Assembly: GCA_016187125.1 (NCBI GenBank)
Contig: JACPKF010000007.1
Coordinates: 835-64,834, forward strand
Reading direction: 5' to 3'
Origin: Candidatus Saccharimonadota bacterium
Lineage (GTDB): Bacteria > Patescibacteriota > Saccharimonadia > Saccharimonadales > UBA10212
DNA length: 64,000 nt
The position numbers were made by a program, and so were the translations under genes. This document shows, one piece after another, positions 1 to 64,000 of this stretch. Every line of letters begins with the position of its first letter. Within the stretch, counting starts at the first letter, position 1. The notes under the pieces were generated by a model. It was given only the letters and a program-made list of their open reading frames with translations, was not told where the DNA came from and did no database searches.

Positions 1-378
1 CTCAAGCAGTGGGAGCGGTTGGAAAATTACTTTGTCAAAAAACCATTTATCGATAACAAATCAATCAGCGGTGAAGTGCCGGCCATGATCCCTAAAAAAC
101 GGCTGATTGATAGCTGGCGAAAAGAAATTGGCAGCTATTTTTACTCAACCCGACATTTTATAAGGCGCCTGGCCGTAAGGATGCTTAATTCGCGCCGAGC
201 TAAAGTCAGTACTTTGGTTGAGCACGTCCACTATGTGGCTGATCGCGGTGACCGGTATGCCTGGACGGTTCGTGGCACGATTGACTACATTTTAGTTAAG
301 ACCGCGACTGACACCTGGAAAATCTCTCAGATGATATTTAAGGTTACTGACCAAGCCGTGAGGCCTATTAGTGCTTAA
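1..378 (+). CDS. hypothetical protein, C-terminal part (ORF open at window start)
   Basis: Frame 1 has no stop from nt 1 to 378. No recognisable motif. Confidence 0.35.
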   Translation, partial: LKQWERLENYFVKKPFIDNKSISGEVPAMIPKKRLIDSWRKEIGSYFYSTRHFIRRLAVRMLNSRRAKVSTLVEHVHYVADRGDRYAWTVRGTIDYILVKTATDTWKISQMIFKVTDQAVRPISA

Positions 379-797
379 CGTATTAGGCTTTCTTCGCTAA
401 CGCCTTCAGCGACCAGATAGTTATAAAGAACCTCTCTGTCGGCTTCGTTTAAAATATATCTTTTGCCTTTATTATCTATTACCTCCCGCGTAGCATGGGC
501 TTGATAAGCCCAGTATCTACGGACAAACGTGGATACATCCTTGGGATGGATTCCAAAACTATCATAGTTTCTGAAATCCCCATAAAATTCTATATCTCTG
601 CCGAGATTTGGGTAGCCTTCTATCGCCCCATCTAGGTATCTGATAGCATACTGCGATTGTTGGTCCATTAAGACTGTAGCTATTCCATCAATACCGACAA
701 ATCCATCTGGGCCTAAGTCAAATTGTCTGCCTAGCTCATCGGTGTAGTGGTGGCCCCCTTCGGCTAATTTAAACTGCATAATTTTCAAACTATACAT
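375..797 (-). CDS. hypothetical protein (140 aa)
   Basis: Intact ORF convergent with the previous one. No motif recognised. Confidence 0.45.
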   Translation of the reverse strand: MYSLKIMQFKLAEGGHHYTDELGRQFDLGPDGFVGIDGIATVLMDQQSQYAIRYLDGAIEGYPNLGRDIEFYGDFRNYDSFGIHPKDVSTFVRRYWAYQAHATREVIDNKGKRYILNEADREVLYNYLVAEGVSEESLIR

Positions 798-872
798 TAA
801 AAATTAGCCTCTGTCAAAGATGAGCGTCTGAGCAAGTCTGCGTTACAATAAAGCAATAAAGGTGGGTACGAT

Positions 873-1541
873 TTGAACATACTGATTGTCTATGCGCACC
901 ATGAACCGTCGTCTTTTGTGGCGGCTATGAAGAACACCGCTATTGAGATTTTGTCCAGGGAAGGGCATAGTGTTGTAGTTAGTGACTTGTATGGACAAGG
1001 CTTTAGCGCGGTTGCCCAAAAGTGGGATTTTGTAACAACTTCAGGCAACCACTTTAACTATATGTTCGAGCAAAAACACGCCGCTAAGTTAGATTTAGCC
1101 TTTTCGCCTGATATTTTAAGCGAGATTCAGAAATTACAAACCGCCGATCTGGTGTTATTTGTATCACCGATATGGTGGTTTAGCGTCCCGGCAATCTTGA
1201 AAGGCTGGTTTGATCGGGTGCTGGCCATGGGCGTAGCTTGGGACGGTGGCAAAATTTATGAAAAAGGCCTACTGCGGGGCAAGCAAGCGATGCTGATAGT
1301 GGCTGGTGGCGGACCGACCGAGTATTACCAAGAAAGTGGTCGGCACAAAGCCACAGCGGTGCAAATTCTGCATCCCATCAACCACGGCACGCTGGCTTTT
1401 TGTGGCTTTGACGTCCATGATCCGTTTGTCGCCCTCAATGTTTTAGGCCTAAGCGATCAAGGCAGACTCAAACTTCTAACGGACCTGCAGTATAGGTTGC
1501 AGCATATGCTGGATAGCCCCAACTGGTTAATCCGATATTAA
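873..1541 (+). CDS. NAD(P)H dehydrogenase (quinone) / flavodoxin-like fold oxidoreductase
   Basis: N-terminus MNILIVYAHHEPSSF and the FVSPIWWFSVPAILKGWFDRV segment are typical of the Flavodoxin_2/NQO1-like family. SD aaggtggg precedes a TTG start. Confidence 0.75.
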   Translation: MNILIVYAHHEPSSFVAAMKNTAIEILSREGHSVVVSDLYGQGFSAVAQKWDFVTTSGNHFNYMFEQKHAAKLDLAFSPDILSEIQKLQTADLVLFVSPIWWFSVPAILKGWFDRVLAMGVAWDGGKIYEKGLLRGKQAMLIVAGGGPTEYYQESGRHKATAVQILHPINHGTLAFCGFDVHDPFVALNVLGLSDQGRLKLLTDLQYRLQHMLDSPNWLIRY

Positions 1542-1560
1542 ATAACAGATTAGAATATGT

Positions 1561-1661
1561 AAATAGATTCAGCGGGCCTACTTCGCCGTAGTAGCGCTTG
1601 GGCTACGATCCATTCTCCGTAGTACTACGAAGGATGAAAGGCTGAATCGCTGAATCTATTC
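1561..1661. repeat. MITE-like palindromic element with termini aaatagattcagcg / cgctgaatctatt
   Basis: Terminal inverted repeats enclose internal hairpins (cgtagtactacg). The same termini occur as a minimal hairpin at 41646-41683. The related core ttcagcgatcgctgaa occurs at 12792-12829 and 32187-32216. Confidence 0.7.
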
Positions 1662-1731
1662 CTAACCCTAAGTACTTGTCCGAACCAGCTTGCTACAAGG
1701 ATAATCCTTGTAGCACTCTTGTAGCACTAAC

Positions 1732-2011
1732 CTACTTTTCCAAAGTAGCAAACTATCCTACTTTTTGGTCCGTCAATCCGCCAGCTGGCGGAGCCGCAAA
1801 ACTCCCGGGATATTCGCAAAGCTAGATTGAGTCTAGTTGCAGACAAAAGCCGCACCAAAACAACTCCCTATGGTCGGTCTCGTTCTATTATCGGCGGAGG
1901 AACTCGACTCAGTTTTGGCTGGACTCGACTTTTGCCTGCCTAGCCTCATCTGTTTGCTCGAGTCCCGCAATTAAAAAAGGGTCCGCTCAGGGCTCAGCAG
2001 ATGCCCGGACC
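1732..2011 (+). repeat. copy A of a structured non-coding repeat family (A/B/C/D/E)
   Basis: Aligns block by block with 29683-29917 and 18340-18545: ctactttNNaaagtag, caaaactcccggg, gccgcNccNaaacaac, agtttNggNt, catctg...cagatgcccggacc. It ends 1 nt into the stop codon of the minus-strand ORF. Confidence 0.7.
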
Positions 2012-2355
2012 TACTTGTACTTACTGAGAAGTTCGTCTAGTTTTACTAGGATAGGGGAGCGCCAATCAAATTCAAGCTGTGTTCTTATAAACCGTACGAA
2101 CTCTTTATCTGTAGCCGATAAATTTTGTTTCTCTAACTGATGAATTTTACTAAGTATTTCGTAGTCTGTATCTGCGGCTAGGACATATTGATTAGCTTCT
2201 TCCGACGAAACTTCATTGCTTGCTTGAAGTTTTGACTTACGTTCTTTAAGAAGTTTTTGATATTCTCGATCATTTTCAAGTGCCTCGCGTAATTTATCAC
2301 CACTTAAGCCTTGATTAACGTAATAATTTTGCACTTGTTGGAGTGACTTAGACAT
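2011..2355 (-). CDS. hypothetical protein (114 aa), cassette-like ORF
   Basis: Intact ORF bracketed by direct repeats of gcccggacct (2003-2012 and 2511-2520). Confidence 0.5.
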   Translation of the reverse strand: MSKSLQQVQNYYVNQGLSGDKLREALENDREYQKLLKERKSKLQASNEVSSEEANQYVLAADTDYEILSKIHQLEKQNLSATDKEFVRFIRTQLEFDWRSPILVKLDELLSKYK

Positions 2356-2520
2356 GTCTCAATCATAGCAAATTCATCTGTCTGCTCCGGATCACAGCCT
2401 GAGCGGAGTAGCCCCGCCCATCTCGATAAGCGGGGTTATGGAGCTTCAAGTTTTAGTGCTCGGGTTTTTACTAATGCTTGCCGTGTAGTGAGCTTTGCTC
2501 TACTACTGCGGCCCGGACCT
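2356..2520 (+). repeat. copy D: 3' module only of the A/B/C/D/E repeat family
   Basis: Starts with tagcaaattcatctgtc and ends with gcggcccggacct. The central part is expanded relative to copy B. Confidence 0.6.
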
Positions 2521-2522
2521 GC

Positions 2523-3059
2523 TTAGCCGCTTTTTGTAATAGAAAGGGTTATTGAATTAGGAAGAGAGCCGAAAAGCTTGCCGGGCACAAGTAACTTTGA
2601 CTTCTTTATCCCACTACCGATTACCACTTTCTCTGTTTCTAGCACCGCAGTATCTACTAACAAAGACCAGTCAGCGGGTAGGCCGATCGGTGTAATACCG
2701 CCGAACTCCATTCTTGTTAGCAAGACGGCTTTATTCGTGGGTGCAAAAGAGGCTTTTCGCGCCTCCAAATGCCTGCGGATTATACCGTTAATATCGGCTC
2801 TAGCGGTTGCTAAAATCAGGCAGGCCGCGTACCACACTTTATCTGCCCGCTTTGCTTCAACTATTACGCAATTAGCCGATACTTCCATGTTTATATTGTA
2901 ATGCTTGCAGAAGGCTGCTGTATCTGTTAACTGAGGATTTATTTCTGCTACCAGTACATCAGTAAGATTATTTGTTTTGGTACTTTCATTAACCGAGCTT
3001 GCAATTAAATCTAATCGTTCCTCAACAGGAACGAACTCTAATTTACCAAGTTTCATCAT
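2523..3059 (-). CDS. YbaK/EbsC-like aminoacyl-tRNA editing (deacylase) domain protein
   Basis: The segment CVIVEAKRADKVWYAACLILATARADINGIIRRHL...FGGITPIGLP matches the YbaK/ProRS-associated domain pattern. Confidence 0.65.
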   Translation of the reverse strand: MMKLGKLEFVPVEERLDLIASSVNESTKTNNLTDVLVAEINPQLTDTAAFCKHYNINMEVSANCVIVEAKRADKVWYAACLILATARADINGIIRRHLEARKASFAPTNKAVLLTRMEFGGITPIGLPADWSLLVDTAVLETEKVVIGSGIKKSKLLVPGKLFGSLPNSITLSITKSG

Positions 3060-3274
3060 TACTCCTTAAATTTAAAATACTCCGATTTGATCGGATTTAA
3101 CTCAGACAGTCGGGGTAATTAGAATCCTTTAAATGTTGCCATGTTTATTAACATATTAGCAAAGCCTACTGTTTTTGGAAGGCGGTCCGGAGGCGGAGGA
3201 TTTCACCCAGCATTTTGTTAGGATTTTCATTTTGTAATAATCAGCCCGCAATAGCTAACCTATTGCCAGTAAAC

Positions 3275-3856
3275 TTACTTGGCGCGGGCAGCGCTAAGGG
3301 CGTCGCTGTACCACCTCAACTCCTCTAGCAGACTGTGCAGCGCTGCAGCCGGCCCGTAAGGCTGGGCTTTAACCTCTTCGCTTAGCTCTCCTTCCTCGTT
3401 AAGTTTTTCAGCAGCTGCGCTAAGTGCGACTTGGCGCGGTGTTATTGCCGCGCCCGACTCACTCAAAACTTCCTTTAAGTGGACAATCGCCCGGGCTCCG
3501 CCAACGGAGCCTTGCGACACCACGGTTGCCGGTTTCTTAGTAAGTTCTACGGTTATATAATCCAGAGCGTTTTTTAAGACTCCCGGGATTGAGTGGTTAT
3601 ATTCCGGCGTGACAAAAACGTAAGCCTCGCCCTCGGCAATTTTATCCATCCATTTTTGGACTACAACGCTTGGTTTTCTCTCGGGGTTGTAGCGTGGACT
3701 TTTGGGTTCGTCAAAAAGGGGCATAGGGTAGTCTTTGAGGTCAACTAAGTCTACTTTGGTACCAGGCAGGTTGGCAGCTTCTTTGGCCACCCATTTAGCA
3801 ACTCGCTCGCTTACACGTCCAGGGCGTGTGCTGCCGATAACTACTATTAGTTTCAT
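3275..3856 (-). CDS. NADPH-dependent FMN reductase
   Basis: N-terminus MKLIVVIGSTRPGRVSERVAKWV and the FVTPEYNHSIPGVLKNALD motif are typical of the FMN_red family. Confidence 0.8.
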   Translation of the reverse strand: MKLIVVIGSTRPGRVSERVAKWVAKEAANLPGTKVDLVDLKDYPMPLFDEPKSPRYNPERKPSVVVQKWMDKIAEGEAYVFVTPEYNHSIPGVLKNALDYITVELTKKPATVVSQGSVGGARAIVHLKEVLSESGAAITPRQVALSAAAEKLNEEGELSEEVKAQPYGPAAALHSLLEELRWYSDALSAARAK

Positions 3857-3869
3857 AAAATCCTTTCGA

Positions 3870-4157
3870 TTACAGTTTATTTACGTTAATGCCGCTACGC
3901 AGCAGCAGGGCTTTATTCAAAGTATAGTTTTTGGCTGCACCGGCCTTCGATTCTATAATTACTCCGGATTCAACCAGTCGTTGAAAATGATGGCTGAGCG
4001 TCGGCTGGCTGAGGATGCTTTTTTGGCACAGTGCCTCGCCGCTGGTGCCGGCAGGGCAGGCGGCTAATTTGCGCACCATCGAAAGGCGCGTTGGGTCGGC
4101 CAAGGCCTTCAAAACTTTAATTGTACCGCTTTGTTTGGGGGCCATTACTTGATTCAT
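3870..4157 (-). CDS. ArsR/SmtB-family winged-helix transcriptional regulator
   Basis: LKALADPTRLSMVRKLA ... QPTLSHHFQRLVESGVI is the ArsR HTH signature. The start was chosen at the internal Met (ORF extends to 4202). Confidence 0.75.
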   Translation of the reverse strand: MNQVMAPKQSGTIKVLKALADPTRLSMVRKLAACPAGTSGEALCQKSILSQPTLSHHFQRLVESGVIIESKAGAAKNYTLNKALLLRSGINVNKL

Positions 4158-4333
4158 TACTCTTACACTACTTACTCTACTTACTTTATATAAACATGTC
4201 AATATTTAAATATAGAAATGTTTCAATGAAATGAAGGAAGCTGTAGAAGTGTGTGCAAAAGTGAGAATGAAGAGAGGCAGAAAGTGAATACGATGCGGGG
4301 AGGGTGAGTTGAAACTGAGATATAATTCAAGAT

Positions 4334-5005
4334 ATGAGTTTAAGCGGGGTGGAAAAGAGATACTTGCAGATGCTGGGACTGCTCAGCGGGCTATGCCTGA
4401 GCTTATTTAGCCTTAGGCTGCTGGCAACGGGTGTGTCGCGCTACTGGTTTGTACCGGAAAACTTGCTGCTGGCCTGGTTGGCACTAATTTTTGGCTGGCT
4501 TTTGATGAGGCAGCTGGACCGTAGCGGTTGGCGCAACTGGCGGGCTCTTGTTTTAACTGGGTTTTGGCTACTATTCTTACCGAATGCTTGGTACGTCATG
4601 ACCGATTTTATCCATGTCTTTGACAGCGGGGAGATAAGCTATATTTATGATATTGCCATGATCAGCACGCTGACACTAACCGGTTTTTTGCTGGGCTTTA
4701 CCAGTTTATTTATGGTACATCGACAAATGCTCAGGCGTATGGGCTATTTATCGGGCTTTGTGGTGATAGAAATAGTCATATTGCTGGCCAGCTTTGCTAT
4801 TTATCTAGGCCGCGATCTCCGCTGGAACACCTGGGATATCCTAACTAACCCCAGCGGCTTGATCTTAAGCATTACCGACCGGCTGATAAATCCCTTTGGT
4901 TTTCCGCGAGCGGTGAACGTTACGGCCATTTTCTTTGTAGTTATCAGTATTATGTACCTAGCTATCTGGCTGTTCCTTAAGCCAGTCGCAACCAGAAAGA
5001 CCTAA
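4334..5005 (+). CDS. polytopic membrane protein, DUF1361-like
   Basis: Multiple hydrophobic helices. The LFLPNAWYVMTDFIHV motif resembles the DUF1361 PNAPY..TD..H motif. Confidence 0.6.
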   Translation: MSLSGVEKRYLQMLGLLSGLCLSLFSLRLLATGVSRYWFVPENLLLAWLALIFGWLLMRQLDRSGWRNWRALVLTGFWLLFLPNAWYVMTDFIHVFDSGEISYIYDIAMISTLTLTGFLLGFTSLFMVHRQMLRRMGYLSGFVVIEIVILLASFAIYLGRDLRWNTWDILTNPSGLILSITDRLINPFGFPRAVNVTAIFFVVISIMYLAIWLFLKPVATRKT

Positions 5006-5021
5006 CTGGTATGATATCTCC

Positions 5022-6755
5022 ATGGACGAGTTAAAGGAGGTAGTCAAAAAAGCCTCCAAAGATCTTTTTGGTGTTGATATTGAACCGGAACTGGCGCGGC
5101 CGGAAGAGCAGTTTGGCGATTACAGCACCAACGTGGCTTTGCAATTGGCCGCCCAACTAGATAATCCACCAGCAGGCGGACCTCGCGAAATCGCCGAGCA
5201 ACTAAGCAAAAGTGTGATAGGTTTAACCTATCACATTAAAAAGGTTAAGGTGGCTGGGCCAGGATTTATTAATTTTTGGTTGGCTGACAGTGTCTTGTTG
5301 GACGAGCTTAGTAAAGTAGACTCCAGTTATGGCAAAAACCAGCTTCACGCTGGCAAAACGGTAGTTGCTGAATATTCCGATCCAAATCCGTTTAAAGTTC
5401 TGCATGTAGGACATTTATATACCAGCGTGGTTGGTGACAGCATTGCCAAATTATTTGAAGCCGCTGGTGCCAATGTCCACCGTGTCAATTTTGGCGGCGA
5501 TGTTGGCCTTCATGTTGCCAAAACCATGTGGGCGATTATAGGTAAGTTAGAAGGAGAACATCCCGAAAAACTGGCAAAAATACCGGCCGAGAAACGCGCC
5601 GACTGGTTGGCCAAAGAATATGTCACAGGCAGTCTTGCGTATGGGGATGACAAGAGGATTGATGATGAAATCGAAGAACTGAACAAGCGAATTTATCAGA
5701 TACAAAATGACCAGGATAAAACTTCTGAGCTAGCCCGGATTTATTGGACTACTCGGCAGTGGAGCTACGACTATTTTGATGAATTTTATAAGCGTATTGG
5801 CTCAGGCTTTGAGAAATATTATCCAGAAAGTGCCACAGTTGAGCCTGGAATGAAAATAGTTAAAGCCAACATTGGCAAAGTTTTTGAAAAATCAGACGGT
5901 GCGGTTGTTTTTAAGGGCGAAGTCCACAACATGCATACTCGAGTATTCATAAATAGCCAAGGGCTGCCGACTTACGAGACTAAAGATGTTGGGCTAATCC
6001 TCAAAAAGTGGGAAGATTACCATTTTGATCGCTCGGTTGTAATTACGGCCAATGAAATCTATGAGTATATGCAGGTGGTTTTGAAAGCAGTTGAGCAGTT
6101 TGCACCCGATCTGGTTCAGAAAACTACTCATATTACGCATGGCTTAGTAAAGCTGGCTGCTGAAAGTCCTGAGCAAGGTCGAAGGAGCGGCACAAAAATG
6201 AGCAGCCGCAGTGGCAACATTATTGGGGCTGAGGAGGTGTTGGATGCGGCCATGACCGCTAATAAACAGATTAACCAGCAAGAAAATGCCGATACGGCTC
6301 TTGGTGCTGTCAAATATGCCTTTTTGAAAAATCGCATCGGCGCCGATATTATTTTTGACCCGGCCGAATCAGTCAGTCTGCAAGGTAACAGCGGGCCGTA
6401 TCTTCAATATGCGCTTGTTCGCGCAAAAAGTATTTTGCGCAAGTCCTCAGTCCCTAGTCCTCAGTCCCTAGCTAAAGACTCTCAGCTCACAGCTCTGAAC
6501 TCTTCCGAGCGATCTCTCGCTAGGAAGCTCGGTGAATACCCGGAAGTGGTTGAAAAAGCCGTAACCGAATTGATGCCGCATCATGTCTGTACCTATTTAT
6601 ATGAGCTGGCACAGATTTTTAATCGGTTTTATGAAAGTAATCACGTGATTGGCGATCCTCGGGAAAGTTTGCGCCTAAAACTTGTTCAAGCCTATGCCCA
6701 AGTTTTAAAAAATGGCCTGGGGTTGCTCAACATTCCAGCGCCAGAAAGGATGTAG
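5022..6755 (+). CDS. argS: arginine--tRNA ligase
   Basis: 577 aa with a class I HIGH motif (HVGHLYTSVVGD) and the ArgRS anticodon-binding C-terminus. It contains a tandem-repeat insert at 6441-6500. Confidence 0.95.
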   Translation: MDELKEVVKKASKDLFGVDIEPELARPEEQFGDYSTNVALQLAAQLDNPPAGGPREIAEQLSKSVIGLTYHIKKVKVAGPGFINFWLADSVLLDELSKVDSSYGKNQLHAGKTVVAEYSDPNPFKVLHVGHLYTSVVGDSIAKLFEAAGANVHRVNFGGDVGLHVAKTMWAIIGKLEGEHPEKLAKIPAEKRADWLAKEYVTGSLAYGDDKRIDDEIEELNKRIYQIQNDQDKTSELARIYWTTRQWSYDYFDEFYKRIGSGFEKYYPESATVEPGMKIVKANIGKVFEKSDGAVVFKGEVHNMHTRVFINSQGLPTYETKDVGLILKKWEDYHFDRSVVITANEIYEYMQVVLKAVEQFAPDLVQKTTHITHGLVKLAAESPEQGRRSGTKMSSRSGNIIGAEEVLDAAMTANKQINQQENADTALGAVKYAFLKNRIGADIIFDPAESVSLQGNSGPYLQYALVRAKSILRKSSVPSPQSLAKDSQLTALNSSERSLARKLGEYPEVVEKAVTELMPHHVCTYLYELAQIFNRFYESNHVIGDPRESLRLKLVQAYAQVLKNGLGLLNIPAPERM

Positions 6756-6883
6756 CACCCGCCGAAACTTTTTATCAGTAAATGTCGCGTGGGTCATACA
6801 AAGTAGCTGATTTTCATTTCGTTAAAGACAATAAGTAGTGAGAGAATCAATCCATAAGACGATAAAAAGTTTAGGAGGGTAAA

Positions 6884-7300
6884 ATGGCAAAGAAGTTTAG
6901 GGATGAAGAGTTAAAGAAAAAACTTACGCTGGAGCAGTACCATATCCTGCGCGAAAAGGGGACAGAGGCTCCATTTACCGGCAAATATCTCGACCACAAA
7001 GAAGCCGGCATGTACACCTGCGCTGTCTGCGGCGCGGAACTTTTCAGCTCAAAATCTAAGTTTGAGTCCACGGCTCCGGGTCTGGCCGGTTGGCCAAGCT
7101 TCAGTGAGGCGACTAGTAACAAAGCTTTGGAACTAAAAGAGGATAATAGCAATGACCTGAACAGGATAGAAGTTACATGTGCTAACTGCGGCAGCCACTT
7201 GGGACATCTCTTCAAGGATGCACCCGACCATCCCTCCGGCAGGCACTTTTGCATTAACTCTGCCTGTCTGGGATTTGCGCCGACTGAAGATAAAAAATGA
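6884..7300 (+). CDS. msrB: peptide-methionine (R)-S-oxide reductase
   Basis: Contains CAVCGAELFSS...GWPSF...CANCGSHLGHLF, i.e. the SelR/MsrB Zn-Cys and catalytic motifs. Confidence 0.9.
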   Translation: MAKKFRDEELKKKLTLEQYHILREKGTEAPFTGKYLDHKEAGMYTCAVCGAELFSSKSKFESTAPGLAGWPSFSEATSNKALELKEDNSNDLNRIEVTCANCGSHLGHLFKDAPDHPSGRHFCINSACLGFAPTEDKK

Positions 7301-7600
7301 AGCCTCCACGGGTTTACCCCACGCACCAGAAGGCCACCGACTCCTGTCGGTGGATGATAGTTGGCGCATTGGCCTTCGGTGCGGGGTTTCGCACCGTAAT
7401 CTGGGAAGCCGCCAACTCCTGTTGGCGGTGCTTCACACCCGTGGTATCCTTCATTTCTTCGGCGGAATCCGCCGAAGCACCCTCCTTCGCTTTCCAAGCT
7501 TCGGAGGGTCCACCGTTTGCCTTCATCCATGGGCTTAGGCCCATGGTCTTTGTGCGAATGCGGATAAGCATAAAGAGGTTGCTAATAAGTAGGCTTAGGC
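7301..7600. other. hairpin-dense GC-rich non-coding block (candidate structured RNA or nested small repeats)
   Basis: Hairpins: ccaccgac-TCCT-gtcggtgg (7334-7353), gccaac-TCCT-gttggc (7411-7426), cttcggcgg-aat-ccgccgaag (7457-7477), catgggcttaggcccatg. Overlapping ORFs on both strands have no coding signal. Confidence 0.5.
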
Positions 7601-7639
7601 GTACATTTACAGTATAAGTATTAAGGAGGGGCGAAGGTC

Positions 7640-7867
7640 ATGAACGAGTTCAATAAAATGTTAAAAAACCAAACAGTTAATAATCTTGCCACGGCTTTTA
7701 TTTTTGGGGGAGCCACGCTAGGCTTCTTTACTAGCGTTGGTAACACGCTCTTTGGTAGTCTATTTAGTACTGGTGCTACTTGGGAATGGAAGCCATTTTT
7801 TACTGAACTAGTCGTCTATGTAGTCCTCATCGGCATCGCTTGGTGGGTCAATTTACAAGCCCGATAA
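7640..7867 (+). CDS. small membrane protein (75 aa)
   Basis: Two hydrophobic helices. SD aaggagg lies upstream of the ATG. Confidence 0.45.
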   Translation: MNEFNKMLKNQTVNNLATAFIFGGATLGFFTSVGNTLFGSLFSTGATWEWKPFFTELVVYVVLIGIAWWVNLQAR

Positions 7868-7946
7868 GAAATTTGCGCTGTAACTGGAGCCCTTGACTTC
7901 TTCGATAGAAGGCAGTTAGTCAACGACATTTGTTAAAATTGGCTAT

Positions 7947-8282
7947 ATGACGCATAAGCAGGTGGAAAAATATATATTGAGTATGCCTGGCGCTGAGCTA
8001 GATTATCCGTTTGGCGAAGACGTGGCGGTATATAAAGTCGGTCCGGCAGCTGCCGGTAAAATGTTCGCGCTAATTGCTGAAAATAAAGAACCAGTCCAAC
8101 TAAGTCTAAAATGCGATCCGCTGCTGGCCGAAACCCTGCGTGCCAAATATGAAACCGTTCTGCCGGGCTATCACTTAAATAAAAAACACTGGAACACAAT
8201 TTTACTCACTGGCCAGCTTTCCTGGGACGAAATTGAGGACTTAATCCGTCATAGCTACAACCTCGTCGCAGACTCGAAGTAG
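7947..8282 (+). CDS. MmcQ/YjbR-family protein
   Basis: The pattern YILSMPGAELDYPFGEDVAVYKV...LPGYHLNKKHWNTI matches the YjbR family. Confidence 0.7.
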   Translation: MTHKQVEKYILSMPGAELDYPFGEDVAVYKVGPAAAGKMFALIAENKEPVQLSLKCDPLLAETLRAKYETVLPGYHLNKKHWNTILLTGQLSWDEIEDLIRHSYNLVADSK

Positions 8283-8291
8283 CTTGTTGTA

Positions 8292-8333
8292 AGTACCCCA
8301 CTTTTGGTCCGATCGGACCAAAAGTGGGGTACT
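8292..8333. terminator. bidirectional hairpin terminator, perfect 42-nt palindrome centred on CCGATCGG
   Basis: agtaccccacttttggtccga|tcggaccaaaagtggggtact lies between convergent genes. A sister palindrome is at 25249-25288. Confidence 0.7.
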
Positions 8334-8346
8334 TTAGTATCTTAAT

Positions 8347-8961
8347 CTATTTGAATTGGGGCGCTGATAGAATTTGCTGAGTGCTGCTATAAGCCTCTTT
8401 TAAGGTCACGCCTAAATCCTTAGGGGCGCTAGCGTAAGCATTGTTAAGAGCCGAACTATAGTCCGCTAAATTTGTTTTTAGGTAGTTCAAGTAGGTTTTG
8501 TCATAATTGTTATTTTGCGACGCGGCTTGCAACTCGTCATCAGTAGATTTATTATGCCTAGCGTTTAATTTTTTAGGATCGGTCTTTATTTTATGAGCTT
8601 TTAAATATTTGGCTATTTCCTGCTTCTCGCTACTTAAAGAGTCGCCGGTAGTTAGAGCTAGAGCTTTAGTGTCGTCGGCCGTAGCTTGCTGACGGGCAAG
8701 CGTACTGACACGGGAAATCTCCTGAGCTCGAGCCATAATATCAATTAACTGAGCACTATTACTTACCCGTTTGCCAAAAAGGAGCGAAAATAGCAGAATA
8801 CCTATAATTAAAACTAAAGACACTCCAGCTATCAGCACGGCCGGTTTTGGTAAGCCAGACCAAGGGAAATGCCGGGGAGGTTTAGGCGAATCTTTTAAAA
8901 TAAAATCAAATTGCCCAGGAGCGGGGGAAGCTGGCTGCGTGTTTTGAGATGACATAAGCAC
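8347..8961 (-). CDS. membrane-anchored hypothetical protein (204 aa)
   Basis: Single N-terminal TM helix (AVLIAGVSLVLIIGILLFSLLF) followed by a polar domain. Confidence 0.5.
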   Translation of the reverse strand: MLMSSQNTQPASPAPGQFDFILKDSPKPPRHFPWSGLPKPAVLIAGVSLVLIIGILLFSLLFGKRVSNSAQLIDIMARAQEISRVSTLARQQATADDTKALALTTGDSLSSEKQEIAKYLKAHKIKTDPKKLNARHNKSTDDELQAASQNNNYDKTYLNYLKTNLADYSSALNNAYASAPKDLGVTLKEAYSSTQQILSAPQFK

Positions 8962-9063
8962 TATTGTAACAGGGGATTAGTGCTTGTAGGTAGGTCGAAA
9001 ATAATACCGATATCAATGCTGCTTAAGCTGTACGCTGAACCCTTCACGCTGTACGCTATTTAT

Positions 9064-10881
9064 ATGGATGCGGTGAGCGAAGTAAAATCTAGACTGAATA
9101 TTGAAGACGTGATTTCAGAGTACGTCCAACTGAAGCGAGCCGGGCGAAACTTTAAAGGCTTGAGCCCCTGGACCAATGAAAAAACGCCGAGTTTTATAGT
9201 TAGTCCGGAAAAGCAAATCTGGCATGATTTTTCCTCTAGTCGGGGCGGCGACATGTTTAGCTTTGTTATGGAAATGGAAGGTCTTGATTTTCGCGGTGCG
9301 CTGGAGCATTTAGCCAGGAAAGCCGGAATAGATCTAGAACAATTCCAAAGCTCAACAGCCGGTGCCAATAGCAAGTTTAAGGCTCGGGTTAGTGAAGCTT
9401 TAAGCTTGGCTGCCAAATTTTATCAAAAGCAGCTAACAGTTAATTACGCGGCTCTTTCATATCTGTTGAGTGTTAGAAAATTTAGTAAAAAAACGCTGCT
9501 TGATTGGCAGTTGGGCTATAGTCCTAATACCAGCCGCGGGCTGACCGATTTTTTATCTAAAAAGGGCTTTGAAGCTAGTGAACTGAAAGCCGCTGGACTA
9601 ATTACACAACGCCGCGATGGTAGTAACGCTGATATGTTCCGTGGACGGATAATGATCCCGCTGTGCGACAGCCGCGGCAATGTAATTGGCTTTACAGCCC
9701 GGTTTTTAGAAACCAGCCTTTCGCCAGCTGGCGAAGCCCCCAAATATATTAATACGCCCAGTACCCCGCTTTATGATAAAAGCCGTCATGTATTCGGACT
9801 GCATTTGGCCAAAGAAACTACCCGCAAGGCCGGTTTTGTGGTGGTGGTCGAAGGCAATATGGACGTTATTGCTTCTCATCAAGCCGGCGTGACTAACGTT
9901 GTAGCTACTGCCGGTACAGCCATGACCACGCAGCATCTGCGTGAGCTTAAACGTTTTACAGGTGATATTCGTCTATGTTTTGATTCCGATCAAGCCGGCA
10001 TCACAGCTACCGAGCGGGTTATACCGTTGGCTCAAAAAGTTGGCGTAAACTTAAACATTGTTAGCATAGATTCCAAAGACGGTAAAGACGCTGATGAACT
10101 GGTTCAAAAAGACCCGCAGCTATGGCAAAAAGCTATCAAACAAGCCAAGTATGCGCCGGATTGGTTAATCGAACACTACAAAGATTCTCTGGATCTGTCT
10201 TCGGCGCAGGGCAAGCGGGCTTTTACCGACGCGCTGCTAGTGACTATCAGACGCTTGAGCGACCCGGTAGAGAAAGAACACTACCTAAAAACTATCGCCG
10301 AAGCCACTAACACTAGCCTAGAGGCGATTAAGTCAAAATTGAGTGCCAGTGTTTCAGACGACTCGTTCGTGCCAAGAAGAAAAGTAGCGCCTCAGTCTCA
10401 GATTTTGGATCAAAGCGCCGTAGAATACCAAAGACTGCAGGATCATTTTTTAGCCAATGTGCTTATGCAACCTAAATTACGCGACTTACTGGATAATCTT
10501 AAGCCTGAGTATTTTAGCGAGGGCCCAGCCCGAACCACTTTTAAGTTCCTAGAGAAATATCCTGACTTTAAAGGGTTAAAAAAGGCCGCCTCGCCCGCCA
10601 ATCCGTCCAAGGCGGATCAGGAGAGCAAGGAGTTGCAGGAGATTGCTGATTATGTTAAAATTATATCATTACAGTTTGAGGAGCTCTATCAAGATCTGAG
10701 CCTGGAAGATTTAAGAATTCAGGCAGCTAGTCTCAAGAAACGCTTAATAGAGCGCTACGTAAAAAGCCAAAAGAGGCAAATTTCAGTTGCCATGCAAACA
10801 GAGGTTGATGAAAAGAAGCTGCAGGGGCTTATCCAAAAAGTTGATCAACTTAACAAACTGATCAACCCGCCCAAAAAATGA
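9064..10881 (+). CDS. dnaG: DNA primase
   Basis: Zn-ribbon region (KGLSPWTNEKTPSFIVSPEKQIWHDFSS) plus TOPRIM (VVVVEGNMDVIASHQAG...DSDQAG). The start was set at the ATG at 9064 rather than the ORF-track start. Confidence 0.9.
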   Translation: MDAVSEVKSRLNIEDVISEYVQLKRAGRNFKGLSPWTNEKTPSFIVSPEKQIWHDFSSSRGGDMFSFVMEMEGLDFRGALEHLARKAGIDLEQFQSSTAGANSKFKARVSEALSLAAKFYQKQLTVNYAALSYLLSVRKFSKKTLLDWQLGYSPNTSRGLTDFLSKKGFEASELKAAGLITQRRDGSNADMFRGRIMIPLCDSRGNVIGFTARFLETSLSPAGEAPKYINTPSTPLYDKSRHVFGLHLAKETTRKAGFVVVVEGNMDVIASHQAGVTNVVATAGTAMTTQHLRELKRFTGDIRLCFDSDQAGITATERVIPLAQKVGVNLNIVSIDSKDGKDADELVQKDPQLWQKAIKQAKYAPDWLIEHYKDSLDLSSAQGKRAFTDALLVTIRRLSDPVEKEHYLKTIAEATNTSLEAIKSKLSASVSDDSFVPRRKVAPQSQILDQSAVEYQRLQDHFLANVLMQPKLRDLLDNLKPEYFSEGPARTTFKFLEKYPDFKGLKKAASPANPSKADQESKELQEIADYVKIISLQFEELYQDLSLEDLRIQAASLKKRLIERYVKSQKRQISVAMQTEVDEKKLQGLIQKVDQLNKLINPPKK

Positions 10882-10918
10882 TAGAAATTTTACCAGTTAG
10901 AGGACATAATTAACAATA

Positions 10919-12088
10919 ATGCTAAAAAAGAAGACTAACGATCAATCGGCTGCCAAGCCCGATAAAGTTAAAAAACCGGGGCGAACTCCAAGAATGAAAT
11001 CGTTCGACCGAGAAATGGAGCAGCTGGTTACTCGGGGCAAAAAAGAGGGCAAGATTGAGCAGCGCGATGTTTTTGAACTAATTCCAGACACTCCGGCCAA
11101 CCTTGAAGTTTTGGACCAGCTGTATAACGAGCTGGCGGAAGCCGAAATTGAACTTATAGAAGTTGTTGAACCCAGCGTTACCGAGATTAGTGATGAGTGG
11201 GAAGAAGACGAGCCGGCAGCTGTAGTAGCACCGGTCAATACCACTTATCTAGACGATGTTTCAGACGACTCGGTCCGGCTTTATCTGCGTGAAATCGGCA
11301 AAATTCCGCTTCTGACAGCCGAAGAGGAATTAGCCCTGGCCAAAAAAGTTGTTACCGGCGACAAGCGCGCCAAAGACGCCATGGCCGAGGCTAATATGCG
11401 CCTGGTGGTTTCGATTGCTAAACGCTACGTTGGCCGAGGACTGGATCTACTGGATCTTATTCAAGAGGGCAATACTGGTCTATTGCGGGCCGTCGAAAAA
11501 TTTGATCCGGACCGGGGCTTCAAGTTCAGTACTTATGCCACTTGGTGGATTCGCCAGGCTATAACTCGGGCCATTGCCGATCAAGCCCGCACCATCAGAA
11601 TTCCAGTGCACATGGTCGAGACCATTAACAAGCTGCTACGGACTCAGCGCCGCTTGACCCAAGAGCTCAACCGCGAGCCAACCAACGAAGAAATCGGCGC
11701 CGCTATGGAAATGGACGTTGATAAAGTTGAGCACATTATGAAAATCAAGCAGGATATTTCCAGTCTTGATGCCAGCGTCCGCGACGACGAAGAAGACAGC
11801 GTGCTGGGCGATTTTATAGAGGATGAAGACACTAAAACGCCTACCGAGTCAGCCTCCGAACAGTTGCTCAAAGAACAAGTTAAAAGGATTTTAGGCACAC
11901 TGACCGAGCGCGAGCAAAAAATCCTCAAGCTTCGCTTTGGACTGGAAGACGGCAAAAGCCACACGCTGGAAGAAGTTGGCCAGGAATTTAGCGTTACTCG
12001 CGAGCGCATCCGTCAAATCGAGGCTAAAGCTCTGGCCAAGTTAAGAAAACATAAGGACACTAGAAAGCTTCATGAATATCTTCAATAG
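10919..12088 (+). CDS. rpoD: RNA polymerase primary sigma factor (sigma-70 family)
   Basis: Regions 1.2-4.2 are present: [56 protein letters not shown]. Confidence 0.95.
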
Positions 12089-12173
12089 TCATAGCACAAA
12101 CCCCGCATATTTTCATGGCGTTTCGCAATCCGCCGCAGGCGGACTGCTCCACCCAGAAAATTGGCGGGGCAGG
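12089..12173 (+). repeat. 85-nt hairpin element (family F1) with core cgcaatccgccgNaggcggactgctccaccc
   Basis: Outer inverted repeat ccccgcatattttc / gaaaattggcgggg with an inner hairpin tccgcc/ggcgga. A second copy is at 14733-14808. It sits between the two rpoD 3'-end copies. Confidence 0.75.
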
Positions 12174-12206
12174 GACACCCGCAAGTTGCATGAGTATTTG
12201 CAGTAG
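12174..12206 (+). pseudogene. displaced duplicate of the rpoD 3' end ([10 protein letters not shown])
   Basis: gac acc cgc aag ttg cat gag tat ttg cag tag encodes the same 10 aa as 12056-12088. Six codons differ, all synonymously. Its TAG abuts the ATG of the next gene. Confidence 0.85.
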
Positions 12207-12776
12207 ATGAGAATTATTGGACTTGCCGGCACCAACGGTTCAGGGAAGGATAGTTTGGGCCAGATTTTGGCTGATGGTTATGGTTACATGTTTGTGTCGG
12301 TAGCTGATTTTTTAAGGGACGAGGCTAAAAAACGCGGCTTGCCGATTGAAAGGGAAGTTTTGCGGACAATCAGCGCCGAGTGGCGCCGTGAGTACGGACT
12401 GGGGGTTTTAGTTGATAGGGCAGTAGAATTATTCCAAAAATCCGGCAAGAACTATAAAGGTTTGGCAATCAGCCCGATGCGTAACGGCGGCGAGGCCGAC
12501 AGATTAAAAGAGCTAGGCGGCAGATTAGTTTGGATAGACGCTGATCCTAAAATTCGTTACGGGCGAATAACCAATCGTGCCCGTAGCACCGAAGATAAGA
12601 AAACTTATGAGCAATTTTTAGCCGAGGAACAAGCCGAAATGCAGCCCAGCGGCGACGAGGCCACCTTGAGCTTGAGCGATGTTAAAAAACGAGCCGACAT
12701 TTTTATTCAAAATGATGTTGAATCTTTGGAAGATTTCCGCCAAATCATCGACCAAAAATTAGCTCAACTTTTGTAA
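12207..12776 (+). CDS. P-loop nucleotide/nucleoside kinase-like protein (dephospho-CoA kinase / dNMP kinase-like)
   Basis: Walker A motif GLAGTNGSGKDS at the N-terminus in a small 189-aa protein. The exact substrate is not inferable. Confidence 0.55.
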   Translation: MRIIGLAGTNGSGKDSLGQILADGYGYMFVSVADFLRDEAKKRGLPIEREVLRTISAEWRREYGLGVLVDRAVELFQKSGKNYKGLAISPMRNGGEADRLKELGGRLVWIDADPKIRYGRITNRARSTEDKKTYEQFLAEEQAEMQPSGDEATLSLSDVKKRADIFIQNDVESLEDFRQIIDQKLAQLL

Positions 12777-12791
12777 TTAACAGATCAAATT

Positions 12792-12829
12792 ATAGGAATA
12801 AATTCAGCGATCGCTGAATTTATTCCTAT
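12792..12829. terminator. perfect 38-nt palindrome centred on GCGATCGC, likely terminator
   Basis: ataggaataaattcagcga|tcgctgaatttattcctat lies 16 nt after the kinase stop. Confidence 0.6.
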
Positions 12830-13091
12830 GCAGCCTATTGACGCAAGGCGGGAAAATGCTGTATAAACTGACGCATGAGTTATTTACTCAGTCAGAATCA
12901 ATTGTTTTTTAGCTCCTCACGCGGGGGCTTAGCTTCATTTTGTAAGTAAACATAACTAAATAAAGTCAATCACAAGCCCCCAACAGGGGCTTTTTTAATA
13001 TTTAAATTTAACCCGCCATCCGCCTGAGGTGGATTGCGGGCTTGGCCGCACAAACTTCCAAAGAAGTTTAGGTGGCCGAAGGGAGAAAGAA

Positions 13092-13979
13092 ATGATCGAA
13101 ACTTACCAAAATATTCCGGTATATCACGTTGGCTCCAACGGCTCATATAGTCAAATCAATGCTGAGCGCTTGTTTGCCACAACCAGAGGAATTGAGTTTG
13201 TCCCCCAGCGAACATTTGATGATATTGCCGATGCTTTGGCAGAGAACTCTCGAGCATTGGCAGTGCTTCCCATTGAAAATAATAGCTCTGGCCGTGTGCA
13301 CGAAGTATCGGATATTTTGTTCGAAAGAAGACTAATCGTAGTCGGTGCTAATTGGCTAAGGATTCCTATGCACCTAATAGGTGTAGAAGGTGCTTCGGAA
13401 GAAACTGCGCAGATTGTGGTGTCGCAAAACCAAGCTTTAAAACAATCCAAAATATATATAGATAGTATGGATTTGAAAAGAAAACGCTATGACAGTACTT
13501 CTGAAGCAGCTCAATTTGTCGCCGCGGAAAACGATCCGCGGGTTGTTTGTCTGGGTGGTTTAACATTGGCAAGAGAAGCAGGGCTGCAAGTCATAAGAGA
13601 GCATGTTGCAAATAAAGGCGAAAATAATAAGACTAAATTCTATGTTGTCCGTGGTCGGCAAGGTGATGAAGTTCCGGAAATTCCCAAACCGAATGGTGAC
13701 GATTTAATGGTAACAATGGTGGTCGGCTTGAAAGACCGCAAAGGCTCACTCGGCCACTTCTTAGTCGAACTAGAAGATTCTGACTTACGAACAACTGTAT
13801 CTAACCCAGACCCGGAAGACGATGGCAGCCATCCGGACGAAGGCGACCACCTGTTCTGGATAGATTTTCAGGCAGCAAGTTTGGACGTTAGAAGATTATT
13901 AGAAATAGCAAGAAATAGATCACACACATTTGATTTGTTAGGTGTATATAAGTTGGGCGAAGATCAATTTGCTGAATAG
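13092..13979 (+). CDS. prephenate dehydratase-like protein (PDT domain plus C-terminal regulatory-like domain)
   Basis: GSNGSYSQINAERLF ... ALAVLPIENNSSGRVHEV matches the PDT pattern (G.GS.S, P.ENS..G.V). The start was set at the ATG preceded by gaagggag. Confidence 0.65.
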   Translation: MIETYQNIPVYHVGSNGSYSQINAERLFATTRGIEFVPQRTFDDIADALAENSRALAVLPIENNSSGRVHEVSDILFERRLIVVGANWLRIPMHLIGVEGASEETAQIVVSQNQALKQSKIYIDSMDLKRKRYDSTSEAAQFVAAENDPRVVCLGGLTLAREAGLQVIREHVANKGENNKTKFYVVRGRQGDEVPEIPKPNGDDLMVTMVVGLKDRKGSLGHFLVELEDSDLRTTVSNPDPEDDGSHPDEGDHLFWIDFQAASLDVRRLLEIARNRSHTFDLLGVYKLGEDQFAE

Positions 13980-14077
13980 AGCATCTCCTTATGATGTACT
14001 TGGTATCTACAAACCCAGACAAACCTACCCCAGCGAGTAAGAGCAGTTTTTTACGACCTACATAAACCATTCTAATA

Positions 14078-14107
14078 TTCTTAAGAATAATAGAATAGGA
14101 ATAATTA
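14078..14107. repeat. copy of the ttctaatattcttaagaatattagaa palindrome family (imperfect)
   Basis: cattctaatattcttaagaataatagaata lies about 45 nt upstream of ORF 14153. Other copies are at 48498-48523, 48780-48807 and 51421-51452. Confidence 0.7.
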
Positions 14108-14152
14108 AAGCATAAGTAGTCGCCGAGAAAACCCTGGGTTTATAATTGAAAT

Positions 14153-14692
14153 ATGTCAGAGGATTACACAGGCCCACTTCAGGTAGAAGAAATTCCTTTT
14201 AACCCTTTAAACAAAACGGGTTGGGAAAAAGAAGACGGACAAATAAATGAAGTTGTGATACGAGGAGAGCGAAAGCCAGTTCATCCAACAAATAACCTTC
14301 GAATGATTTTCGGTTTCCATAAAAGGCTAATTAGTGGCGATCGTACCGATCCTTTTATGCAGGTATACAAAGGTGTATTTCAAACAAATAGGCTAGGTGA
14401 AATTTTGGAACACTTTGGTAAAAAGTTTCCTCTTCTATATGCAAGAATGAGTGAGATTAGCGAGCAACATTATCAGAACGCGCAAGATCGGAATAATGCA
14501 TTAGTGAAGCTTGGGCCCAACTCCCCAGAATATGAGACTTTTGTCAAAAAACAAGGGCGCACTGTCGAAGAAGCGGTTGAGCAAGATTACATTTTTTCCA
14601 TGGGCTATGATGGTTTAGCCGAGTCAGCGGTTGAACTTGATCCCGAATATCCAGTAGAAAATCTTCGGGTGCTCACCGGCTATAACGGCTAA
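14153..14692 (+). CDS. hypothetical protein (179 aa)
   Basis: Intact ORF. A TATAAT (14141-14146) lies 6 nt before the ATG. No motif recognised. Confidence 0.45.
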   Translation: MSEDYTGPLQVEEIPFNPLNKTGWEKEDGQINEVVIRGERKPVHPTNNLRMIFGFHKRLISGDRTDPFMQVYKGVFQTNRLGEILEHFGKKFPLLYARMSEISEQHYQNAQDRNNALVKLGPNSPEYETFVKKQGRTVEEAVEQDYIFSMGYDGLAESAVELDPEYPVENLRVLTGYNG

Positions 14693-14732
14693 AATACCTA
14701 CCTACTATCTGTCTGGCGTATAATTTTAAGTA

Positions 14733-14808
14733 ACCCGCAGATCTTTTTGGGGAGTTGCGCAATCCGCCGAAGGCGGACTGCTCCACCCTGAAAAGGTATG
14801 GGGCAAGT
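14733..14808 (+). repeat. second copy of the F1 hairpin element
   Basis: The core gcgcaatccgccgaaggcggactgctccaccc (14757-14788) and flanking inverted repeats align with 12089-12173. Confidence 0.75.
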
Positions 14809-14819
14809 GGCAGAGACTT

Positions 14820-14852
14820 ATGAGTGAAAGAAAGAAATTAGCGATTATAGAC
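14820..14852 (+). pseudogene. displaced duplicate of the polA 5' end (MSERKKLAIID)
   Basis: atg agt gaa aga aag aaa tta gcg att ata gac parallels the real start gtg agc cgt aag aaa ttg gct atc ata gac at 14953. Differences are synonymous, apart from ATG vs GTG at the start codon and one extra codon. Confidence 0.8.
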
Positions 14853-14927
14853 CCCAGCACCAAAATCTTGAAATTCTGCAATAGGGATATTCTCCCTCTT
14901 CTGCATTCAGGATTTGGTGCGGGGCAG
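14853..14927 (+). repeat. 75-nt MITE-like element (family F2), termini cccagcaccaaaatc / gatttggtgcggggcag
   Basis: Inverted termini. The first 20 nt (23 counting the preceding gac) and the last ~20 nt are near-identical to 24539-24611. The centre is variable. Confidence 0.8.
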
Positions 14928-14952
14928 GTCGCGGCTATAGAAAGTTGGCGAA

Positions 14953-17643
14953 GTGAGCCGTAAGAAATTGGCTATCATAGACGGAAAGAGCGTTTTCTAT
15001 AGAGGGTACTACGCCTTGCCGAATTTAAGTACCAAAGACGGAATTCCGACTGGTGGAGTTTATGGTTTCGCGTCTATGAGCCTGGAGCTTATTAAAAAAC
15101 TCAAACCGGATTATGTGGCCGTAGCTTGGGATAAACCCAAAACCAACATTAGAGCCCGGCTAAAAATGTATCCGGAGTATAAGGCCGGCCGCAAACCGGC
15201 GCCGCCGGATTTTTACACCCAAATCCCGATTTTGCATGAACTGCTAGAAGCCTTCGGTTGGCCACTGTATGAACTGGACGACTATGAAGCCGACGATATT
15301 ATGGGCACCTTGGCAGTCCAGGCCCGTAAAAAAAATATCGAAACCCAGCTTATAACCTCCGATCTTGACGCCCTGCAGCTGATCAACGGTCACGTCAAGG
15401 TCTATGCCCTAAAAAAAGGCTTCTCTAATATCGAAGAGTTTCATACCGAGAGTTTTGAAGCCAAATACGGCCTCAAAGCCGAGCAATTTTTGGATCTAAA
15501 ATCTCTAAAAGGTGACAGCTCCGATAATATTCCCGGCGTACCAGGCGTGGGTGAAAAAACAGCTATTGCTCTGCTTCAACAATACAAAACCCTGGACGGA
15601 GTTTACAAAAACTTGGAGTTAGTTAAAGACAGCCTACGCAAAAAACTTGAGGACGGCAAAGACTTAGCCTATTTGAGCAAGCAACTAGCTAAACTTTGGA
15701 CTAATGCGCCGCTTAAATTGAACCTGGAGGCGATGGACACCAGTAAATGTGATACCGACCGTCTGCGGAGTTTGCTGCAGGAACTGGAATTTCGCAGTTT
15801 GCTGAACAACTTGCCGGAGAATATGCGGGTTACACCCGCAGTAACAAGTAATATGCCCCAAGCAAAAAGCGGAGATAAATTAAAGCTCCAGGAACATAAA
15901 TTAATTGATTCAGACGCTAAACTGGCTGAAATCAAGTTGGCTGGCGATAAGATTTTTATTCATTCTCGAGCTGCCGGCCGGCACGGTGCCGACCCGCAGG
16001 TTTTGATTATCGGCACCGACAAAATTTCTTACACGCTTGATTTAACCAAGCTGGACCATAAAAAGGTCCAGCAAGCTATCAGCCATCAGCTAAAGGTTAG
16101 TAGTTCGGTGGTTGGCTATGACTTGAAATCTGATATTAAAGTTTTAAAAAACCTTGGTATCCAACCGCCGCCTGTGGCTCATGACGTCCTGGTAGCGGCC
16201 TTTTTGCTAAATCCCTTAATGCGAGTTCAAACTTTGACCGAACTGGCCACGGTAAATTTGGGCTACGGCGGCACGAGCTTAGAAGATTTGCCAACTGAAG
16301 ATTTTATAGAACGCTCCGCCGAGCTTATGGCAATTCTCATTAAGCTTTACCACGTCCAGCAACACGAATTTGGCGAGGCGCCAACGCTCGAGCGCTTAGC
16401 TAAACAAATCGAATGGCCGCTTATTCCGGTGTTAGCCGATATGGAATACCGCGGTATTAAACTCGACGTTAAGTATCTGAAAAATTTTTCCAAAAAAATA
16501 GAAGATTCGATTAGCGATCTGGAGCAAACCATTTATGGCCACGCCGACTACGAGTTTAATATCAGCTCGCCGGCCCAGCTAGCAGACGTACTATTTACCA
16601 AACTCAATCTTCCCAAGCAGGGAATTAAAAAAGGCAAAACCGGCTTGTCAACGGCGGCCAGCGAGCTGGAAAAATTGCGCGGCCTGCATCCGATTATTGA
16701 TTTAATTAGCCAGTACCGCGAAGTAACTAAGCTCAAAAATACCTACGTTGACGCCTTGCCGGCCTTAGTGGACGCCAGTAGCCGCATTCACACTACTTTT
16801 AATCTGACAGTTGCTCAAACCGGCCGGCTATCGAGTGCCGATCCGAATTTGCAAAATATTCCGGTCCGCACCGAGCTGGGTAAAAATATCCGCACCGCTT
16901 TTATAGCGGAGCGCGGCAATGTTTTTGTCAGTGCCGATTACAGCCAGTTCGAAATAAGGCTAGCGGCCGCCTTTTCGGGCGACCAAGATATGATTGACGC
17001 TTTTAACCAAGATATGGACATTCATGCCGAAACCGCCGCGCTGGTGTTGGGTATCCCGGTTGATAAGGTAACTAGCGAACAGCGTTATGCGGCTAAAGCC
17101 GTCAATTTTGGCATCATGTACGGCCAAGGCCCGCATGGTCTGAGTGTTGGTACGGGTATGGATTACACAGCGGCCCGGGAATTTATTGCCAGATATTTTG
17201 AAGTGCGGCCCAAACTCAAAGAATATATAGATTCGATTCGTAGGGAAGCCGAAGAGCAGGGCTTTGTAGAGACAATCCTAGGCCGCCGCCGGCCAACTCC
17301 GGACGTTAAATCTTCTAACTTCGCGGTCCGCGAGGCTGCTTATCGGGCGGCAATAAACATGCCATTGCAAGGCAGTGCCGCCGATCTCATGAAAATGGCG
17401 ATGGTAGCGGTGAACAAAGAATTTGAGAGCCGCTACCATCGCCATCCTGAGCGGAGCGATAGCAGAGTCGAGGGATGGCCTCGAATGTTACTTCAGATCC
17501 ATGACTCTATACTTGTTGAAACCCCTGAGTCGTTAACTAAACAAGTGGGCGATTTGCTTAAGGACACCATGGAAAACATCCACAAACTACCCGTGAAGTT
17601 GGCAGTAGATATTTCTGTAGGTAAAAATTGGGGCGAACTCTAG
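14953..17643 (+). CDS. polA: DNA polymerase I
   Basis: 896 aa with a 5' nuclease N-terminus, a 3'-5' exo-like domain and pol motifs (DYSQFEIRLAA, KAVNFGIMYG, QIHDS). GTG start. Confidence 0.95.
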   Translation: MSRKKLAIIDGKSVFYRGYYALPNLSTKDGIPTGGVYGFASMSLELIKKLKPDYVAVAWDKPKTNIRARLKMYPEYKAGRKPAPPDFYTQIPILHELLEAFGWPLYELDDYEADDIMGTLAVQARKKNIETQLITSDLDALQLINGHVKVYALKKGFSNIEEFHTESFEAKYGLKAEQFLDLKSLKGDSSDNIPGVPGVGEKTAIALLQQYKTLDGVYKNLELVKDSLRKKLEDGKDLAYLSKQLAKLWTNAPLKLNLEAMDTSKCDTDRLRSLLQELEFRSLLNNLPENMRVTPAVTSNMPQAKSGDKLKLQEHKLIDSDAKLAEIKLAGDKIFIHSRAAGRHGADPQVLIIGTDKISYTLDLTKLDHKKVQQAISHQLKVSSSVVGYDLKSDIKVLKNLGIQPPPVAHDVLVAAFLLNPLMRVQTLTELATVNLGYGGTSLEDLPTEDFIERSAELMAILIKLYHVQQHEFGEAPTLERLAKQIEWPLIPVLADMEYRGIKLDVKYLKNFSKKIEDSISDLEQTIYGHADYEFNISSPAQLADVLFTKLNLPKQGIKKGKTGLSTAASELEKLRGLHPIIDLISQYREVTKLKNTYVDALPALVDASSRIHTTFNLTVAQTGRLSSADPNLQNIPVRTELGKNIRTAFIAERGNVFVSADYSQFEIRLAAAFSGDQDMIDAFNQDMDIHAETAALVLGIPVDKVTSEQRYAAKAVNFGIMYGQGPHGLSVGTGMDYTAAREFIARYFEVRPKLKEYIDSIRREAEEQGFVETILGRRRPTPDVKSSNFAVREAAYRAAINMPLQGSAADLMKMAMVAVNKEFESRYHRHPERSDSRVEGWPRMLLQIHDSILVETPESLTKQVGDLLKDTMENIHKLPVKLAVDISVGKNWGEL
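17442..17478 (+). repeat. in-frame hairpin insert (family F4, CCTGAGC...GTCGARGG) inside polA
   Basis: ccatcctgagcggagcgatagcagagtcgagggatgg is translated as HPERSDSRVEGW just upstream of the QIHDS motif. Related units are at 24445-24508 and 62650-62790. Confidence 0.65.
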
Positions 17644-17646
17644 CTT

Positions 17647-18285
17647 ATGAATAACTCGATTCCTGATCAAAGAGATTTTTGGAATAGAAGACACGGTAAT
17701 GAGCTAGAGGAAGACAGAGACGTTAATCCATTCGCTATCCTTGCTGAGCAAAGTTTTCAACCGCATTCTAAAGTTTTAGATTTGGGCTGTGGAAGGGCAA
17801 GCGATGCGGTTTATTTTGCGAGTAAAGGCCACAGTGTTTTAGCAACTGACTTTTCAGAGACAGTAATCGATCATAACAAAAAAACTTTGAGTAATTCTGG
17901 AGTTGATTTTCAAGTTTTTGATTTACGCCAGTCGCTTCCAGCAGGATCGGAAAGCTTCGACGCCGTTTATTCTAGCCTATCTCTTCATTACTTTGGCGAT
18001 AAAATTACCAAAGGAATCTTTAGTGAGATTCACCGAGTACTCAAGACTGGCGCGACTTTTGCTTTTAGTTGCAAGTCTGTCAACGATCAGCACTACGGCG
18101 AAGGAAGCGAAATAGAAAAGAATGTTTTCATATCCCCTAAAGGCTACCTTAGACATTTCTTTTCTGAGAGTTATGTAAAAGAACTTTTAGCTGATGGCTT
18201 CGAAATTGATCTGCTTGAAGAAGTGCAAGAGGATTATGTGGGAGAGGATTCACATATTATCCACTGTATTGCCCGGAAGTTATAA
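17647..18285 (+). CDS. class I SAM-dependent methyltransferase (cassette between two polA 3' ends)
   Basis: Motif I is VLDLGCGRASDAVYFASKGHSVLATDFS. The ATG lies 3 nt after the polA stop. Confidence 0.85.
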   Translation: MNNSIPDQRDFWNRRHGNELEEDRDVNPFAILAEQSFQPHSKVLDLGCGRASDAVYFASKGHSVLATDFSETVIDHNKKTLSNSGVDFQVFDLRQSLPAGSESFDAVYSSLSLHYFGDKITKGIFSEIHRVLKTGATFAFSCKSVNDQHYGEGSEIEKNVFISPKGYLRHFFSESYVKELLADGFEIDLLEEVQEDYVGEDSHIIHCIARKL

Positions 18286-18291
18286 ATTGTA

Positions 18292-18339
18292 AAACTCAAA
18301 GTCGATATCTCCACCGGCAAAAACTGGGGCGAACTATAA
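18292..18339 (+). pseudogene. displaced duplicate of the polA 3' end (KLKVDISTGKNWGEL*)
   Basis: Parallels 17596-17643 (KLAVDISVGKNWGEL*) with 9 synonymous and 2 replacement codon differences. Confidence 0.85.
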
Positions 18340-18545
18340 ATATCTTCCATTTTGTTTCGGCAAAACGGAAGCCAAAAACCGACGGACATTCGAAAACACT
18401 ATCGAATTTACTAACGCTGTCTGCCGCGCCAAAACAACGCAAGCGGTCCCTCACTTTCTAGGGCAGAGGTTCGGGATTGAGTTTCGGCTGGACTCGCCAG
18501 CCAGCTACCAAATTCATCGGTTTTCTCGAGTCCGGAGACAGAAAG
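18340..18545 (+). repeat. copy C of the A/B/C/D/E structured repeat family
   Basis: ctgccgcgccaaaacaacgcaagcggtccctc ... gagtttcggctggactcgccagccagctaccaaattcatcggttttctcgagtccgg aligns with copies A and B. Confidence 0.65.
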
Positions 18546-18659
18546 ATTCTTTTGTTAGGACGGTTTAACACTAAATCCAGAGAAGATAATCTCTTCGATC
18601 TCTCAGGGTATAATTTGATTAAGGAGCCAGGTATAAATAACGACTTCATTTTGCCGGAA

Positions 18660-19646
18660 ATGCGATCAAGATTTTCTGAAATCCGTTTGGGATTTGAACA
18701 ACTTAAGATTATTGGCCTAGAAACTGGCGATCGTTTTTTTGAAACATATGGCCCAGGTAATTTAATTGAAGGAATGGATCGTCCATACGAAAGATTTCAC
18801 GACTACGAGCTGCTGCTAGTAATTATTCAGGGTATTGACCCAGATAAATACCTGCACATACATAAAGGTACACCTTTTTACTTTTTGGCTTGGTTGGCAT
18901 TTGCAATCAGGGATTACGAAAAGGCGGTATTTTATATGGACTCTGCGCTATCGGAAGACAAAAGAAAAAGCCCAACTGAGCAATTTTCTTCTTGGATACA
19001 AAACCCTGCTGGCAAATTTTTCTGCCTTAATCCAAAAGATCACACTGCGAGGATCATTACACAGCAGTTAAAGGACATACTAGAAAGTCAGTTTACGAGA
19101 TTCAATACAATTTCTAACTTGCCCACTCTGCTTAATGTTGATAGTTGGGTAGGAAATTTCGTACATCCTATGATAAAGGCGGAGAAGTTTCCTTTCGTAA
19201 CTTCAATTTATAGCTATCTTTTAGAGTTTAAAGACCGGCACCAGATGTTAAACCTCAAACCATTACTTGATGGATCTACCGAACCATATACAGTGCATCT
19301 TTTTAAGGGAGGTTTAATATTTGAATCTCTAATGAAACACTATTACGAATCTAGAGCCAAAAAACTCAGTGAATGCCTAAAGAATGAAGATTTTAAAAGG
19401 GACTTCTCTTTGAAATTAGTTGATACTTCAGCTAACAGCCTACGAGAAATACTTGATAAGATTATTGATAATACTGCAGCAACTAGCTTCAATACAACAT
19501 CAAAGCTTCGAAATACTACGGGGCACAAGCTAGTCTGGGATAAAGTCTTTAATCTGCCAGAAAACTACCAGAAACTGTTTGAGCAAGAACTTAACGCAAT
19601 TTTTTTCGTTATCGGGAAGCAAATTGAGAAAGGCCTAGCTATATAA
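18660..19646 (+). CDS. hypothetical protein with a C-terminal HEPN-like RNxxxH motif (AbiD/Abi_2-like signature)
   Basis: KLRNTTGHKLVWD resembles the hRNxxAHHxxLWN signature of Abi_2 HEPN proteins. The start is uncertain: the ORF extends to 18477 but overlaps repeat C. Confidence 0.45.
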   Translation: MRSRFSEIRLGFEQLKIIGLETGDRFFETYGPGNLIEGMDRPYERFHDYELLLVIIQGIDPDKYLHIHKGTPFYFLAWLAFAIRDYEKAVFYMDSALSEDKRKSPTEQFSSWIQNPAGKFFCLNPKDHTARIITQQLKDILESQFTRFNTISNLPTLLNVDSWVGNFVHPMIKAEKFPFVTSIYSYLLEFKDRHQMLNLKPLLDGSTEPYTVHLFKGGLIFESLMKHYYESRAKKLSECLKNEDFKRDFSLKLVDTSANSLREILDKIIDNTAATSFNTTSKLRNTTGHKLVWDKVFNLPENYQKLFEQELNAIFFVIGKQIEKGLAI

Positions 19647-19704
19647 AACTTACAGGATTTTGAATAAATCCAGCGAAAGTATGACCATTGGAGGAATATT
19701 CTCT

Positions 19705-20454
19705 TTATTCCTTTGTGAATGCTTGTTTGGCGATTTGAGGTGCAACAAATAGTTTGATTGTTTGCACGATATCTTCAATTTCGCTTTCCGTCATCTCAAT
19801 TTTCATGCCTTTTTTTATAAGACTTGATTGTTCTGCAGTTTTGACGGCTATTGTAGTGTTTTTCAGAATTGTGGGTTTGTTTAAGAGCATAGGCTTTCCG
19901 CCTACTAGATACTCCATATGATAAAGGTTCATCTTAATATCCTTTTGGGCAACACCTTTGTGATGTTCGATAGTGGATCGAAGATCGAAATACCCATCAA
20001 CTGCGTCAGCTAAAAATTTCTTCAGTTTTCCCAAAATAGCTATTTTCTGAGGTTTTGAAAGATGCCCATCCTTGCCAATCTTCTGTGCCTTCATAGATAT
20101 TTGCTGGCTTATGTATTCGTCGAGCTCGACTTTAGTATGGATATCTCTATCTACCTTCTGAGGCATGGAGCAGAGTTTTCTAATAGCAAGCAACTCATCA
20201 ATAAAATCATTAAAGGAACGAATAATTGAACAGTAGGCATTACGAATTTCATTTTGAGCAGCGATTGAACTATTAATTTGTCTAGTTATTGCTATATTCG
20301 TCGGGCTATTTTCAGAAAGTACTCCTCTCTCGGCATAGCCCCCGCTTTCAATAGAACGTAAAACGCTACGTAAAGACAGAAGTTGTTCATCGAGCCGGCG
20401 ATATAGTTGGTCAACGTAATGGTTAACATTGATATTAATATTCATCCCCCCCAT
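19705..20454 (-). CDS. hypothetical protein with an Rx4H motif (LRSTIEHH)
   Basis: Intact ORF convergent with the previous one. It contains a possible HEPN-type Rx4H motif. Start chosen at an internal Met. Confidence 0.4.
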   Translation of the reverse strand: MGGMNININVNHYVDQLYRRLDEQLLSLRSVLRSIESGGYAERGVLSENSPTNIAITRQINSSIAAQNEIRNAYCSIIRSFNDFIDELLAIRKLCSMPQKVDRDIHTKVELDEYISQQISMKAQKIGKDGHLSKPQKIAILGKLKKFLADAVDGYFDLRSTIEHHKGVAQKDIKMNLYHMEYLVGGKPMLLNKPTILKNTTIAVKTAEQSSLIKKGMKIEMTESEIEDIVQTIKLFVAPQIAKQAFTKE

Positions 20455-20602
20455 TCTATACCTACGGGTCTTTAAATAAATCCGGCAGAATAACACTTTA
20501 TGCGGCAGGTCTGGATTTGGGTTTGGGGAAGTAGCGGCGGAGACAAGGCAGATAGAAAACGGGTAATCCCACCCCGTTGGTACAAGTCCATGTAAAAGCG
20601 TG

Positions 20603-20632
20603 TTGACTTTTCAGGATACTTATTGTAAAAAT
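20603..20632 (+). promoter_or_regulatory. sigma-70-type promoter TTGACT-17-TAAAAA, 8 nt before the ATG
   Basis: TTGACT (20603-20608), 17-nt spacer, a TG-extended A/T-rich -10, then the ATG at 20640. Confidence 0.45.
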
Positions 20633-20639
20633 ATCAATT

Positions 20640-21257
20640 ATGAGCATCTCATCTCCAACGGATATGAAGGTATTTAACCCACGTGATCTTAATGGACAAC
20701 CTCAAACAGCGTTCATTGAAGCAACTAGGCAAGCTCATATGAGGTTTGGAGTATTCCCAGAATTCGTGGGTTTGGCGTTAAGAGGTTCTCTGACCAAGGG
20801 TTATTCAACTGAGGGCTCTGATGTTGACGCAATAATGCTGTGGGACTCATTTTTGTCTAGTCAAAAATTGGCTCTTCAAGAACTTGCGCAAGCTGACTTT
20901 AAGTTCATGGTGGATGGGACTCCAACAGTTAATCTACAAGCTGAAGACATAAATGTTGCAGTAATTTTAGAGGACGTTATGTATTATCCGTCCAAACTCT
21001 CTAATATTTTTCGGCCTGTAACAGGGAAAAAAGTAGATCTTTATAGAAAATACTGGGCAATTCACTTGGCTGGTTTGCCGGAGTCTGAAAGACAAATTAT
21101 AATTCGCGGAATGGCGATAAGCCTTGCAAGGGACGACCTTCTTGGGTGGAGTAAAATGGTTGAAAGAGTGTCATCTGTACCAGGTCCACAAGACTACCGT
21201 AGACATAGACTGGAACTCTGGCTTGGAAGACTAGACCACTTCTTAGCAGAGCAATAG
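20640..21257 (+). CDS. minimal nucleotidyltransferase (MNT/pol-beta superfamily) domain protein
   Basis: LRGSLTKGYSTEGSDVDAIML fits the GS-x10-DxD NTase signature. Confidence 0.65.
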   Translation: MSISSPTDMKVFNPRDLNGQPQTAFIEATRQAHMRFGVFPEFVGLALRGSLTKGYSTEGSDVDAIMLWDSFLSSQKLALQELAQADFKFMVDGTPTVNLQAEDINVAVILEDVMYYPSKLSNIFRPVTGKKVDLYRKYWAIHLAGLPESERQIIIRGMAISLARDDLLGWSKMVERVSSVPGPQDYRRHRLELWLGRLDHFLAEQ

Positions 21258-21355
21258 AGAAATATGTAAGTATAAGCCCGGTAGTAGACCTGCCTAGGGC
21301 GGACTCACTACCGGGTAAGCACCTAGTTTTTGTCGACATCCGTACCTAGGATTTA

Positions 21356-21958
21356 TTAAGGTTTTAGAATTACTCTTTTACTGTGTCCAGGAGAATGAGA
21401 TCTATCAAATCGCGCTATTGGAAACTCTGGAGTTCCGGATACCACTGCATCAGCAAACTCCATTAAATCTGAATCCTCGGGTGTATAACGAAAGGCCGCA
21501 ACCTTTCCTAAGTAGCGACTCACACCAAAGCCACTTGCTCTATGGCTCCTCCTCTCCAAAACGGCATAGCCGGTTTCTCCTAGGCCACGCTCGCCAAGGT
21601 CAGATAAACCAAATAAGTCTCTAATAGCTTCCCCTACCGGCCTTTCGGGCTGGTAGTGAAGCTCTGCTAGGTTAAAGTAGCCTAGCAACACATCTTTATT
21701 GGCGCCCATTGGTGTGAGGTCAACCCTATGGCGACCTACGCTAAAATCAGTATTTAAAACGCCCAGCTTAGGGTACTCTCTACTCCCATCATATTGGGCC
21801 ATAAAATTTGCAACTGAAGCTAGATGACCAACAGCTTGAAAACGCTCGAACAGAGCCCTCTCCGCTTCAGCAATATGAATAACTGGGAATCCCGCGTGGA
21901 ATTCAAGTGGTGGACTTTGAACACTCAAAACTCCTGATCTTTCTATAGTTTTTAGCAT
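21356..21958 (-). CDS. hypothetical protein (200 aa)
   Basis: Intact ORF. No motif recognised. Confidence 0.4.
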   Translation of the reverse strand: MLKTIERSGVLSVQSPPLEFHAGFPVIHIAEAERALFERFQAVGHLASVANFMAQYDGSREYPKLGVLNTDFSVGRHRVDLTPMGANKDVLLGYFNLAELHYQPERPVGEAIRDLFGLSDLGERGLGETGYAVLERRSHRASGFGVSRYLGKVAAFRYTPEDSDLMEFADAVVSGTPEFPIARFDRSHSPGHSKRVILKP

Positions 21959-22083
21959 ACTAACTCCTTTGAATAGATAATAGTCTAAAAAGCTAGGAAC
22001 GCAAGCATAAGCACCTCTGTTTTTTTGTTGAAATGAATGATGAAAATAATAAACAGGATATAATTATGTCCGAGCAGGAGTTT

Positions 22084-22902
22084 ATGAATATCCCAAATTT
22101 GAAGATGAATAACGAGCAGAAGATTCCGCAAGTTGGGCTGGGCCTTTGGATGAACAAAGACGGTGAGGCTTGCAGGCAATCAGTTAAATTCGCGCTGGAA
22201 GCCGGATATCGGCATTTTGATTCGGCTCAGGCTTATGATAATGAGCAATTTTTGGGTGAAGCTATCAAAAAGGGCGGGGTCCCGCGTGAAGAATTGTTTA
22301 TTACCACTAAAATCTTGAATGACAACCAGTGGTGGAACGATATTATTCCCAGTTTCGAAAAATCGCTGGAAAATTTACAGACGGACTACGTCGATTTACT
22401 GTTACTTCATTTTCCGGTCACCGAAACACGTCGGCCGGCTTGGCGCAGAATGGAAGAAATTTATAAATCCGGCCGGGCCAAATCCATCGGCGTTAGCAAT
22501 TATATGATCCATCATCTTGAGGAACTGCTAAAAGAAGGTGATATTAAACCGGCAGTTAACCAAGTTGAACTCCATGTCTTTCTGCAACAGCCAGAGCTAG
22601 TAAAGTTCTGCCAGAAAAACGACATCGTGGTTGAAGCTTATTCGCCGCTGGCTCACGGTAATGGAATGGATGACCCGGTGCTGGCTAGTATTGCCAAAAA
22701 ACACGGAAAATCCACGGCTCAAATTATGATCCGCTGGTGTATCGAGATGGGAACGGTGCCTCTGCCAAAATCGACTCATCAGGGACGTATAAAAGAGAAT
22801 ATTGATATTTTTAATTTTAAGCTTGATAAGCAAGACATGGCCGATATCGCCAAGCTTGACCGCGATTTTAGAACCTGCTGGGATCCAACTCACGTACCAT
22901 GA
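22084..22902 (+). CDS. aldo/keto reductase
   Basis: IPQVGLGLW, GYRHFDSAQAYDNE, LLLLHFP and AYSPLAHG are AKR signatures. The ORF extends to 22033 and the start was chosen by N-terminal length. Confidence 0.8.
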   Translation: MNIPNLKMNNEQKIPQVGLGLWMNKDGEACRQSVKFALEAGYRHFDSAQAYDNEQFLGEAIKKGGVPREELFITTKILNDNQWWNDIIPSFEKSLENLQTDYVDLLLLHFPVTETRRPAWRRMEEIYKSGRAKSIGVSNYMIHHLEELLKEGDIKPAVNQVELHVFLQQPELVKFCQKNDIVVEAYSPLAHGNGMDDPVLASIAKKHGKSTAQIMIRWCIEMGTVPLPKSTHQGRIKENIDIFNFKLDKQDMADIAKLDRDFRTCWDPTHVP

Positions 22903-23804
22903 TGACTACTCAAGATAACCAAAAATTTGTCGAGTTAATTAAGTCCCACGAGCCCACGGCTGGGGATATTGAGTTTGTAGAACATGGCTACGACAACATT
23001 GTGGCGGTTGTTGATCGCCAGAAAGTTTTCCGCTTTCCGCGAACCGAAGTTGATAAGTACCGTCTTTGGTTCGAGGCCGAGCTTTTACAAAAAATGGCTG
23101 GCAAAATACCTAAAACGCCGCGAGTTATTAGGCTCAATCAACGACCATTTTACGCAGTTTATAGCTATCTTCCGGGCAACCATCTAAGCGAGGAAGAGAT
23201 TGGCGGCTTATCTGCTAAAGACCAGGCGGAGATTGGCAATCAGTTAGCCGACTTTATAGCTAGCTTTAATAAACTTATTTCGCCCAGCGAAGTATTATCA
23301 CTGCGCAGCAGTTCAGGCCTAGCTGCCCAACCGGGTGAAGAAACTTGGCCAATTTATTTAAAACGGGTTCTTGGCGATTCTTCTTTCCCCAGCAACCCAA
23401 AAATCGAACAACTAGCTAAAGATTACTATCAAAAATGGCTAAATTTAAAAGACGATTTGCCAATAATTACCGTCCATGACGATTTACATGCCGGAAATTT
23501 ACTTTTTAGCGATGGCCAAATAAGCGGCATCTTTGATTTTGGCAATGCTAGCGCTGGTACGGCTACTCAAGAAATGCGCAACATATTGAGGTTGGGAGAC
23601 GATGTTTTACGAGCCTCAATAAGTCGTTACCAGGACTTAACAGGCCAGACAGTAGATCCGGAAAAAGCCCGTTTCTGGATGATTGTTAACGATCTAGCCT
23701 CTATTTGTCTGCGCCTATTAGACGGCAAAACAGATGCTCCTGGCTTTGCCCGGGCCCAAAAAAATCTAAAAAAATGGGGAGTAATAAGCGATGTGGCGGG
23801 ATAG
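22899..23804 (+). CDS. aminoglycoside/choline-kinase-type phosphotransferase (APH family)
   Basis: HDDLHAGNLLF and GIFDFGNA are the Brenner and DFG-like APH motifs. Confidence 0.75.
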   Translation: MMTTQDNQKFVELIKSHEPTAGDIEFVEHGYDNIVAVVDRQKVFRFPRTEVDKYRLWFEAELLQKMAGKIPKTPRVIRLNQRPFYAVYSYLPGNHLSEEEIGGLSAKDQAEIGNQLADFIASFNKLISPSEVLSLRSSSGLAAQPGEETWPIYLKRVLGDSSFPSNPKIEQLAKDYYQKWLNLKDDLPIITVHDDLHAGNLLFSDGQISGIFDFGNASAGTATQEMRNILRLGDDVLRASISRYQDLTGQTVDPEKARFWMIVNDLASICLRLLDGKTDAPGFARAQKNLKKWGVISDVAG

Positions 23805-24522
23805 AGCTGAAGCTGGGCAGGAACTAGCTGGAGCCCTTATGAAATATAAAGACAGGAACGCGGTGGTTTATGGGCTGCCGCGGGGCGGAGTAGTGGTAGC
23901 GGCCGAAGTTGCCCATGCACTTAACGCCCCTTTGGATCTGATTATTGCTAGAAAAATCGGTCATCCGGCTCACGCGGAATACGCCATCGCCGCCGTAACC
24001 GAGGACTCAGAACCTGTAGTAAATGAAGCAGAAGTTGCTTCGATTGGCAAAGACTGGTTTGAGCGAGCCCTAAAAGAACAAAGAGTCGAGGCCAAGCGCC
24101 GCCGGGAGCTTTATTTAGGTGGTCGCAGACATATTTCACCGAAAGGCAAAATCGCAATCGTGGTTGATGATGGTATAGCTACCGGTTTAACGCTCCAAGC
24201 GGCAATTAAGAGCTTAAAGCCCCGGCGTCCAGCTAAAATTGTGGTGGCCGTGCCAGTGGCGCCGGATGATACAGTAGCTGAAATAGAAGCTGAAGTAGAT
24301 GAGATGGTATGCTTGCATAAGGAAAAAGATTTTTTTGGCGCCGTTGGCAGCTATTATCAATTTTTTGAGCAAGTAGAAGACAGCGAAGTTATTGATCTTC
24401 TGCAAGAGTTTGATACGTACGACCCATTCGATAAAACTCAGGCTCGTCCTGAGCAACGTCGAACGGACGACGAGCTCAGTATCAATCCTGAGCATAGTCG
24501 AAGGATTGAAAATGAGCATTGA
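23791..24522 (+). CDS. phosphoribosyltransferase-family protein
   Basis: The PRPP loop IVVDDGIATGLT is present. The N-terminus RDRAEAGQELA..YGLPRGGVVVA is typical of putative PRTases. The C-terminal ~30 aa are encoded by F4 repeats. Confidence 0.7.
   Translation: MWRDRAEAGQELAGALMKYKDRNAVVYGLPRGGVVVAAEVAHALNAPLDLIIARKIGHPAHAEYAIAAVTEDSEPVVNEAEVASIGKDWFERALKEQRVEAKRRRELYLGGRRHISPKGKIAIVVDDGIATGLTLQAAIKSLKPRRPAKIVVAVPVAPDDTVAEIEAEVDEMVCLHKEKDFFGAVGSYYQFFEQVEDSEVIDLLQEFDTYDPFDKTQARPEQRRTDDELSINPEHSRRIENEH
24445..24508 (+). repeat. two tandem F4 hairpins forming the C-terminal tail of the PRTase
   Basis: The hairpins are cgtcctgagcaacgtcgaacggacg and caatcctgagcatagtcgaaggattg. Confidence 0.65.
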
Positions 24523-24538
24523 AGCCGTAATATTCGAC
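24512..24538 (+). pseudogene. displaced duplicate of the HAD-hydrolase 5' end (MSIEAVIFD)
   Basis: atg agc att gaa gcc gta ata ttc gac overlaps the stop of the upstream gene. It parallels the real start gtg att aaa gcc gtg ata ttt gac at 24630. Confidence 0.8.
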
Positions 24539-24611
24539 CCCAGCACCAAAATCTTGAAGCTCCATAATCTGATTGCAGACTACTTAAGCTCAGGATTTGG
24601 TGCGAGGCAAG
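24539..24611 (+). repeat. second copy of the F2 MITE-like element
   Basis: cccagcaccaaaatcttgaa ... tcaggatttggtgcgaggcaag has the same termini as 14853-14927. Confidence 0.8.
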
Positions 24612-24629
24612 TTGCTTTGGGGTATCGCA

Positions 24630-25202
24630 GTGATTAAAGCCGTGATATTTGACTGCTTCGGTGTCTTAACGAAGGATTGGTGGCGGGAATTTTGTGCCTC
24701 AGTACCGCCCGGCCCGGGTCTGCAAAAAGCCAAAGAGCTCAACCACCTCTATGACGCCGGACTTATAAGCTTGAAAGAATTTGTAGCCGGTGTTGAACAA
24801 GTCACGGGCCGTGAACCCCAACCGATCGAAGACATTTTTGCTAGTCCCGAGCCAATTAAAAACACTACTTTGCTTGAATATATAAAAAGCTTAAAAACTG
24901 GCTACAAGATTGGCATGATTAGCAACGTGGGCACTAATTGGGTGAGGGATTATTTTTTGAGCCCTGAGGAGCAAAGGCTTTTTGACGATATGGTGTTTTC
25001 TTTTGAGGTCGGAACTACCAAACCTGACCCCAGGATTTACGAGCTAGCTACCAAGCGTCTGGGCCTTAAGCCCCAGGACTGCGTTTTTATAGACGATATT
25101 GAAAGATATTGCGAAGCCGCTCGGGCCACAGGCATGAAGGCTATCCTATACAAAGACTTTGAACAGATGAAAACTGAGCTCGATAAGCTTCTTCAGGCCT
25201 GA
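24630..25202 (+). CDS. HAD-superfamily hydrolase (subfamily IA-like)
   Basis: Motif I AVIFDCFGVLT, later SNVG and the DD motif FIDDIERY. GTG start; the ORF track starts at 24597 inside the F2 element. Confidence 0.75.
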   Translation: MIKAVIFDCFGVLTKDWWREFCASVPPGPGLQKAKELNHLYDAGLISLKEFVAGVEQVTGREPQPIEDIFASPEPIKNTTLLEYIKSLKTGYKIGMISNVGTNWVRDYFLSPEEQRLFDDMVFSFEVGTTKPDPRIYELATKRLGLKPQDCVFIDDIERYCEAARATGMKAILYKDFEQMKTELDKLLQA

Positions 25203-25248
25203 CCTTTAGTTTTGAGTAATCACGAAAAGTTTGCTGGCAGATAGTAAA

Positions 25249-25288
25249 TTACCCCAAAAAGTGTCCGATCGGACACTTTTTGGGGTAA
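25249..25288. terminator. bidirectional hairpin terminator, perfect 40-nt palindrome centred on CCGATCGG
   Basis: ttaccccaaaaagtgtccga|tcggacactttttggggtaa lies between convergent genes. Confidence 0.7.
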
Positions 25289-25305
25289 AATCATACTTTG
25301 ATTAA

Positions 25306-25557
25306 CTAAGAACTGTTTCTGATAACTAATTTTTTACCACCCAAATTACACTTTTTTATAAGTAGTTGTTTTTCCAGCTGCAAGGTGGCGGCCAGGCCCG
25401 AGCCAGGCACACTCAGGATAAAAGCTTCACGCTCTAATTTAACTTTGCAGCTGACGTTATATTTCCGCCGAACGTAATCTTTAATTACTGCCATTTCGTC
25501 CGGTGGCAAGGCTATTTTTCGACTACCTAAAATTTTCCTTAAGCTTTCCACACTCAT
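25306..25557 (-). CDS. DUF721/DciA-like small protein
   Basis: An ~83-aa basic protein whose layout resembles DUF721. Start at the internal Met, with TGcTATACT 6 nt upstream. Confidence 0.45.
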   Translation of the reverse strand: MSVESLRKILGSRKIALPPDEMAVIKDYVRRKYNVSCKVKLEREAFILSVPGSGLAATLQLEKQLLIKKCNLGGKKLVIRNSS

Positions 25558-25651
25558 GCTGCCAGTATAGCAATATAGATCAGCTGAACCCCCCAATTTA
25601 TCTGAAAAAAAGATTGCTAAAATAGCTAATCTGTGCTATAATTTACTAACC

Positions 25652-26638
25652 GTGACACAAAATCCAAATAATTTAGGATCTACCACTTTACCGGAAAATT
25701 TTGCCGGCCAAGTTGAATTAAGAACGTCTTTTGGCGAACAAGGGTCAGTAAGTTACAAAATTTTTCAAGGCGATAACAGTAAACCACCGGTTTTTATTGT
25801 TCCGGGTTTTCCCTTAGGCACTACGCAACTTGATAACTTTGCAGCTACGCTTAACAGATTAGGCAACAGAACAGTTATTTCACCTAACGAAATAGATTTG
25901 AAGGGCTTCAATGCGCCAACAGTAGAGAAAGAGGCAGATTTATACTTAGGTATAATCCAGCGAGAGGGGTTGGCTGATAGTGATGTTCAAGTCGTAACCC
26001 ATTCTTACGGCGCTGCGGTCTTTTCGAAAATGGCTGAACAAGCCGACAATAAAATTATTGGATGTTTCAAAGGCGAACATTCACGTGTGGTTATGATTGC
26101 TCCAGTTGGTACAACCAGTGAAGAAAAGTTTCCAAAGCTAGCCAAACGACTCGGTCGGTTCTTAAAAACAGGCGTGTCAAATGGCATTATTTCCGACGTT
26201 TTGCTGGCCCCTAGTAGACCGAGTTTATATAAAGAAAATATTAGAACAATTGTAGCTCATCCATGGAAAACTGCGGGTGAAATTCGGGCAATTAAAAAAA
26301 CCAAACTTGATTTTGAAAAATTAGGTCAGCTTGCCTGTTCACCAGACATCTTAATTTACCCGGTTGATCCAATGTTCGGCGAGAGCGTGCCAGAGGTAAA
26401 AGAGGGAATAGAAGCTCAAGCTGAACATATTGCTGGTGTTAGTATGCCAGTAAGAATAGGTGAAAATCTAGCATATCCATATGCAAGCGAAACTTGGTCT
26501 TATAAAAACGGACTAAGGACAATCTCACGTTCGAGCCATCTTGCCAGGCATGATGAACTTATAATGGATCCTGAAAGTACAGCTGGCGCTGTGCTAAATT
26601 GTCTTGAGCCTGATAGGCTTTTAAAAAACATAGACTAA
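25652..26638 (+). CDS. alpha/beta-hydrolase-fold protein
   Basis: Nucleophile-elbow-like VVTHSYGAAVF with a lipase/esterase-like layout. Confidence 0.5.
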   Translation: MTQNPNNLGSTTLPENFAGQVELRTSFGEQGSVSYKIFQGDNSKPPVFIVPGFPLGTTQLDNFAATLNRLGNRTVISPNEIDLKGFNAPTVEKEADLYLGIIQREGLADSDVQVVTHSYGAAVFSKMAEQADNKIIGCFKGEHSRVVMIAPVGTTSEEKFPKLAKRLGRFLKTGVSNGIISDVLLAPSRPSLYKENIRTIVAHPWKTAGEIRAIKKTKLDFEKLGQLACSPDILIYPVDPMFGESVPEVKEGIEAQAEHIAGVSMPVRIGENLAYPYASETWSYKNGLRTISRSSHLARHDELIMDPESTAGAVLNCLEPDRLLKNID

Positions 26639-26683
26639 TTTTAACGCTGGCTAAGAAGTTTATGCGCTATATATAATTAGTAA

Positions 26684-27796
26684 ATGCCTGAGCTTCCTGA
26701 AGTTGAGATTATAAAACAAGGCTTATCTAAACTATTGCCCGGGCGGATTATTGCCGACGTTTGGCACAACTGGCAAAAATCTTTTCCGAACGCGCCAGCG
26801 GATGTGGCCCGATTTTTGGTGGATGCCAAGATCATATCAGTTAAACGTCGGGCCAAAGTCTTGATAATTGAACTTTCCAGCGGCTACTCGCTGGTTGTCC
26901 ATTTAAAAATGACAGGGCAACTAGTTTTTGTGCCAAAAACCAGCGAGCAAAAAGCCCGCCTTCGCCAAAGCTACGGTCGACAGGCAAAAAGCAAAAAGCA
27001 AAAAGCCGAAAAAAAGTTTGGTGGTGGGCATCCGACCAAAAGCTTAATAGGTAAGCTGCCGGACAAATCAACCCGAGTCATTGTTGAGTTTTACCCCCCG
27101 AAAGGCGCGCGGGACATACGCTTGAGTACGTTGCAAGGAAAAGTTGAGCAACGGACTAAGCCGTATATGAAATACGGTGAAGGAGTAGCGCAGACTTTGA
27201 CACAGCAAAGTGCCAAGAGTGTCGCCGGAGTGCCAGGGCGACAGCCCGAGCAGCAGGGCGACACGGCGCATGGTCCGCGACTTTTTTTTAATGATCAGCG
27301 TAAGTTTGGCTGGATGCGCCTGCTGCCGACGGTTGAGGTGCCCCAGATTGACTTTATGAAAAAAGTCGGCCCGGAGCCGCTGGAAGATAATTTTACGGTT
27401 GGTGTGTTTATTGAAAGACTCAACCGCCGAAAAAACAGCTCGATAAAAGCTATGCTGCTGGATCAAACCGTGCTGGCTGGAGTGGGGAATATCTATGCTG
27501 ACGAATCCTTATTTGCCGCTAAAATCCATCCAGCTACCCCGGTTTTTAAAGTTTCTAAAGCAAAATTAGTAATGCTCCATAATGCCCTGCGCCAAATACT
27601 GCAGCAGGCAATAGATAAAGGCGGCAGCACGGACCGAAATTACGTTGATGTCAAAGGTAAAAAGGGGAGTTATCTGAACTTTGCCCAGGTTTTTAGAAGA
27701 CAAGGCCAAGTGTGTTCCCGCTGCGGAGGCGTCATACAGAAGATACGCGTAGCTGGAAGAGGTACTCACATATGTCCAAGGTGTCAAAAACGTTAA
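26684..27796 (+). CDS. mutM: formamidopyrimidine-DNA glycosylase with a ~62-aa internal insert
   Basis: N-terminal MPELPEVE, H2TH (GVGNIYADESLF) and a C-terminal zinc finger (CSRCGG...CPRCQ). It is 370 aa against about 270-290 aa for typical Fpg. Confidence 0.88.
   Translation: MPELPEVEIIKQGLSKLLPGRIIADVWHNWQKSFPNAPADVARFLVDAKIISVKRRAKVLIIELSSGYSLVVHLKMTGQLVFVPKTSEQKARLRQSYGRQAKSKKQKAEKKFGGGHPTKSLIGKLPDKSTRVIVEFYPPKGARDIRLSTLQGKVEQRTKPYMKYGEGVAQTLTQQSAKSVAGVPGRQPEQQGDTAHGPRLFFNDQRKFGWMRLLPTVEVPQIDFMKKVGPEPLEDNFTVGVFIERLNRRKNSSIKAMLLDQTVLAGVGNIYADESLFAAKIHPATPVFKVSKAKLVMLHNALRQILQQAIDKGGSTDRNYVDVKGKKGSYLNFAQVFRRQGQVCSRCGGVIQKIRVAGRGTHICPRCQKR
27092..27277 (+). repeat. in-frame translated insertion element (family F3) inside fpg
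   Basis: The core gagtacgttgcaagg...ccgtatatgaaatacggtgaaggagtagcgcag aligns with 37493-37583 in the UDG gene. Contains hairpins ccgtatatgaaatacgg and gtcgccggagtgccagggcgac. Confidence 0.75.
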
Positions 27797-28257
27797 GTTT
27801 TAAGCTCTTTAGAGTAAAATCGGCGATGGGTAACAAACAATACACTTGCAAGCAAGAGTGTAACTGACAAAAACCGCAGGATACGTGCATCTGCGATGCT
27901 AGAAGTAATAATGGCATACATAGTAGTTGCTATACCGCCAAGCGCCACACCTTCGCCAATGACATCTGAGCGCTTCAACCAATATGAACCGCCAACCACA
28001 AACACCACGGCCAACGGTAGTACTGCCAGAGTTACATTACGCTGGTATGCTTTCTCTTTTTTATCATAGGCTTCGGTGGCTTTTTCAAATTCCTTTTGCT
28101 GCTGTTGGTAAACTGTGTCATCAGCTGAGACTGAATTGTAATTGGGATATTGGGGATACTTTGGCGGCTGGTAGAAGGAATAAATACCTAATCCAACAAA
28201 AGTAACTACTGCCCCCGCGATTAGCAGTGCGTATAATAATCTAATCAATGCGTTCAT
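27793..28257 (-). CDS. membrane protein (154 aa)
   Basis: Four predicted hydrophobic helices. No family recognised. Confidence 0.5.
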   Translation of the reverse strand: MNALIRLLYALLIAGAVVTFVGLGIYSFYQPPKYPQYPNYNSVSADDTVYQQQQKEFEKATEAYDKKEKAYQRNVTLAVLPLAVVFVVGGSYWLKRSDVIGEGVALGGIATTMYAIITSSIADARILRFLSVTLLLASVLFVTHRRFYSKELKT

Positions 28258-28332
28258 TCTTAAACTGCTTTCTAGGTAAGCTCAATTGTACACCAAGTAC
28301 ATTCTTAAACTATAGACTGTTAAAATATCCTT

Positions 28333-29247
28333 ATGATCTTTGCGTTGATCGGGAGTAATTCCTTTGCGCTGAAACGACGACTTGATGAACTTATAAGTGC
28401 TTTTGTTACAAAAAATGGGGGTTTGGCGCTGGAGCGGATTGACGGCGAAGAAGTCGAGCCTCAAGCTATTCTTGAGGCTTTGCAAAACCTGCCATTTCTG
28501 GCAAAAAAAAAGATGGTAATCGTCAGAGATCCAAGCAAAAATAAAAAAATAGTTGAACAAATCGAACAAATAATTAGCTCAACAAAAGACGATGTGGATT
28601 TGATTTTTGTAGATCCTGAGATAGATCGCCGGACCAGCTATTTTAAGGTGTTAAAATCCCGAACTCGACTCGAAGAATTTAATGAACTTGACAGTCCAGG
28701 CTTGGCAAGATGGCTGGTTAACGAAGCCAAAAAACGGGGCGGTCAACTTAACCTTTCTGATGCTATTTATATGGTTGAGCGGTTGGGCACCAACCAGGCT
28801 TTACTAGCTAATGAGTTAGATAAATTATTGATTTATAAACCAGAAATAACGCGGTCTACAATTGATCTACTGACCACCGCAAATCCGCAAAGTAAAATTT
28901 TTGAGCTTCTGGATGCTGCCTTTAACGGTAAAAAACAAGCGGCACTTGATCTATATGATGAGCAACGAGCCCAAAGAGTTGAACCGCAAGCCATACTGGC
29001 CATGATCAGCTGGCAGCTTCAACAGATTGCAATCGCTAAATACGCAGAAGGTAAATCAGCCGGGGAAATAGCTAAAGACAGCGGCATGAAAGATTATCCC
29101 GTGAGGAAAGCTATGGGTTTGGCAACCAAATTAGAAGCAGAAAAACTTAAAAAACTGGTATCGGCTGCCCTCAACATTGACTTAAAAGCTAAAACTAGTG
29201 GCCTAGACATGGACGAAGCCCTAAAAACTTACATTGCTACAATGTAG
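28333..29247 (+). CDS. holA: DNA polymerase III subunit delta
   Basis: The N-terminal pattern IFALIGSNSFALKRRLDEL...LPFLAKKKMVIVRD and the size (304 aa) fit HolA. Confidence 0.7.
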   Translation: MIFALIGSNSFALKRRLDELISAFVTKNGGLALERIDGEEVEPQAILEALQNLPFLAKKKMVIVRDPSKNKKIVEQIEQIISSTKDDVDLIFVDPEIDRRTSYFKVLKSRTRLEEFNELDSPGLARWLVNEAKKRGGQLNLSDAIYMVERLGTNQALLANELDKLLIYKPEITRSTIDLLTTANPQSKIFELLDAAFNGKKQAALDLYDEQRAQRVEPQAILAMISWQLQQIAIAKYAEGKSAGEIAKDSGMKDYPVRKAMGLATKLEAEKLKKLVSAALNIDLKAKTSGLDMDEALKTYIATM

Positions 29248-29268
29248 GTTACAGTTTACAGTTTACAG

Positions 29269-29643
29269 TTATTTTTTTGCAACAGGTTTCTTAGCAGGCT
29301 TTTTTGTGGCAGGCTTTTTGATCGGAGTTTTTTTAGCTGCTTTTGGCGTGATGACTTTAGGGGTAGCTTTGGAAGGTTTTACGCCGGCGGATTTGGCTTG
29401 GGAAGCTAATCTGGCTTTTTGGCGGGCGGCCTTATTTTTATGAATAACATTTTTCTTGGCTGCCGTATCAATAGCGCTCGTGGCCTGGTTTTGGGCTTTG
29501 ACAATACCGGCAGCTTTACCGCTCTCCATAGCTTTGGCAAAGCCTTTTAAGGCTTCACGCAAATTGCGCCTGGTCCTGGTATTGCGAGCATTAGCTTTGG
29601 CAGCTGTCTTGACGCGCTTTTTAGCAGACTTGATTATTGGCAT
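29269..29643 (-). CDS. rpsT: 30S ribosomal protein S20 with a Lys/Pro/Ala-rich C-terminal tail
   Basis: MPIIKSAKKRVKTAAKANARN is the S20 N-terminus. The protein is 124 aa and ends in PKAAKKTPIKKPATKKPAKKPVAKK. Confidence 0.9.
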   Translation of the reverse strand: MPIIKSAKKRVKTAAKANARNTRTRRNLREALKGFAKAMESGKAAGIVKAQNQATSAIDTAAKKNVIHKNKAARQKARLASQAKSAGVKPSKATPKVITPKAAKKTPIKKPATKKPAKKPVAKK

Positions 29644-29651
29644 AGGAGGTT

Positions 29652-29680
29652 ACTATACAGAGTGGAGCCCCTCTTGTCAA
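29652..29680 (-). promoter_or_regulatory. rpsT promoter TTGACA-17-TATAGT, 8 nt before the ATG (leaderless type)
   Basis: Minus strand reads ctcTTGACAagaggggctccactctgTATAGTaacctcctATG. No SD is present. Confidence 0.55.
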
Positions 29681-29682
29681 AG

Positions 29683-29917
29683 AGTCGGAAGACCTACTTT
29701 GTAAAGTAGGCAAACATTTCGCAACCTTTAACCGTAAAGGTTGCGCCAAACTCCCGGGCGCAGTAAAAACCAGATTGAATATGCCTCAACGGCGACTGCC
29801 GCGCCGAAACAACGACAAGCGGTCTCGTTCGTTAAACATCGGAGGAACGAGACAAAGTTTCGGTTTTACCCGCCAGCCACCTAGCAAATTCATCTGTTTT
29901 CACTGATGCCCGGACCC
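29683..29917 (+). repeat. copy B (most compact) of the A/B/C/D/E structured repeat family
   Basis: Hairpins cctactttgtaaagtagg, gcaacctttaaccgtaaaggttgc and gtctcgttc...gaacgagac. It ends with aattcatctgttttcactgatgcccggaccc. Confidence 0.7.
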
Positions 29918-29993
29918 AAGAAATTATCCTCTTGCGTACTCATACTCCTTATGGTACTGTTTGAGCATAAACTACAAAACTAAAAAATAAAAA

Positions 29994-30110
29994 ATGGATC
30001 CCGTTAGAACTCAAAAGACCAACAAAAATCACAAAGTGTTTGAAACCTCTACTGCTTTTCAATCGTTAATCAACACTAGAAAGTTAAGTGAGTTCTAACG
30101 GGATGGATCC
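29994..30110 (+). mobile_element. 101-nt MITE with 12-bp terminal inverted repeats and an 8-bp target-site duplication ATGGATCC
   Basis: Layout is ATGGATCC|cgttagaactca...tgagttctaacg(gg)|ATGGATCC. The right copy of the duplication is the start of the downstream gene. Confidence 0.7.
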
Positions 30111-31743
30111 AGCGGCAGCCAAGCAGCAAATAGTCGAGCGCATTAAACAAGCCTCTAATATTTTAGTGACGGTCAGTAATAATCCTTCGGTGGATCAACT
30201 GTCGGCTTGTATCGGCTTAACCTTGCTTTTAAACAAAATGGACAAGCATGCTACGGCTGTCTTTTCCGGGCAGGTTCCCTCGACTATCGAGTTTTTGCAA
30301 CCCGAGAAAACCATCGAAACCAACACCGACTCGCTGCAAGACTTCATAATTTCTCTCGATAAAAATAAAGCCGATAAACTGCGCTATAAAGTTGAAGATC
30401 AAGTAGTTCGCATATTTATAACACCGTATAAAACGTCTTTGAGTGAAAAAGATCTGGTGTTTAGCCTGGGTGACTTTAATGTCGAAGTGGTACTGGCTTT
30501 GGGTGTACAGGAACGCACTCAACTAGACGCCGCCATTACCACCCATGGCCGGATTTTGCATGATGCTACGGTTATCGCCCTGGAAGCCGGGAAGGGCAAT
30601 GCGCCCAACATTGGCCAAATTAATTGGCAAGATCCCACGGCCAGCAGCTTATCAGAGATGTTAGTTAGTATTAGCGAGGCTTTTGGTACGGGGCTGATTG
30701 ATAATCAGATGGCTACAGCCTTTTTAACCGGAATAGTAGCCGAGACCCATCGCTTCAGTAACGACAAAACCTCGCCTAGGGTTATGGCTATGGCTGCTCA
30801 ACTGATGGCCGCCGGCGCCAACCAACAGCTAATTGTTTCTAAACTAGAACCGCCACCGCCTCCAGCCGCACCGGTCGCCCAAAAATATACGCCGCCGCCC
30901 CCGCCGCCTGGGCCGTCCACCGGAGTCTTAAATGTTCCGCATAAGGCCGAGAAAGATGACAGCCAGGAAGTGGAAGTAAATTCCGGCGAGATTCACATAG
31001 ACGAAAAGGGCAACATTGTCAGCGATGAATTGCCAGCGGGGCCACCGCCTGGGCCCAAGATAACCCCAGCCCGAGCCTTACCAGAACCTGAGGATTTTAA
31101 GCCGCCAGCTCAGCCGATCTCTCAAAATACTCAAACGGCTATTCCTGGTCCTCATAGCTTACTCAATCCTCGTGAGCATCAACCGTCTATTAGCCCGCCA
31201 TTTACGGCTGACACCAAGCCGGAGTGGTACGATCCTTACAATACCGTGCCGCTTGACCCGTTAAGCGGTGTTTCCCGGCCGGACGACATCATTATTGACC
31301 AGGCAGGGAGCTTACAACCAGCCCAGGCAGAGCCAAGCGCTTCTTCTGGGCAGACTTCTGCGCCGACCGCGCCGACTGTTAACAGTAGTGAAACTGAGCC
31401 GCCATCTGATTTGCCTACCCAAGCCGGTACGGCACAGGCTCAATTACCGGCGGCTCCGCCTCCAATCAAAAACTCGGCGGGAACGCCTGGGATCGATAGC
31501 GCCAGGGGAGCAGTCCAAGGCGCAATAGATGCGGCACCATTTGACCCTAGCGGAAAGCCACTAACAGCTCTCGGGGCTCAACCCCTGAGCTCTGATTTAC
31601 ATGGTAAGATGGCGCCTCCAACCGATCAAAAGCCGGCTGATTCTTTGCCTCCACCGCCGCCTCTACCACCGCCTCTAACACCTTCACCTGGAGTGGTTAT
31701 TCCTGATCCGGCGCCTAGCGCAGGGCAGAATAAGCCAAAATAA
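30103..31743 (+). CDS. degenerate DHH-like N-terminal domain protein with a long proline-rich C-terminal region
   Basis: The N-terminal ~240 aa have an NrnA/DHH-like layout, but the DHH catalytic residues are not evident. The C-terminal part has PPPPP runs. The ORF track starts at GTG 30088. Confidence 0.45.
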   Translation: MDPAAAKQQIVERIKQASNILVTVSNNPSVDQLSACIGLTLLLNKMDKHATAVFSGQVPSTIEFLQPEKTIETNTDSLQDFIISLDKNKADKLRYKVEDQVVRIFITPYKTSLSEKDLVFSLGDFNVEVVLALGVQERTQLDAAITTHGRILHDATVIALEAGKGNAPNIGQINWQDPTASSLSEMLVSISEAFGTGLIDNQMATAFLTGIVAETHRFSNDKTSPRVMAMAAQLMAAGANQQLIVSKLEPPPPPAAPVAQKYTPPPPPPGPSTGVLNVPHKAEKDDSQEVEVNSGEIHIDEKGNIVSDELPAGPPPGPKITPARALPEPEDFKPPAQPISQNTQTAIPGPHSLLNPREHQPSISPPFTADTKPEWYDPYNTVPLDPLSGVSRPDDIIIDQAGSLQPAQAEPSASSGQTSAPTAPTVNSSETEPPSDLPTQAGTAQAQLPAAPPPIKNSAGTPGIDSARGAVQGAIDAAPFDPSGKPLTALGAQPLSSDLHGKMAPPTDQKPADSLPPPPPLPPPLTPSPGVVIPDPAPSAGQNKPK

Positions 31744-31822
31744 GCCAAAATAGAAGTAGAAAGACCGTATTTACAAGGAGGCTCCTTGTAAATACGGAAA
31801 ATATTGTATAGTAGCTAACCAC

Positions 31823-32593
31823 ATGGATGGATTTTTGTTAGTTGATAAGCCAATTGGTATGACGTCGCATGATATTGTAGCGAGAGTGCGCGGCGTGCTA
31901 CGCACAGTCGCCAGTCAATACTCAACAGTCGCCAGTCGAAAAAAACTAGGGACTAAGGACTATCGACTAGTGACTCCTTCGGCGAAGCCGAAGGTTGGTC
32001 ACACTGGAACTCTGGATCCGCTGGCCACGGGATTGATGATTTTAGTGATCGGCAGTTATTGTAAACGGGCTAGCGAATTTAGCAAATTGGACAAAACTTA
32101 TGAAGTAGAACTGACGTTAGGAGCTACCAGTACAACCGGTGATACCGAAGGTCACATAACTTCAACTTCAGATAAGCACAACCTAAACAGAATTCAGCGA
32201 TCGCTGAATTCTGTTCCGAAAATAACGGAGGTGCTTAAGACATTTATTGGCGAAATTAAACAGGTTCCTCCAGCCTATAGTGCCATCAAAGTGGGCGGAC
32301 AAAGGGCCTATAAATTGGCGCGGCAAGGGAAGCCAGTCAAAATTGAGCCGCGAAAGGTTATGATCTACGAAATACGATCTACGATCTACGAGTACCCGAA
32401 GCTGTGTTTCACAGCCAGGGTGTCTAGTGGTACATACATCCGGTCACTGGCCGAAGATATCGGTAAAAAACTCGGCACCGGCGCTTATGTTTCAGCTCTG
32501 CGCCGCACCAAAGTTGGAGGCCTTAATATAGAAAATGCTCTCGAAATTGACAAGTTCTCGCTTCCAAACATCGAAAATCACTTGCAAAAGTAG
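31823..32593 (+). CDS. truB: tRNA pseudouridine(55) synthase with repeat-derived inserts
   Basis: Contains GFLLVDKPIGMTSHDIV, KVGHTGTLDPLATG and SSGTYIRSLAEDIG. Confidence 0.9.
   Translation: MDGFLLVDKPIGMTSHDIVARVRGVLRTVASQYSTVASRKKLGTKDYRLVTPSAKPKVGHTGTLDPLATGLMILVIGSYCKRASEFSKLDKTYEVELTLGATSTTGDTEGHITSTSDKHNLNRIQRSLNSVPKITEVLKTFIGEIKQVPPAYSAIKVGGQRAYKLARQGKPVKIEPRKVMIYEIRSTIYEYPKLCFTARVSSGTYIRSLAEDIGKKLGTGAYVSALRRTKVGGLNIENALEIDKFSLPNIENHLQK
32187..32216. repeat. perfect 30-nt palindrome (aacagaattcagcga|tcgctgaattctgtt) inside the truB CDS
   Basis: It has the same ttcagcgatcgctgaa core as 12792-12829 and is translated as NRIQRSLNSV. Confidence 0.75.
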
Positions 32594-32633
32594 CCAAAGT
32601 GTGATACTATAGAGCAGTTAAATCAAGACAAAA

Positions 32634-33635
32634 ATGACAGAAAGATACACTACAGCTCTATCCGACCCAGTCGAGACAGCCCAACCTGTGGCCGAAACCA
32701 CTGGTAGGATGTCTAAAATCGGTCGCCTTAAGCAGAGACTGGGACGATCAACAGCTCTCCAGCAGCTGGCTTCCTCTAGGTTGTCGGTAACTGAAGATAA
32801 CAACTCTGGGATAACCGCTGATTTACACCCCGGCACCGACCCGGAACCTAGTAAAGTATCCGATTACGAAACTGAAACTCGGGAGGAAGCGGCTGAGGAA
32901 AAATTGCACAGAGAGGACTTAGTGCGTCCCACGCCAAAAGAGCAGGCTTTGCTTTCAGGCAATATTGTTCGTGAGGAGTTCCGTGGAGGAGGGCAGCATT
33001 ATGTGGAGCTGGATAACGGCGAAGCGGGGTTATATTGGCCAGACATGAACACAACTGGCGGTAAGTATCGCAACGAGCGGGCTACTTATTTGGTAGATCG
33101 CGCTTGGCAATTCGGACTAGTCCCAACAACGGTTATGAGAGAAGTTACATATAAGTATGGGAAGAAGGACACAGTCAGCTTCCAAGAGTATATTCCTGAT
33201 GCGATTGACTCCAGAGAAATTAAGGATTTTGAAGCCGCAGAACAATTCTATAATGATTTCTATAAATTATGGATTCTCAACTACAGTATATGGAATACGG
33301 ATCCCCATAAGGGCAACGTTATAGCAACTGATAGACTCTATGCAATTGACCACGAGCATGCCTTTTGGGAAAACAGTAATAGATGGCGCCACTCGTTTAT
33401 GGATATTTACATCTTGGGCGCTAGTGCACCAAAGGACGTAATAGCAGCAGCAGAAATATTTTTAAGTGATAAAGTTCGCCAGGAAGTGCTTGAAGAACAA
33501 CTAAAAGAGGCACTGCAGTGCCCTGATCACATTATCCAAGCTTGCTTGGCGCGCATGATACACGTAGCCGAGATTTTGACCACCAAAGGTAGAATCGAAA
33601 CTCTAGAGGAATTATCAGAATATTCACCAAACTAA
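32634..33635 (+). CDS. hypothetical protein, possible atypical kinase fold
   Basis: NTDPHKGNV ... YAIDHEHAF weakly resembles the DxHxxN / IDxG catalytic motifs of PI3/4-kinase-like proteins. Confidence 0.35.
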   Translation: MTERYTTALSDPVETAQPVAETTGRMSKIGRLKQRLGRSTALQQLASSRLSVTEDNNSGITADLHPGTDPEPSKVSDYETETREEAAEEKLHREDLVRPTPKEQALLSGNIVREEFRGGGQHYVELDNGEAGLYWPDMNTTGGKYRNERATYLVDRAWQFGLVPTTVMREVTYKYGKKDTVSFQEYIPDAIDSREIKDFEAAEQFYNDFYKLWILNYSIWNTDPHKGNVIATDRLYAIDHEHAFWENSNRWRHSFMDIYILGASAPKDVIAAAEIFLSDKVRQEVLEEQLKEALQCPDHIIQACLARMIHVAEILTTKGRIETLEELSEYSPN

Positions 33636-33680
33636 TTCTCGATTCAATAAGTTGACATAATACATAAGTTCAGAAACATA

Positions 33681-33709
33681 TTGTCAGGCTACCCCTAATG
33701 TGCTAGAAT
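33681..33709 (+). promoter_or_regulatory. rpsO promoter TTGTCA-17-TGcTAGAAT
   Basis: The -35 is at 33681-33686 and the extended -10 hexamer at 33704-33709. The ATG at 33721 follows, so the leader is very short. Confidence 0.5.
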
Positions 33710-33720
33710 TGAGTCCAAGA

Positions 33721-33987
33721 ATGATATCTAGCGAGAAGAAGGCCAAGATTGCTTCCGGTCTTGCCACCCACCAGAACGATACCGGCTCGCCGGCTGTGCA
33801 AGTTGGTATTATGACGGCCCGAATTGCCGAGCTAACAGATCATTTGAAAAAAAATAAGCACGACTACGCCGCCCGCCGAGCACTACTGCAGCTGGTTGGC
33901 AAACGAAAAAAACACCTTAAATACATCGCCGAAGGCAGCAGCGACGCCTATTTAGAACTTATTAAAAAACTTGGTATTAGACGTTAG
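33721..33987 (+). CDS. rpsO: 30S ribosomal protein S15
   Basis: Contains TGSPAVQVGIMTARIAELTDHLKKNKHDYAARRALLQLVGKRKKHLKYI. It is 88 aa from the internal ATG. Confidence 0.9.
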   Translation: MISSEKKAKIASGLATHQNDTGSPAVQVGIMTARIAELTDHLKKNKHDYAARRALLQLVGKRKKHLKYIAEGSSDAYLELIKKLGIRR

Positions 33988-34085
33988 AGCCTAGACGCTG
34001 GATGTTAGAAAACTAATATCCAAAATCTAGAAACTAAATTCTAGAATCATTAAATAATTTGGGTGATAAAGCACAGCTACTTCAA

Positions 34086-34167
34086 AGGTATAAGGTATGC
34101 CGTATGAGGTATAAAGTATTAGAAGAAAAATTCTATACCAAATACCTGATACCAAATACGAAATACG
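34086..34167 (+). promoter_or_regulatory. long imperfect hairpin in the rpsO-pnp intergenic leader, built from short repeats
   Basis: The left arm (ggtat/cgtat units) pairs with the right arm (atacc/atacg units) around the loop agaagaaaaattct. Confidence 0.5.
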
Positions 34168-34250
34168 CATTTGAATGGTTGGACCTTGTCACCCAATCGC
34201 CGAAATTTCAAAGAAATTTTTGCGAGTAAAAGAAAGGTGAATAAAAAATT

Positions 34251-36404
34251 ATGGCTGAGACCATAAACCCCTTTGGTAAAAAAGTAATTAGAGTATCAAC
34301 CGATTTTTGCGGCCGCGAGCTGTCACTAGAGGTAAATCGCGTTGGTTTCCGGACTTCAGCGTCTGTGCTGGCCCGTTATGGCGATACGGTGGTGCTGGGC
34401 ACGGCTATGGTTAGCGACGGCCAAGTACAGGGACTGGATTATTTCCCCTTGAGTATCGATTACGAAGAAAAATTTTATGCGGCTGGCAAAATCAGCGGCA
34501 GCCGTTTTATAAAAAGAGAGGGCCGTCCCAGCGATGAAGCCATTTTAATCGGCCGGTTAATCGATCGCCCAATCCGTCCGCTGTGGCCCAAAGGTTATCG
34601 TAACGAAGTTCAAGGTGTTGCAACGGTCCTTAGCATGGACCCGGGCTTCCGCCCCGACATGGTAGCCATGGTAGCCATGAGCGCCGCCTTTATGTTAACC
34701 GGAGCGCCGTTTGAAGGTCCGGTGGCCGGATTACGCATTGGTCTGGTTGATGGTCAACTTACGGCTTTTGCCAGTCCCGAGCAGCTGGATAAAGGCCCAC
34801 TGGACTTAGTAGTTGCTGGCACGAAGGACGGTATTATGATGGTTGAAGCCGGCGCCAATGAAGTTTCCGAGTCCCAAGTCGTTGAAGCTTTGGAATTTGC
34901 CCACAAGATGGTCCAGCCAGCCATTAAATTGCAGAAAGAACTGGTTGAAAAAGTCGGCGTGGTAGCCCGTGAATATGAACTGCTGAAGCCGGATAAGGAA
35001 ATTGTTGATCGGGTTGAGACTTGGCTAGCTGGAAAAATGGGCGCCAACCTTCGTGCCCCCCATCCGGAGCGCGGTGACATAGTTAAAAAGTTGCGCGATG
35101 CTATGTTTGAACATTTTGAAATGAATCCGCCAGCTGGCGGAGGTGATGATTTTGCCGCCCAAAAAGCCGACTTTGACGAAGCTTTTACTATGGCCCTGCA
35201 TCAAGATTTGCGCCAAGCGGTGCTGCATGAAAATATTCGTCCCGATGGCCGCAAGACTACCGAAATTCGGCCACTTTCCAGTGAAGTCGGCTTTTTGCCT
35301 CGAGCCCACGGCTCCAGCTTGTTTACCCGCGGCGTGACTCAGGCTATGAACATCGTTACCTTGGCGCCGCTTTCCTACGCCCAGATGGTAGACACTATGG
35401 AACGCCAGGGCGAACGACGCTATTTGCATCACTACAACGCGCCGGGCTATACGATAGGTGAAGTCCGACGACTGGGCAGCCCCGGCCGGCGTGAAATTGG
35501 CCATGGTTATTTGGCCGAGCGGGCCCTATTGCCGATGCTGCCAGACGAAGCCGATTTCCCATACACTATCCGCTCAGTAACCGAAATTATGAGTCAAAAC
35601 GGCTCAACTTCGATGGCTGCCACATGCTCCAGTACTTTGGCGCTGATGGACGCCGGGGTGCCGCTAAAAGCCCCAGTTAGCGGTATTGCCATGGGACTAA
35701 TGACCAATGGCACAAAGTCGGTAATTTTAAGTGATATTGCTGATGCCGAGGATTTTGCCGGCGATATGGATTTTAAAGTTGCCGGTACCACCAAAGGCAT
35801 CACAGCTCTGCAAATGGACATGAAAGTTCATGGCTTACCGGTAGAAACCTTGGCCAAGACATTGGAACAGGGCAAAGCCGGCCGGGCTGAGATTTTGCAG
35901 CACATGCTTAGCACTCTGCCTGAAGTCCGGCAACAAATGAGCCCCTACGCACCACGAGTTGAAACCATCATAATCAATCCCGAAAAAATCCGTGAAGTTA
36001 TCGGTAAAGGTGGTGAAACGATCAATAAAATCATTGCCGAAACCGGCGCCGAAATTGATATTAAAGATGACGGTATGGTGATGATTGCCAGTCCGGACAA
36101 AAAATCTATCGATGCCGCCCGCCAGTGGATAGAGAGCATCACGGCCGAACCGGAGGTCGGGCGTATTTACGAAAACGTACCAGTAGTTAACGTCATGGAT
36201 TTTGGCGCTTTTGTGCAGATTATGCCCGGTAAAGACGGACTGGTGCATGTCAGCGAAATGAGCGAGCAGCGGGTAGAAAAACCCAGCGACGTCGTTAAAG
36301 AAGGTGATAAAGTGACCGTTAAATTAGTCTCAATTGACGACCGTGGCCGCTTGCAGCTAAGCATGCGAGCGGCACAGCGAGAAATGAAAGAGAAGAAAGA
36401 CTAA
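34251..36404 (+). CDS. pnp: polyribonucleotide nucleotidyltransferase (PNPase)
   Basis: 717 aa with two RNase PH domains, KH (GKGGETINKI) and S1 (GAFVQIMPGKDGLVHVSE). Confidence 0.95.
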   Translation: MAETINPFGKKVIRVSTDFCGRELSLEVNRVGFRTSASVLARYGDTVVLGTAMVSDGQVQGLDYFPLSIDYEEKFYAAGKISGSRFIKREGRPSDEAILIGRLIDRPIRPLWPKGYRNEVQGVATVLSMDPGFRPDMVAMVAMSAAFMLTGAPFEGPVAGLRIGLVDGQLTAFASPEQLDKGPLDLVVAGTKDGIMMVEAGANEVSESQVVEALEFAHKMVQPAIKLQKELVEKVGVVAREYELLKPDKEIVDRVETWLAGKMGANLRAPHPERGDIVKKLRDAMFEHFEMNPPAGGGDDFAAQKADFDEAFTMALHQDLRQAVLHENIRPDGRKTTEIRPLSSEVGFLPRAHGSSLFTRGVTQAMNIVTLAPLSYAQMVDTMERQGERRYLHHYNAPGYTIGEVRRLGSPGRREIGHGYLAERALLPMLPDEADFPYTIRSVTEIMSQNGSTSMAATCSSTLALMDAGVPLKAPVSGIAMGLMTNGTKSVILSDIADAEDFAGDMDFKVAGTTKGITALQMDMKVHGLPVETLAKTLEQGKAGRAEILQHMLSTLPEVRQQMSPYAPRVETIIINPEKIREVIGKGGETINKIIAETGAEIDIKDDGMVMIASPDKKSIDAARQWIESITAEPEVGRIYENVPVVNVMDFGAFVQIMPGKDGLVHVSEMSEQRVEKPSDVVKEGDKVTVKLVSIDDRGRLQLSMRAAQREMKEKKD

Positions 36405-36422
36405 GCGCGGGGAATAAATAAT

Positions 36423-36710
36423 ATGAAACTCTTTAAAATGGGTCCAGAGCCAACTCCCCAAAAACAGTATGAGATGCAACAAAGAATAAGACGCTCAGAT
36501 AAATACATGATCCCTATTTTTATAGGCGGCGCAGTTATATCAGTTATTAATGTTCATAAATATGCTAGTAAGGGTGATGGTGGTAATGCGGTATGGGCTG
36601 CTGTCGCGGTGCTAGCTTTTGGCTTAATTATCGGTCAAATCATAGCCCAAAGAGCCCTAATGAAAGCCCTAAGTAATATAAGAAAAAAGAATGTTAAAAA
36701 AGATATTTGA
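36423..36710 (+). CDS. small membrane protein (95 aa)
   Basis: Two hydrophobic helices. SD-like ggggaataaataat lies upstream. Confidence 0.4.
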   Translation: MKLFKMGPEPTPQKQYEMQQRIRRSDKYMIPIFIGGAVISVINVHKYASKGDGGNAVWAAVAVLAFGLIIGQIIAQRALMKALSNIRKKNVKKDI

Positions 36711-36927
36711 ACAGACCCGAGGCCAGCAACTAATGCGCAAATGGTGGGGCAGGCTGCTACTGGCTGTAATCTTTTGGGCAATTTCCTATGGTTTTATTTC
36801 GCTGGCCATTGACTCCGGTAGCTTGATTGAATACGCCGCGACACTAATTTTCTTAGCCTACGGTGTCAAGTTTGCCATCCGCGCTATTTATCCAGACCAA
36901 AAAAGGTCCGACCTTGGGAAAAGATAG
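36691..36927 (+). CDS. small membrane protein (78 aa)
   Basis: Two hydrophobic helices. It overlaps the previous ORF by 20 nt, and its 3' end runs into repeat F7. Confidence 0.4.
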   Translation: MLKKIFEQTRGQQLMRKWWGRLLLAVIFWAISYGFISLAIDSGSLIEYAATLIFLAYGVKFAIRAIYPDQKRSDLGKR

Positions 36928-36981
36928 GTAAAATCTAGTGATTTTGCATAAAATCTCTTTGCTTTTTCCAAGGTCGGACCT
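36904..36981. repeat. 78-nt hairpin element (family F7): aggtccgaccttgggaaaag ... ctttttccaaggtcggacct
   Basis: 20-nt inverted arms around a ~38-nt centre beginning with aggtaaaa. A second copy is at 42733-42811. It ends directly at the SD of the UDG gene. Confidence 0.7.
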
Positions 36982-36992
36982 CAAGGAGTAAG

Positions 36993-37859
36993 ATGACCAA
37001 ACAAGAAGAACTTGCAAAAATTAAGGCTGATATTGTGAAGCAAAAAATTTGCCCAGACCTGGCCGCCGGTGCCACGCAACTGGTTTTTGGCGATGGTGAT
37101 CCGGACGCCGAGCTAGTCTTTATTGGTGAAGCGCCCGGTAAAAACGAAGATGAGCAAGGTCTGCCATTTGTCGGCGCGGCCGGTAAGTTTTTAAATGAGA
37201 TGCTAGCACTTATAGGGCTAAAACGTGAGGACGTATACATTACCAACATTGTTAAATATCGCCCGCCGGAAAATCGTGACCCATTGCCTGATGAAAAAAC
37301 GGTCTTTTTGCCGTTTTTGCATGCTCAGCTGGCAGTGATTAAGCCCAAAATTGTGGTAACGCTAGGCCGTCACAGCATGGAGTGCTTTTTGCCGGATCTG
37401 AAAATTAGTGTCTGTCACGGCCAAGCCAAAAGGATCAGAGTGGAGAATGGAGAGGGCAGAGTGAAGAAAGTCGTGGCAGGTGGCCAAGTGGCGAGTACGA
37501 TGCAAGGCGCAGGCGAGCAGCGGACTGAAACGTATGGAAAATACGGTGAAGGAGCAGCGCAGCCTGCAACACAGCAGCGTGCCGCAAGTGACAACAGTGT
37601 CGGTGGCTCTGCCGACGACCAGGTTGTTACGTCCTTGGTCATCCTGCCGTTGTTTCATCCGGCGGCGGCCTTATATAACGGCGGAATGCGCCAAACATTA
37701 ATAGACGATTTTATGAAGATACCGCGTATTTTAGCTAAACTTGAGCAGACGCCTAACTCTTTTGATAAACAAAAAACGCGGGAGGTGCAAGTTTCTGTCG
37801 TGTCTCAGCCAGAAGTTAAAAAAGCTGGCCCGAGCCAACTTCAATTAGGTATTAAGTGA
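36993..37859 (+). CDS. family-4 uracil-DNA glycosylase with a ~65-aa internal insert
   Basis: GEAPGKNEDEQGLPFVGAAGKFL and HPAAALYN are family-4 UDG motifs. It is 288 aa against about 190-210 aa typical. Confidence 0.85.
   Translation: MTKQEELAKIKADIVKQKICPDLAAGATQLVFGDGDPDAELVFIGEAPGKNEDEQGLPFVGAAGKFLNEMLALIGLKREDVYITNIVKYRPPENRDPLPDEKTVFLPFLHAQLAVIKPKIVVTLGRHSMECFLPDLKISVCHGQAKRIRVENGEGRVKKVVAGGQVASTMQGAGEQRTETYGKYGEGAAQPATQQRAASDNSVGGSADDQVVTSLVILPLFHPAAALYNGGMRQTLIDDFMKIPRILAKLEQTPNSFDKQKTREVQVSVVSQPEVKKAGPSQLQLGIK
37436..37638 (+). repeat. in-frame translated insertion element (family F3) inside the UDG gene
   Basis: gagtacgatgcaaggcgcaggcgagcagcggactgaaacgtatggaaaatacggtgaaggagcagcgcag is homologous to the fpg insert. 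The peptide is QGAGEQRTETYGKYGEGAAQ. Confidence 0.75.
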
Positions 37860-37863
37860 TGAA

Positions 37864-38059
37864 CCCATCTCACACCTCCACTCCAGCTTCGGAAACTTTG
37901 TGCGGCCTACAACAAGCATACCGCTCGCCCGGCCTTCGTAGCCAAGGCCACTTCGGCGGAGTAGGCTCACCATACCTTACAGGTATGCTTCCTCACCTGA
38001 TGCTTGTTTCGTCTACACCTAAAGGTTTCTCACTTAACAGACTGGAGATATGAAATGGG
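37864..38059. other. ~196-nt rod-like structured element (long imperfect terminal inverted repeats); ncRNA or MITE
   Basis: The 5' cccatctcacacctccactccagcttcggaaactttgtg pairs with the 3' cacctaaaggtttctc...gactggagatatgaaatggg. The internal module cgcccggccttcgtagccaaggccacttcggcggag recurs inverted at ~45940-45975. Confidence 0.5.
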
Positions 38060-38098
38060 CTCAATGAAAACTAAATTTAACAGGAAGGAAAATCATCA

Positions 38099-40186
38099 AT
38101 GGATGACAAAGCAAAAAATCTAGACAGTCAACCATCCAATCAGCCAAATAGTAGAACCGCGCCCGGTCGTAACTTGGTTACTTCAACCGGCCGAAATGTC
38201 TCTAGAGGGGCGGCCATCCGGGCCCAAAAACAAGCGGTTAACGATGCTAATCGGGTAGCTAGTCAATATCTTGATGCAGCCAATAAACATCCGCTGGCTA
38301 GCGGAGACCGGCCAAGACGTGCCAACGTTATTGATGATAATCCGCGGCTAAAAATTATTGGCTTGGGTGGCATGGATGGTGGCGGTTCTAAAAATATGCT
38401 GGTGATCGAATACCAAAATGATGCAATTGTGATTGATTGCGGCAATGATCTAGGCGTTGATCTGCCAGGCATTAACTACGGTATCGCTGATACGACTTAC
38501 CTCGATCAAATAAAAAATAAGCTAAGAGGTTTTGTCATAACCCATGGGCATCTGGACCACATGGGCGGCCTACCTCACATTTTACCCAAATATAACGTGC
38601 CGGTTTATGGCGGCCGTTTTACCATCGGACGGGTGGAGGAAATCTTTCAAAACTTTGGCCTGCCAATGCCCAAGGGCTTTGAGCTTAAAACTGTCATCAT
38701 GAACGAAACAACCCACGAACGTCTTAAAATTGGCGTGTTTTTCGTGGAATTGGTGCGAGTAACCCATGCCATCCCAGGCAGCACCATGGTAGTGGTTGAT
38801 ACACCGGTGGGTAGAATTATAAATACCGGTGACTTTCGCCTAGATCCCAATCCTTTGGATCACGAAAGAACGGATACGGCACGCATTGAGGAACTGTCTC
38901 GTGAAAATGTGCTGCTACTGATGAGCGAAAGTACTACCACCGAAACCCTTGGCCGTACGCTATCGGAAAGCCAAATCGAGAAAAGCTTTATAGACATTAT
39001 GGACCAGGCGCCCGGACGGATTTTCGTGGCTATTTTCTCGACCAATGTCAATCGCATCCAGATGATAGTTAACGCTGCTGTGCACCACGGGCGTAAAGTG
39101 GCGATTGATGGACGCAGCATGATTAGCACGCTGGAAATGGCCGTAAAAAACGGCTTTATGAAGATTCCCAAGGGTACATTTGTACCGATAGCTTCAGTGT
39201 CTAATCTCAAAGATGATCAAGTTGTGGTAGTCAGTACTGGAGCCCAAGGCGAACCGAACTCGGCGCTTCAACGCATGAGTACGGGGGATCATAAATACGT
39301 TGCATTAAAAGAACAAGACACCGTCATTCTGTCTAGCCGGGCTATTCCGTACACCGGCAATGACGCCTTAATACGCTCTATGGTTGATGAGCTCTTTAAA
39401 AAAGGAGTACACGTTTTTCGTCACGAAACCTACGAGCTGGACGGCGGTGGGCCACTGCACGTTTCCGGGCACGGCGGTCAAGAAGAATATCGGGATATGA
39501 TTAAAATGGTCAAACCAAAATTCTTTTTGCCCATTTACGGCGACTATACCGCCAAAAAATACCATATAGATATTGCTTTGGAGGAGGGAATTCCGCGGGT
39601 CAATACACTGAACGTTGACAACGGCCAAGTCATAACGCTTGCTAAAGACAAAATGCAGCTTGGTGGCGAGGTGCCGCATGGCACCATCTTGGTAGATCAA
39701 ACCGGGGCTGTGGTTAGCACGGTGGTGGTTAAAGACCGGGTCCTACTGGCCGAAGAGGGCGTAGTGGCGGTGGTGCTGACTATCGACAAAAAAACCGGCC
39801 AGCTTCTAACTAGCCCAGATATAATCAGCCGCGGCTTTATCTACATGAAAGAGAATGAAGAGCTAATGAATGCTTTTCGCGCCGAACTGCGCCGAGCGGT
39901 TAGCCAGCGCTTTAAGCGGGTTGATCTGGACCGCTTTAAGGCCGAGCTAAAAGACTACGTCACCCACTTTTTGTACGAGCAAACCCAACGCAGCCCAATT
40001 GTCATCCCAGTAGTTAACGTTATTGGCGGCCGGGCAGAAAAAGCCAATAATAATCTGCACGGTGCCGGCCAAGTTGCGCCCAGCGGTGAAACTCCCAAGA
40101 CGCCTGAAGAGATTGCTTTAGAACAGCAGCGCCGATTTGCACAGATGAGGCAACGACTGCTCAACCAAGACGCCCGTGTGGACTAA
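38099..40186 (+). CDS. rnj: ribonuclease J
   Basis: Metallo-beta-lactamase HGHLDHMGG, beta-CASP layout and the conserved HVSGHGGQEE. There is a ~90-aa polar N-terminal extension. Confidence 0.9.
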   Translation: MDDKAKNLDSQPSNQPNSRTAPGRNLVTSTGRNVSRGAAIRAQKQAVNDANRVASQYLDAANKHPLASGDRPRRANVIDDNPRLKIIGLGGMDGGGSKNMLVIEYQNDAIVIDCGNDLGVDLPGINYGIADTTYLDQIKNKLRGFVITHGHLDHMGGLPHILPKYNVPVYGGRFTIGRVEEIFQNFGLPMPKGFELKTVIMNETTHERLKIGVFFVELVRVTHAIPGSTMVVVDTPVGRIINTGDFRLDPNPLDHERTDTARIEELSRENVLLLMSESTTTETLGRTLSESQIEKSFIDIMDQAPGRIFVAIFSTNVNRIQMIVNAAVHHGRKVAIDGRSMISTLEMAVKNGFMKIPKGTFVPIASVSNLKDDQVVVVSTGAQGEPNSALQRMSTGDHKYVALKEQDTVILSSRAIPYTGNDALIRSMVDELFKKGVHVFRHETYELDGGGPLHVSGHGGQEEYRDMIKMVKPKFFLPIYGDYTAKKYHIDIALEEGIPRVNTLNVDNGQVITLAKDKMQLGGEVPHGTILVDQTGAVVSTVVVKDRVLLAEEGVVAVVLTIDKKTGQLLTSPDIISRGFIYMKENEELMNAFRAELRRAVSQRFKRVDLDRFKAELKDYVTHFLYEQTQRSPIVIPVVNVIGGRAEKANNNLHGAGQVAPSGETPKTPEEIALEQQRRFAQMRQRLLNQDARVD

Positions 40187-40354
40187 TATTTCCGGACGCT
40201 GCCTCGACTCGATATAGCTGTTGATTAAAAACAGGCTCGCTCGGGAACTCCTCGGAATTCATCCACTGGATAAATTCTTCGTCAAACAGCCCTCGCACCC
40301 AAGGACGCCTCTTTTCAACAACATCTACTCGGGCCTCGCCAGATGCCCGGAAAT
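40187..40354 (+). repeat. copy E (diverged) of the A/B/C/D/E repeat family, starting immediately after the rnj stop
   Basis: Begins atttccggacgctg and ends cgccagatgcccggaaat (inverted ends). It contains the aattcatcc module. Confidence 0.55.
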
Positions 40355-40475
40355 ATTAGTCCATCCTCCAAAAAATCGAAGCCAAGGACAGACTGTTTTA
40401 CGCTCGCCCGGCTTCAGGTTCGCTGCGCAGGCCTAGAATTCAAACCGTTGGCCACTCTATTGAAGGTTTAGAAAA

Positions 40476-40504
40476 TTGACAAAAGCACATAAATTTGCTA
40501 CAGT
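40476..40504 (+). promoter_or_regulatory. cassette-internal promoter TTGACA-17-TACAGT
   Basis: aaaaTTGACAaaagcacataaatttgcTACAGT is followed by the SD aaaagga and the ATG at 40531. Confidence 0.55.
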
Positions 40505-40530
40505 ATATCTATATTATAAAAAGGATACGT

Positions 40531-41019
40531 ATGACAACTCACGATCATCCACCTTCACCAGAACAACCAGCCACACCTAATTTACTTGGCCTTTTTGAAA
40601 GAGTTGGAATGCTAGTACAAGCGCAGACTGATGAGGACCGAGGTCTTTATCAATCAGACCCTCCTATTCATTATAAGGAGTTCACTCCTGATATAGAAGA
40701 TGGCGAAGACCGAGATCCGGATGTTACTAGCATCACTTGGCCGCTTAAACCTGAATATGATAAAGCCGACCGGTTTCTTCCTAGTGGAGAACTAATGGTA
40801 GGAACAGATGAAAAGGAAATTGTCTATACATTCGGTCGGGTAATCGCTGAAGATTTGGACCAACCAAATACACCAAAAATAAAGAAACGCCAAAAGCTTT
40901 ATAATGTTGCAAATCCCGAATGGGAATCGGAGAGAGAGTTGAGCGACGATGAAGTTGAAGAACTACAAGAAATTCAGAAAGTTCTAGCGGAAATCGAACA
41001 AAAATTAGCAGTAGACTAA
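40531..41019 (+). CDS. hypothetical acidic protein (162 aa), cassette 1 cargo
   Basis: Intact ORF with its own promoter and SD. No motif recognised. Confidence 0.5.
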   Translation: MTTHDHPPSPEQPATPNLLGLFERVGMLVQAQTDEDRGLYQSDPPIHYKEFTPDIEDGEDRDPDVTSITWPLKPEYDKADRFLPSGELMVGTDEKEIVYTFGRVIAEDLDQPNTPKIKKRQKLYNVANPEWESERELSDDEVEELQEIQKVLAEIEQKLAVD

Positions 41020-41020
41020 T

Positions 41021-41050
41021 CTTCTCAACCAAGACGCCCGGGTTGATTAG
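41021..41050 (+). pseudogene. second copy of the rnj 3' end (LLNQDARVD*)
   Basis: ctt ctc aac caa gac gcc cgg gtt gat tag versus the real ctg ctc aac caa gac gcc cgt gtg gac taa. All differences are silent. Confidence 0.85.
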
Positions 41051-41283
41051 CCCTGTTTGCGGTTCTTAAGGAATTCTTCGGTTGTTAGTCCAATATCTTT
41101 ACAAATCTGTCTGAGCAAAATTGGTGAGATATCCCGAGATCCATGAACCGGCACAGTTGTTGCCCGTCCGTCTGGATGCCTGAATTGTTGATGCGAACCG
41201 CGCTGGCGCGCCAAGCTAAAGCCCAGCCTTTCCAAAATGGCGATTACCCCTTTTGGCTTTAAGACAGGCAGCTTAACAGCCAT
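41047..41283 (-). CDS. hicA: HicA-family mRNA interferase toxin
   Basis: The pattern ILERLGFSLARQRGSHQQFRHPDGRATTVPVHGSRDISPILLRQICKDIG is the HicA (YcfA) pattern. Confidence 0.8.
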   Translation of the reverse strand: MAVKLPVLKPKGVIAILERLGFSLARQRGSHQQFRHPDGRATTVPVHGSRDISPILLRQICKDIGLTTEEFLKNRKQG

Positions 41284-41284
41284 T

Positions 41285-41503
41285 TTAGACTGCGACTAAT
41301 TGCGTACCGACGAAATATGATTCTGGCTTCTGGTTATTATCATCTTCGAGCACTAAAGCCACTACCTCTTTGAGATTTTTGTTCAATTCCTCCAGCGTTT
41401 CGCCCTGAGTGTGGGCGCCGGGCAAATCAGGCACATAGGCTACGTACAGACCAGTAGCTACATCCTTTTCAATAATTGCGGTATAGGCTTGCGCGGATTT
41501 CAT
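41285..41503 (-). CDS. hicB: HicB-like antitoxin (UPF0150 fold)
   Basis: YTAIIEKDVATGLYVAYVPDLPGAHTQGETLEELNKNLKEVVAL is the HicB N-domain pattern. It lies 1 nt upstream of hicA. TGtTATAAT is 7 nt before the ATG. Confidence 0.75.
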   Translation of the reverse strand: MKSAQAYTAIIEKDVATGLYVAYVPDLPGAHTQGETLEELNKNLKEVVALVLEDDNNQKPESYFVGTQLVAV

Positions 41504-41538
41504 AATAATAATTATAACACGTTTCGGCTGTGTTCGGG

Positions 41539-41595
41539 CGCCGCTTCGCCCAGATGCGCCAACGTCTGCTTAACCAAGACGCTCGCGTCGACTAG
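41539..41595 (+). pseudogene. third copy of the rnj 3' end (RRFAQMRQRLLNQDARVD*)
   Basis: Of 19 codons parallel to 40130-40186, 10 differ and all are silent (the stop changes TAA to TAG). Confidence 0.88.
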
Positions 41596-41645
41596 TCTCA
41601 ATCCGAGGTCCGAGACTTACTTCATAATAGATAACAGATCAAGAT

Positions 41646-41683
41646 ATGAGAATAGATTCAGCGTTCGCTGAATCTATTCTCAT
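41646..41683. terminator. palindromic hairpin atgagaatagattcagcg-tt-cgctgaatctattctcat
   Basis: An 18-bp stem 50 nt after the last rnj-end copy. It has the same termini as the element at 1561-1661. Confidence 0.6.
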
Positions 41684-41780
41684 ACTCTTTGTCCACCTGC
41701 AGAACCTAGTTATCGACGCGTCGAGTAAGTTAACTGCAAGGGAAGAGAATATTTAATTAGTTAAGTACTTAATGATTTAC

Positions 41781-42599
41781 CTAGTGCCTGCCCCATCTTC
41801 TGCCCAATTCAGCCTGTCTGTACTCCGTAAAAGAGTTGGCAAACCGCATTACCGGCCAACGAGTGAGGTGCGAGCTATCAGAATAGAGAACAAGCGGTGT
41901 ATCATCGAAAGGCCAAGTTTGGCAGAAATCTTTGCTTTTAAGCCAGACATGTAAGCTAGTTAGGTTGGCAAAGGATATTCTTGTCCCAGTCTCGGCAGTG
42001 TAACTTTGAAGGCGTTCGCCGAAGCCTATGCTAGTAACATCTGCTGCAATCCAGCTGACGGGCGTAGACCTAAGAGCTTCTTGAGTTCGGGCAAAACGAT
42101 CAAGATCGGTCCAGTGATAATCCCCATATTCACCAGCCTCTAAACCAATCATTTTTATCAAGTATTGAATATGTGAATAAGAATCTGAATTAGCTGGATC
42201 AAGCTTACTGCCTGCGTAGGCTTTATCCCACAAGCTCTTTATAACTTCGGCTGGCATATTGCTGTGACTAATAAGTTCAGCTAAATCTGCATTAAATGAC
42301 AAGACATGCGGGTTATAATCAACCATAAGTACTCTATCCAGCTGTAGCTCAGGCAAAATTGAAAGCATGCCCCCAGCGCCAATAAATAGACCTATCCCAC
42401 CTCTTATACTCCTTAGACGATCCTGAATAATAGGCGCCAAATCTTTAAAACCTTGATCATTTGATACTGCCCATTTTGGTTTGTCTGTTCTTAGACTTCC
42501 GTAGTCACCGGAAAGGCTAGGATCACCGGAAGAGAAATCGTCATTGTTTAGTCCTACTAAACCATCTATAGGGAAACGTTCAGGAGTAGGAGAATTCAT
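41781..42599 (-). CDS. hypothetical protein (272 aa)
   Basis: Intact ORF. A GxGG stretch (LFIGAGGMLS) hints at a Rossmann-like fold only. Confidence 0.45.
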   Translation of the reverse strand: MNSPTPERFPIDGLVGLNNDDFSSGDPSLSGDYGSLRTDKPKWAVSNDQGFKDLAPIIQDRLRSIRGGIGLFIGAGGMLSILPELQLDRVLMVDYNPHVLSFNADLAELISHSNMPAEVIKSLWDKAYAGSKLDPANSDSYSHIQYLIKMIGLEAGEYGDYHWTDLDRFARTQEALRSTPVSWIAADVTSIGFGERLQSYTAETGTRISFANLTSLHVWLKSKDFCQTWPFDDTPLVLYSDSSHLTRWPVMRFANSFTEYRQAELGRRWGRH

Positions 42600-42732
42600 A
42601 GTTTATAACTCTAGTATAATTTTATCAAATTGTCAAAAAGAAGGTTTTTGCCGGTTTTATTTTTTTTGAGGTCTGTCCTTGTAAAAAGCTAGGGAAGATG
42701 GTCCTGCCGCACCATACTTGACAGCTCACTTA

Positions 42733-42811
42733 GAGGTTCGACCTTAAGAAAAGAGAGGTAAAACCTTATAGTTTTATATTTTCAATCTTGCTTTTCCCAA
42801 GGACGGACCTC
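42733..42811. repeat. second copy of the F7 hairpin element
   Basis: gaggttcgaccttaagaaaag ... cttttcccaaggacggacctc. An extra half-site gaggtctgtccttgtaaaaag is at 42668-42688. Confidence 0.65.
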
Positions 42812-42863
42812 CTCACGCTGCCAGAACGGAAAATTGACAAAGGCAGCGTGAGTGTGTTATAAT
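42812..42863 (+). promoter_or_regulatory. ftsK promoter TTGACA-18-TATAAT with an 11-bp inverted repeat bracketing the -35
   Basis: ctcacgctgcc (42812-42822) and ggcagcgtgag (42842-42852) flank TTGACA (42834-42839). TATAAT is at 42858-42863. Confidence 0.5.
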
Positions 42864-42918
42864 TACAACATTATGCCTGCCTGTTTTGGCGGGCATAAAC
42901 GGGTTATAATAGGCAGGT

Positions 42919-45075
42919 ATGGCAAGAAAACGCAAATATACAAAACGCAAAAAAGCCGAGGATAAGCAAAAAACCTCTAATTTTTGGCGAGGTGTCGGCG
43001 GGGTTCTGCTAATAGTTGGCGGCGTTGTACTGGGTTTTGGCGCTTTTATCAATGCCCCAATCCCACAAGATTTCTGGCACGGCGCCTGGTGGGCCTTTGG
43101 CGTCGGTGCGGTAATTGCTCCCTTGGCGTTGATTTATCTTGGTTCACTAAAATTTCTGACCGAAGATCAACAGATACCTTTGCCAAAAATGCTTAGCGTC
43201 TTGGGGTTATTGACTTTTTTTGCCGCTTGGATGCACGTAGCCTTTGGGCGTGGCGGCAACGTCGGACAAACAGTAGGTGAGGTGCTAGAAAGCGCTATGG
43301 GGAACTTCTTGTCCTCGTTGGTCTTTTTTATTCTAAGTCTATTCTTTTTTTTGTTCACCTTGGCGATTGATCCCCGCTCACTACTTAAACTGGCAGCACT
43401 GTTTAAACGGCAGCCCCGTGAGGGTAAAGGAGAAGAAGACCTGGCGGCTTTAAAAAGTAAAATGAGTCCGGACTTTCAACTGCATGAGGGCGTGCCGGTA
43501 GAACATCACTCCGGCAGAGGTCTGAGCAGTCTGCGCAACACTGCCCAAAAACTGGCGCCTTCAGAAGACCACGCCGCGCTAACTGTAGCCAGCGATCCCG
43601 ACTGGCAATTTCCGCCGCTTAGTCTACTCAGTGATAAGCAAGATAAAGCCGACGCTGGTGATGTAACCGGCAATGCTCAAACCATAAAAGAAACTTTTAC
43701 CAACTTTAATATTGATGTGGAAGTCGAGGGCGCCAATGTCGGCCCGCGAGTGACTCAGTACACGCTTAAGCCGCCCACGGGCGTTAAATTGTCGCGTCTG
43801 ACGACTTTAGAAAACAACCTGGCGCTTGATTTGGCGGCCGACACCATCCGTATGGAGGCTCCGATTCCCGGTAAACGGGCGGTTGGCATTGAAGTGCCTA
43901 ATGTAAAAGCCGCCACAGTCTCGATTTATGGCCTACTGACCAGTTCGGAATGGCAAGAACTAAAGTCGCCGCTGGGAATTACCATCGGTAAAGACATTTC
44001 CGGGAACCCGGTGGTTGGCGATCTGGACAAAATGCCGCACTTGCTGATTGCTGGCCAAACCGGCTCTGGCAAAAGCGTTATGATCAACACCATACTAACC
44101 AGCTTACTTTATAAAAAGAGCCCATCCGAGCTTAAGCTTATCCTAGTTGATCCAAAGCAAGTTGAGATGAACCTTTATAGCGATATTCCCCATCTGTTGA
44201 GTCCAGTGATTCATGAGCCCGAAAAATGCATCAGCGCGCTTAAGTGGGCGGTAGCCGAGATGGAACGGCGCTTGAGAGCTTTTGCCGCGGTGGCTAAGCG
44301 CAACATCGGCGAATACAACGAGCTTAAGCAAGAAGAAGGCATGCCCTACATTGTTATTGTCATAGACGAGCTGGCCGATCTGATGATGATGGCGGCCCGC
44401 GATGTGGAGGCCCTAGTGGTACGTTTGGCCCAAAAATCCCGGGCGGCCGGCATACACCTAGTAATAGCTACCCAGCGGCCCAGCGTAGATGTTATTACCG
44501 GCCTGATTAAAGCTAACATCCCAGCTCGCATCGCCTTCACGGTTGTTAGCCAAGTGGACTCCAGGACTATTATCGACCAAGTAGGCGCCGAAAAATTGCT
44601 GGGCCGCGGCGATATGCTTTACAGCATTCCGGAATTTAGCAAGCCAAAGCGCCTGCAGGCCGCTCTTATCAGCGACGCCGAAACCAACAAAGTTTGTGAT
44701 TTTTTGCGCAATCAACGCCCGCCGCAATACGATGATGAGGTGGTCAGCCAGCCAGTTCAGCTAACTGGCCGAGCAGCCTCAGCCCTGAGCATGGAAGGGA
44801 CTGTAGATGATAGCGCCTGGAAAGACGCCGTTGAGGTTGTCATAAATAACAATAAGGCTAGTACTAGCTTGTTGCAGCGCAAGCTGCGGATTGGTTACGG
44901 CCGGGCTTCGCGTTTGATAGATATGATGGAGGAGCAGGATATAGTCGGGCCGTCCGAGGGCTCTCGTCCGCGGGCCGTTTTGGTCCGTAGTATCGATGAT
45001 GTTTTTGGCTCAAGTGAGACTGAGGCCTCTAAAGACGACATCTATGATGAGAATTTCCCCGACGAAAAAATCTAA
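42919..45075 (+). CDS. ftsK: DNA translocase FtsK
   Basis: N-terminal TM helices, Walker A GQTGSGKSV, Walker B IVIVIDELADLMM and the gamma domain LLQRKLRIGYGRASRLID. Confidence 0.92.
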   Translation: MARKRKYTKRKKAEDKQKTSNFWRGVGGVLLIVGGVVLGFGAFINAPIPQDFWHGAWWAFGVGAVIAPLALIYLGSLKFLTEDQQIPLPKMLSVLGLLTFFAAWMHVAFGRGGNVGQTVGEVLESAMGNFLSSLVFFILSLFFFLFTLAIDPRSLLKLAALFKRQPREGKGEEDLAALKSKMSPDFQLHEGVPVEHHSGRGLSSLRNTAQKLAPSEDHAALTVASDPDWQFPPLSLLSDKQDKADAGDVTGNAQTIKETFTNFNIDVEVEGANVGPRVTQYTLKPPTGVKLSRLTTLENNLALDLAADTIRMEAPIPGKRAVGIEVPNVKAATVSIYGLLTSSEWQELKSPLGITIGKDISGNPVVGDLDKMPHLLIAGQTGSGKSVMINTILTSLLYKKSPSELKLILVDPKQVEMNLYSDIPHLLSPVIHEPEKCISALKWAVAEMERRLRAFAAVAKRNIGEYNELKQEEGMPYIVIVIDELADLMMMAARDVEALVVRLAQKSRAAGIHLVIATQRPSVDVITGLIKANIPARIAFTVVSQVDSRTIIDQVGAEKLLGRGDMLYSIPEFSKPKRLQAALISDAETNKVCDFLRNQRPPQYDDEVVSQPVQLTGRAASALSMEGTVDDSAWKDAVEVVINNNKASTSLLQRKLRIGYGRASRLIDMMEEQDIVGPSEGSRPRAVLVRSIDDVFGSSETEASKDDIYDENFPDEKI

Positions 45076-45089
45076 AATTTTTAAACTGT

Positions 45090-45118
45090 TTGACAATTCG
45101 ACTGAATGCTGGTATTAT
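45090..45118 (+). promoter_or_regulatory. promoter TTGACA-17-TATTAT
   Basis: ctgTTTGACAattcgactgaatgctggTATTAT is followed by the SD aggag and the ATG at 45142. Confidence 0.55.
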
Positions 45119-45141
45119 CCTTTCAATAACAGGAGTAAAAT

Positions 45142-45687
45142 ATGAGTTCGATTGAAGAACTAGACCATATAGTCAACCCCGATTATCAAGCCTTTTCATC
45201 CGCAATATTCCCCGGTGGATTACCGGGGGAATATGATCCTATTTGGGAAGCCTATTGGCCCCTTGCGCCTGGGGTTGACGGTCAAGTTGTCCCTGTAGTA
45301 GAAGTTACGCTTGTTAAGGATCAATCAATCGAATTTCGTACTCAAGAAGAAATAGAACATATGTTAGCAACCAACGGCTTAAGAGCCACTGCATTGATTC
45401 GTGGTGGCAAACGACCCAAAGAAGCTTTACCACCAAAACACATCAGAGATGCCAGTCGAGAACCCAAGCTGCAACCTCCCACAAAAGAAGTAGAGGTGCG
45501 CGATGAAAAAACTGGAAAAGTCGTAAGATTGGAAACAGTCCCTATGAGACTTGATGAAAGGGCTAAGCCACCTAGCTATGCGAAACATGTGGGCGCAACA
45601 ATTACTCCCGAAGTACGAGAAAGTGCTATTGACGTACTTCAAAGAGACAGCGAAACACATAAAGACAATCGCCAAAGGGTTCGGTAA
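45142..45687 (+). CDS. hypothetical protein (181 aa)
   Basis: Intact ORF with a good promoter and SD. No motif recognised. Confidence 0.5.
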   Translation: MSSIEELDHIVNPDYQAFSSAIFPGGLPGEYDPIWEAYWPLAPGVDGQVVPVVEVTLVKDQSIEFRTQEEIEHMLATNGLRATALIRGGKRPKEALPPKHIRDASREPKLQPPTKEVEVRDEKTGKVVRLETVPMRLDERAKPPSYAKHVGATITPEVRESAIDVLQRDSETHKDNRQRVR

Positions 45688-45828
45688 GGCTCTATATCAT
45701 ATTTGACTAACAGGGGTAAGTTAGTTAAAATAAAACCATTGTCAACTCAGCTTGCGGCGAAAGGCGCGTAGGTCCACCCGCCTAAACTTCTTAGAAGTTT
45801 TGGTGGGCAAGTCTAAAGGAGGTTCTAT

Positions 45829-46488
45829 ATGAGTGCACGAGCAACGCAGACTGGTGCAATACAAGGCGCGGGTGAGGAGCGCAACGAAGATGTACAAAAT
45901 GGTACATCGAGTAAGCACCGCAGCCCGCAAGCCGACTCCGCCGAAGTAGCTTCGGCTACGAAGGCCGGGCGCACTAATGCGTCTGAAAGCGCTAGCAGAA
46001 TCGGCGGCTCAGCCAGTGAGCAGTACAGTGCGGTGCGTGGGTCGGTGAATCAATATGAGATTGCGGTGTTATACCATCCGGATCTGGAAATTGATCTGGG
46101 AAAAGCCTCTGCTAAGGTAGAACAGATCATCGCTACCAGCGGGGGTAAAATTACCAAAACTGACAATTGGGGCAAGCGCAAGCTGGCTTATCCCATTAAG
46201 AAAAATGACTTTGCGGTGTATGTTTTTTACGATGTGGCAATGGAACCATCAGGCGTAGCCAAAATCGAGCAAACTTTTAATATAACCGATGAGATTATCC
46301 GTTTTTTGATAACCCGGCCGGATTTTAAAGCCAAAGCCAAAGCCGAAGCTCTGGCCAAAGAAAAGGCTAAGAAAGCTGCCGAGAGAAGCGAAAAAGATGA
46401 CGAAGATAAGGACGACGAGCGAGAGACTGAAAAACCTCGTCGTAGTAGAATAATAGCTAAGAACTTGGGACTAGGGACTAAGGACTAA
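45829..46488 (+). CDS. rpsF: 30S ribosomal protein S6 with a repeat-derived 72-aa N-terminal extension (alternative start GTG 46045)
   Basis: The S6 core is YEIAVLYHPDLE...KTDNWGKRKLAYPIKK. A strong SD aaaggagg serves the ATG at 45829. The conventional S6 N-terminus begins at 46045. Confidence 0.85.
   Translation: MSARATQTGAIQGAGEERNEDVQNGTSSKHRSPQADSAEVASATKAGRTNASESASRIGGSASEQYSAVRGSVNQYEIAVLYHPDLEIDLGKASAKVEQIIATSGGKITKTDNWGKRKLAYPIKKNDFAVYVFYDVAMEPSGVAKIEQTFNITDEIIRFLITRPDFKAKAKAEALAKEKAKKAAERSEKDDEDKDDERETEKPRRSRIIAKNLGLGTKD
45832..46044 (+). repeat. F3-related insertion immediately after the rpsF start codon, in frame
   Basis: atacaaggcgcgggtgaggagcgcaacgaagatgtacaaaatggtacatc parallels the fpg/UDG insert core (peptide QGAGEER). 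It also carries the ctccgccgaagtagcttcggctacgaaggccgggcg module. Confidence 0.65.
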
Positions 46489-46523
46489 GGACTAAGGACT
46501 AAATCCGACAAAGGAGGATTTTT

Positions 46524-47042
46524 ATGGCACGAAGTTTTAATCAAGTAGTTTTGATGGGAAATCTCACCCGAGATCCGGATTTGCGGACTACGCCCAGCGG
46601 ACAAAGCGTCTGTAACTTTAGTTTAGCGCTGAACCGAAGCTATAAGGGCCAGGATGGTGAATGGAAAGAAATGACCGACTTTATTGACATTGTGGCTTGG
46701 GGTCCTTTGGGTGAGCGAGTCGCCCAATATTTAACTAAGGGCCGACCGGCGCTGGTTAGCGGCCGGCTGCAAAGCCGCAGCTGGGAGCAAGACGGCCAAA
46801 AGCGTAACAAAGTGGAAGTGGTAGCTCAGGATGTAACATTCTTGGGCAGTCCCAGCGGATCGGCGGCTAGTAGCCTAGCAACGGATGAGCCGACAGCCGC
46901 GGCAAGCGATGATAAAAAAGCCGTTCCGAAAAAGAAAAAAGATGATAAAAATCCGCCAGCTGTCGGAACTAAAGACGAGGAAGATGTTGTGATTGAGGAC
47001 ATCGGCGACGAACCGATTAATTTGGATGATATACCATTCTAA
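46524..47042 (+). CDS. ssb: single-stranded DNA-binding protein
   Basis: OB-fold N-terminus NQVVLMGNLTRDPDLRTTPSGQSV and an acidic tail ending in DDIPF. Confidence 0.92.
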   Translation: MARSFNQVVLMGNLTRDPDLRTTPSGQSVCNFSLALNRSYKGQDGEWKEMTDFIDIVAWGPLGERVAQYLTKGRPALVSGRLQSRSWEQDGQKRNKVEVVAQDVTFLGSPSGSAASSLATDEPTAAASDDKKAVPKKKKDDKNPPAVGTKDEEDVVIEDIGDEPINLDDIPF

Positions 47043-47180
47043 CAATTTTCAATGTCTAATTTTCAATTTTTATTCAATCTTCAAACCACTAATTTACAAA
47101 CGTTTGAGACATTGAGAATTGGATCATTGATTGAAAACTGGTAATTGTAAATTGATAATTCTCGACTGAAAGGAGCATAA
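47043..47180 (+). repeat. ssb-rpsR spacer made of short A/T-rich repeats forming a long hairpin
   Basis: The left arm ttttcaatgtct... pairs with agacattgagaa... Its right part (47121-47160) is the inverted complement of the rpsR-efp spacer (47390-47431). Confidence 0.6.
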
Positions 47181-47384
47181 ATGGCTAAAATATTTAAACA
47201 CCGAACCGACGTAGCTTTTTTTGACTACAAGGATTTTAAAACCTTGCAGCGCTATGTCAACCAATATGGACAGATAGAGCAACGTAAAAAGACTGGTTTA
47301 ACTGAAAGTAAACAACGCCAGCTGGCGCGGGCTATCAAACGTGCTCGCCACATCGCGCTGCTGCCGTTTGTATCTAACGGCTAG
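47181..47384 (+). CDS. rpsR: 30S ribosomal protein S18
   Basis: FFDYKDFKTLQRYVNQYGQIEQRKKTGLTESKQRQLARAIKRARHIALLPF is the S18 pattern. Confidence 0.92.
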   Translation: MAKIFKHRTDVAFFDYKDFKTLQRYVNQYGQIEQRKKTGLTESKQRQLARAIKRARHIALLPFVSNG

Positions 47385-47446
47385 TAAAGCAATTTACAAT
47401 TCTCAATTCACAATTTTCAATCAATGATCGATAACCAATTTTCAAA

Positions 47447-48013
47447 ATGGCTTTAAGTATTACGGAACTCAAGAAGGGGACTATATTTCAGATGGATGGA
47501 ATCCCATACCGAGTTATCGAGTACAGTCAAAAAGTGATGGGGCGGGGCGGTTCGACCGTTAACGTTAAAATTAAAAGTTTGGTTGATGGCAAAGTTCTAG
47601 CCAAAACTTTCCATGGCGGGGAAAAACTAGACTCTGCCGACATAGCTAACCGGCCGGTCCAGTATCTATACGAAAAAGGTGGGCAGTACCATTTCATGGA
47701 CGTTGAAAATTACGACCAGTTCAGTCTGTCGACCGAAGACACGGAGGGCAAAGGGGGATATTTGAAAGAGGGAGATACAGTGACTGCCCAATTTTTTGGC
47801 GGGCGGGTGATAAGCATCGAACTGCCCAAAAACGTGCCGCTAAAAGTTACTTATACTGAAGACGCAGTGAGAGGGGACACCAGCTCGTCTATCACCAAAG
47901 ACGCAACATTGGAAACTGGCGCGACTGTTAAGGTACCAGCTTTTATCAAACAAGGCGATATAATCTCGGTGGATACAACCAATGGCACCTACAAGCAGCG
48001 CGTCAAAAACTAA
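47447..48013 (+). CDS. efp: elongation factor P
   Basis: 188 aa. Contains ELKKGTIFQMDGIPYRVIEY and KVPAFIKQGDII. Confidence 0.95.
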   Translation: MALSITELKKGTIFQMDGIPYRVIEYSQKVMGRGGSTVNVKIKSLVDGKVLAKTFHGGEKLDSADIANRPVQYLYEKGGQYHFMDVENYDQFSLSTEDTEGKGGYLKEGDTVTAQFFGGRVISIELPKNVPLKVTYTEDAVRGDTSSSITKDATLETGATVKVPAFIKQGDIISVDTTNGTYKQRVKN

Positions 48014-48491
48014 CCAGCATCGCTACCTTATTGCCTACTTGTTAGATAGTTTAGAGATTGGAGACAAGTTCCAGCCCTCAGCGCTACATATTACAATTCT
48101 ACCGTGGTTCGCATTGGAAACGGATGAAGGGCCATTTTTGACATGGTTTTATGACCATTTTGACAGAGTGCCGGCTTTTAATGCCGAGGTTGGTACCAGA
48201 AAATTATTTGGCCCTGACAAAGACGTGCCGGTAAGTCTGATGGAGCCAGAGCGTAAGTTTATGCAGCTGCACCTGTTGGCACTGAGCTGGTTTGGCAAAG
48301 TTGGCGCCCGTTGGGCAGAGAAGGATCCCTACGTTGGTAATGATTATATACCCCACGTTGCTCAACGACGGGGTTTTGTTCTCAACGAGGGCGATATTTT
48401 ACCCATATCTTCACTAACCCTGTTTAAAGCCGCCCGTCGCGAAGACCAAATCCGCCGAGTCGCTGCCAAAGCCGTACTTAAACAAGGATAA
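47982..48491 (+). CDS. hypothetical protein, possibly 2H-phosphoesterase-like
   Basis: One clear HxT motif (LHITILPWF) and a weaker second one (PHVAQ). The start is uncertain and overlaps the efp end. Confidence 0.35.
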   Translation: MAPTSSASKTNQHRYLIAYLLDSLEIGDKFQPSALHITILPWFALETDEGPFLTWFYDHFDRVPAFNAEVGTRKLFGPDKDVPVSLMEPERKFMQLHLLALSWFGKVGARWAEKDPYVGNDYIPHVAQRRGFVLNEGDILPISSLTLFKAARREDQIRRVAAKAVLKQG

Positions 48492-48497
48492 CCAATT

Positions 48498-48523
48498 TTC
48501 TAATATTCTTAAGAATATTAGAA
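48498..48523. repeat. perfect 26-nt palindrome ttctaatattctt|aagaatattagaa just upstream of the HTH gene
   Basis: It ends 7 nt before the ATG at 48531 and belongs to the 4-copy palindrome family. Confidence 0.8.
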
Positions 48524-48530
48524 TGTAACT

Positions 48531-48809
48531 ATGAAAACTATCTATTCTTCTCAAGATCTAGCAGATATTTTAAAAGGGGGAGCCAATCATCACAGAATTA
48601 ATATCCTTTTTTTGCTTGATAAGCGAGGCAAGCTAACACTCGACGAAGTTGCTGAGGCATTAAGGGCAAATTATAAAACTATTGCTGTCCACCTTAGCCG
48701 CCTACATAAAAGTGGGCTGGTTACCAAGCGCTATAAAGCTTCAGCTGTCGAGCATGATTTAACACCACGTGCTCGCCATATTCTAAATTTCTTAAGAATA
48801 TTAGAATGA
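48531..48809 (+). CDS. small winged-helix (ArsR-like) DNA-binding protein
   Basis: A 92-aa protein with HHRINILFLLDKRGKLTLDEVAEALRANYKTIAVHLSRLHKSGLV, an HTH pattern. The gene is bracketed by two copies of the palindrome. Confidence 0.6.
   Translation: MKTIYSSQDLADILKGGANHHRINILFLLDKRGKLTLDEVAEALRANYKTIAVHLSRLHKSGLVTKRYKASAVEHDLTPRARHILNFLRILE
48780..48807. repeat. imperfect copy of the palindrome spanning the HTH gene stop and the tlyA start
   Basis: attctaaatttcttaagaatattagaat encodes ILNFLRILE* and contains the tlyA ATG (48806). Confidence 0.75.
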
Positions 48810-49531
48810 CGAGTCTTAAAAGGGTAAGATTGGATCAAAGACTAGTGCAGCTTAGATATACTCCGACGCGTAGCCAGGCAGAAAATTATATTCGACTGGG
48901 TTTTGTAGAAGTCAATGAAAAAGCAGTAACTAAAGCCGGCTTTTTTGTTGCGGATAAAGACAAAATTAGATTAACTAACCCTGAGCATTATGTTAGCCGG
49001 GCCGGTTTAAAACTATCCGATGCTAACAAGTATCTAAAAGTAGACTTTAGCAATAAAGTAGTGCTTGATGTAGGTAGCAGCACGGGTGGTTTTACGGACT
49101 ATGCTCTGCACAAGGGGGCCAAAAAAGTTATTGCCGTGGATGTCGGTACCGACCAACTGCATCTAAAACTTCGTGCAGATGAAAGAATTGAGCTTTACGA
49201 AAAAACCGATATTAGAGACTTTAAGCTAAAATCTGCCCCCGACATTATTATGGTGGATGTCTCGTTTATTTCACTAAATTTGATATTACCTCATTTAGCA
49301 CGATTAAGCAGTTCCAAGACTATAATCATAACCTTACTTAAACCCCAATTTGAGGCTGGAAATGAGCAAATTAACAGGGGTATCATCAAAAATGATAGTA
49401 TACGCCGGACTATCCTAAAGGATTTCGAAAATTGGACAAAAAATTTGTTCAATATTGTCGGCAAAGTTGATAGTAATATTACCGGCTCCAAAGGCAATCG
49501 GGAGCGTTTTTACTTACTTAAAAAACTATAA
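48806..49531 (+). CDS. tlyA: TlyA-family rRNA 2'-O-methyltransferase
   Basis: S4-like N-terminus RLDQRLVQLRYTPTRSQAENYI and FtsJ motif VLDVGSSTGGFTDYALHKGAKKVIAVDVG. Confidence 0.85.
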   Translation: MTSLKRVRLDQRLVQLRYTPTRSQAENYIRLGFVEVNEKAVTKAGFFVADKDKIRLTNPEHYVSRAGLKLSDANKYLKVDFSNKVVLDVGSSTGGFTDYALHKGAKKVIAVDVGTDQLHLKLRADERIELYEKTDIRDFKLKSAPDIIMVDVSFISLNLILPHLARLSSSKTIIITLLKPQFEAGNEQINRGIIKNDSIRRTILKDFENWTKNLFNIVGKVDSNITGSKGNRERFYLLKKL

Positions 49532-49571
49532 GTACTTTTGATAGCCGTTTTTGTTTGTTTAAATTAACGTC

Positions 49572-50759
49572 ATGAGTCAGTCAAAGCAGCAAATAATATT
49601 TTCGCTTATTGGACTACTCCTATTAGTAAGTGGACTTTTCTTTTTAAGAACGTTTCATATTTTCGGAATATTTCCCAAGCAGGATTCTGCTTTAACCGAT
49701 CAACCCAAAACTTCACCACCTACTAAAACTTCTATCATGCAAGCAAGTTATCTAATCTCTGGCGATGTTTTTTGGGGAAGGGGCATTGATTACTTTGCCC
49801 AACAGAGCCCACTTAAATATGATTGGCCGTTTTCTCGCCTTAGTGAGTTTAACCCCGATAAATATGATGGCTGGATCGCCGACATAGAGTGCCCGGTAAC
49901 GGATAAGAAAATTCCATATCAAGTTCAGGTTGATTCATTAATTTTTGCTTGTTCGCCGGATTATTTGCCGGCAGCCAGCAAGTGGTTTGATGTTTTTACA
50001 CTTGCCAATAACCACACCAGCAATACCGGTCCTGACGGATTTGCCGATACCCGCACCAATCTGGCCAAAGCCGGGCGGCAGTTTTTTGGCCATTGGGATT
50101 TGTCCCAAAGACAGGATCTTTGTGAAGTAATAGCGCTTAAGGTAAAAGTTGATAGCCAAGCCAAAAAACTGCCGATTGCCATGTGCGGCTACCACTGGTT
50201 AGCCCGAATGCCCTCGGACGATGAACTGGCTCAAATTAGCCAATACGCGGCTTATTTCCCGGTTTGGGTTTTTCCACACGGGGGAACTGAATATTCCACC
50301 GTCGCCACGCCTGCTCAACAGGAACTGTACCGCAAGATGATTGATCTCGGTGCCGACGCTGTTTTTGCGGATCATCCTCATGTTGTAGAGCCAACCGAGG
50401 CTTACAAAGGCAAGTTAATCGTCTACAACTTGGGCAATCTAATCTTTGATCAGTGGTTTGATCAAGAAGTAACTAAGTCGTTAATTGTTAATGTGGCGCT
50501 GTCAGCTAGCGTGGATAAGAATCTTCAAGCTTATTTGGATATGGGCGAGTCCTGCGCAGTCTTTAAGGACAACTGTCTTGAGACCGCTCAAACTAAGGGA
50601 CTTAAAGCTTATAAGTTAAAATATTCATATAGTATTATTGCCGGTGATAGCTCAAACGCCAGCAGTGATGATCGCCTCAAACACCTCGGTAGCCCCACGG
50701 TTCAGGAGTGGCTGCTTAAGCGGACTAATTGGCCAACAACTCTCTCCGGTCTAAATTGA
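49572..50759 (+). CDS. CapA/PGA_cap-family metallophosphatase-like protein, membrane anchored
   Basis: N-terminal TM helix, LANNHTSNTGPDGFADT and the later FPHGGTEY, ADHPHV motifs typical of CapA. Confidence 0.7.
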   Translation: MSQSKQQIIFSLIGLLLLVSGLFFLRTFHIFGIFPKQDSALTDQPKTSPPTKTSIMQASYLISGDVFWGRGIDYFAQQSPLKYDWPFSRLSEFNPDKYDGWIADIECPVTDKKIPYQVQVDSLIFACSPDYLPAASKWFDVFTLANNHTSNTGPDGFADTRTNLAKAGRQFFGHWDLSQRQDLCEVIALKVKVDSQAKKLPIAMCGYHWLARMPSDDELAQISQYAAYFPVWVFPHGGTEYSTVATPAQQELYRKMIDLGADAVFADHPHVVEPTEAYKGKLIVYNLGNLIFDQWFDQEVTKSLIVNVALSASVDKNLQAYLDMGESCAVFKDNCLETAQTKGLKAYKLKYSYSIIAGDSSNASSDDRLKHLGSPTVQEWLLKRTNWPTTLSGLN

Positions 50760-50884
50760 TCTTAAACTATCGGGAAAATAGCCCGAGATGCGGATTCATT
50801 CCGCACCCGGCGTGATAATCGGGGTCCCCATGAAATTTATTTCATGGGGTATGGTAAGAAACCCCGAAGGGGTGTCTTATAGTT

Positions 50885-52021
50885 CTAGACATTGAAACGG
50901 AATTCGACTACGTCGTCGGGTTGCATAATGTAGTCTTTACCCTCGGTGCGCACCTTGCCAGCGGCCCGGGCGCCCGCTACTGAACCGGCAGTAATTAAAT
51001 CCTGGTAATTTATGACTTGAGCGGCGATGAAACCTCTCTGAAAGTCGGAATGAATAACCCCTGCGGCTTGTGGGGCAGTGGACCCTTTGCTAATTGTCCA
51101 GGCCCGAACTTCTTTTTCGCCGGCGGTCAAGAAACTCTGCAAGCCCAAAACACCATATGCGGCATGAATTAACTGAATTAGCCCACTCTCATTTTGTCCA
51201 TAACTGGCAAGGAGTTCCTGACGGTCAGTTTCGTCAAGTCCCCGTAGCTCACTTTCTAATTTTGCGCAAATAAATACGGCTTTTGCGGGCGCAATTAGAT
51301 CTGTTAATTCCTTTTGCAGGGATTGTCCCTGCAAACTGGCTTCGTCGATGTTAAACACGTAAATTACTGGCTTAGCAGTTAGCAGCTGGAGTTCGTCCAA
51401 GAAAACTGACTGGTCCTTATCCATTCTAATATTCTTAAGAATATTAGAATGGGACAGGGAAGAGTTGGTTTGTAGGTGGGTATTGATAGAATTTAGGGCG
51501 TCGAGTTGAGGTTTTAGTTTTGGGTTGGCTTTAGTTTCTTTTTCCAAACGGGGCAGGCGTTTATCAACCGTTTGCAGGTCGGCAAGTACCAGTTCGGTAT
51601 TTATTATTTCTATATCCTCCGACGCTCCGACCACTAAGTCGGAAGTCGGAGCCCCGATCGAAGCGTCGGGGTTTTTCACGCGGGCTACATTTGGATCATC
51701 AAAGGCTCTTACTACGTGGCAAATGGCATTTGCTTGTCTAATGTGGGATAAAAATTGGTTGCCCAAACCCTCGCCTTGGCTGGCGCCAGCGACTAAACCG
51801 GCAATATCTACAAATGTCACCGTGGCTGGCACGATTTTTTCGGTTTTATAAATCTCGGCCAGTTTTTGCAAGCGCGAGTCGGGAATCGGCACGATGCCGG
51901 TATTTGGCTCAATGGTCGCAAAAGGGTAATTAGCAATCAGGGCATTAGCGTCTGTCAACGCATTAAACAGCGTAGACTTACCGACATTGGGGAGGCCAAT
52001 AATTCCAATACTAAGACTCAA
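50885..52021 (-). CDS. ychF: redox-regulated ATPase YchF
   Basis: GIIGLPNVGKSTLFNALT, the TGS domain and the C-terminal DDVVEFRFNV. It carries a palindrome insert at 51421-51452. Confidence 0.95.
   Translation of the reverse strand: MSLSIGIIGLPNVGKSTLFNALTDANALIANYPFATIEPNTGIVPIPDSRLQKLAEIYKTEKIVPATVTFVDIAGLVAGASQGEGLGNQFLSHIRQANAICHVVRAFDDPNVARVKNPDASIGAPTSDLVVGASEDIEIINTELVLADLQTVDKRLPRLEKETKANPKLKPQLDALNSINTHLQTNSSLSHSNILKNIRMDKDQSVFLDELQLLTAKPVIYVFNIDEASLQGQSLQKELTDLIAPAKAVFICAKLESELRGLDETDRQELLASYGQNESGLIQLIHAAYGVLGLQSFLTAGEKEVRAWTISKGSTAPQAAGVIHSDFQRGFIAAQVINYQDLITAGSVAGARAAGKVRTEGKDYIMQPDDVVEFRFNV
51421..51452. repeat. perfect 32-nt palindrome ccattctaatattctt|aagaatattagaatgg inside the ychF CDS
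   Basis: It is translated on the minus strand as SHSNILKNIRMD in the helical insertion domain and belongs to the same family as the 48.5-kb copies. Confidence 0.85.
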
Positions 52022-52208
52022 AATTGACTCCTATATTCATCTGTTAATCATAGCACGATAGGGAAAACACTTGCAAAAATAGAGAAAACGTGCTATTTTA
52101 TATATGAGAGTTAAGTAATAAACAAAAATGGCAATATCGTATTCACAAGATAAAATAACCCCATCGTTATTATTTGTGCTAATGTAACAACATAGGATAA
52201 ATACAAAA

Positions 52209-53837
52209 ATGTCTACTTTGCCTATAGAAGTGTTGCGCGGAGAAACAAATGGTCTTCGTCTGGGCGATCCGGCTCCTCGTATTCTACCGGGCGAGCGTAT
52301 ACTCTCAATAGTATATCCAGGTATTTCATATCCAAAAGAGCACCCTCCTGCAACTGTCGTTCTTATGCAATTAACGGGAGTAAAAAAGCCTGAGGATATT
52401 GGCAACAATGGTCCCAGCATTGCTGCTACAGCCAGTGCCGAAAATGAGCATATAGAAATCCTGAATAATCTTAAGGCTTTATATGGCAGAGATTCATTAA
52501 TAGTAGGTAATTATGTAAGCGGGATTTTCCCCAAACTGCAGCAAGCAACTGTAATAAGGTTGGCTGAACTTCAAGGCATTGATTATAATTCTCTAGCCGA
52601 AGAAGAGCCTGGCCGTATTATTCATGAAGATCGCCCACCAGACAGTCCCATAGCCGTCCAAGCCACCGAAAAGTCTGGTTGGCAGTGGCCATATTATGGC
52701 AGCATTGACGCCACACCTTTATTCATAAGTGCTACTATTGATTGCACAAAAAACGAAATTCTCTTTCTTAAGAGACGGTTTGAGGGACGCGATGGTAAAA
52801 CCCATACGCTAGAAGAAAGCCTAGAAAATTCAGTTGGCTGGTTGATGCGTAAGCTGGATAGCAATCAGGAGAGTTTACTGGAATTTAAGCCGAGCTTTGA
52901 TGGTAGTATAGAAAATCAGGCTTGGAAGGATTCCTGGGATTCATATTTCCATAAAGATGGCACCATTGCTAATCACAGGCAAGGCATTGCTTCGGTTGAG
53001 GTCCAAGCCTTCGCCTATGACGCTTTATTGGATGTAGTAGAATTTTATAACTCTCGTTTAGAGGCTATTACTGATCCTTCAGAGAAATCGGTATTACAGC
53101 AAAAGATTGAAGGCCTGCAGTTACGAGCTGACAAACTAAAGCGGACAGTAATGGACAAGTTCTGGGTTGAAGATGAGAGGGGTGGTTATTTTGCTCTCGG
53201 CACGGATCGTGATGAAGATGGTAAATTGCGGCCTCTAGAAATCAGAACTTCCAACATGGGCTATTTGCTGGATTCGCGAATGTTAGACAGCAATGATCCG
53301 GAAATTGTTAGGCGGCGTGAGGAAGTTATAAAAACTTTGTTCTCTGAAGAGATGCTGGCTGAAGCTGGTATTCGAACACTTTCAAATCGGGAAGTGCGTT
53401 TTCGATCAGGGGCTTATCATAATGGTAGTGTTTGGCCGCATGATACTTACCGTATAAGCCGCGGTTTGGCTAAATGCGGCTACTACGGGCTAGCCTATGA
53501 TTTAGTTCAACGGATTAAAGGGGTCGTAGAGAAAACAAATATGTACGTAGAATTTGCCCGCGGCGGTGAGTCTGGGGATGAGCCCATAAACCGGCGAATA
53601 GTTGATGTATGGGATGAAAAATTAAGCCGGGAAAATAGAATTGAGGAACCGCCTAAAGAGCCCCAAGCTTGGGATGTTGCCGCAAATGTGGCGATTGACT
53701 ACTTTTACAATTCGTCAAGCCCCAAAAAGGCGTTACCAACACAAGCCACCGATCCAGCAAAGCAATTGTTTGAAGAAGCAATTCTATCTCAAATTCACAG
53801 ATCATATCCCCACCCCGAACGCCTACTAGCGGGTTAG
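52209..53837 (+). CDS. amylo-alpha-1,6-glucosidase / glycogen-debranching-enzyme-like (GDE_C) protein
   Basis: YGSIDATPLFI, ENQAWKDSWDS, GIASVEVQAFAYDAL and AYHNGSVWPHDT are typical of the six-hairpin GDE_C family. The N-terminal start is uncertain. Confidence 0.7.
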   Translation: MSTLPIEVLRGETNGLRLGDPAPRILPGERILSIVYPGISYPKEHPPATVVLMQLTGVKKPEDIGNNGPSIAATASAENEHIEILNNLKALYGRDSLIVGNYVSGIFPKLQQATVIRLAELQGIDYNSLAEEEPGRIIHEDRPPDSPIAVQATEKSGWQWPYYGSIDATPLFISATIDCTKNEILFLKRRFEGRDGKTHTLEESLENSVGWLMRKLDSNQESLLEFKPSFDGSIENQAWKDSWDSYFHKDGTIANHRQGIASVEVQAFAYDALLDVVEFYNSRLEAITDPSEKSVLQQKIEGLQLRADKLKRTVMDKFWVEDERGGYFALGTDRDEDGKLRPLEIRTSNMGYLLDSRMLDSNDPEIVRRREEVIKTLFSEEMLAEAGIRTLSNREVRFRSGAYHNGSVWPHDTYRISRGLAKCGYYGLAYDLVQRIKGVVEKTNMYVEFARGGESGDEPINRRIVDVWDEKLSRENRIEEPPKEPQAWDVAANVAIDYFYNSSSPKKALPTQATDPAKQLFEEAILSQIHRSYPHPERLLAG

Positions 53838-54020
53838 CTATTTAGTGGACGTAGAGTTGTGATTTTAACTTTAATATCCTCGGAAAGTACAGCCCGTCTT
53901 TGGTTTGGGGGTGAGCAGGAGCGGTCCCACTCAATTTGAATCAAATTGGGTGGGATTCGGACTTATTCCGAAAGCGACGATGAGAGAGGGAGTCGCCGCC
54001 TCTCATGAGCCGAAGGTGCT

Positions 54021-55655
54021 TTAGTGGGCATAAAAACCGCGGGCGGTGGCGTCGGGCAGAGTATAAAAAGCCACGCCGGCTTTTTTTAAGGCTTCGACTA
54101 CTTTATGGTCATTAACGGAGCCACGGGTGGCAAATATGGCCTTGATGCCGGCTTTGGCCAGCGTTTCCGCACCGTCAGGGAACGGAAAGAAACTGTCGCT
54201 ATAGGCTACGGCTCCATCGGTGTCGTGGCCAGCATCCCGGGTGCGTTTGAGCGCCAGCTGGGCCGCCGAAACTCTATCTTGCTGGCCGACGCCGTTGCCA
54301 ATTAACATGCCATTTTTAACTAAGGTTATAGTGTTGCTGTTACTGGTGCTGCCGATGGCCCAAGCTAGCAGCATATCTTTCTCCTCGTTTGCGAGACCGG
54401 GCCTCGCAAACGAGGATTGGCTGGCTTTTTCCAGCTCGGCTGATTTAAAATCTAGAACAAAGTCGTAGTTTTGCTGGGCCAAAACGCCGCCGCGGACGTA
54501 TCTAAAACGCCGTGCAATATCGAGTGATTTTTGGTTTAACTGCCCGAGAGCCGAGTTTTTAACCAGGCGTAGTTTGCCGCCCCTTCTTTGCAAAATTTCC
54601 ATGGCTTTATCCGTAAAGTCGGCAGCTGCCACTACGTCCAAAAGTCGTTTACCGCCGTTCATGGCATGCTCAAGTAGCAAGTTTGCTTCATCTTCATCAA
54701 CCGCAAAATTGATCATAACGCAGCCGCCAAAAATCGCTCGGCTGTCTCCTTCCAGCATTTTTTTAATAGCTTCATCCGGATTTTCTGAAACGGCAGCCCC
54801 GCAGACATTGCCGTGCTTGGCCCCCAGTGCAATCGCCGGTACTTGGTTAAAGTTTTTATCGAAGCCGGCGGCTATATGGGTAATGGTTTGCAGCAGCCGA
54901 TCAATATCAGCGTAGTTGTTATAGCTAAGCCCGGTGCCGCCAACTTGTGCAAAGTTGGCAATGGACAGAGGGTCTTGATCACTCCGTCTGGCATAAAGTC
55001 CGGCGCCACCTTGCCACGGATTTTCGCCGTATTTAGCCTGGGCGATTTGATTGCCTATAAAGCCAAAGGCTTCTGAGCCGTTTAGGTATTTAGCCGACTC
55101 TAAGATGTAGCGAGCAACTTCTAGTTCCGCGGCGGCGGCTAAGCTTTTAATAAATTGCTGCTCGTTCGGCCGGCCGGCTTTTAGCCAATCTAACACTGTT
55201 TGTCTTTGGCTGGGTTTGGATAGCACTATGCGGCGGCCTTTGGCCGCCGCATGTAGCAGAGTCGGGCCGCCGACATCGGTTTTTTCTATAATTTCGCTTT
55301 CTGGGGCTCCGTTGTTGATGGCCTCAGTCAGTGGGTACATATCAACACAAACTAAATCAATCCGCGGAATCCCCAAGCGTTTTAGTTCGGCGGCTTGCTG
55401 TTTGGTGTTATCGGCCAAAATGCCGGCGTGGATCTCGCGCGACAGAGTTACCACTCGGTGGCCTAAAATGGCCTGGCCACCGACCAGCTCGGAAACATCA
55501 GTAACTTTAACACCAGATTTTTTAATTGCTTGGGCCGTGCCACCGGACGCGTAAATTTTCCAGCCCAAATCAGCCAGTCCGTGGGCAAATTCCTCTATGC
55601 CGGTTTTGTCATAAACCGAAATAAGAGCATTAGGCTGGACTTGGTTCTCCATCAT
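54021..55655 (-). CDS. purH: bifunctional AICAR formyltransferase / IMP cyclohydrolase
   Basis: MGS-like N-terminus ALISVYDKTGIEEFA...ASGGTA and the AICARFT domain. The C-terminus ends in RGFYAH. Confidence 0.9.
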   Translation of the reverse strand: MMENQVQPNALISVYDKTGIEEFAHGLADLGWKIYASGGTAQAIKKSGVKVTDVSELVGGQAILGHRVVTLSREIHAGILADNTKQQAAELKRLGIPRIDLVCVDMYPLTEAINNGAPESEIIEKTDVGGPTLLHAAAKGRRIVLSKPSQRQTVLDWLKAGRPNEQQFIKSLAAAAELEVARYILESAKYLNGSEAFGFIGNQIAQAKYGENPWQGGAGLYARRSDQDPLSIANFAQVGGTGLSYNNYADIDRLLQTITHIAAGFDKNFNQVPAIALGAKHGNVCGAAVSENPDEAIKKMLEGDSRAIFGGCVMINFAVDEDEANLLLEHAMNGGKRLLDVVAAADFTDKAMEILQRRGGKLRLVKNSALGQLNQKSLDIARRFRYVRGGVLAQQNYDFVLDFKSAELEKASQSSFARPGLANEEKDMLLAWAIGSTSNSNTITLVKNGMLIGNGVGQQDRVSAAQLALKRTRDAGHDTDGAVAYSDSFFPFPDGAETLAKAGIKAIFATRGSVNDHKVVEALKKAGVAFYTLPDATARGFYAH

Positions 55656-55703
55656 CTAATCTAATTATTGGGGAGCTGAGCAGGGAATACAAGCTCAATT
55701 CTG

Positions 55704-56222
55704 TTATGCAGCTAGAGCTTCTGGCTCTGGTATATAAATACCGGCAATCCTAGCAAATGAACGGAATAAACGGGCATTGGCTGGATCCAGAGCTACAGCA
55801 GCTTGCTTTGCGTAGTCTCTCTCGACTACGTACCCCAAAATTTCTCTTGGTTTTAACTGACTAACGTTGCCCGGCCGCCTATTGGGCCGATCATTGTTGA
55901 ATATCAGACCGAGACGGTTAAAATACTCAGTTGGTGTATTTGCGTATTGACCTTTGAGCATTAAATTTGTCCAACGCAGGTCCAAAGCCGTCCATCCAAT
56001 CCGTTGATTGTTGGGATTGATATTGGCTACTACGGGAGCAAATTCTACTGCGTATGTCTTAACATCACTTAGTGCGTGGCGCAAAACACCAAGCTCTTGG
56101 CCATTTCTTACTCTTTTCTCAAGTACATCCAACCGCACGGCATGTGCTGTCCCAGCTAGAAACTCCTCGGGAGAAACAACGCCCTGATAAAAAATGGGCA
56201 GGGATTCTGGAGGTAAACTCAT
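55704..56222 (-). CDS. hypothetical protein (172 aa)
   Basis: Intact ORF. No motif recognised. Confidence 0.45.
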   Translation of the reverse strand: MSLPPESLPIFYQGVVSPEEFLAGTAHAVRLDVLEKRVRNGQELGVLRHALSDVKTYAVEFAPVVANINPNNQRIGWTALDLRWTNLMLKGQYANTPTEYFNRLGLIFNNDRPNRRPGNVSQLKPREILGYVVERDYAKQAAVALDPANARLFRSFARIAGIYIPEPEALAA

Positions 56223-56311
56223 AATATTAGCTCTATCTTATAACTTTAGACGTGATAGATTATCACAATTTAGCACAAGACGCAACGCTTGTAGTGGTCC
56301 AATACACTTGC

Positions 56312-56340
56312 TTGCGCCTGTAGGAGTAGCAACTTATAAT
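56312..56340 (+). promoter_or_regulatory. promoter TTGCGC-17-TATAAT, 8 nt before the ATG at 56349 (leaderless type)
   Basis: cTTGCGCctgtaggagtagcaactTATAATgcttatgtATG. Confidence 0.45.
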
Positions 56341-56348
56341 GCTTATGT

Positions 56349-57605
56349 ATGTCCAGTAGTAGACCCCGTAGTGAGCTTTTGCGACCATCCGCTAAAGCGG
56401 ATGCTAAGCCAACCTTCGGTTGGCAACGCAAAAGTCTACTACGGGGCTCACTACTGGATATGAAACGAGCCAAAAAAATCTCGGCTCTGGCCTTAGGCAT
56501 TATCTATTTATTTCTTAGTTCTGGCTTGGCTTTGGCCGACAGCCGGCCGTATTTTAAAGTTTTTGGCGGCGATGTCTTTAGTGGCGGCTGGTTCAATAGC
56601 GGCACCAACTGCGATACAGCCACTAGCTCTTTTTACCAATACCCTAGTTATCAGCCGGCCGGTTATAATCAAGACGATCGAACTGGCGGCATTTTGAGTT
56701 TTGCCAAGCAAAACGGTGATGGCAATTCGCTGGGCGGTGCCAGCTCGCAATATGGCGCTTTTGCCCTAGGCATTATTGAAGGCTCTGCCGCTGGTGATGC
56801 CAGTAGCCACGGATTTTATAGCGCTGGCGCCCAAGCGGCCACCGGGACACCTACCTCAAGAAATTTGCTAAGTTTTGCTAACGCTGGTAGCTCGGCTAGC
56901 GTCTGGGGCGGTAAGTTTGATGGCGATGTGCCTCAAAGTAATTGCATCGCAGATTATTATGCTAAATTCCCAGATCCCGCGCCGCCGGCTCTGGCTTCAC
57001 TTGATTCGTCTACGGCTTCGGGGGTCTATAGCGCATCGGCTGGCAGTGGCACGACTTATAGTCTAAACGTCTCAGCCGTTAGTTTAAGACCTGGCACCAA
57101 AATAACCATTTACGTTAACGGCAATGTGTTTATAAGCCAAAATATTGTTTATCAGCTTGACAAGGTAGACAACGTGCCCAAGTTCGCACTAGTAGCCAAG
57201 GGTAATATCTATATAGATCCGGGTGTTACTCAACTAGACGGAGTTTATATCGCCCAACCCACAAGCGGCACCGACGGCGGTGATATCTGGACTTGCCATC
57301 CCAATAACACCGACGTTGTGTTATACACCTATCCCAGTAGCTGCACCAACCAGTTAGTGGTTAACGGATCTTTGATAGCCAAACGGGTAGCCTTGCTGCG
57401 GATCAAAGGCGACGTGACCGCCGCCTCAACCAGTGAGGATAATCTCAGTACTGTCGCGGCTTGCACGTCTGCTCCTGGCAGTTGCAATATCGCCGAGATA
57501 ATTAACTATCCGCCGGCCATGGTTGTAGGCGGACCGTTTTTCAACCCGCCTCCGCCCCCCGGCTTGCCAGTTGATAGCCTGATTGCTTTACCACCGGTGT
57601 TTTAA
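56349..57605 (+). CDS. secreted/cell-surface protein preceded by a repeat-encoded 37-aa extension (alternative start ATG 56460)
   Basis: A signal-peptide-like MKRAKKISALALGIIYLFLSSGLALA begins at 56460. A Gly/Ser/Thr-rich body follows, with a PPPPPG C-terminus. It lies directly upstream of the pilus genes. Confidence 0.55.
   Translation: MSSSRPRSELLRPSAKADAKPTFGWQRKSLLRGSLLDMKRAKKISALALGIIYLFLSSGLALADSRPYFKVFGGDVFSGGWFNSGTNCDTATSSFYQYPSYQPAGYNQDDRTGGILSFAKQNGDGNSLGGASSQYGAFALGIIEGSAAGDASSHGFYSAGAQAATGTPTSRNLLSFANAGSSASVWGGKFDGDVPQSNCIADYYAKFPDPAPPALASLDSSTASGVYSASAGSGTTYSLNVSAVSLRPGTKITIYVNGNVFISQNIVYQLDKVDNVPKFALVAKGNIYIDPGVTQLDGVYIAQPTSGTDGGDIWTCHPNNTDVVLYTYPSSCTNQLVVNGSLIAKRVALLRIKGDVTAASTSEDNLSTVAACTSAPGSCNIAEIINYPPAMVVGGPFFNPPPPPGLPVDSLIALPPVF
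56353..56457 (+). repeat. 105-nt three-way-junction element inserted right after the ATG at 56349
   Basis: Outer arms ccagtagtagaccccgtagtgagc / tctactacggggctcactactgg, then stem ttttgcg/cgcaaaa, then hairpins catccgc-taaa-gcggatg and gccaacc-ttc-ggttggc. Confidence 0.7.
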
Positions 57606-57680
57606 GGAGCAAAACTAGCAAGCAACAGGGGAAGGAAAGATTAAGAAAGCACAGCGCTCATGCTATAATCGGAATCAATT

Positions 57681-58721
57681 ATGCATATACTAGGTGGGAC
57701 GTCGGACTTCTTTGGCTTAGACATGGGAGTCAGCGCAGTTAGGGTAGTGCAACTCAAAGGAACAGGACCCACTAAGACGCTGGATCGCTACGGGCAGACG
57801 CCTATCACTGGCACTGTGGCTCTGAGTGACTCTAAGGCCGACCGCCAAAGGATCGCCCAGGTGATCCATGAGTTAACGACGCGGGTAGGTATATCAACTA
57901 AAAATGTGGCGGCTAATTTACCCTCTAGCCGGGTGTTTACGACAGTTATTGATATAGATCGTCTACCGCCTGAAGAGCTTGCCAAGACCATAAGCTATCA
58001 AGCCGAGTCGTATATTCCGACTCCCTTGTCTCAGTCTAAAATTGACTGGGCAATTATTGGTAACTCGCCTAAAGACCCTGGCAAAATTGAACTCCTGCTA
58101 TCTAGTGTGCCCAATGATTTCATCGAAAGGCGGCTCGAGATATTGGAATCCATAGGTCTCAATGTAGTGGCTTTTGAGCCTGATAACATGGCTCTAGTGC
58201 GAGCTATTACTTCACCTGATACGGCTGCTCCTTGGCTAATACTTGATATTGGCAATGCTGCGACGGATTTGGTAGTTGTAGTTGGCGGTATGCCACACTT
58301 GGCTCGTTCTATTCCTATGGGTCAGCAAGCTTTTGTCCGGGCAGCTATTCAAGGTTTGGGAGTTGATCCTTCTCAGGCGGAGCAGTTTGTGTTTAAGTTT
58401 GGCCTGTCTCGCGACAAGCTAGAAGGCCAGGTCTATGACGCCATAATTGGGACTATTGACGGTCTGGTGGCGGAGATCGAAAAATCTATTAAATTCTTTG
58501 GCGAGCGCTACAGAGGCGCCAAGTTGGAGGGGATAGTTGTAACTGGTGGCGCTTCGACATTACCTGAACTGCCGCTTTATCTGGCTAATAAATTTAACTT
58601 GAATGTCGAAATTGGCAACGCTTGGCGGAATGTTAATGTGCCAACCGAACGGCAAAACGAGGTGCTGGCGGTTTCTAACCACTTTGCCGTAGCCGTAGGC
58701 CTGGCGGAGAGAGAGACATGA
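57681..58721 (+). CDS. pilM: type IV pilus assembly protein PilM
   Basis: Actin-like ATPase fold: FGLDMGVSAVRVVQLKG ... LDIGNAATDLVVV ... VVTGGAS. Confidence 0.85.
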   Translation: MHILGGTSDFFGLDMGVSAVRVVQLKGTGPTKTLDRYGQTPITGTVALSDSKADRQRIAQVIHELTTRVGISTKNVAANLPSSRVFTTVIDIDRLPPEELAKTISYQAESYIPTPLSQSKIDWAIIGNSPKDPGKIELLLSSVPNDFIERRLEILESIGLNVVAFEPDNMALVRAITSPDTAAPWLILDIGNAATDLVVVVGGMPHLARSIPMGQQAFVRAAIQGLGVDPSQAEQFVFKFGLSRDKLEGQVYDAIIGTIDGLVAEIEKSIKFFGERYRGAKLEGIVVTGGASTLPELPLYLANKFNLNVEIGNAWRNVNVPTERQNEVLAVSNHFAVAVGLAERET

Positions 58722-58844
58722 CTACGTCATTCCCGTTCACCGTTCACCGTGCACCGTTCACCGTTAATACATGGTCAACGGTCAATGGCAAATGTAAGGT
58801 AAATGGTAGATGGCTAATTGTAAATGCCTCCGAAGGAGGATCTT
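58722..58844 (+). repeat. pilM-pilN spacer: (ttcaccg)n / (cggtaaa-like)n heptad hairpin plus an SD-sequestering hairpin
   Basis: tcccgttcaccgttcaccgtgcaccgttcaccgtta ... caacggtcaatggcaaatgtaaggtaaatggtagatgg, then cctcc-gaa-ggagg (58827-58839). It is homologous to 63863-63997. Confidence 0.75.
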
Positions 58845-59555
58845 GTGGCTAGGATTCAATTTAACCTGCTGCCGGACGTTAAACTGCAATTTGATAAGGC
58901 CAAACGTGTCCAGAATCTAGTCTTTAGGGTAGCTACTGCTGCCAGCGCTACCATGCTGGGTCTCTTTTTGGTGATGCTGGTCGTGGTCCATGTAGTCCAA
59001 AAATCGCAGCTCAGTAGCGCTGCTAAGGCCCAAGATACACTTAGTAGCCAACTAAGCAATATCCCAAATCTAGGACAAATTATAACTATTCAGAATCAGC
59101 TCAAGACATTGGTTGGGTTGCATCAAGCCAAGCACGTTAGCTCGCGCATCTTTACATACTTACCCCAGGTAACTCCGTCAAATGCCAGTATTGGCAAGCT
59201 CGATATAGATCTGGCGGGCAGTACTATGAGCATATCGGGCAATGCCGATTCACAAAAAACGGTTAATACCTTCATTGATACTCTAAAGTTCACGACTTAC
59301 ATGGTTGGTGACCAAGATACCCCTCATAGCGCTTTTACTTCAGTGGTGGAAAGTACCTTTGCCATTAATGCCACCAATGTTAGCTATACCTTAGACATTA
59401 GCTTTGACCCCCAGCTTTTTGCCAACAACTTACTTGACAGCCAAGATCATCCCCAGGAGCCTAAGTTGTCCGTGCCTAAACTTACGACTACCAAGTCGGG
59501 AGTTAATGATGCCAACAATCCAATATTTAAAACTCAATCTGGCGGAGGACAATAA
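58845..59555 (+). CDS. pilN: type IV pilus assembly protein PilN-like
   Basis: N-terminus VARIQFNLLPD followed by a TM helix. GTG start 5 nt after the SD aaggagga. The ORF track start at 58824 lies inside the hairpin. Confidence 0.7.
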   Translation: MARIQFNLLPDVKLQFDKAKRVQNLVFRVATAASATMLGLFLVMLVVVHVVQKSQLSSAAKAQDTLSSQLSNIPNLGQIITIQNQLKTLVGLHQAKHVSSRIFTYLPQVTPSNASIGKLDIDLAGSTMSISGNADSQKTVNTFIDTLKFTTYMVGDQDTPHSAFTSVVESTFAINATNVSYTLDISFDPQLFANNLLDSQDHPQEPKLSVPKLTTTKSGVNDANNPIFKTQSGGGQ

Positions 59556-60238
59556 TGGCAATCGTTTTATCTAAAAAACGACTACAAATAGACAAAACTC
59601 AGTCTAGAATGCTGATAGTAATTGCCCTGTCTACGGTAGTCATTGTTTTTTGCTTGGTGAGCGCTAAAGCACTGCTGGCCCGCGCTACTTACCAAAACCG
59701 GGTGATTAATGCCCGCCACGCAGCCATTAAACAAATCGAGCAGAATATTAAAAACGCGAACACTTTAGTTACTCAATATAATGATGTTTTTGTAGGTACT
59801 AACCCAACTAATATCATTGGCGGGAAGAATGATCCTAGCCCCAATGCCTTGCCGCCAGACGGCGATAACGGCCGGATTGTGCTTGACGCCCTGCCGATAA
59901 GCTATGACTTTCCAGCGTTGCTGACAAGCGTCTCTAAAATACTGGCCAATAATAGTATAGGTGGACCGGCGATTGGCGGCAGCGATCAAAGCTCGGCGGT
60001 AAATAGCGACCCCTCAGCTCACCCAAGTCCAGCTAAAATCGACTTGTCAATTAGCGGCGGCGGCAGTTACCAGGGCGCCCAGACTCTCATTAAAGATTTC
60101 GAAAGATCTATCCGGCCTTTTGATATTACTAAACTATCGCTTTCGGGCAGCGAATCCAGTCTGGCTATAACGATTGGCCTTAATACTTATTTCCAACCGG
60201 CCAAGTCCCTAATGATAACTAGCAAGGAGATCCGCTAG
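59555..60238 (+). CDS. PilO-like pilus assembly membrane protein
   Basis: N-terminal TM helix, a coiled segment and an operon position after pilN. Assignment is by context only. Confidence 0.45.
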   Translation: MAIVLSKKRLQIDKTQSRMLIVIALSTVVIVFCLVSAKALLARATYQNRVINARHAAIKQIEQNIKNANTLVTQYNDVFVGTNPTNIIGGKNDPSPNALPPDGDNGRIVLDALPISYDFPALLTSVSKILANNSIGGPAIGGSDQSSAVNSDPSAHPSPAKIDLSISGGGSYQGAQTLIKDFERSIRPFDITKLSLSGSESSLAITIGLNTYFQPAKSLMITSKEIR

Positions 60239-60505
60239 ATGAAACACAAGGACATGGCAGTTTTAATTACGGTGGCTGTTATCACTGGCTTTATTTCCTT
60301 GATAATGGCCAGCATTTTCTTTAGCGTACCCCAAACCCGAAGCTCCAAAGTACCAGTGGTCGACACTATTACCACGTCCTTGCCTGATATTAAAAATGAG
60401 CCTGTTTATCAATCTATTTTTAACTCCAAGGCGCTCGATCCGGCCCAGCCGGTCCAAATCGGCAATACTCAAAACAACACGCCCTTCAACAGCCGTGGAC
60501 GCTAA
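60239..60505 (+). CDS. small membrane-anchored protein (88 aa) in the pilus operon
   Basis: Single TM helix AVLITVAVITGFISLIMASIFF. The ATG abuts the previous stop. Confidence 0.45.
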   Translation: MKHKDMAVLITVAVITGFISLIMASIFFSVPQTRSSKVPVVDTITTSLPDIKNEPVYQSIFNSKALDPAQPVQIGNTQNNTPFNSRGR

Positions 60506-60777
60506 GTTTGATAACGGAAGATTAGTAGCATGAATCCTATTAGACTCCAAAAAGATACGGGGGGGATTAATCCCGTTAGACCTATAGCAGAGAATTTCAC
60601 ATTTCACATTTCACATTTCACATTTATTTTACATTTACCATTTGACAGTTTAGACCAATGGTCAATGCTAAATACCAAATCATTGTCTTCGACTCTGAGG
60701 GATGAGACCTCAGGCTCAGACTCGAACGAGAAAATTGGTAATTGTAAATTGGTAATTGCCTCCAAAGGAGGCTGGGG
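60506..60777 (+). repeat. spacer upstream of pilB with (tttcaca)n heptads, an F4-like unit and an SD-sequestering hairpin
   Basis: Contains tttcacatttcacatttcacattt, gactctgagggatgagacctcaggctcagactcgaa and gcctcc-aaa-ggaggc (60758-60772) before the ATG at 60778. Confidence 0.7.
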
Positions 60778-62568
60778 ATGAATATTTTATCGCCTACAAC
60801 TCAACAAAACGTGGAAGGCGAGCTGATTGCTGACGGTCTGGTGTCCGAAAACCAACTTAATCTTTTAAAGAATGAAGCCAAAAAACAAAACCAATCAATC
60901 TTTAGCTTTCTTATTAAAGAGGGTCATATAACTGACGAACAGCTGACTAAAGCGCTAGCCGGTGCCAGCAATGTCCCATATGTAAATTTAAGCCGTGCCC
61001 GAATTAACCCGGCAATACTGGACTTGCTGCCTCAAGATATAGCCTCACGTTACATGGCTGTCCCCTTAGGAGAAATGCAAAATCGTTTAGTGGTGGCTAT
61101 GCTGGATGCCGACAATGTGCAGGCGGTGGATTTCTTGAGTAATAAAATCGGCCGTCCGCTGAAGGTTTACGTCGCCAGCGAAGCTGGTATTCGTTACGTG
61201 CTTGGACAATACGACAGCGCTAGGAGCATTAATAAAATGCTGAATCTGCCTAAAGAGGTAGAGGCCGAAACTAAGGCCGCGTCGGTCTCGCACGTCGGCA
61301 CACCCAATCAAAAAATTCAAACAATCGTTCAAGACTCGCCAATTAGCAAGGCTCTTAGCGCCATCATGGATTACGCCGCCAAAAACCGGGCTAGTGACAT
61401 CCATATCGAGCCGCTGGAAAAGGAATTAAAAATCCGCTGCCGAGTTGACGGTGTTCTGCGTGAAGTCATGAAATTGCCCAAAAGCGCCGAACTGCCACTG
61501 ATCAGCCGCATTAAAATATTGGCCAACCTAAAAATTGACGAGCACCGTATTCCTCAAGACGGCCAATTTTCGATTTCTGCCAGCGGACGGCCGATAGACA
61601 TCCGTGTGGCCATTAGCCCCACCGTTTGGGGAGAGCAGGTGGTTTTGCGGTTGCTGGATAAAACCGGTACTAGCATGCAGCTGGAAGACATGGGCTATAT
61701 CGGTCGGGCCTTACGCATGATTCGTCTAGGCTTGCAGCAGCCTCATGGCATGATCTTAACATCAGGACCGACGGGCTCTGGTAAATCTACTTCGATGTAC
61801 GCCATGATTTCTGAAATAAAGACCGACTCGGTTAATATAGTTACTCTTGAGGACCCGGTTGAATATAAGATTGAAGGCGTCAACCAGATTCAGGTAAATC
61901 CCGACGTCGGCTTAACTTTTGCTACCGGCCTGCGTTCGATTCTGCGTCAGGACCCCGACGTGGTCATGGTAGGTGAAATTCGCGATCGCGAAACAGCCAG
62001 TCTAGCGGTCCAGTCGGCCCTAACCGGACATCTAGTTTTTAGCACCTTGCACACCAATTCGGCAGCTGGCATTTTGCCCAGGTTGCTTGATATGGGCATC
62101 GAACCTTTCTTAATCGCCAGTACAGTTCATACGGTAATTGGCCAGCGTCTACTGCGCCGAACTGTGCCCGGCGGTGAAACTTATTCATCAAGCCTTAGTG
62201 AAACTAAGGCCATCAAAGCTACCATTGGTCATCTATTGCCTAAAACTCCAGCCGAAGTAAAACCGGTAGGCGAGAATCTAGGTTACAGTAACTTGCCACT
62301 AGCCGGCCAAAGCGCTTATACTTTGGTTAAGGGAAAGCCCACGCCCGAAAATAAATTGGGCCTGTCTGGACGCATGGGCCTTTATGAGGTATTTACTGTT
62401 ACTGATAAGATCCAGGATTTAATCTTAAAAAGGGCCACTAGCAATATGATCCAGCAAGTAGCCATTGCCGAGGGTATGATCACCATGCGTCAGGACGGCT
62501 ACCTCAAAGCCCTGGCCGGCCTAACTACTTTACTGGAAGTTAATCGAGTGGCATCAATAGAAGCCTAA
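60778..62568 (+). CDS. pilB: type IV pilus assembly ATPase PilB (GspE family)
   Basis: T2SSE N-domain, Walker A SGPTGSGKSTS, Asp box, Walker B VVMVGEIRD and His box TGHLVFSTLHTN. Confidence 0.9.
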   Translation: MNILSPTTQQNVEGELIADGLVSENQLNLLKNEAKKQNQSIFSFLIKEGHITDEQLTKALAGASNVPYVNLSRARINPAILDLLPQDIASRYMAVPLGEMQNRLVVAMLDADNVQAVDFLSNKIGRPLKVYVASEAGIRYVLGQYDSARSINKMLNLPKEVEAETKAASVSHVGTPNQKIQTIVQDSPISKALSAIMDYAAKNRASDIHIEPLEKELKIRCRVDGVLREVMKLPKSAELPLISRIKILANLKIDEHRIPQDGQFSISASGRPIDIRVAISPTVWGEQVVLRLLDKTGTSMQLEDMGYIGRALRMIRLGLQQPHGMILTSGPTGSGKSTSMYAMISEIKTDSVNIVTLEDPVEYKIEGVNQIQVNPDVGLTFATGLRSILRQDPDVVMVGEIRDRETASLAVQSALTGHLVFSTLHTNSAAGILPRLLDMGIEPFLIASTVHTVIGQRLLRRTVPGGETYSSSLSETKAIKATIGHLLPKTPAEVKPVGENLGYSNLPLAGQSAYTLVKGKPTPENKLGLSGRMGLYEVFTVTDKIQDLILKRATSNMIQQVAIAEGMITMRQDGYLKALAGLTTLLEVNRVASIEA

Positions 62569-62797
62569 AGACAATGAACAAAGAACAATGAACACAGAAC
62601 AAAGAATCTGCAGCCCACTGCTCACTGCTCACTGCTCACTGCTTATTGTAGCGACCGGTCATTCGACTCTGCCCATTCGACATGCTCAGGGCAGCCTGAG
62701 CGATAGTCGAAGGCTGAGGGATGGGCTCTCCGTTCGACGGCCTGAGGCCGCTCACGGCTCGAAGGCAGGCTCAGACTCGAAGAGAGGGAGCGTCTAA
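62569..62797 (+). repeat. pilB-pilT spacer with (gaacaaa)n and (cactgct)n heptads and three F4-like units
   Basis: Contains gaacaaagaacaatgaacacagaacaaag, cccactgctcactgctcactgctcactgct and gcctgagcgatagtcgaaggc. Confidence 0.7.
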
Positions 62798-63862
62798 ATG
62801 CAGCAACCAAAAATTGAAAGCCTGCTCGACGAGGTAGTCAAGCGCAAGGCATCTGATCTGCATCTTCAGGTAGGTTTGCCGGCTGTGATTCGGATTGATG
62901 GTAGTTTGACTTTCTCTCAAAACACCACTGCCTTGAGCGAGCAGATGGTCGAGGTAATGGTTTTCTCACTGCTTGATGAAGACCAAAAACAGATTCTGCT
63001 GCGCGACAAAGAGTTTGATTTTAGTTTTGCCTTTGGTGATCTAGGCCGTTTTCGCGTCAACGCCTTCCATGAACGCGGTAATCTGGCCGCCGCTATGCGT
63101 CTGATTCCTAACGAAATCCGGTCTATCGAACAGCTTGGCTTGCCTAAGGTCCTCAACAGTTTTGCCGACTATCCCCGGGGCTTGGTCCTGGTTACCGGTC
63201 CTACCGGTTCGGGTAAATCCTCGACTCTGGCGGCTTTGATAGACAAGATAAATAACGAACGGCCGGTACATATTATTACTGTCGAAGATCCTATTGAGTA
63301 CACCCATAAGTCCAAAAAAGCGGTGGTGGTGCAAAGGGAGGTTCACTATGACACCTATAGTTTTTCGGCAGCCCTTAGGTCAGCTCTACGCGAAGATCCA
63401 GATGTTGTTTTAATTGGCGAAATGCGCGACCTAGAAACAATTGCCGCCGCCATCACGATTGCCGAAACCGGCCATCTGGTGTTTGCCACCCTCCATACCA
63501 ACAGCGCCAGCCAAAGCATTGATCGCATAGTCGATGTTTTCCCGCCGCACCAACAGCCGCAAGTCCGGTCGCAACTAGGTAATATTTTAATGGCCGTGGT
63601 TTCCCAACGCCTGATTCCGGCGCTCGGTGGCGGCCGGGTGCCAGCCACCGAAATTATGGTTGCCACACCCGCCGTCCGCAATATTATCCGCGAAGGTAAA
63701 AACTATCAACTAGACGCTGTTATCCAAACTGGTGCTGAAGCCGGCATGCAAAGCATGGACAAAACGCTGGTTAGTATGATTCATTCTGGAGTGGTAAGTT
63801 ATGACGAAGCTCGAAATGTAGCTGTTGACGTTGAAGAACTTGACCGTCTGATGAGAGGCTAA
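62798..63862 (+). CDS. pilT: twitching-motility ATPase PilT
   Basis: 354 aa. Walker A TGPTGSGKSST, VVLIGEMRD, TGHLVFATLHTNSA and the PilT-type AIRNIIREGK-like motif AVRNIIREGK. Confidence 0.95.
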   Translation: MQQPKIESLLDEVVKRKASDLHLQVGLPAVIRIDGSLTFSQNTTALSEQMVEVMVFSLLDEDQKQILLRDKEFDFSFAFGDLGRFRVNAFHERGNLAAAMRLIPNEIRSIEQLGLPKVLNSFADYPRGLVLVTGPTGSGKSSTLAALIDKINNERPVHIITVEDPIEYTHKSKKAVVVQREVHYDTYSFSAALRSALREDPDVVLIGEMRDLETIAAAITIAETGHLVFATLHTNSASQSIDRIVDVFPPHQQPQVRSQLGNILMAVVSQRLIPALGGGRVPATEIMVATPAVRNIIREGKNYQLDAVIQTGAEAGMQSMDKTLVSMIHSGVVSYDEARNVAVDVEELDRLMRG

Positions 63863-63997
63863 AGTCGTGACTGCGTCACTCCCGTTCACCGTTCACTGTT
63901 CACCGTTCACCATTAAGGCACGGGTAATAGTTAACGGTAAATGCACGGTAAATGGTAAAAGGCTAATGGTAAATGTGGCTTCGAAGGGAGCCGTCTG
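63863..63997 (+). repeat. spacer after pilT, paralogous to the pilM-pilN spacer
   Basis: tcccgttcaccgttcactgttcaccgttcaccatta ... ttaacggtaaatgcacggtaaatggtaaaagg, then ggcttc-gaag-ggagcc (63977-63992) sequestering the SD before the ATG at 63998. Confidence 0.75.
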
Positions 63998-64000
63998 ATG

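Follow-up and report, generated by a model that had tools for sequence, protein, structure and literature searches.

Why the rpsF gene of a Candidatus Saccharimonadota bacterium starts 72 codons ahead of the canonical N-terminus of ribosomal protein S6 was asked for a 64,000-nt stretch of its genome, called here the window. The rpsF ORF, given in the ORF list at 45829..46488 (+), encodes 219 amino acids, and the same S6 is found in the NCBI annotation of the source contig (P0001, 100 % identity, Candidatus Saccharibacteria). Residues 75-163 matched PF01250 (Ribosomal_S6) over profile positions 1-90 of 90 with 86.5 bits; this full-length match and the rpsF-ssb-rpsR context, with SSB and S18 encoded downstream, place the product in the bS6 family. 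The first-pass annotation of this DNA had set the S6 N-terminus 72 codons downstream of the ATG, at an in-frame GTG, and this was borne out, since the Pfam domain starts at residue 75 with profile position 1 and the GTG aligns with Met1 of other S6 proteins (MNQYEIAVLY). The strong Shine-Dalgarno (SD) site that it had assigned to the ATG was found as well, with a 6-nt spacer, and the GTG was likewise seen to have no SD ahead of it. The hairpin in the leader further upstream is presumed to be autoregulatory. A promoter scan of the extension revealed no promoter-like site within it. The RNA fold predicted for 45832..46044 had a free energy of -91.5 kcal/mol (z = -3.5). Peptides predicted for a translated extension include ATQTGAIQGAGEER and one that spans GSVNQYEIAVLYHPDLEIDLGK. 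The features of the locus and of the related elements are collected in Table 1.

Table 1. Positions of the features of the rpsF locus, of related repeats in the window and of repeat copies in the rpsF-ssb-rpsR operon of other genomes (the latter in coordinates of the respective locus).
Feature	Position	Strand	Evidence or remark
Promoter-like site ahead of rpsF leader (TTGACT, 17 nt, TAAAAT)	45703..45731	+	sigma-70-like, 10/12 matches
rpsF leader hairpin CAACTCAGCTTGCGGCGAAAGGCGCGTAGGT	45743..45773	+	conserved in filled and empty rpsF loci (alignment)
Shine-Dalgarno site AAAGGAGG, 6 nt 5' of ATG	45815..45822	+	SD and spacer also in L004 (filled) and L088 (empty)
ATG in current use as rpsF start, 5' junction of insert	45829..45831	+	left-junction ATGAAT mirrors right-junction TTGAAT in other filled loci
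Element-derived coding sequence, 71 codons	45832..46044	+	nhmmer, CM R1 82.5 bits, consensus structure, covariation
Structured core of rpsF copy, P1-to-P1	45838-46044		
Tip hairpin of arm A, GATGTAC-AAAATG-GTACATC, with invariant GTAY...RTAC	45889..45908	+	three pairs invariant, four covary
Extra 39-nt hairpin module ADSAEVASATKAG, 13 codons, in internal loop of arm A	45931..45969	+	missing from other rpsF copies
GTG, ancestral rpsF start, now internal Val	46045..46047	+	empty sites: TTG or ATG; other filled loci: TTG, GTG, GGC, GTA
Canonical S6 core, charged C-terminal tail and stop codon	46048..46488	+	PF01250 residues 75-163; AF2 fold residues 74-162
Inverted copy of 42-nt hairpin module	37926..37967	-	90% inverted repeat; within different structured intergenic element
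Second copy, in frame in UDG gene (36993..37859)	37469..37656	+	CM 151 bits
Third copy, in frame in Fpg/MutM gene (26684..27796)	27100..27290	+	CM 145 bits; Pfam domain gap
Hotspot copies in L016	1465-1653, 2201-2390		
Hotspot copy in L087	10429-10614		
Hotspot copy in L151	725-914		
Hotspot copy in L013	10862-11047		
Hotspot copy in L169	11475-11616		

The 213 nt between the ATG and the GTG had been described as related to a repeat, and kin of this segment were indeed identified at two other places in the window, far beyond chance. A DNA profile seeded from rpsF copies detected them with nhmmer at 37473-37634 (E 1e-33) and 27106-27278 (E 2e-29), and the unfiltered search of the 64 kb with CM R1 returned exactly three copies, the two best-scoring ones and the rpsF copy itself, the latter matched over 45828-46054. 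All three are sense, in frame and inside genes (UDG, Fpg/MutM and S6). The copy in the family-4-type UDG forms a 64-aa insert in comparison to the UDGs of three relatives (L007, L088 and L169), and that in Fpg sits between the N-terminal and H2TH domains. In another MAG (P0175) a 93-aa ORF begins in the element and runs into the C-terminal part of UDG (..VILPLFHPAAALYNG..), so the UDG insertion is common to at least one other genome; the UDG gene of P0175 may be split or mis-called.

When rpsF was compared with its counterparts in relatives, a homologous extension was present in approximately 40 of the best 120 S6 clusters, typically as exactly 60 aa before N-Q-Y-E, and the remaining clusters among these 120 start with M-N-Q-Y-E. 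Sixty of the 72 extension residues are common to a scattered set of Saccharimonadales. The GTDB species representatives provided 80 loci, 77 of them with a recognisable S6 core, and 3 of these 77 were filled; the metagenome scan gave at least about six new filled loci among the matches listed. Empty sites consist of the SD, 5-7 nt and TTG/ATG AAT CAA TAC GAA, and filled sites of the SD, 6-7 nt and ATG AAT GCA CGA ... GGG TCG TTG AAT CAA TAT GAA. The promoter, leader hairpin and SD are common to both. It follows from the empty sites that translation originally began at the codon that now forms the 3' edge of the insert (TTG, or GTG in the window). The xTGAAT flanking the insert at either end resembles a target duplication that has decayed, and its left copy probably now acts as the start. 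The earlier statement that the element was inserted right after the start codon therefore holds if the ATG at the 5' junction is the duplicated xTGAAT target, and is wrong otherwise, the ancestral start being at the 3' edge.

Close kin of the carriers turned out to be empty. The filled locus L004 and the empty locus L088 share 96 % identity over EF-P+S18+SSB as well as over the S6 core, and the EF-P+S18+SSB identity between filled and empty loci is 94 % for the window and L001 and 84 % for L009 and L012. The two kinds of allele are intermingled among close relatives, and no footprint is seen in the empty ones. A gene for bAvd, the accessory protein of diversity-generating retroelements, is located at 6150-6491 of L088, near the empty rpsF locus.

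The explanation that we regard as probable is that the 5' end of rpsF carries a copy of a dispersed, non-autonomous, highly structured repeat of ~175 nt, translated as a disordered tail of S6 and carried as a tolerated passenger. According to this explanation the repeat would have entered the start codon of rpsF in a forebear shared by some of the Saccharimonadales and would have left the SD and the regulatory leader upstream of the insert. The ATG of the 5' junction, which most likely stems from duplication of the target xTGAAT, would now begin translation, and the ribosome would read the one stop-free frame of the element and enter S6 through the former start codon, here read as Val. S6 would in this way gain a disordered N-terminal tail, of 60 aa in most carriers and of 72 aa in the window due to the extra 39-nt hairpin module in the internal loop of the element. 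The peptide would be the tolerated passenger; the properties that are conserved are the fold (P1 and two arms) and the open frame.

The consensus fold was derived from 21 copies at different loci and in different genomes. It comprises a 10-bp terminal helix P1 and two arms, the long arm ending in an invariant GTAY...RTAC hairpin and the second being closed by GGC-TYT-GCC. As many as 41 of its 49 pairs showed changes on both sides, and 90.8 % of cells were paired, in comparison to 70.5 % in shuffles (0 of 500 reached the observed value) and 26-38 % with slid partners. In the ten rpsF-resident copies taken alone, 92.7 % of cells were paired and 16 double-change pairs were counted, versus 9.8±1.7 after shuffling and 1-3 when the partners were slid. 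The hairpin gatgtacaaaatggtacatc, already noticed in the 213 nt from the sequence, was recovered as the tip of arm A. G-U pairs were more numerous than A-C pairs on the shown strand in every copy, an outcome favoured by the prediction method. The window had no hit to Rfam 15 at the gathering score, and with E up to 5 no relevant Rfam match was obtained over 45650-46120 or 37400-38120.

Pairwise differences at codon positions 1, 2 and 3 numbered 226, 235 and 286 in the extension and 361, 297 and 1093 in the S6 core, and this distribution gave no hint of purifying selection at the amino-acid level in the extension. In the AlphaFold (AF2) model the pLDDT of residues 1-72 is below 50 and residues 74-162 adopt the S6 fold with confidence, and the extension is accordingly predicted to be a disordered tail. 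The even spread of substitutions over codon positions, together with the disorder, indicates that selection acts on the nucleic-acid fold and the open frame and not on the peptide. Third codon positions carry ~0.23 differences per site in the extension versus ~0.51 in the S6 core and hence change less than half as fast. Unpaired columns of the element are more conserved than paired ones (0.175 vs 0.224 differences per site), and the rpsF copy forms an island of nucleotide identity with sharp edges: between L004 and L006 the identity is 0.65 upstream, 0.90-0.97 inside and ~0.75 in the core. A purely passive passenger fails to explain the slow evolution, the conserved loops and the sharp identity edges of the rpsF copy. 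The fold may have gained a role in the rpsF mRNA, or an active element may re-enter or recombine at this site and be precisely lost.

It is possible, and suggested here tentatively, that the repeat belongs to an undescribed functional class of nucleic acids, a three-way junction, which is kept by the host at rpsF or re-homes site-specifically into the rpsF start codon with footprint-free excision. Host selection at rpsF or re-homing would each explain both why filled alleles are mixed with empty ones and why the nucleotides of the insert form a conserved island. The persistence of the element in essential coding sequences could then be due to its translatability, and under host selection it could act at rpsF as a domain of regulatory RNA joined to the leader and start of S6.

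Somewhat unlikely, but compatible with the passenger explanation, is the domestication of the element as an RNA that is translated and in addition constitutes a functional part of the rpsF mRNA, tuning initiation or stability beside the S6:S18-type leader. The compensatory changes by which the rpsF copies keep their fold speak for such a role, as do the greater conservation of the unpaired columns, the slow third positions and the steep rise of identity at the element edges. P1 begins only 9 nt past the ATG, and the extension identity follows host relatedness (rho 0.44, p 0.007), with some discordant pairs such as L009/L010 (extension identity 0.90, neighbouring proteins 0.77). However, very close relatives (L088, L001 and L012) and likewise most species do without the element, the middle of the fold is gone in L094 and L095 and the gene is still retained there, and the same element occurs in unrelated genes and, in either orientation, between genes. 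The same pattern of conservation could also arise if an active element re-inserted or recombined repeatedly.

The passenger explanation requires the tail to be translated, and the reading frame was analysed in this respect. The long frame is open in 13 of the 13 rpsF-resident copies with DNA and in ~40 protein clusters. All length changes of the extension are multiples of 3 (+13 aa in the window and L169, +21 aa in P0048, shortening to 42 and 36 aa in L094 and L095, respectively). From P1 to P1 the canonical frame is stop-free in all 12 genic copies, and stops interrupt all sense frames in 7 of 9 intergenic copies; the open frame is therefore maintained only within genes. In the DNA of many carriers the old start is TTG or GTG, but it has become GGC (L007, L092) or GTA (L094, L095) in others, and the corresponding residue across the proteins is L, V, G, R, M or W. 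Where it has decayed to a non-start codon, only the upstream ATG is usable. Taken together, these comparisons are strong though indirect evidence, from which we infer that the tail is made; it would then probably stay on the ribosome.

It is improbable, in view of the above, that the extension is an untranslated structured leader and that normal S6 is started at GTG 46045 (TTG in relatives). The retention of GTG or TTG at the old start in most carriers and the strong folding of the region would agree with this possibility, but the GTG has no SD and is situated within the 3' strand of helix P1, while the SD and leader are placed for the upstream ATG. Moreover, several lineages have GGC, GTA or an R or W codon at the old start, and the 60-codon frame is never broken and has its indels in multiples of 3, whereas the intergenic copies gather stops. 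The alternative posed in the first-pass annotation, a repeat-encoded extension or a restart at the GTG, is hence answered in favour of the extension by the open frame, the in-phase indels, the SD placement and the start decay; some extra initiation at GTG 46045 is possible in this genome.

The constant length and the recognisable peptide consensus in ~40 clusters might suggest that selection favours the extension as a genuine protein module which gives S6 a new function, on the ribosome or outside it. This is very improbable given the even substitutions and the predicted disorder. The peptide differences also track compensatory changes in the stems, the same peptide appears in more than 12 unrelated protein families, and the module is dispensable in close relatives.

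Bypass elements, as in T4 gene 60 and the byps of Magnusiomyces, have matching take-off and landing codons and a stop after take-off, and do not need an open frame. That canonical S6 results because the element is spliced out as an intron, processed by RNase or bypassed between ATG-AAT and TTG-AAT is scarcely credible here even though P1 brings both junctions together and ATGAAT and TTGAAT match in several loci, since no Rfam family, group I/II introns and self-cleaving ribozymes among them, gave a relevant match at E up to 5, the codons at the two junctions are unlike in the window (AGT, AAT), L009, L007 and L092, no stop follows the putative take-off site, and the always open frame and conserved length would be needless in a removed element.

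The breadth of the repeat family was assessed at the protein and DNA levels. An exhaustive search of 1.84 billion cluster representatives with a profile built from the element's peptide matched 45 proteins at E < 1e-3. The peptide was found in frame, at an N-terminal or internal position, in housekeeping hosts comprising RluD-like, MnmA, HAD phosphatase, TsaE, TsaB, MsrA and MGMT-like proteins as well as FolD, NrdR and Y-family-polymerase-like, S1-domain and pilin-like proteins. Many further matches are 57-60-aa 'hypothetical proteins' that correspond to the element alone (orphan ORFs). The named source organisms of the matches are Saccharibacteria or Patescibacteria. With the CM, 33 copies were detected in 1.77 Mb around rpsF of related genomes; the genic copies are all sense, and the non-genic ones are mostly antisense to co-directional flanking genes (16 vs 5). 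The rpsF-ssb-rpsR operon is itself a hotspot of the element in other genomes, with antisense copies directly ahead of rpsF and others that separate rpsF from ssb or follow ssb (Table 1).

Among the known systems, the closest analogue of the repeat is the Rickettsia palindromic element (RPE). The match is a functional one; membership of the RPE family and a sequence relationship are not claimed. RPEs (Ogata et al. 2000, as summarised in the sources cited) are short dispersed repeats read inside Rickettsia genes (PMC10969869, PMC3184786). The two share a dispersed repeat of ~100-180 bp with strong hairpin potential and no encoded transposase, the location of at least about half of the copies within housekeeping ORFs, always with one stop-free frame, and of others in intergenic DNA, and the addition of a conserved peptide that does not destroy the host protein (PMC10969869, PMC3184786). 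The repeat studied here is dispersed (three copies in the window, 33 CM hits and 45 protein representatives), its 12 genic copies are all open in the canonical frame and encode a recognisable peptide, and it has a stable secondary structure of the hairpin type. It differs from RPEs in its host phylum, Saccharibacteria/Patescibacteria, and in its fold: in place of a simple palindrome it forms a three-way junction of P1 and two arms, in which the loops are conserved and an extra hairpin is optional. Two further differences are that one copy captures a start codon to give an N-terminal extension of an essential ribosomal protein, and that the rpsF copy is conserved in nucleotides above synonymous sites.

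In-frame fusions at the 5' ends, 3' ends and interior of ORFs have been described for the MITEs ERIC, BOX, Coxiella QMITE and those of Anabaena (PMC3184786, PMC5896051). Like MITEs, the element is small and non-autonomous, with filled and empty sites and pairing termini: the TIR-like P1 represents a 10-bp end pairing, 92.5 % paired, in which 10 of 10 pairs covary. A short target-site duplication is possible at rpsF, where xTGAAT is present on both sides of the insert in several loci, but none is seen at the UDG copy. The copies also differ by many compensatory changes and are not the near-identical recent copies expected of MITEs. No parent IS or transposase was found in the window: its 64 ORFs, with Pfam matches to housekeeping genes only, include no transposase domain and hence no related autonomous IS with matching ends, and the search of these ORFs for a mobiliser (transposase, RT or recombinase) was negative.

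As for REP/BIME-RAYT and the PATEs of IS200/IS605 (PMC3733652), a Y1_Tnp (IS200/RAYT-like) gene of 206 aa is present at 10170-10790 of L004, 10 kb from the filled rpsF. Its 47%-identical homologue at 7974-8582 of L041 was the one match of the L004 Y1 transposase in tblastn, and Y1 transposase genes thus occur in 2 of ~165 related loci. With no transposase in the window and Y1 in so few loci, we infer the mobility of the element from its distribution. By analogy with these systems, structure-dependent and strand-specific recognition of ssDNA would explain the conserved fold and loops, the G-T pairs of one strand and the footprint-free empty alleles. The element is ~175 nt long, unlike REPs of 20-40 nt (PMC3733652), and no conserved target tetranucleotide or motif could be defined for it.

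The REP2-type repeats of Neisseria, equipped with both an RBS and an ATG (PMC3184786), resemble the rpsF copy in that the repeat supplies the translational start of the downstream gene. They differ in that the SD here is ancestral and the element has no ATG as a fixed component. A constant element-borne ATG was considered and rejected, as intergenic copies have no ATG at that position. Full-text literature searches found no description of such elements in Saccharibacteria or Patescibacteria.

The length of the tail in the window is accounted for by the extra hairpin module. The module had been said to recur in inverted form elsewhere in the window, and 45930-45971 is in fact a 42-nt, 90 % inverted repeat of 37926-37967. 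In the alignment it is a GC-rich hairpin that makes the copy of the window 39 nt longer than the others. L169 carries a different 39-nt hairpin at the same point, which indicates that this site accepts optional hairpins, in resemblance to the variable arms of structured RNAs. On the evidence of the alignment, the 13-aa module is the only lineage-specific part, and the insertion itself is not private to this genome. The intergenic element that contains the inverted copy (37860-38098, -, between the UDG and RNase J genes) has a ~20-bp terminal helix and -90.9 kcal/mol (z = -5.0). It was rejected as a family member, since the CM does not recognise it and the 42-nt module is the sole shared part; no further copies of it were found in the fetched related loci.

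With this repeat the RPE phenomenon, in which selfish repeats survive in protein-coding genes because they can be translated, is extended to the Candidate Phyla Radiation. A 2024 review of MITEs still treated RPEs as the outstanding case and only speculated on the same in other prokaryotes (PMC10969869). The phylum, the three-way-junction fold, the start-codon capture and the nucleotide conservation of an orthologous genic copy distinguish it from the known systems. An essential ribosomal protein is predicted to tolerate a disordered N-terminal tail of 60-72 aa that arose by start-codon capture, and the unusually strong covariation and the conserved loops make the element a candidate for a new structured RNA or ssDNA motif. 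For annotators, it offers a reason for odd insertions and for the 57-60-aa 'hypothetical proteins' in Saccharibacteria MAGs.

Several other repeats were observed in the window. A 34-nt palindrome, CCACCCGCCTAAACTTCTTAGAAGTTTTGGTGGG, at 45774-45807, between the conserved leader hairpin and the SD, is missing in L004, L006 and L007 and has an 80 % inverted match at 13051-13075; it is another small mobile hairpin family. The tandem heptamer GGACTAA/GGACTAG at 46456-46500 forms the last rpsF codons (..NLGLGTKD) and the spacer before ssb, and occurs also at 31945-31975 and, inverted, at 6442-6474. The S20 ORF at 29272-29643 (-) encodes 124 aa with the Pfam domain on residues 4-83 alone and may represent another extension.

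Follow-up and report, generated by a model that had tools for sequence, protein, structure and literature searches.

A palindrome bracketing a small ArsR-fold gene in Saccharibacteria and other Patescibacteria: a candidate autoregulatory module with scattered additional sites

A gene for a 92-aa winged-helix protein of the ArsR/SmtB fold is found in Saccharibacteria between two copies of a long palindrome, the first placed shortly before its start codon and the second running over its stop codon. As judged from genome comparison, this gene-plus-two-sites module is conserved across the whole Patescibacteria (CPR) radiation. The reading favoured here, which is reasonably probable, is that the palindrome constitutes the cognate site of the ArsR/HlyU-fold protein, that the protein would repress its own gene through a leaderless promoter, and that the further copies of the palindrome would provide extra sites. 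The analysis establishes the sites with their conservation and symmetry, the constraint on the nucleotides of the 3' copy and the fold of the protein, and from these we infer the binding, the promoter assignments and the sign of the regulation, the pairing of protein and site resting on their association. ArsR-fold proteins that regulate themselves through a palindromic operator are already known as a kind. What appears to be new is the conservation of the site sequence throughout the radiation, the obligatory bracket with a site at the stop codon, and the presence of scattered copies including some that lie in frame within essential genes. No description of the motif or of the protein-site pair in Patescibacteria was found in the full-text literature, the coverage of which is incomplete, and the module appears to be undescribed.

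The palindrome and its copies in the window

The window, a stretch of 64,000 nucleotides from contig JACPKF010000007.1 of a Candidatus Saccharimonadota bacterium (assembly GCA_016187125.1), contains four near-identical copies of TTCTAATATTCTTAAGAATATTAGAA, two of which bracket the gene of the 92-aa protein, while one lies upstream of the open reading frame starting at 14153 (ORF 14153) and one inside ychF. The number of matches expected by chance, estimated with 100 dinucleotide-preserving shuffles of the window, was 0.00. When the window was scored against the 28-mer ATTCT...AGAAT, whose arms hold two ATTCT units each in a 13-2-13 layout, the four sites reached 26-28 matches and the shuffles only 17-20, and no degenerate site with 19-25 matches was present within the window. 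Three of the sites fall within 3 kb around the regulator gene, a clustering that is also seen in the related lineage L094. Two further families of long perfect palindromes occur in the window, one of them with a copy inside truB.

The 5' copy (O1), which like all the copies is given without strand, is a perfect 26-mer at 48498-48523 and reaches 27/28 as a 28-mer at 48497-48524. It begins 6 nt past the stop codon of a 169-aa gene that neighbours efp and forms the left border of the module (47982-48491, forward strand; its orthologues in L009 and L094 carry 2_5_RNA_ligase2), and the 7 nt at 48524-48530 separate it from the ATG of the regulator at 48531, as the initial annotation of this DNA had described. 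The same annotation reported an imperfect copy at the end of the gene and the start of tlyA, and this was also recovered. The 3' copy (O2) occupies 48780-48807 as a 28-mer with 26/28 matches, or 48781-48806 as a 26-mer with 2 mismatches, and its 28 nt take in the last nine codons of the regulator (ILNFLRILE) together with the first base of its TGA stop, and reach over the AT of the tlyA ATG. The tlyA gene itself (48806-49531, forward strand) encodes an rRNA 2'-O-methyltransferase, recognised by TIGR00478 (218.9 bits, cut-off 185.8) and by Pfam S4 and FtsJ.

The two distant copies were likewise found where they had been placed, ahead of the 14153 gene and inside ychF. The intergenic one (14069-14096, 27/28; 14070-14095 as a 26-mer with 1 mismatch) is located about 90 nt past a pheA-like gene that ends at 13979, and it ends 57 nt before an orphan ORF of 179 aa (14153-14692, forward strand). 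This ORF has a TATAAT-N6-ATG of its own, the centre of the palindrome lying about 70 nt upstream of its start. It had no Pfam or NCBIfam match and its sole match among 5.8 billion protein clusters was itself, so that the use of its homologues as a test of site conservation had to be dropped. The intragenic copy is a perfect 32-nt palindrome at 51421-51452, with the perfect 26-mer at 51424-51449, inside the gene of the ribosome-associated ATPase YchF (50885-52021, reverse strand; Pfam MMR_HSR1 and YchF-GTPase_C).

A cysteine-free winged-helix protein

The bracketed gene (48531-48809, forward strand) had been annotated as ArsR-like, an assignment borne out by Pfam HTH_5 (ArsR family), which matches residues 22-66 with 33.7 bits against a cut-off of 22. 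The AlphaFold model of the protein (pLDDT 83.4) has helices at 7-14, 17-32, 37-43 and 48-61, strands at 64-69 and 72-77 and a last helix at 79-91, and this H-H-H-H-E-E-H order is that of the alpha1-alpha5 winged-helix fold of the ArsR/SmtB family. The predicted recognition helix contains ANYKTIAVH. Among solved structures, the best Foldseek neighbours of the model were CadC, HlyU, SqrR, PagR, SmtB and the archaeal plasmid centromere-binding protein AspA, with a TM of about 0.7 for the top matches CadC, HlyU and SmtB and 27-28% sequence identity for AspA. HlyU is the best solved relative and a profile of the orthologues aligns with it over its full length (E about 5e-7), yet the identity is only 22-29% and the redox-sensitive Cys pair is absent, so the protein is HlyU-like rather than a member of the HlyU subfamily.

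At the level of ligand sensing, the protein has zero cysteines and lacks the thiol switch of HlyU, BigR and SqrR. Neither the alpha3/alpha3N Cys motif nor the alpha5 Asp/His/His/Glu site for metals is present, alpha5 (TPRARHILNFLRILE) containing a single His, and the NCBIfam HTH_metalloreg model gives 40.4 bits, below its cut-off of 55. In size and fold the protein is similar to the non-metal-sensing ArsR/SmtB members HlyU, BigR, SqrR, PagR and NolR, which have about 90-100 aa and an alpha1-alpha5 winged helix. HlyU-type repressors dimerise via alpha1/alpha5 and bind AT-rich inverted repeats of about 26-30 bp that are often placed over their own promoter; by homology, the C-terminal helix alpha5 of the 92-aa protein (ILNFLRILE), which is encoded by the 3' copy of the palindrome, would be its dimerisation helix. 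The typical site in the ArsR/SmtB family as a whole is an imperfect inverted repeat of the 12-2-12 type over the promoter of the regulator itself, where it serves autorepression. Unlike the sites of HlyU-type repressors, the palindrome described here stands on both sides of the gene, runs over its stop codon and recurs throughout the genome, even inside genes.

With clusters at 50% identity, an exhaustive profile search for the regulator family collected 352 at E <= 1e-3 and 131 at E <= 1e-10. Almost every member has 88-100 aa, the exact C-terminus FLRxLE is shared by 33 of the 159 family sequences examined, and the family appears to be confined to Patescibacteria.

Conservation of the bracket in Saccharibacteria

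The gene bracketed by a 5' site and by a site overlapping or just past its stop was found in five of the six other Saccharibacteria lineages sampled. In three of them (L001, L005 and L009), whose orthologues have 85, 78 and 65% identity, the order efp / 165-169-aa gene / regulator / tlyA is kept and both palindromes are found at unchanged positions; the 5' copy of the 65% relative carries a mirrored change, A5T with T22A. Two more distant lineages (L093 and L094) were reached through their YchF. At 48% ArsR identity, L094 has both flanking copies, and in L093, at the same identity, the 5' copy is degenerate and the 3' copy has decayed. The position of O1 and the ATGA overlap of the tlyA start with the regulator stop are the same in L001, L005, L009 and L094.

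In L091/L092 the regulator gene is absent and the 169-aa gene directly overlaps tlyA, with no palindrome at the empty junction of L091. The polymorphism between the efp neighbour and tlyA that had been proposed as a check therefore exists. In relatedness to the window L091 is about equal to L001, and the regulator is present in lineages on every side of it, so that the absence of the gene is most simply read as a loss. On this comparison of gene orders, the arrangement efp / 169-aa gene / ArsR / tlyA is ancestral in Saccharibacteria.

The stretch of the gene that lies under the 3' copy stands apart in its codon use. Among pairs with the same amino acid, the same codon is used in 54 of 63 cases (86%) in the last eight codons, compared to 193 of 491 (39%) in the rest of the gene, and this difference in synonymous-site conservation is highly significant (Fisher p = 1e-12). 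By this measure, the codons under the 3' copy are constrained at the nucleotide level, beyond what the protein imposes.

Conservation in other Patescibacteria phyla

A motif scan with TCTDWWWTTCTTAAGAAWWWHAGA, using one genome per species, returned 74 loci, about 50 of them from Patescibacteria and the rest mostly from AT-rich Firmicutes and Bacteroidota. The Patescibacteria with the motif include Saccharibacteria, Paceibacterota, Parcubacteria and Yanofsky-, Sungii-, Zambryskii-, Doudna-, Levyi-, Wolfe- and Lloydbacteria. A homologue of the regulator, detected with an HMM, adjoins the motif in 18 of the 74 loci, and most of these loci are bracketed, with one site that precedes the start by 18-91 nt and a second one on the stop or just past it. 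In a Paceibacter-type clade the regulator is preceded by arrays of 3-5 sites, some of which are part of 91-nt tandem repeats. The Clostridium matches of the same scan consist of arrays of ATTCTnAn units with a periodicity of 8 nt and are found without the regulator protein.

In all the clades the 3' copy abuts or contains the stop codon of the regulator, in a register that differs from clade to clade. It makes up the last codons of the gene in the clade ending in ...LKFLRxLE; in other clades a TGA or TAA within the left arm serves as the stop, and in others still the central TAA does so. Since the palindrome remains at the stop even when the C-terminus differs and another frame is used, the element that has been kept is the DNA and not the peptide. 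The gene found 3' of the regulator also varies by phylum (tlyA, NUDIX, Macro, nucleoside deoxyribosyltransferase and others), which argues that both sites belong to the regulator gene and not to its neighbours.

Two additional scans were carried out. The three matches obtained in viral contigs were judged to be due to chance, given the AT-rich contigs, the untypical flanks and the lack of an ArsR homologue. A metagenome scan with the 32-mer of the window variant, a pattern too specific to follow gain and loss at the strain level, returned a single 1.2-kb contig (L087) with a 36-nt palindrome in a divergent intergenic region.

Symmetry of the sites and sharing of variants within genomes

In a comparison of 70 distinct sites, little or no variation is seen in the 10-nt centre TTCTTAAGAA and in the outer TTCT/AGAA blocks. 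The rest of the arms covary in mirrored fashion, 6 of the 14 arm positions changing on both sides. Doubly changed cells number 111, compared to 53.6 +/- 5.5 in shuffles, none of 500 shuffles reaching that value, a count to be read bearing in mind that copies from the same genome are not independent. At position 8/25 of the palindrome all four Watson-Crick pairs occur. Selection is not the only possible source of mirrored changes, which template-switch correction of quasi-palindromes can produce as well. The length of the palindrome is not fixed, and examples of 26, 32 and 36 nt are found.

All the sites sampled from one assembly represent one variant, including flanks that extend the palindrome to 30-36 nt. 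Thus, the ychF copy of L094 shares a genome-specific TAACAT/ATGTTA variant with the two copies that flank the regulator in that lineage. A search for covariation between recognition helix and operator was dropped, the helix (N/D)(Y/F)KT(I/A)(A/S)xH and the core of the site both being near-invariant; a clade with DYKTIAEH uses AATTTC...GAAATT arms, the independent events being too few.

A candidate leaderless promoter and its proposed repression

A TAnnnT motif is located 5-8 nt before the start codon in 16 of the 63 genes of the window, typically as TATAAT-N6/7-ATG, and a Shine-Dalgarno-like motif is found in 19 of the 63. The frequency of the former geometry suggests that leaderless transcripts are common in this genome. 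The regulator gene has no Shine-Dalgarno motif, and the right arm of O1 contains a -10-like hexamer, TAGAAT (48519-48524, forward strand), separated by N6 from the ATG at 48531, which reproduces the geometry of the other leaderless-looking genes of the window. In the centre of O2 the hexamer AAGAAT (48794-48799, forward strand) precedes the tlyA ATG at 48806, also with N6, and may possibly represent the -10 of a leaderless tlyA promoter. A strict sigma-70 scan found no -35/-10 pair at either flanking copy. In other phyla the regulator has TATAAT-N6/7-ATG, and the palindrome is centred 46-52 nt upstream, over the -35 region.

From these elements the following mechanism can be proposed. The mRNA of the regulator would probably be leaderless, with the -10-like TAGAAT contained in the 5' copy, and the 92-aa protein would bind its site as one dimer or, given the two ATTCT units of each arm in the 13-2-13 arrangement, as two. 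Protein bound to the 5' copy would occlude RNA polymerase, leading to the repression of its own gene, and protein bound to the 3' copy might block either read-through into tlyA or initiation at this gene. The protein may also bind with high affinity to the further copies inside ychF and ahead of ORF 14153. A DNA loop joining the two bracketing sites was considered and rejected, as their spacing of 271-381 bp shows no helical phasing.

The initial annotation had interpreted the palindrome as the operator of this regulator, controlling its own gene and a small regulon. Genome comparison lends strong support to the first part, which agrees with the association of gene and palindrome, the symmetric covariation, the synonymous conservation at the 3' end and the TAGAAT-N6-ATG arrangement. 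The small regulon turned out to be too simple a description, because ORF 14153 is an orphan, some sites are convergent or intragenic, and the window has no degenerate sites. Besides this lack of degenerate sites and the negative sigma-70 scan, it counts against the operator reading itself that a plausible promoter is overlapped by a single one of the four window sites, and that 16 convergent plus about 7 intragenic sites are unusual for the regulon of a repressor.

A comparable case of pairing between a long perfect inverted repeat and a winged-helix repressor across distant lineages is provided by CIRCE and HrcA, where CIRCE may also act at the RNA level. CIRCE fronts a defined chaperone regulon, whereas the targets found here are heterogeneous and the gene of the regulator is the only constant neighbour.

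Scattered copies outside and inside genes

The sites of Patescibacteria are placed between co-directional genes in 44 cases, convergent genes in 16 and divergent genes in 9, with 19 in called ORFs that correspond to about 7 real genes; the excess of convergent versus divergent sites is not significant (p = 0.23). Their density is low, about 1 per 15-30 kb. Genes starting just past sites encode TsaC/Sua5, YfiH, PrmC, TruB, RuvX, a nucleotidyltransferase and an MBL hydrolase, among others. Clustering of the adjoining genes identified only two recurrences, the regulator itself and one prmC pair, and the attempt to define a functional regulon from recurrent neighbours was accordingly dropped. The translation-related character of several neighbours (TsaC, PrmC, TruB, RuvX, TlyA and YchF) may merely reflect CPR gene content. 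In the prmC pair, the two genomes agree at 100% of the positions of the site ahead of the gene and at 76% in its flanks.

The intragenic copies all encode (Y/H)SNILKNIR(I/M) in frame and occur in truB (L046), yfhO (L064), ychF (window) and rnhB, in the last case at different positions in two genomes, one of which (L074) has two copies in tandem. These in-frame copies split a Pfam domain or are missing from orthologues. The window copy of ychF encodes HSNILKNIRM, and in the alignment the palindrome is absent from YchF orthologues of 357 aa. A clade of YchF proteins carries the peptide of the palindrome or worn versions of it, which indicates that the ychF copy is not a recent private insertion. 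Within this clade, the ychF copy of L094 is perfect and of the genome's own variant, that of L093 is a perfect palindrome with a CTCGAG core, and that of L091, the lineage without regulator gene, is degenerate, 10/12-symmetric and with a CTGCAG core. The copies of L093 and L091 show mirrored substitutions, some of them synonymous. A symmetry that outlasts the change of the core is poorly explained by recognition by the regulator, and to judge from these sequences it fits better with a structural or mutational constraint.

Alternative explanations

The leading alternative, which is less probable but deserves serious consideration, is that copies of the palindrome spread on their own, between genes and in frame into them, as a dispersed repeat of the kind of REP or Rickettsia palindromic elements (RPEs), in which case the winged-helix protein would be an associated or domesticated binding protein and regulation would be secondary. 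Such a repeat would account for the in-frame copies in truB, yfhO, ychF and rnhB, the 16 sites between convergent genes, the all-or-none quality of the sites, with no degenerate ones in the window, and the identity of same-genome copies along 30-36 nt, which takes in flanking positions where genomes differ. The two other families of long perfect palindromes in the window, one of them with a copy inside truB, point in the same direction. The layout of a gene flanked by two palindromes with dispersed copies elsewhere, found here in the window and on several contigs, is also that of REP/RAYT systems (REPINs), with which the placement of copies between convergent genes is shared as well. The RAYT gene encodes a Y1/HUH transposase, whereas the bracketed gene encodes a 92-aa protein that only winged-helix families match and that has no catalytic domain, and no transposase or other catalytic protein is associated with the sites. 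In-frame copies within housekeeping proteins are known for RPEs, but these elements have 100-150 bp compared to the 26-36 bp of the palindrome. Copy number is low in comparison with both REP elements and RPEs, and several copies, among them those flanking the ArsR gene and those at ychF and prmC, are old and occupy orthologous positions, contrary to what recent insertions would do. In addition, the length of the palindrome varies (26, 32 or 36 nt), a target-site duplication could not be delimited, and the three viral-contig matches look like chance.

A second alternative, which must be regarded as improbable, assigns the sites a non-transcriptional purpose as winged-helix-bound chromosome-organising or centromere-like elements of the type of parS/ParB, matS/MatP or pNOB8 AspA. 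The sites are near-perfect and indifferent to gene orientation and to coding or non-coding location, they cluster around the gene in the window and in L094 (three within 3 kb) and form arrays of 3-5 in the Paceibacter-type clade, and AspA is among the best structural matches. In parS/ParB and AspA, as here, near-perfect palindromes are tolerated in coding sequence and sites are found in or near the gene of the binding protein. Unlike ParB/parS, the present system has no ParA/ParB partner, no CTPase domain and no sign of clustering at an origin; no partition ATPase was found in any of the loci examined, where the neighbours are efp, the 2',5'-RNA-ligase-like gene, tlyA, ychF and others. Moreover, the sites are distributed over separate contigs of the same assemblies and not gathered in one cluster, and no skew switch occurs within the window. 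Neither this explanation nor that of a dispersed repeat is exclusive of autoregulation, because in each of them the protein would bind the palindrome.

An action at the RNA level has an even smaller probability. According to this view, the palindrome would not be a protein-binding DNA site but a hairpin, either a 3'-end or stability element of the mRNA or a structure masking the tlyA start with translational coupling. The folding energies of its copies are -10 to -20 kcal/mol and the z-scores -3.4 to -6.4, many of the copies lie just past stop codons, the 3' copy is always at the stop of the regulator, and palindromy is kept by mirrored substitutions even where the core changes. Against this, the 10-nt centre that includes the would-be loop is invariant across phyla, an invariance that structure alone does not need, and the 5' copy would be untranscribed in the leaderless geometry. 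The stem is A/U-rich and is followed by no U-tract, the flanks (c/a)(t/c)AT...AT(a/g)(g/t) lack a T-run, and a terminator scan called no copy as an intrinsic terminator. At gathering scores Rfam 15 had no match anywhere in the window, and the region 48300-49000 had none even at E <= 1. A hairpin would also leave the strict tie to the gene of a DNA-binding protein without explanation.

Finally, the initial annotation had alternatively suggested that the regulator gene is a cassette, which would have entered between the efp neighbour and tlyA at a palindrome already present there and would have duplicated this target. This is very improbable, since the absence of the gene in L091/L092 and the different genes adjoining the module in different phyla, which speak for it, are outweighed by an ancestral gene order with both palindromes retained at 48-85% ArsR identity in the lineages surrounding L091 (window, L001, L005, L009 and L094, with a decayed 3' copy in L093), by an empty L091 junction without the palindrome that the duplication model predicts, and by a 3' copy that encodes the conserved C-terminal helix of the protein family.

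Implications for gene regulation in Patescibacteria

The genomes of Patescibacteria are tiny and encode very few transcription factors, and gene regulation has hardly been studied in these bacteria. A broader interpretation can be put forward tentatively: a radiation-wide system in which an ArsR-fold protein of about 90 aa has its dimerisation helix and stop codon inside its own 26-36-bp site, of which each genome would have acquired tens of copies, some of them in frame in essential genes of translation and DNA maintenance (ychF, truB and rnhB), and which mirrored substitutions would keep symmetric. Such a system might work as the main global regulator or insulator in genomes this small, or as a REP/RAYT-like element run by a non-catalytic protein. 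If autoregulation through the palindrome holds true, a factor-site pair with easily recognised sites would offer an entry to regulon mapping in the few cultivated Saccharibacteria, and it would make testable the questions of why a regulator keeps a site on its own stop codon and how a binding site arrived in frame inside essential genes. Sites that propagate would constitute a REP-like system that lacks a transposase. Sites that do not would represent a rare instance of protein-coding sequence that has long been recruited as an operator, or kept under constraint by one, in the course of evolution.

Palindrome copies within coding sequences

In the ychF copies of two Saccharibacteria lineages, L091 (10574-10597) and L093 (10550-10573), the core reads CTGCAG and CTCGAG, respectively, versus the CTTAAG that is invariant elsewhere. 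The changes are mirrored substitutions, some of them synonymous, which means that the palindromic symmetry as such is maintained or regenerated in the ychF copies. The YchF of the window (50885-52021) also carries a second lineage-specific insertion at about residues 113-125, consisting of ARVKNPDASIGAP and adjoining residues; it is common to the closest YchF relatives (P0161-P0164 and P0172) and missing from the 357-aa orthologues that have no palindrome-encoded peptide.

Two Patescibacteria, L074 and L060, likewise have in-frame copies in their gene for RNase HII (1692-2576 and 3129-3800, respectively), at positions that differ between the genes. The L074 gene harbors two tandem copies, encoding HSNILQNVRM and YSNILKNIRI, inside an insertion of ~38 aa.

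Palindromes in other genomes

At the regulator locus, the Paceibacter/HR35-type clade displays arrays of three to five palindromes 5' of the regulator gene (L033, 4592-4805; L015, 6167-6500; L020, 1120-1599), and that of L033 consists of tandem repeats with a unit of 91 nt, present in 2.3 copies with 80% matches. The palindrome is also present in the Clostridium butyricum/beijerinckii/neonatale group (L013, L014, L034, L039, L059, L070 and L078), where it is set in runs of 8-nt-periodic ATTCTnAn units and is frequently perfectly symmetric; no regulator homologue was found near these seven loci. Patescibacteria-type palindromes were additionally observed on contigs binned as Gammaproteobacteria (L010, where a regulator homologue is present too) and Phycisphaerae (L055 and L068), all of which may be mis-binned CPR contigs.

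Other palindrome families and gene starts in the window

Two further families of perfect palindromes occur in the window. Members of the second are long, with centre GCGATCGC and core GAATTCAGCGATCGCTGAATTC; two copies are intergenic (12792-12829 and 41645-41684) and one of 30 nt (32186-32215) lies within truB (31823-32593). The third family, of 40-44 nt, has the form ..CCCCA..TCCGATCGGA..TGGGG.. and comprises a copy at 8291-8334, which separates yjbR from the convergent gene 8347-8961 and has an RNA fold of -36.9 kcal/mol, and another at 25249-25288, 3' of a HAD hydrolase gene.

Downstream of the 14070 copy of the regulator-associated palindrome lies a 179-aa ORF (14153-14692; NCBI locus tag HYW35_03510), an orphan whose search among 5.8 billion protein clusters returned none but itself. 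Its start is one of many in the window preceded by TATAAT 6-7 nt 5' of the start codon without a Shine-Dalgarno motif, as also seen at 4334, 25652, 26684, 42919 and 56349. Under a strict rule this geometry applies to 16 of the 63 window genes, compared with 19 that have a Shine-Dalgarno-like motif. Such spacing, together with the missing Shine-Dalgarno motif, suggests that leaderless mRNAs are widespread in this Saccharibacterium.

Follow-up and report, generated by a model that had tools for sequence, protein, structure and literature searches.

The ychF gene of the Saccharibacteria contig studied here contains a perfect 32-nt palindrome (CCATTCTAATATTCTTAAGAATATTAGAATGG), which is one dispersed ('solo') copy of an apparently undescribed palindromic element of about 30 bp found across the Patescibacteria (CPR). 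The home of the element is a cassette in which two copies of the palindrome bracket a gene for a winged helix-turn-helix (wHTH) protein, and one such cassette lies 2.6 kb from the ychF palindrome in the window, by which we mean the whole 64,000-nucleotide stretch of DNA that was analysed (Table 1). On the sequence evidence we lean towards regarding the element as a mobile, hairpin-prone site that is bound by the wHTH protein, the two together forming a predicted reader-site pair. Searches of the literature, by full text with substrings of the palindrome and by topic, found no prior description.

Table 1. Palindrome copies in the window and the genes that carry or adjoin them.
Feature	Position	Strand	Remarks
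Solo intergenic copy	14067..14098		30/32; 28-nt core 14069-14096, 1 mismatch
5′ palindrome copy	48497..48524		27/28; ends 6 nt upstream of the wHTH ATG
wHTH gene	48531..48809	+	predicted 92-aa ArsR/SmtB-family winged-helix protein, HlyU-like, no cysteine
3′ palindrome copy	48780..48807		26/28; last codons and stop of the wHTH gene
tlyA-like rRNA methyltransferase gene (S4 and FtsJ domains)	48806..49531	+	recurrent downstream neighbour of the cassette
ychF (Obg-family ATPase), host gene	50885..52021	-	378-aa ORF
32-nt palindrome	51421..51452	-	28-nt core 51423-51450 and CC/GG flank pair

The host ORF was identified as ychF by Pfam matches to MMR_HSR1 and YchF-GTPase_C, and its product is 100% identical to a protein named YchF from a Candidatus Saccharibacteria bacterium. 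An earlier reading of this DNA from sequence only had described the gene as essential, in contrast to E. coli, where ychF is non-essential. That reading had correctly seen the perfect palindrome to be in frame and had placed it, again correctly, in the variable helical domain, where it proved to lie in the variable loop at the end of that domain. The palindrome is translated as SHSNILKNIRMD (HSNILKNIRM, frame b of the element) in the context ...SLSHSNILKNIRMDKD... When single-stranded, it forms a stem of 14 bp with a loop of 4 nt, with an energy of -26.1 kcal/mol as RNA (z = -6.7) and -11.9 kcal/mol as DNA (z = -5.9). Dinucleotide-preserving shuffles gave a chance expectation of 0.00 for the 32-mer, the 24-mer and the motif TTCN5TTCN4GAAN5GAA, against observed counts of 2, 4 and 4, respectively. 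Chance or protein-level convergence was rejected on the 0 matches in shuffles and the fixed synonymous positions, and an assembly artefact on the presence of the element, in frame, in many independent assemblies. A promoter and terminator scan of positions 47000-52500 found nothing at the palindromes. An intrinsic terminator was rejected: neither 51421 nor any other copy in this interval was reported as terminator-like, and the stem has 25% G+C; the GC-rich hairpins of the window (TCCGCCnnnnGGCGGA) look unlike the palindrome.

Three further, near-identical copies of the same family are present in the window, at 14069, 48497 and 48780; the sequence-only reading had found all three, and the positions it gave (14078, 48498 and 48780) were approximate only. 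The solo intergenic copy shares the CC/GG flank of the ychF copy and lies 88 nt past a prephenate-dehydratase gene and 54 nt ahead of an ORF at 14153-14692. The element consists of the core ATTCYMAWRTTCTYRAGAAYWTKRGAAT, in which the skeleton TTC-N5-TTC-N4-GAA-N5-GAA is invariant, extended by as many as about seven complementary flank pairs, and its length ranges from 28 to 48 bp. The notion of a palindromic insert of 32 nt thus holds as regards the palindrome, but not as regards a fixed 32-mer: the unit is the 28-nt core with variable, mutually complementary flanks. Among the matches listed, the exact 28-mer occurred at 18 loci in 14 assemblies, 13 of which were Patescibacteria, and its carriers include Saccharibacteria, Yanofskybacteria, Paceibacterota, Parcubacteria, Zambryskiibacteriota and Levyibacteriota. 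In 745 kb of loci fetched for comparison (designated L below) we counted 157 distinct skeleton sites; when the 421 kb of wHTH loci were shuffled, 0 were present.

Copy density in the loci seen was roughly one per 10-45 kb; one contig (L001, L010, L016) carries 8 sites within 24 kb, compared with 1-3 per 21 kb elsewhere. A DNA uptake sequence, with hundreds to thousands of copies per genome, was rejected, since the 64-kb window has 4 copies and the wHTH loci have a solo copy about every 45 kb. Many sites adjoin genes for translation or RNA modification, namely tlyA, rsmI, spoU-type methyltransferase genes, tgt, tsaC, prmC, obg and ychF. In-frame copies are also found in rnhB, where L013 and L016 carry them at different positions and L016 has 2-3 copies, in a YfhO-like gene (L014), in a GT2 glycosyltransferase gene (L099) and in another ORF (L046/L058), and all of these host genes, like ychF, read the element as xSNILKNxRx. 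Among viral contigs the exact 26-mer was unmatched, and the degenerate skeleton gave 13 matches, 0 of them with complementary N5 arms and 0 near a wHTH homologue; plasmid and phage collections gave weak AT-rich chance matches only. Rfam, searched at a permissive threshold at the site and at the gathering threshold over the window, returned no matching family, only spurious miRNA-hairpin matches, and no tRNA or tmRNA genes were found in the window.

The protein encoded between the two cassette copies matches Pfam HTH_5 (3.4e-08) and the PDB profiles of HlyU (1.8e-10, full length), CadC, PagR and AspA. Its AF2 model (pLDDT 83) has helices alpha1-alpha5 and a wing, with Foldseek matches to CadC, HlyU and AspA, and predicts a complete ArsR/SmtB fold in the order alpha1-alpha2-alpha3-alpha4-beta-beta-alpha5. 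A thiol switch of the HlyU/BigR type is unlikely because the protein has no cysteine. We collected 61 distinct wHTH homologues (43-85% identity), of which 50 have a site no more than 140 nt upstream, mostly at -2 to 64 nt from the start codon, 54 carry the palindrome in a fixed register at the 3′ end, and 45 have copies in both places; in shuffled DNA the number of palindromes at wHTH gene ends was 0. The suggested connection between the palindrome and the adjacent HTH protein is strongly supported by the counts at both ends of the gene. Autoregulation in the ArsR/SmtB family typically works through inverted repeats some 26-28 bp long, and the 5′ copy in the window is a candidate operator as well as a candidate 5′ hairpin. 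The outer TAGAAT of the element was rejected as a -10 box, since its second base varies (TGGAAT) and its distance from the start codon varies over the range given above.

The 3′ copy encodes ILNFLRILE (helix alpha5, frame a of the element), the last nine codons of the wHTH gene, and the stop codon, and the ATG of the tlyA-like gene overlaps its 3′ arm. Codon choice within this copy is nearly uniform across the homologues: 52/52 Phe codons are TTC (against 32% in the rest of these genes), 51/51 Arg codons are AGA (24%), the two Leu codons are TTR in 51/52 and 50/52 (38%) and 28/28 Ile codons are ATA (24%). The 3′ copy is therefore constrained as DNA.

The two arms of the element change together. 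At the upstream sites, five of the six paired positions that make up the TTC/GAA triplets are invariant (52/52) and the sixth nearly so (50/52), and the N5 positions and the flanks vary as pairs. In 50 sites, 87.6% of cells were paired compared with 74.3% in shuffles (0 of 500 shuffles were as high), and 182 cells had double changes compared with 78.5 in shuffles, with slid controls at 41-49%. The covariation spans 20 pairs, including positions without sequence conservation and up to seven flanking pairs; variable positions and flanks thus covary, and pairing of the arms is maintained. The recognition helix, NFKT(A/I)SEH(I/V)RRL, is constant whatever the variable pentamer, and covariation of this helix with operator variants was sought and none was found. 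Because of this constancy, protein specificity leaves the covariation of N5 and flanks unexplained, and a second cause is needed, which may be a hairpin.

The same observations could be accounted for by a REP-like structural hairpin: a stem-loop of RNA or single-stranded DNA would punctuate operons, with the wHTH gene its most frequent carrier and the wHTH protein a non-binder. Such a hairpin would act in mRNA processing or stability, in translational coupling or in masking of ribosome-binding sites, and the ychF copy would have little or no role. Besides the covariation over 20 pairs, this reading is favoured by a centre that varies like a loop (TTAA, TTGA and TCAA were all seen), by mismatches at flank pairs d14-d20 that on the wHTH sense strand are G:T more often than A:C (36 vs 11), and by a Shine-Dalgarno-like motif that is present in the 3′ flank of 23/52 sites and paired with the 5′ flank in 15. 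The position of the tlyA ATG within the 3′ arm of the 48780 copy, the occurrence of sites in very short gaps between co-directional genes (obg-prmC in L002 and L006, and the array pal-tsaC-pal-gene-pal-HTH-pal in L001) and the persistence of pairing at ychF in the cassette-free loci L020 and L023 point the same way. However, strand-biased C-to-T mutation could also give the G:T excess, the element matches no Rfam family, and pure structure would not fix four TTC/GAA triplets or an exact 28-mer across Patescibacteria lineages. It would also leave unexplained why a single protein family has the element almost without exception at either end of its gene, and we consider a purely structural hairpin rather unlikely.

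Compared with most ychF orthologues the palindrome is an insertion, as the sequence-only reading had supposed. The loop is 39 aa long in the window, whereas most of the 120 nearest sequences have 30-31 aa, and the insertion type, with the 39-aa loop, was found in 10/120 orthologues, at the same codon each time; the element occupies this codon across several Saccharibacteria lineages. Relative to the nearest orthologues the gene is longer here by a net 24 nt (8 codons), and relative to H. influenzae YchF by about 5-6 codons (alignment with 1jal and 8kie). Adaptation of the flanks, thought necessary for an insert of 32 nt, is not required: on each strand the element can be read through in two of its three frames. 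Occurrence of the same peptide in orthologues that lack a palindrome would have implied convergence or chance; instead, all 8/8 loci with peptide-bearing orthologues that were compared at the DNA level have the palindrome, intact or partly decayed, and orthologues free of the palindrome are also free of the peptide.

Within ychF the palindrome is far better conserved than synonymous sites. Its codons are identical at 30/30 bases between the window and L106, while identity over the remainder of the gene is 66.9% (42% for third positions); the corresponding counts are 28/30 for L022 and 27/30 for L021. Over the set, 26-30/30 bases are identical at a gene identity of about 65%, and the TTC/GAA skeleton is kept in 8/8 ychF sites examined as DNA. 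Compensatory changes hold the ychF copy palindromic across orthologues: the site is a perfect palindrome with two swapped pairs in L020, a perfect palindrome with TA changed to CG at the centre in L022, and a perfect palindrome of 48 nt in L106, and in L023 the 12-nt arms are intact with three swapped pairs. One C-G variant pair in L107 is common to the ychF site and both cassette sites, and the most drifted ychF sites (L019, L020 and L023) belong to the three loci without a cassette in the efp-tlyA slot. Conversely, L105 has a cassette and no ychF palindrome; the system can thus do without the ychF site.

Insertion-type YchF proteins appear from sequence identities to be polyphyletic. P0074 shares 84% identity with insertion-free sequences but no more than 77% with other carriers; for P0022 the values are 78% and at most 72%, respectively. 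The sequence GAAGAATGGAGAATG in L104, of the 'EEW' loop type seen in 9/120 orthologues, is a probable half-element relic. These observations, together with the independent in-frame copies in unrelated genes, each of them read in an open frame, the wide differences in copy number between genomes, and an identity of the ychF palindromes that runs opposite to gene relatedness, would fit a purely selfish miniature palindromic insertion (RPE-like) that entered ychF once or several times, is tolerated there without function, and keeps its symmetry only through mutational arm-to-arm correction and conversion against other copies. We regard this as improbable, since the conservation of skeleton and bases at the ychF sites described above argues for selection or active homogenisation over neutral decay, and since neither a transposase nor a target-site duplication was found, nor were close strains found to be polymorphic for presence or absence; strain-level contigs with an identical wHTH protein showed the same context and zero polymorphism.

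Under the reader-site reading that we favour, recognition would rest on the four TTC/GAA triplets, read by wHTH dimers, the wHTH gene would be autoregulated through its upstream copy, and the 3′ and solo copies would act as further binding sites (roadblocks or auxiliary operators), possibly with an effect on expression of ychF. The element would have spread by insertion, coding regions included, where insertions would survive because two of three frames are stop-free on either strand and encode short amphipathic helices. The arms would stay complementary because the element also exists as a hairpin, either in the transcript, where the extended stem could pair with the wHTH Shine-Dalgarno sequence in about 30% of cassettes, or possibly in single-stranded DNA during replication, where template switching from arm to arm could copy changes and lengthen the stem. 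Against this reading, the triplet centres are 8, 7 and 8 bp apart, which would seem a poor fit to one wHTH dimer in successive major grooves, transcription-factor sites are not normally made by insertion, and the strongly uneven copy number between genomes resembles that of a proliferating repeat. With more reserve we put forward a minimal form, possible though doubtful, in which a palindrome of about 30 bp, with a dedicated ArsR-type protein whose last helix it encodes, proliferates into reading frames, is kept uniform by hairpin-mediated correction or conversion, and doubles as genome-wide 'punctuation' in the form of protein-binding and RNA-hairpin sites.

The possibility of a recombination hotspot within ychF, also raised by the earlier reading, found no support. 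A site-specific recombination site of the dif/pdif or attC type, with the genes between two sites as exchangeable modules, would agree with a 28-mer that can be read as 11-6-11, with short (quasi-)palindromic sites around single genes (two copies bracket the wHTH gene everywhere, and tsaC in L001), with the presence or absence of the cassette in the same efp-tlyA slot of different genomes, and with the greater conservation of structure than of sequence known for attC. However, the central 6 bp of the element are among its best conserved, with only the two middle bases varying, the reverse of the variable crossover region expected of a recombination site; moreover, no remnant palindrome was found in the cassette-free slots, no recombinase gene was seen beside the cassettes, and long-conserved in-frame intragenic copies would be unexpected, which makes such a site highly improbable. 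A centromere-like or nucleoid-organising site (parS/ParB- or AspA-like), on whose scattered copies the wHTH protein would nucleate for segregation or compaction, is hardly credible: a short palindrome is common to several distant CPR lineages, copies lie in or beside the gene of the candidate binder and inside other genes, and AspA, the centromere-binding wHTH protein of pNOB8, is among the best sequence matches and a structural neighbour, but no ParA-type ATPase or other partner gene was seen beside the cassettes, the HlyU- and CadC-type regulators match as well as AspA or better, and the site is longer and hairpin-prone.

Among known repeats, the Rickettsia palindromic elements (RPE) are selfish, lie in frame in protein genes, measure about 100-150 bp and are restricted to Rickettsia; they are not known to have a dedicated protein. 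The element shares with RPE its dispersed palindromic form, its in-frame insertion into unrelated protein genes with a tolerated short peptide, its occurrence between genes and the retention of copies in orthologues over long periods. In contrast, it is 28-48 bp long, occurs in several Patescibacteria lineages, has an invariant TTC/GAA skeleton and brackets a wHTH gene; membership of the RPE family was rejected on size, host and the lack of an Rfam match. A MITE was also rejected, the flanks being inverted-complementary and not direct repeats, with no IS relative seen. In the RAYT architecture a gene for an HUH tyrosine transposase is flanked by two REP copies. The element likewise is a dispersed palindrome in the 20-40-nt range with an associated gene between two copies, and the hairpin form is central to REP biology; unlike the RAYT case, the flanked gene encodes an ArsR-type (HTH_5) protein and the 3′ copy belongs to its coding sequence. 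The GTAG/CGTC head of REPs is lacking (the core starts with ATTC), copy number is low, and intragenic copies occur; classes of REP are described in PMC3733652. The closest regulatory parallel is with ArsR/SmtB operators such as those of HlyU, BigR, CzrA and SmtB (12-2-12-type repeats), with which the element shares a palindrome of about 28 bp directly upstream of the regulator's own gene (50/61) and a regulator predicted to have the full winged-helix fold. Unlike those systems, it has no evident metal- or thiol-sensing residues in its protein, a second site in the 3′ codons of the gene itself, copies in unrelated coding regions, and sites that are perfect or covarying palindromes reaching into the flanks.

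The element provides a new, clean case of non-coding or selfish DNA inside conserved protein genes, and one in which DNA or RNA symmetry is kept against coding constraint, as seen in the compensatory changes in ychF and in a perfect 48-nt palindrome within an ORF. In the cassette, the C-terminal helix of one gene and its own candidate operator are the same DNA. The motif also flags lineage-specific protein inserts and accounts for odd annotated peptides such as xSNILKNIRx. Gene regulation and repeat dynamics in CPR/Patescibacteria are nearly uncharted, and a shared motif with a candidate reader offers a testable entry point. If confirmed, a proliferating repeat with a dedicated reader would be a system of a new class, repeat plus reader, and its sites might be the first global regulon to be defined in CPR bacteria.

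The perfect 32-nt palindrome that the sequence-only reading had described inside ychF is present in frame in an ORF matching H. influenzae YchF (1jal; 5.9e-102) and 100% identical to a protein named YchF from Candidatus Saccharibacteria bacterium, where it is translated as SHSNILKNIRMD. The three further copies reported for the window were also found, and the ATG of the tlyA-like gene that follows the HTH gene lies inside the 3′ arm of the last. As a single strand the ychF palindrome forms a hairpin with 14 bp in the stem and 4 nt in the loop (RNA -26.1 kcal/mol, z = -6.7; DNA -11.9 kcal/mol, z = -5.9). Dinucleotide-preserving shuffles gave 0.00 matches for the 32-mer, a 24-mer and the degenerate skeleton, which together with fixed synonymous positions excludes chance or protein-level convergence as its origin. 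The window also holds a second palindrome family, which lies between convergent gene ends and may represent bidirectional terminators or a further family of repeats, and recurrent GC-rich hairpins, two of them in a 74-nt repeat (77% identical), that look like the ordinary terminators of this genome, distinct from the AT-rich element.

Features of the window, and copies of the element in ychF and other genes at loci (L-numbers) fetched from other genomes or metagenomes
Feature	Location	Context	Description
ychF	50885-52021	minus strand	378-aa ORF; Pfam MMR_HSR1 and YchF-GTPase_C
Palindrome	51421-51452	within ychF	CCATTCTAATATTCTTAAGAATATTAGAATGG; perfect, 32 nt
Palindrome copy	14069-14096	intergenic	28-nt core with 1 mismatch
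Palindrome copy	48497-48524	ends 6 nt 5′ of ATG of 92-aa HTH gene	27/28 match
Palindrome copy	48780-48807	last codons of 92-aa HTH gene	26/28 match
Winged-helix (wHTH) gene	48531-48809		92 aa
169-aa protein	47982-48491	between efp and cassette	
Second insert in YchF	51640-51700	G domain; residues ~113-132, alignment columns 115-175	KNPDASIGAPTSDLVVGAS; specific to the window's clade
Second palindrome family	8291-8334 (44 nt); 25249-25288 (40 nt)	between convergent gene ends	both perfect; common TACCCCA...TCCGATCGGA...TGGGGTA
GC-rich hairpins	1768-1792; 35117-35141; 46943-46967; 12098-12171; 14732-14805		TCCGCCnnnnGGCGGA
Three-copy repeat	1535-1574; 12770-12825; 41624-41679		TAACAGATCAA..GAATAnATTCAGCG|nTCGCTGAATnTATTC; own hairpin inside
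ychF copy	L106		identical 32-mer, lengthened to 48-nt perfect palindrome, CCCCTCATCC-core-GGATGAGGGG
ychF copy	L022		perfect; centre TA to CG
ychF copy	L020		perfect; two swapped pairs
ychF copy	L023		12-nt arms intact; three swapped pairs
ychF copy	L107		one swapped pair
ychF copy	L021		2 mismatches
ychF copy	L019		partly decayed; two pairs lost
In-frame copy	L013 and L016	RNase HII	different positions; two or three copies in L016
In-frame copy	L014	YfhO-like membrane protein	
In-frame copy	L099	GT2 glycosyltransferase	38-nt perfect palindrome
In-frame copy	L046 and L058	an ORF	

Searched for by exact match in one genome per species, the 28-nt core occurred at 18 loci in 14 assemblies, including Saccharibacteria, Yanofskybacteria, Paceibacterota, Parcubacteria, Zambryskiibacteriota, Levyibacteriota and unclassified Patescibacteria. 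The sole exact match outside the Patescibacteria, which may reflect horizontal transfer or mis-binning, was on a contig labelled Clostridium butyricum (L007, 1146-1173). This 198-kb contig carries one exact 28-mer, and the 8 kb fetched from it has 30% G+C; the copy is intergenic, adjoins a response-regulator gene and has no wHTH homologue within 8 kb. Flanks beyond the 28-mer vary by site yet complement each other (AAACT...AGTTT, CCTTCAACCC...GGGTTGAAG, TTATTAC...GTAATAA). The element was absent from the collections of viral contigs, plasmids and phages scanned, no Rfam family matched it, and our literature search found no paper with the sequence or any earlier description of the element.

The element can insert in frame. 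Two of its three frames are free of stops whichever strand is read (ILIFLRILE and HSNILKNIRM), and the third contains three stops; the copies in several genes other than ychF all use the frame xSNILKNxRx. Intergenic copies occupy very short gaps, for example between obg and prmC in two genomes and ahead of tsaC, of ruvX and of a nucleotidyltransferase gene; in L001 the order is pal-tsaC-pal-gene-pal-wHTH-pal. In L016 the RNase HII gene (rnhB, 1692-2576) contains two canonical copies, at 2156 and 2210, which differ in variant and lie at a distance of 54 nt. Its N-terminal extension, which repeats the KYVIGID motif, holds a further skeleton match that is GC-rich (1700). A larger local duplication in L091 includes one variant palindrome twice (4808 and 5395), at a distance of 587 nt and with the same 10-nt flanks.

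The protein encoded between the paired copies belongs to the winged helices of the ArsR/SmtB family (Pfam HTH_5), with a full-length profile match to HlyU (1.8e-10) and further matches to CadC, PagR, YgaV and AspA; its sequence contains no cysteine. Its AlphaFold model (pLDDT 83) comprises alpha1-alpha4, a beta wing and alpha5, and the best Foldseek matches were CadC, HlyU, AspA, SqrR and BigR. The element is tightly associated with this gene. Homologues of 44-47% identity stand beside the palindrome at 3 of the 18 genome loci, and a metagenome scan with the protein profile yielded 80 loci with 61 distinct genes, 50 of which had a palindrome upstream (up to 6 mismatches, within 140 nt 5′ of the start), 54 a palindrome in fixed register at the 3′ end, and 45 both; shuffled loci had none at either end. 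The 3′ copy encodes the C-terminal I-L-K-F-L-R-(I/T/M)-L-E and stop, and a few lineages retain it but read it in the other frame (...TFSYS*, ...TFQHS*). Across 52 distinct genes, compared with the rest of the same genes, this copy used TTC for Phe (52/52 vs 32%), AGA for Arg (51/51 vs 24%), TTR for its two leucines (51/52 and 50/52 vs 38%), ATA for Ile (28/28 vs 24%) and GAA for Glu (51/52 vs 62%). Constraint therefore acts on the DNA, beyond the peptide, and a single stretch of DNA is both a copy of the element and the code for alpha5 of the wHTH protein.

Genes 3′ of the cassette, most of them named by N-terminal sequence and not by Pfam search, were tlyA (7 loci), rsmI (3), a spoU-type methyltransferase gene (2), tgt (2), trpS (1) and ychF (1). 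RNA-modification and translation genes are often downstream, to which we give little weight because such genes abound in CPR genomes. In slots without the cassette the neighbouring genes overlap one another (TAATG), and no leftover palindrome was found there. The 169-aa protein gave no match in our own scan and is 2′-5′ RNA ligase-like according to precomputed Pfam matches in L023 and L107. At the cassette-free loci among those compared (L019, L020, L023, L107) the stop of the ligase-like gene overlaps the tlyA start, so that the conserved rpsR-efp-(ligase-like)-tlyA...ychF neighbourhood is polymorphic for the presence of the cassette.

Among 52 distinct upstream sites, the TTC/GAA triplets 2-4 and 10-12 bases from the centre were present in 52/52 at five of six paired positions and in 50/52 at the sixth, giving the skeleton TTC-N5-TTC-N4-GAA-N5-GAA, with the two central bases mostly unpaired (TTAA, TTGA, TCAA). 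The N5 positions varied, largely as compensated pairs (position 5: A-T 44, G-C 8, unpaired 0; position 6: T-A 20, A-T 17, C-G 7, unpaired 8). The next seven positions outside the 28-mer were paired in 48, 47, 34, 30, 27, 24 and 25 of 52 sites without sequence conservation, and beyond them pairing fell to chance (12-15/52). In a count of 50 sites, 87.6% of cells were paired vs 74.3% in shuffles (0/500), with 182 double-change cells vs 78.5 and a covariation score of 0.396 vs 0.167; slid controls were 41-49% paired. The element is a dispersed palindrome under both sequence and symmetry constraint.

The recognition helix, NFKT(A/I)SEH(I/V)RRL, is constant whatever the N5 variant, so the invariant triplets are plausible protein contacts and the covariation needs another cause, namely arm pairing in a hairpin, which selection or template switching between the arms may maintain. 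Mismatched flank pairs on the wHTH sense strand were tallied as G:T 36 vs A:C 11, and 23 of the 52 cassettes have a Shine-Dalgarno-like motif in the 3′ flank, paired in 15 of those 23 with a C-rich 5′ flank (e.g. TTTCCTCT...AGAGGAAATG); both are hints at the RNA level. A REP-like structural hairpin, unread by the wHTH protein, is a rather unlikely reading. The element resembles REP/RAYT systems in bracketing its associated gene, but it has no HUH transposase and no GTAG head, and has copies within genes.

In most of the 120 nearest YchF proteins (P-numbers) the loop is 30-31 aa, whereas 10 have a 39-aa loop with an xSNILKNIRx-type peptide, so the element lengthens the gene by 8 codons compared with its nearest relatives. 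The excess over H. influenzae YchF is only 5-6 residues, and HMMER aligns the peptide with GMIRSVGLDKEE of that protein, a pairing we take to be forced by flanking homology. Nine proteins have a 35-aa loop of the '..EEWR(I/M)K..' type, and the DNA of one (L104), GAAGAATGGAGAATG, could be a remnant of the right arm. All seven peptide-bearing orthologues whose DNA was compared carry a palindrome at the same codon. The palindrome codons are identical between the window and L106 (30/30), compared with 66.9% for the remaining ychF (42% at third positions), and match the window at 28/30 in L022 and 27/30 in L021 at about 64% gene identity; the ychF copy is unusually conserved. The C-G variant of the ychF copy in L107 recurs in both cassette copies of that locus. 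The carriers are not mutual closest relatives (P0074 has 84% identity to non-carriers vs at most 77% to other carriers, and P0022 78% vs at most 72%), which implies either repeated insertion at one codon or an old insertion with many later losses. The most sequence-drifted ychF copies (L019, L020, L023) are those of the three loci without a cassette in the efp-tlyA slot, yet two of them (L020, L023) remain fully paired, and L105 has the cassette without the ychF palindrome. Elsewhere in YchF, the place of the second, G-domain insert is occupied in P0034 by some 50 aa of inserted sequence, marking a second indel hotspot. That the ychF copy is a purely selfish scar without function is improbable. 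The element, like Rickettsia RPE, colonises reading frames; it differs from RPE in size and lineage.

A role of the element as a recombination site is highly improbable, and so is one as a centromere-like site. An ArsR/SmtB operator resembles the element in position and length, but a plain operator would not spread by insertion, covary in its flanks or have one copy within its regulator's own codons; the element lacks defining features of RPE, REP/RAYT and plain operator alike. The best explanation, which we hold with moderate confidence, is that the wHTH protein binds the element, which also forms a hairpin. At the cassette the element would be autoregulatory, copies elsewhere may act as roadblocks or auxiliary sites or be functionless, and hairpin formation would account for the covariation and the flank extension.
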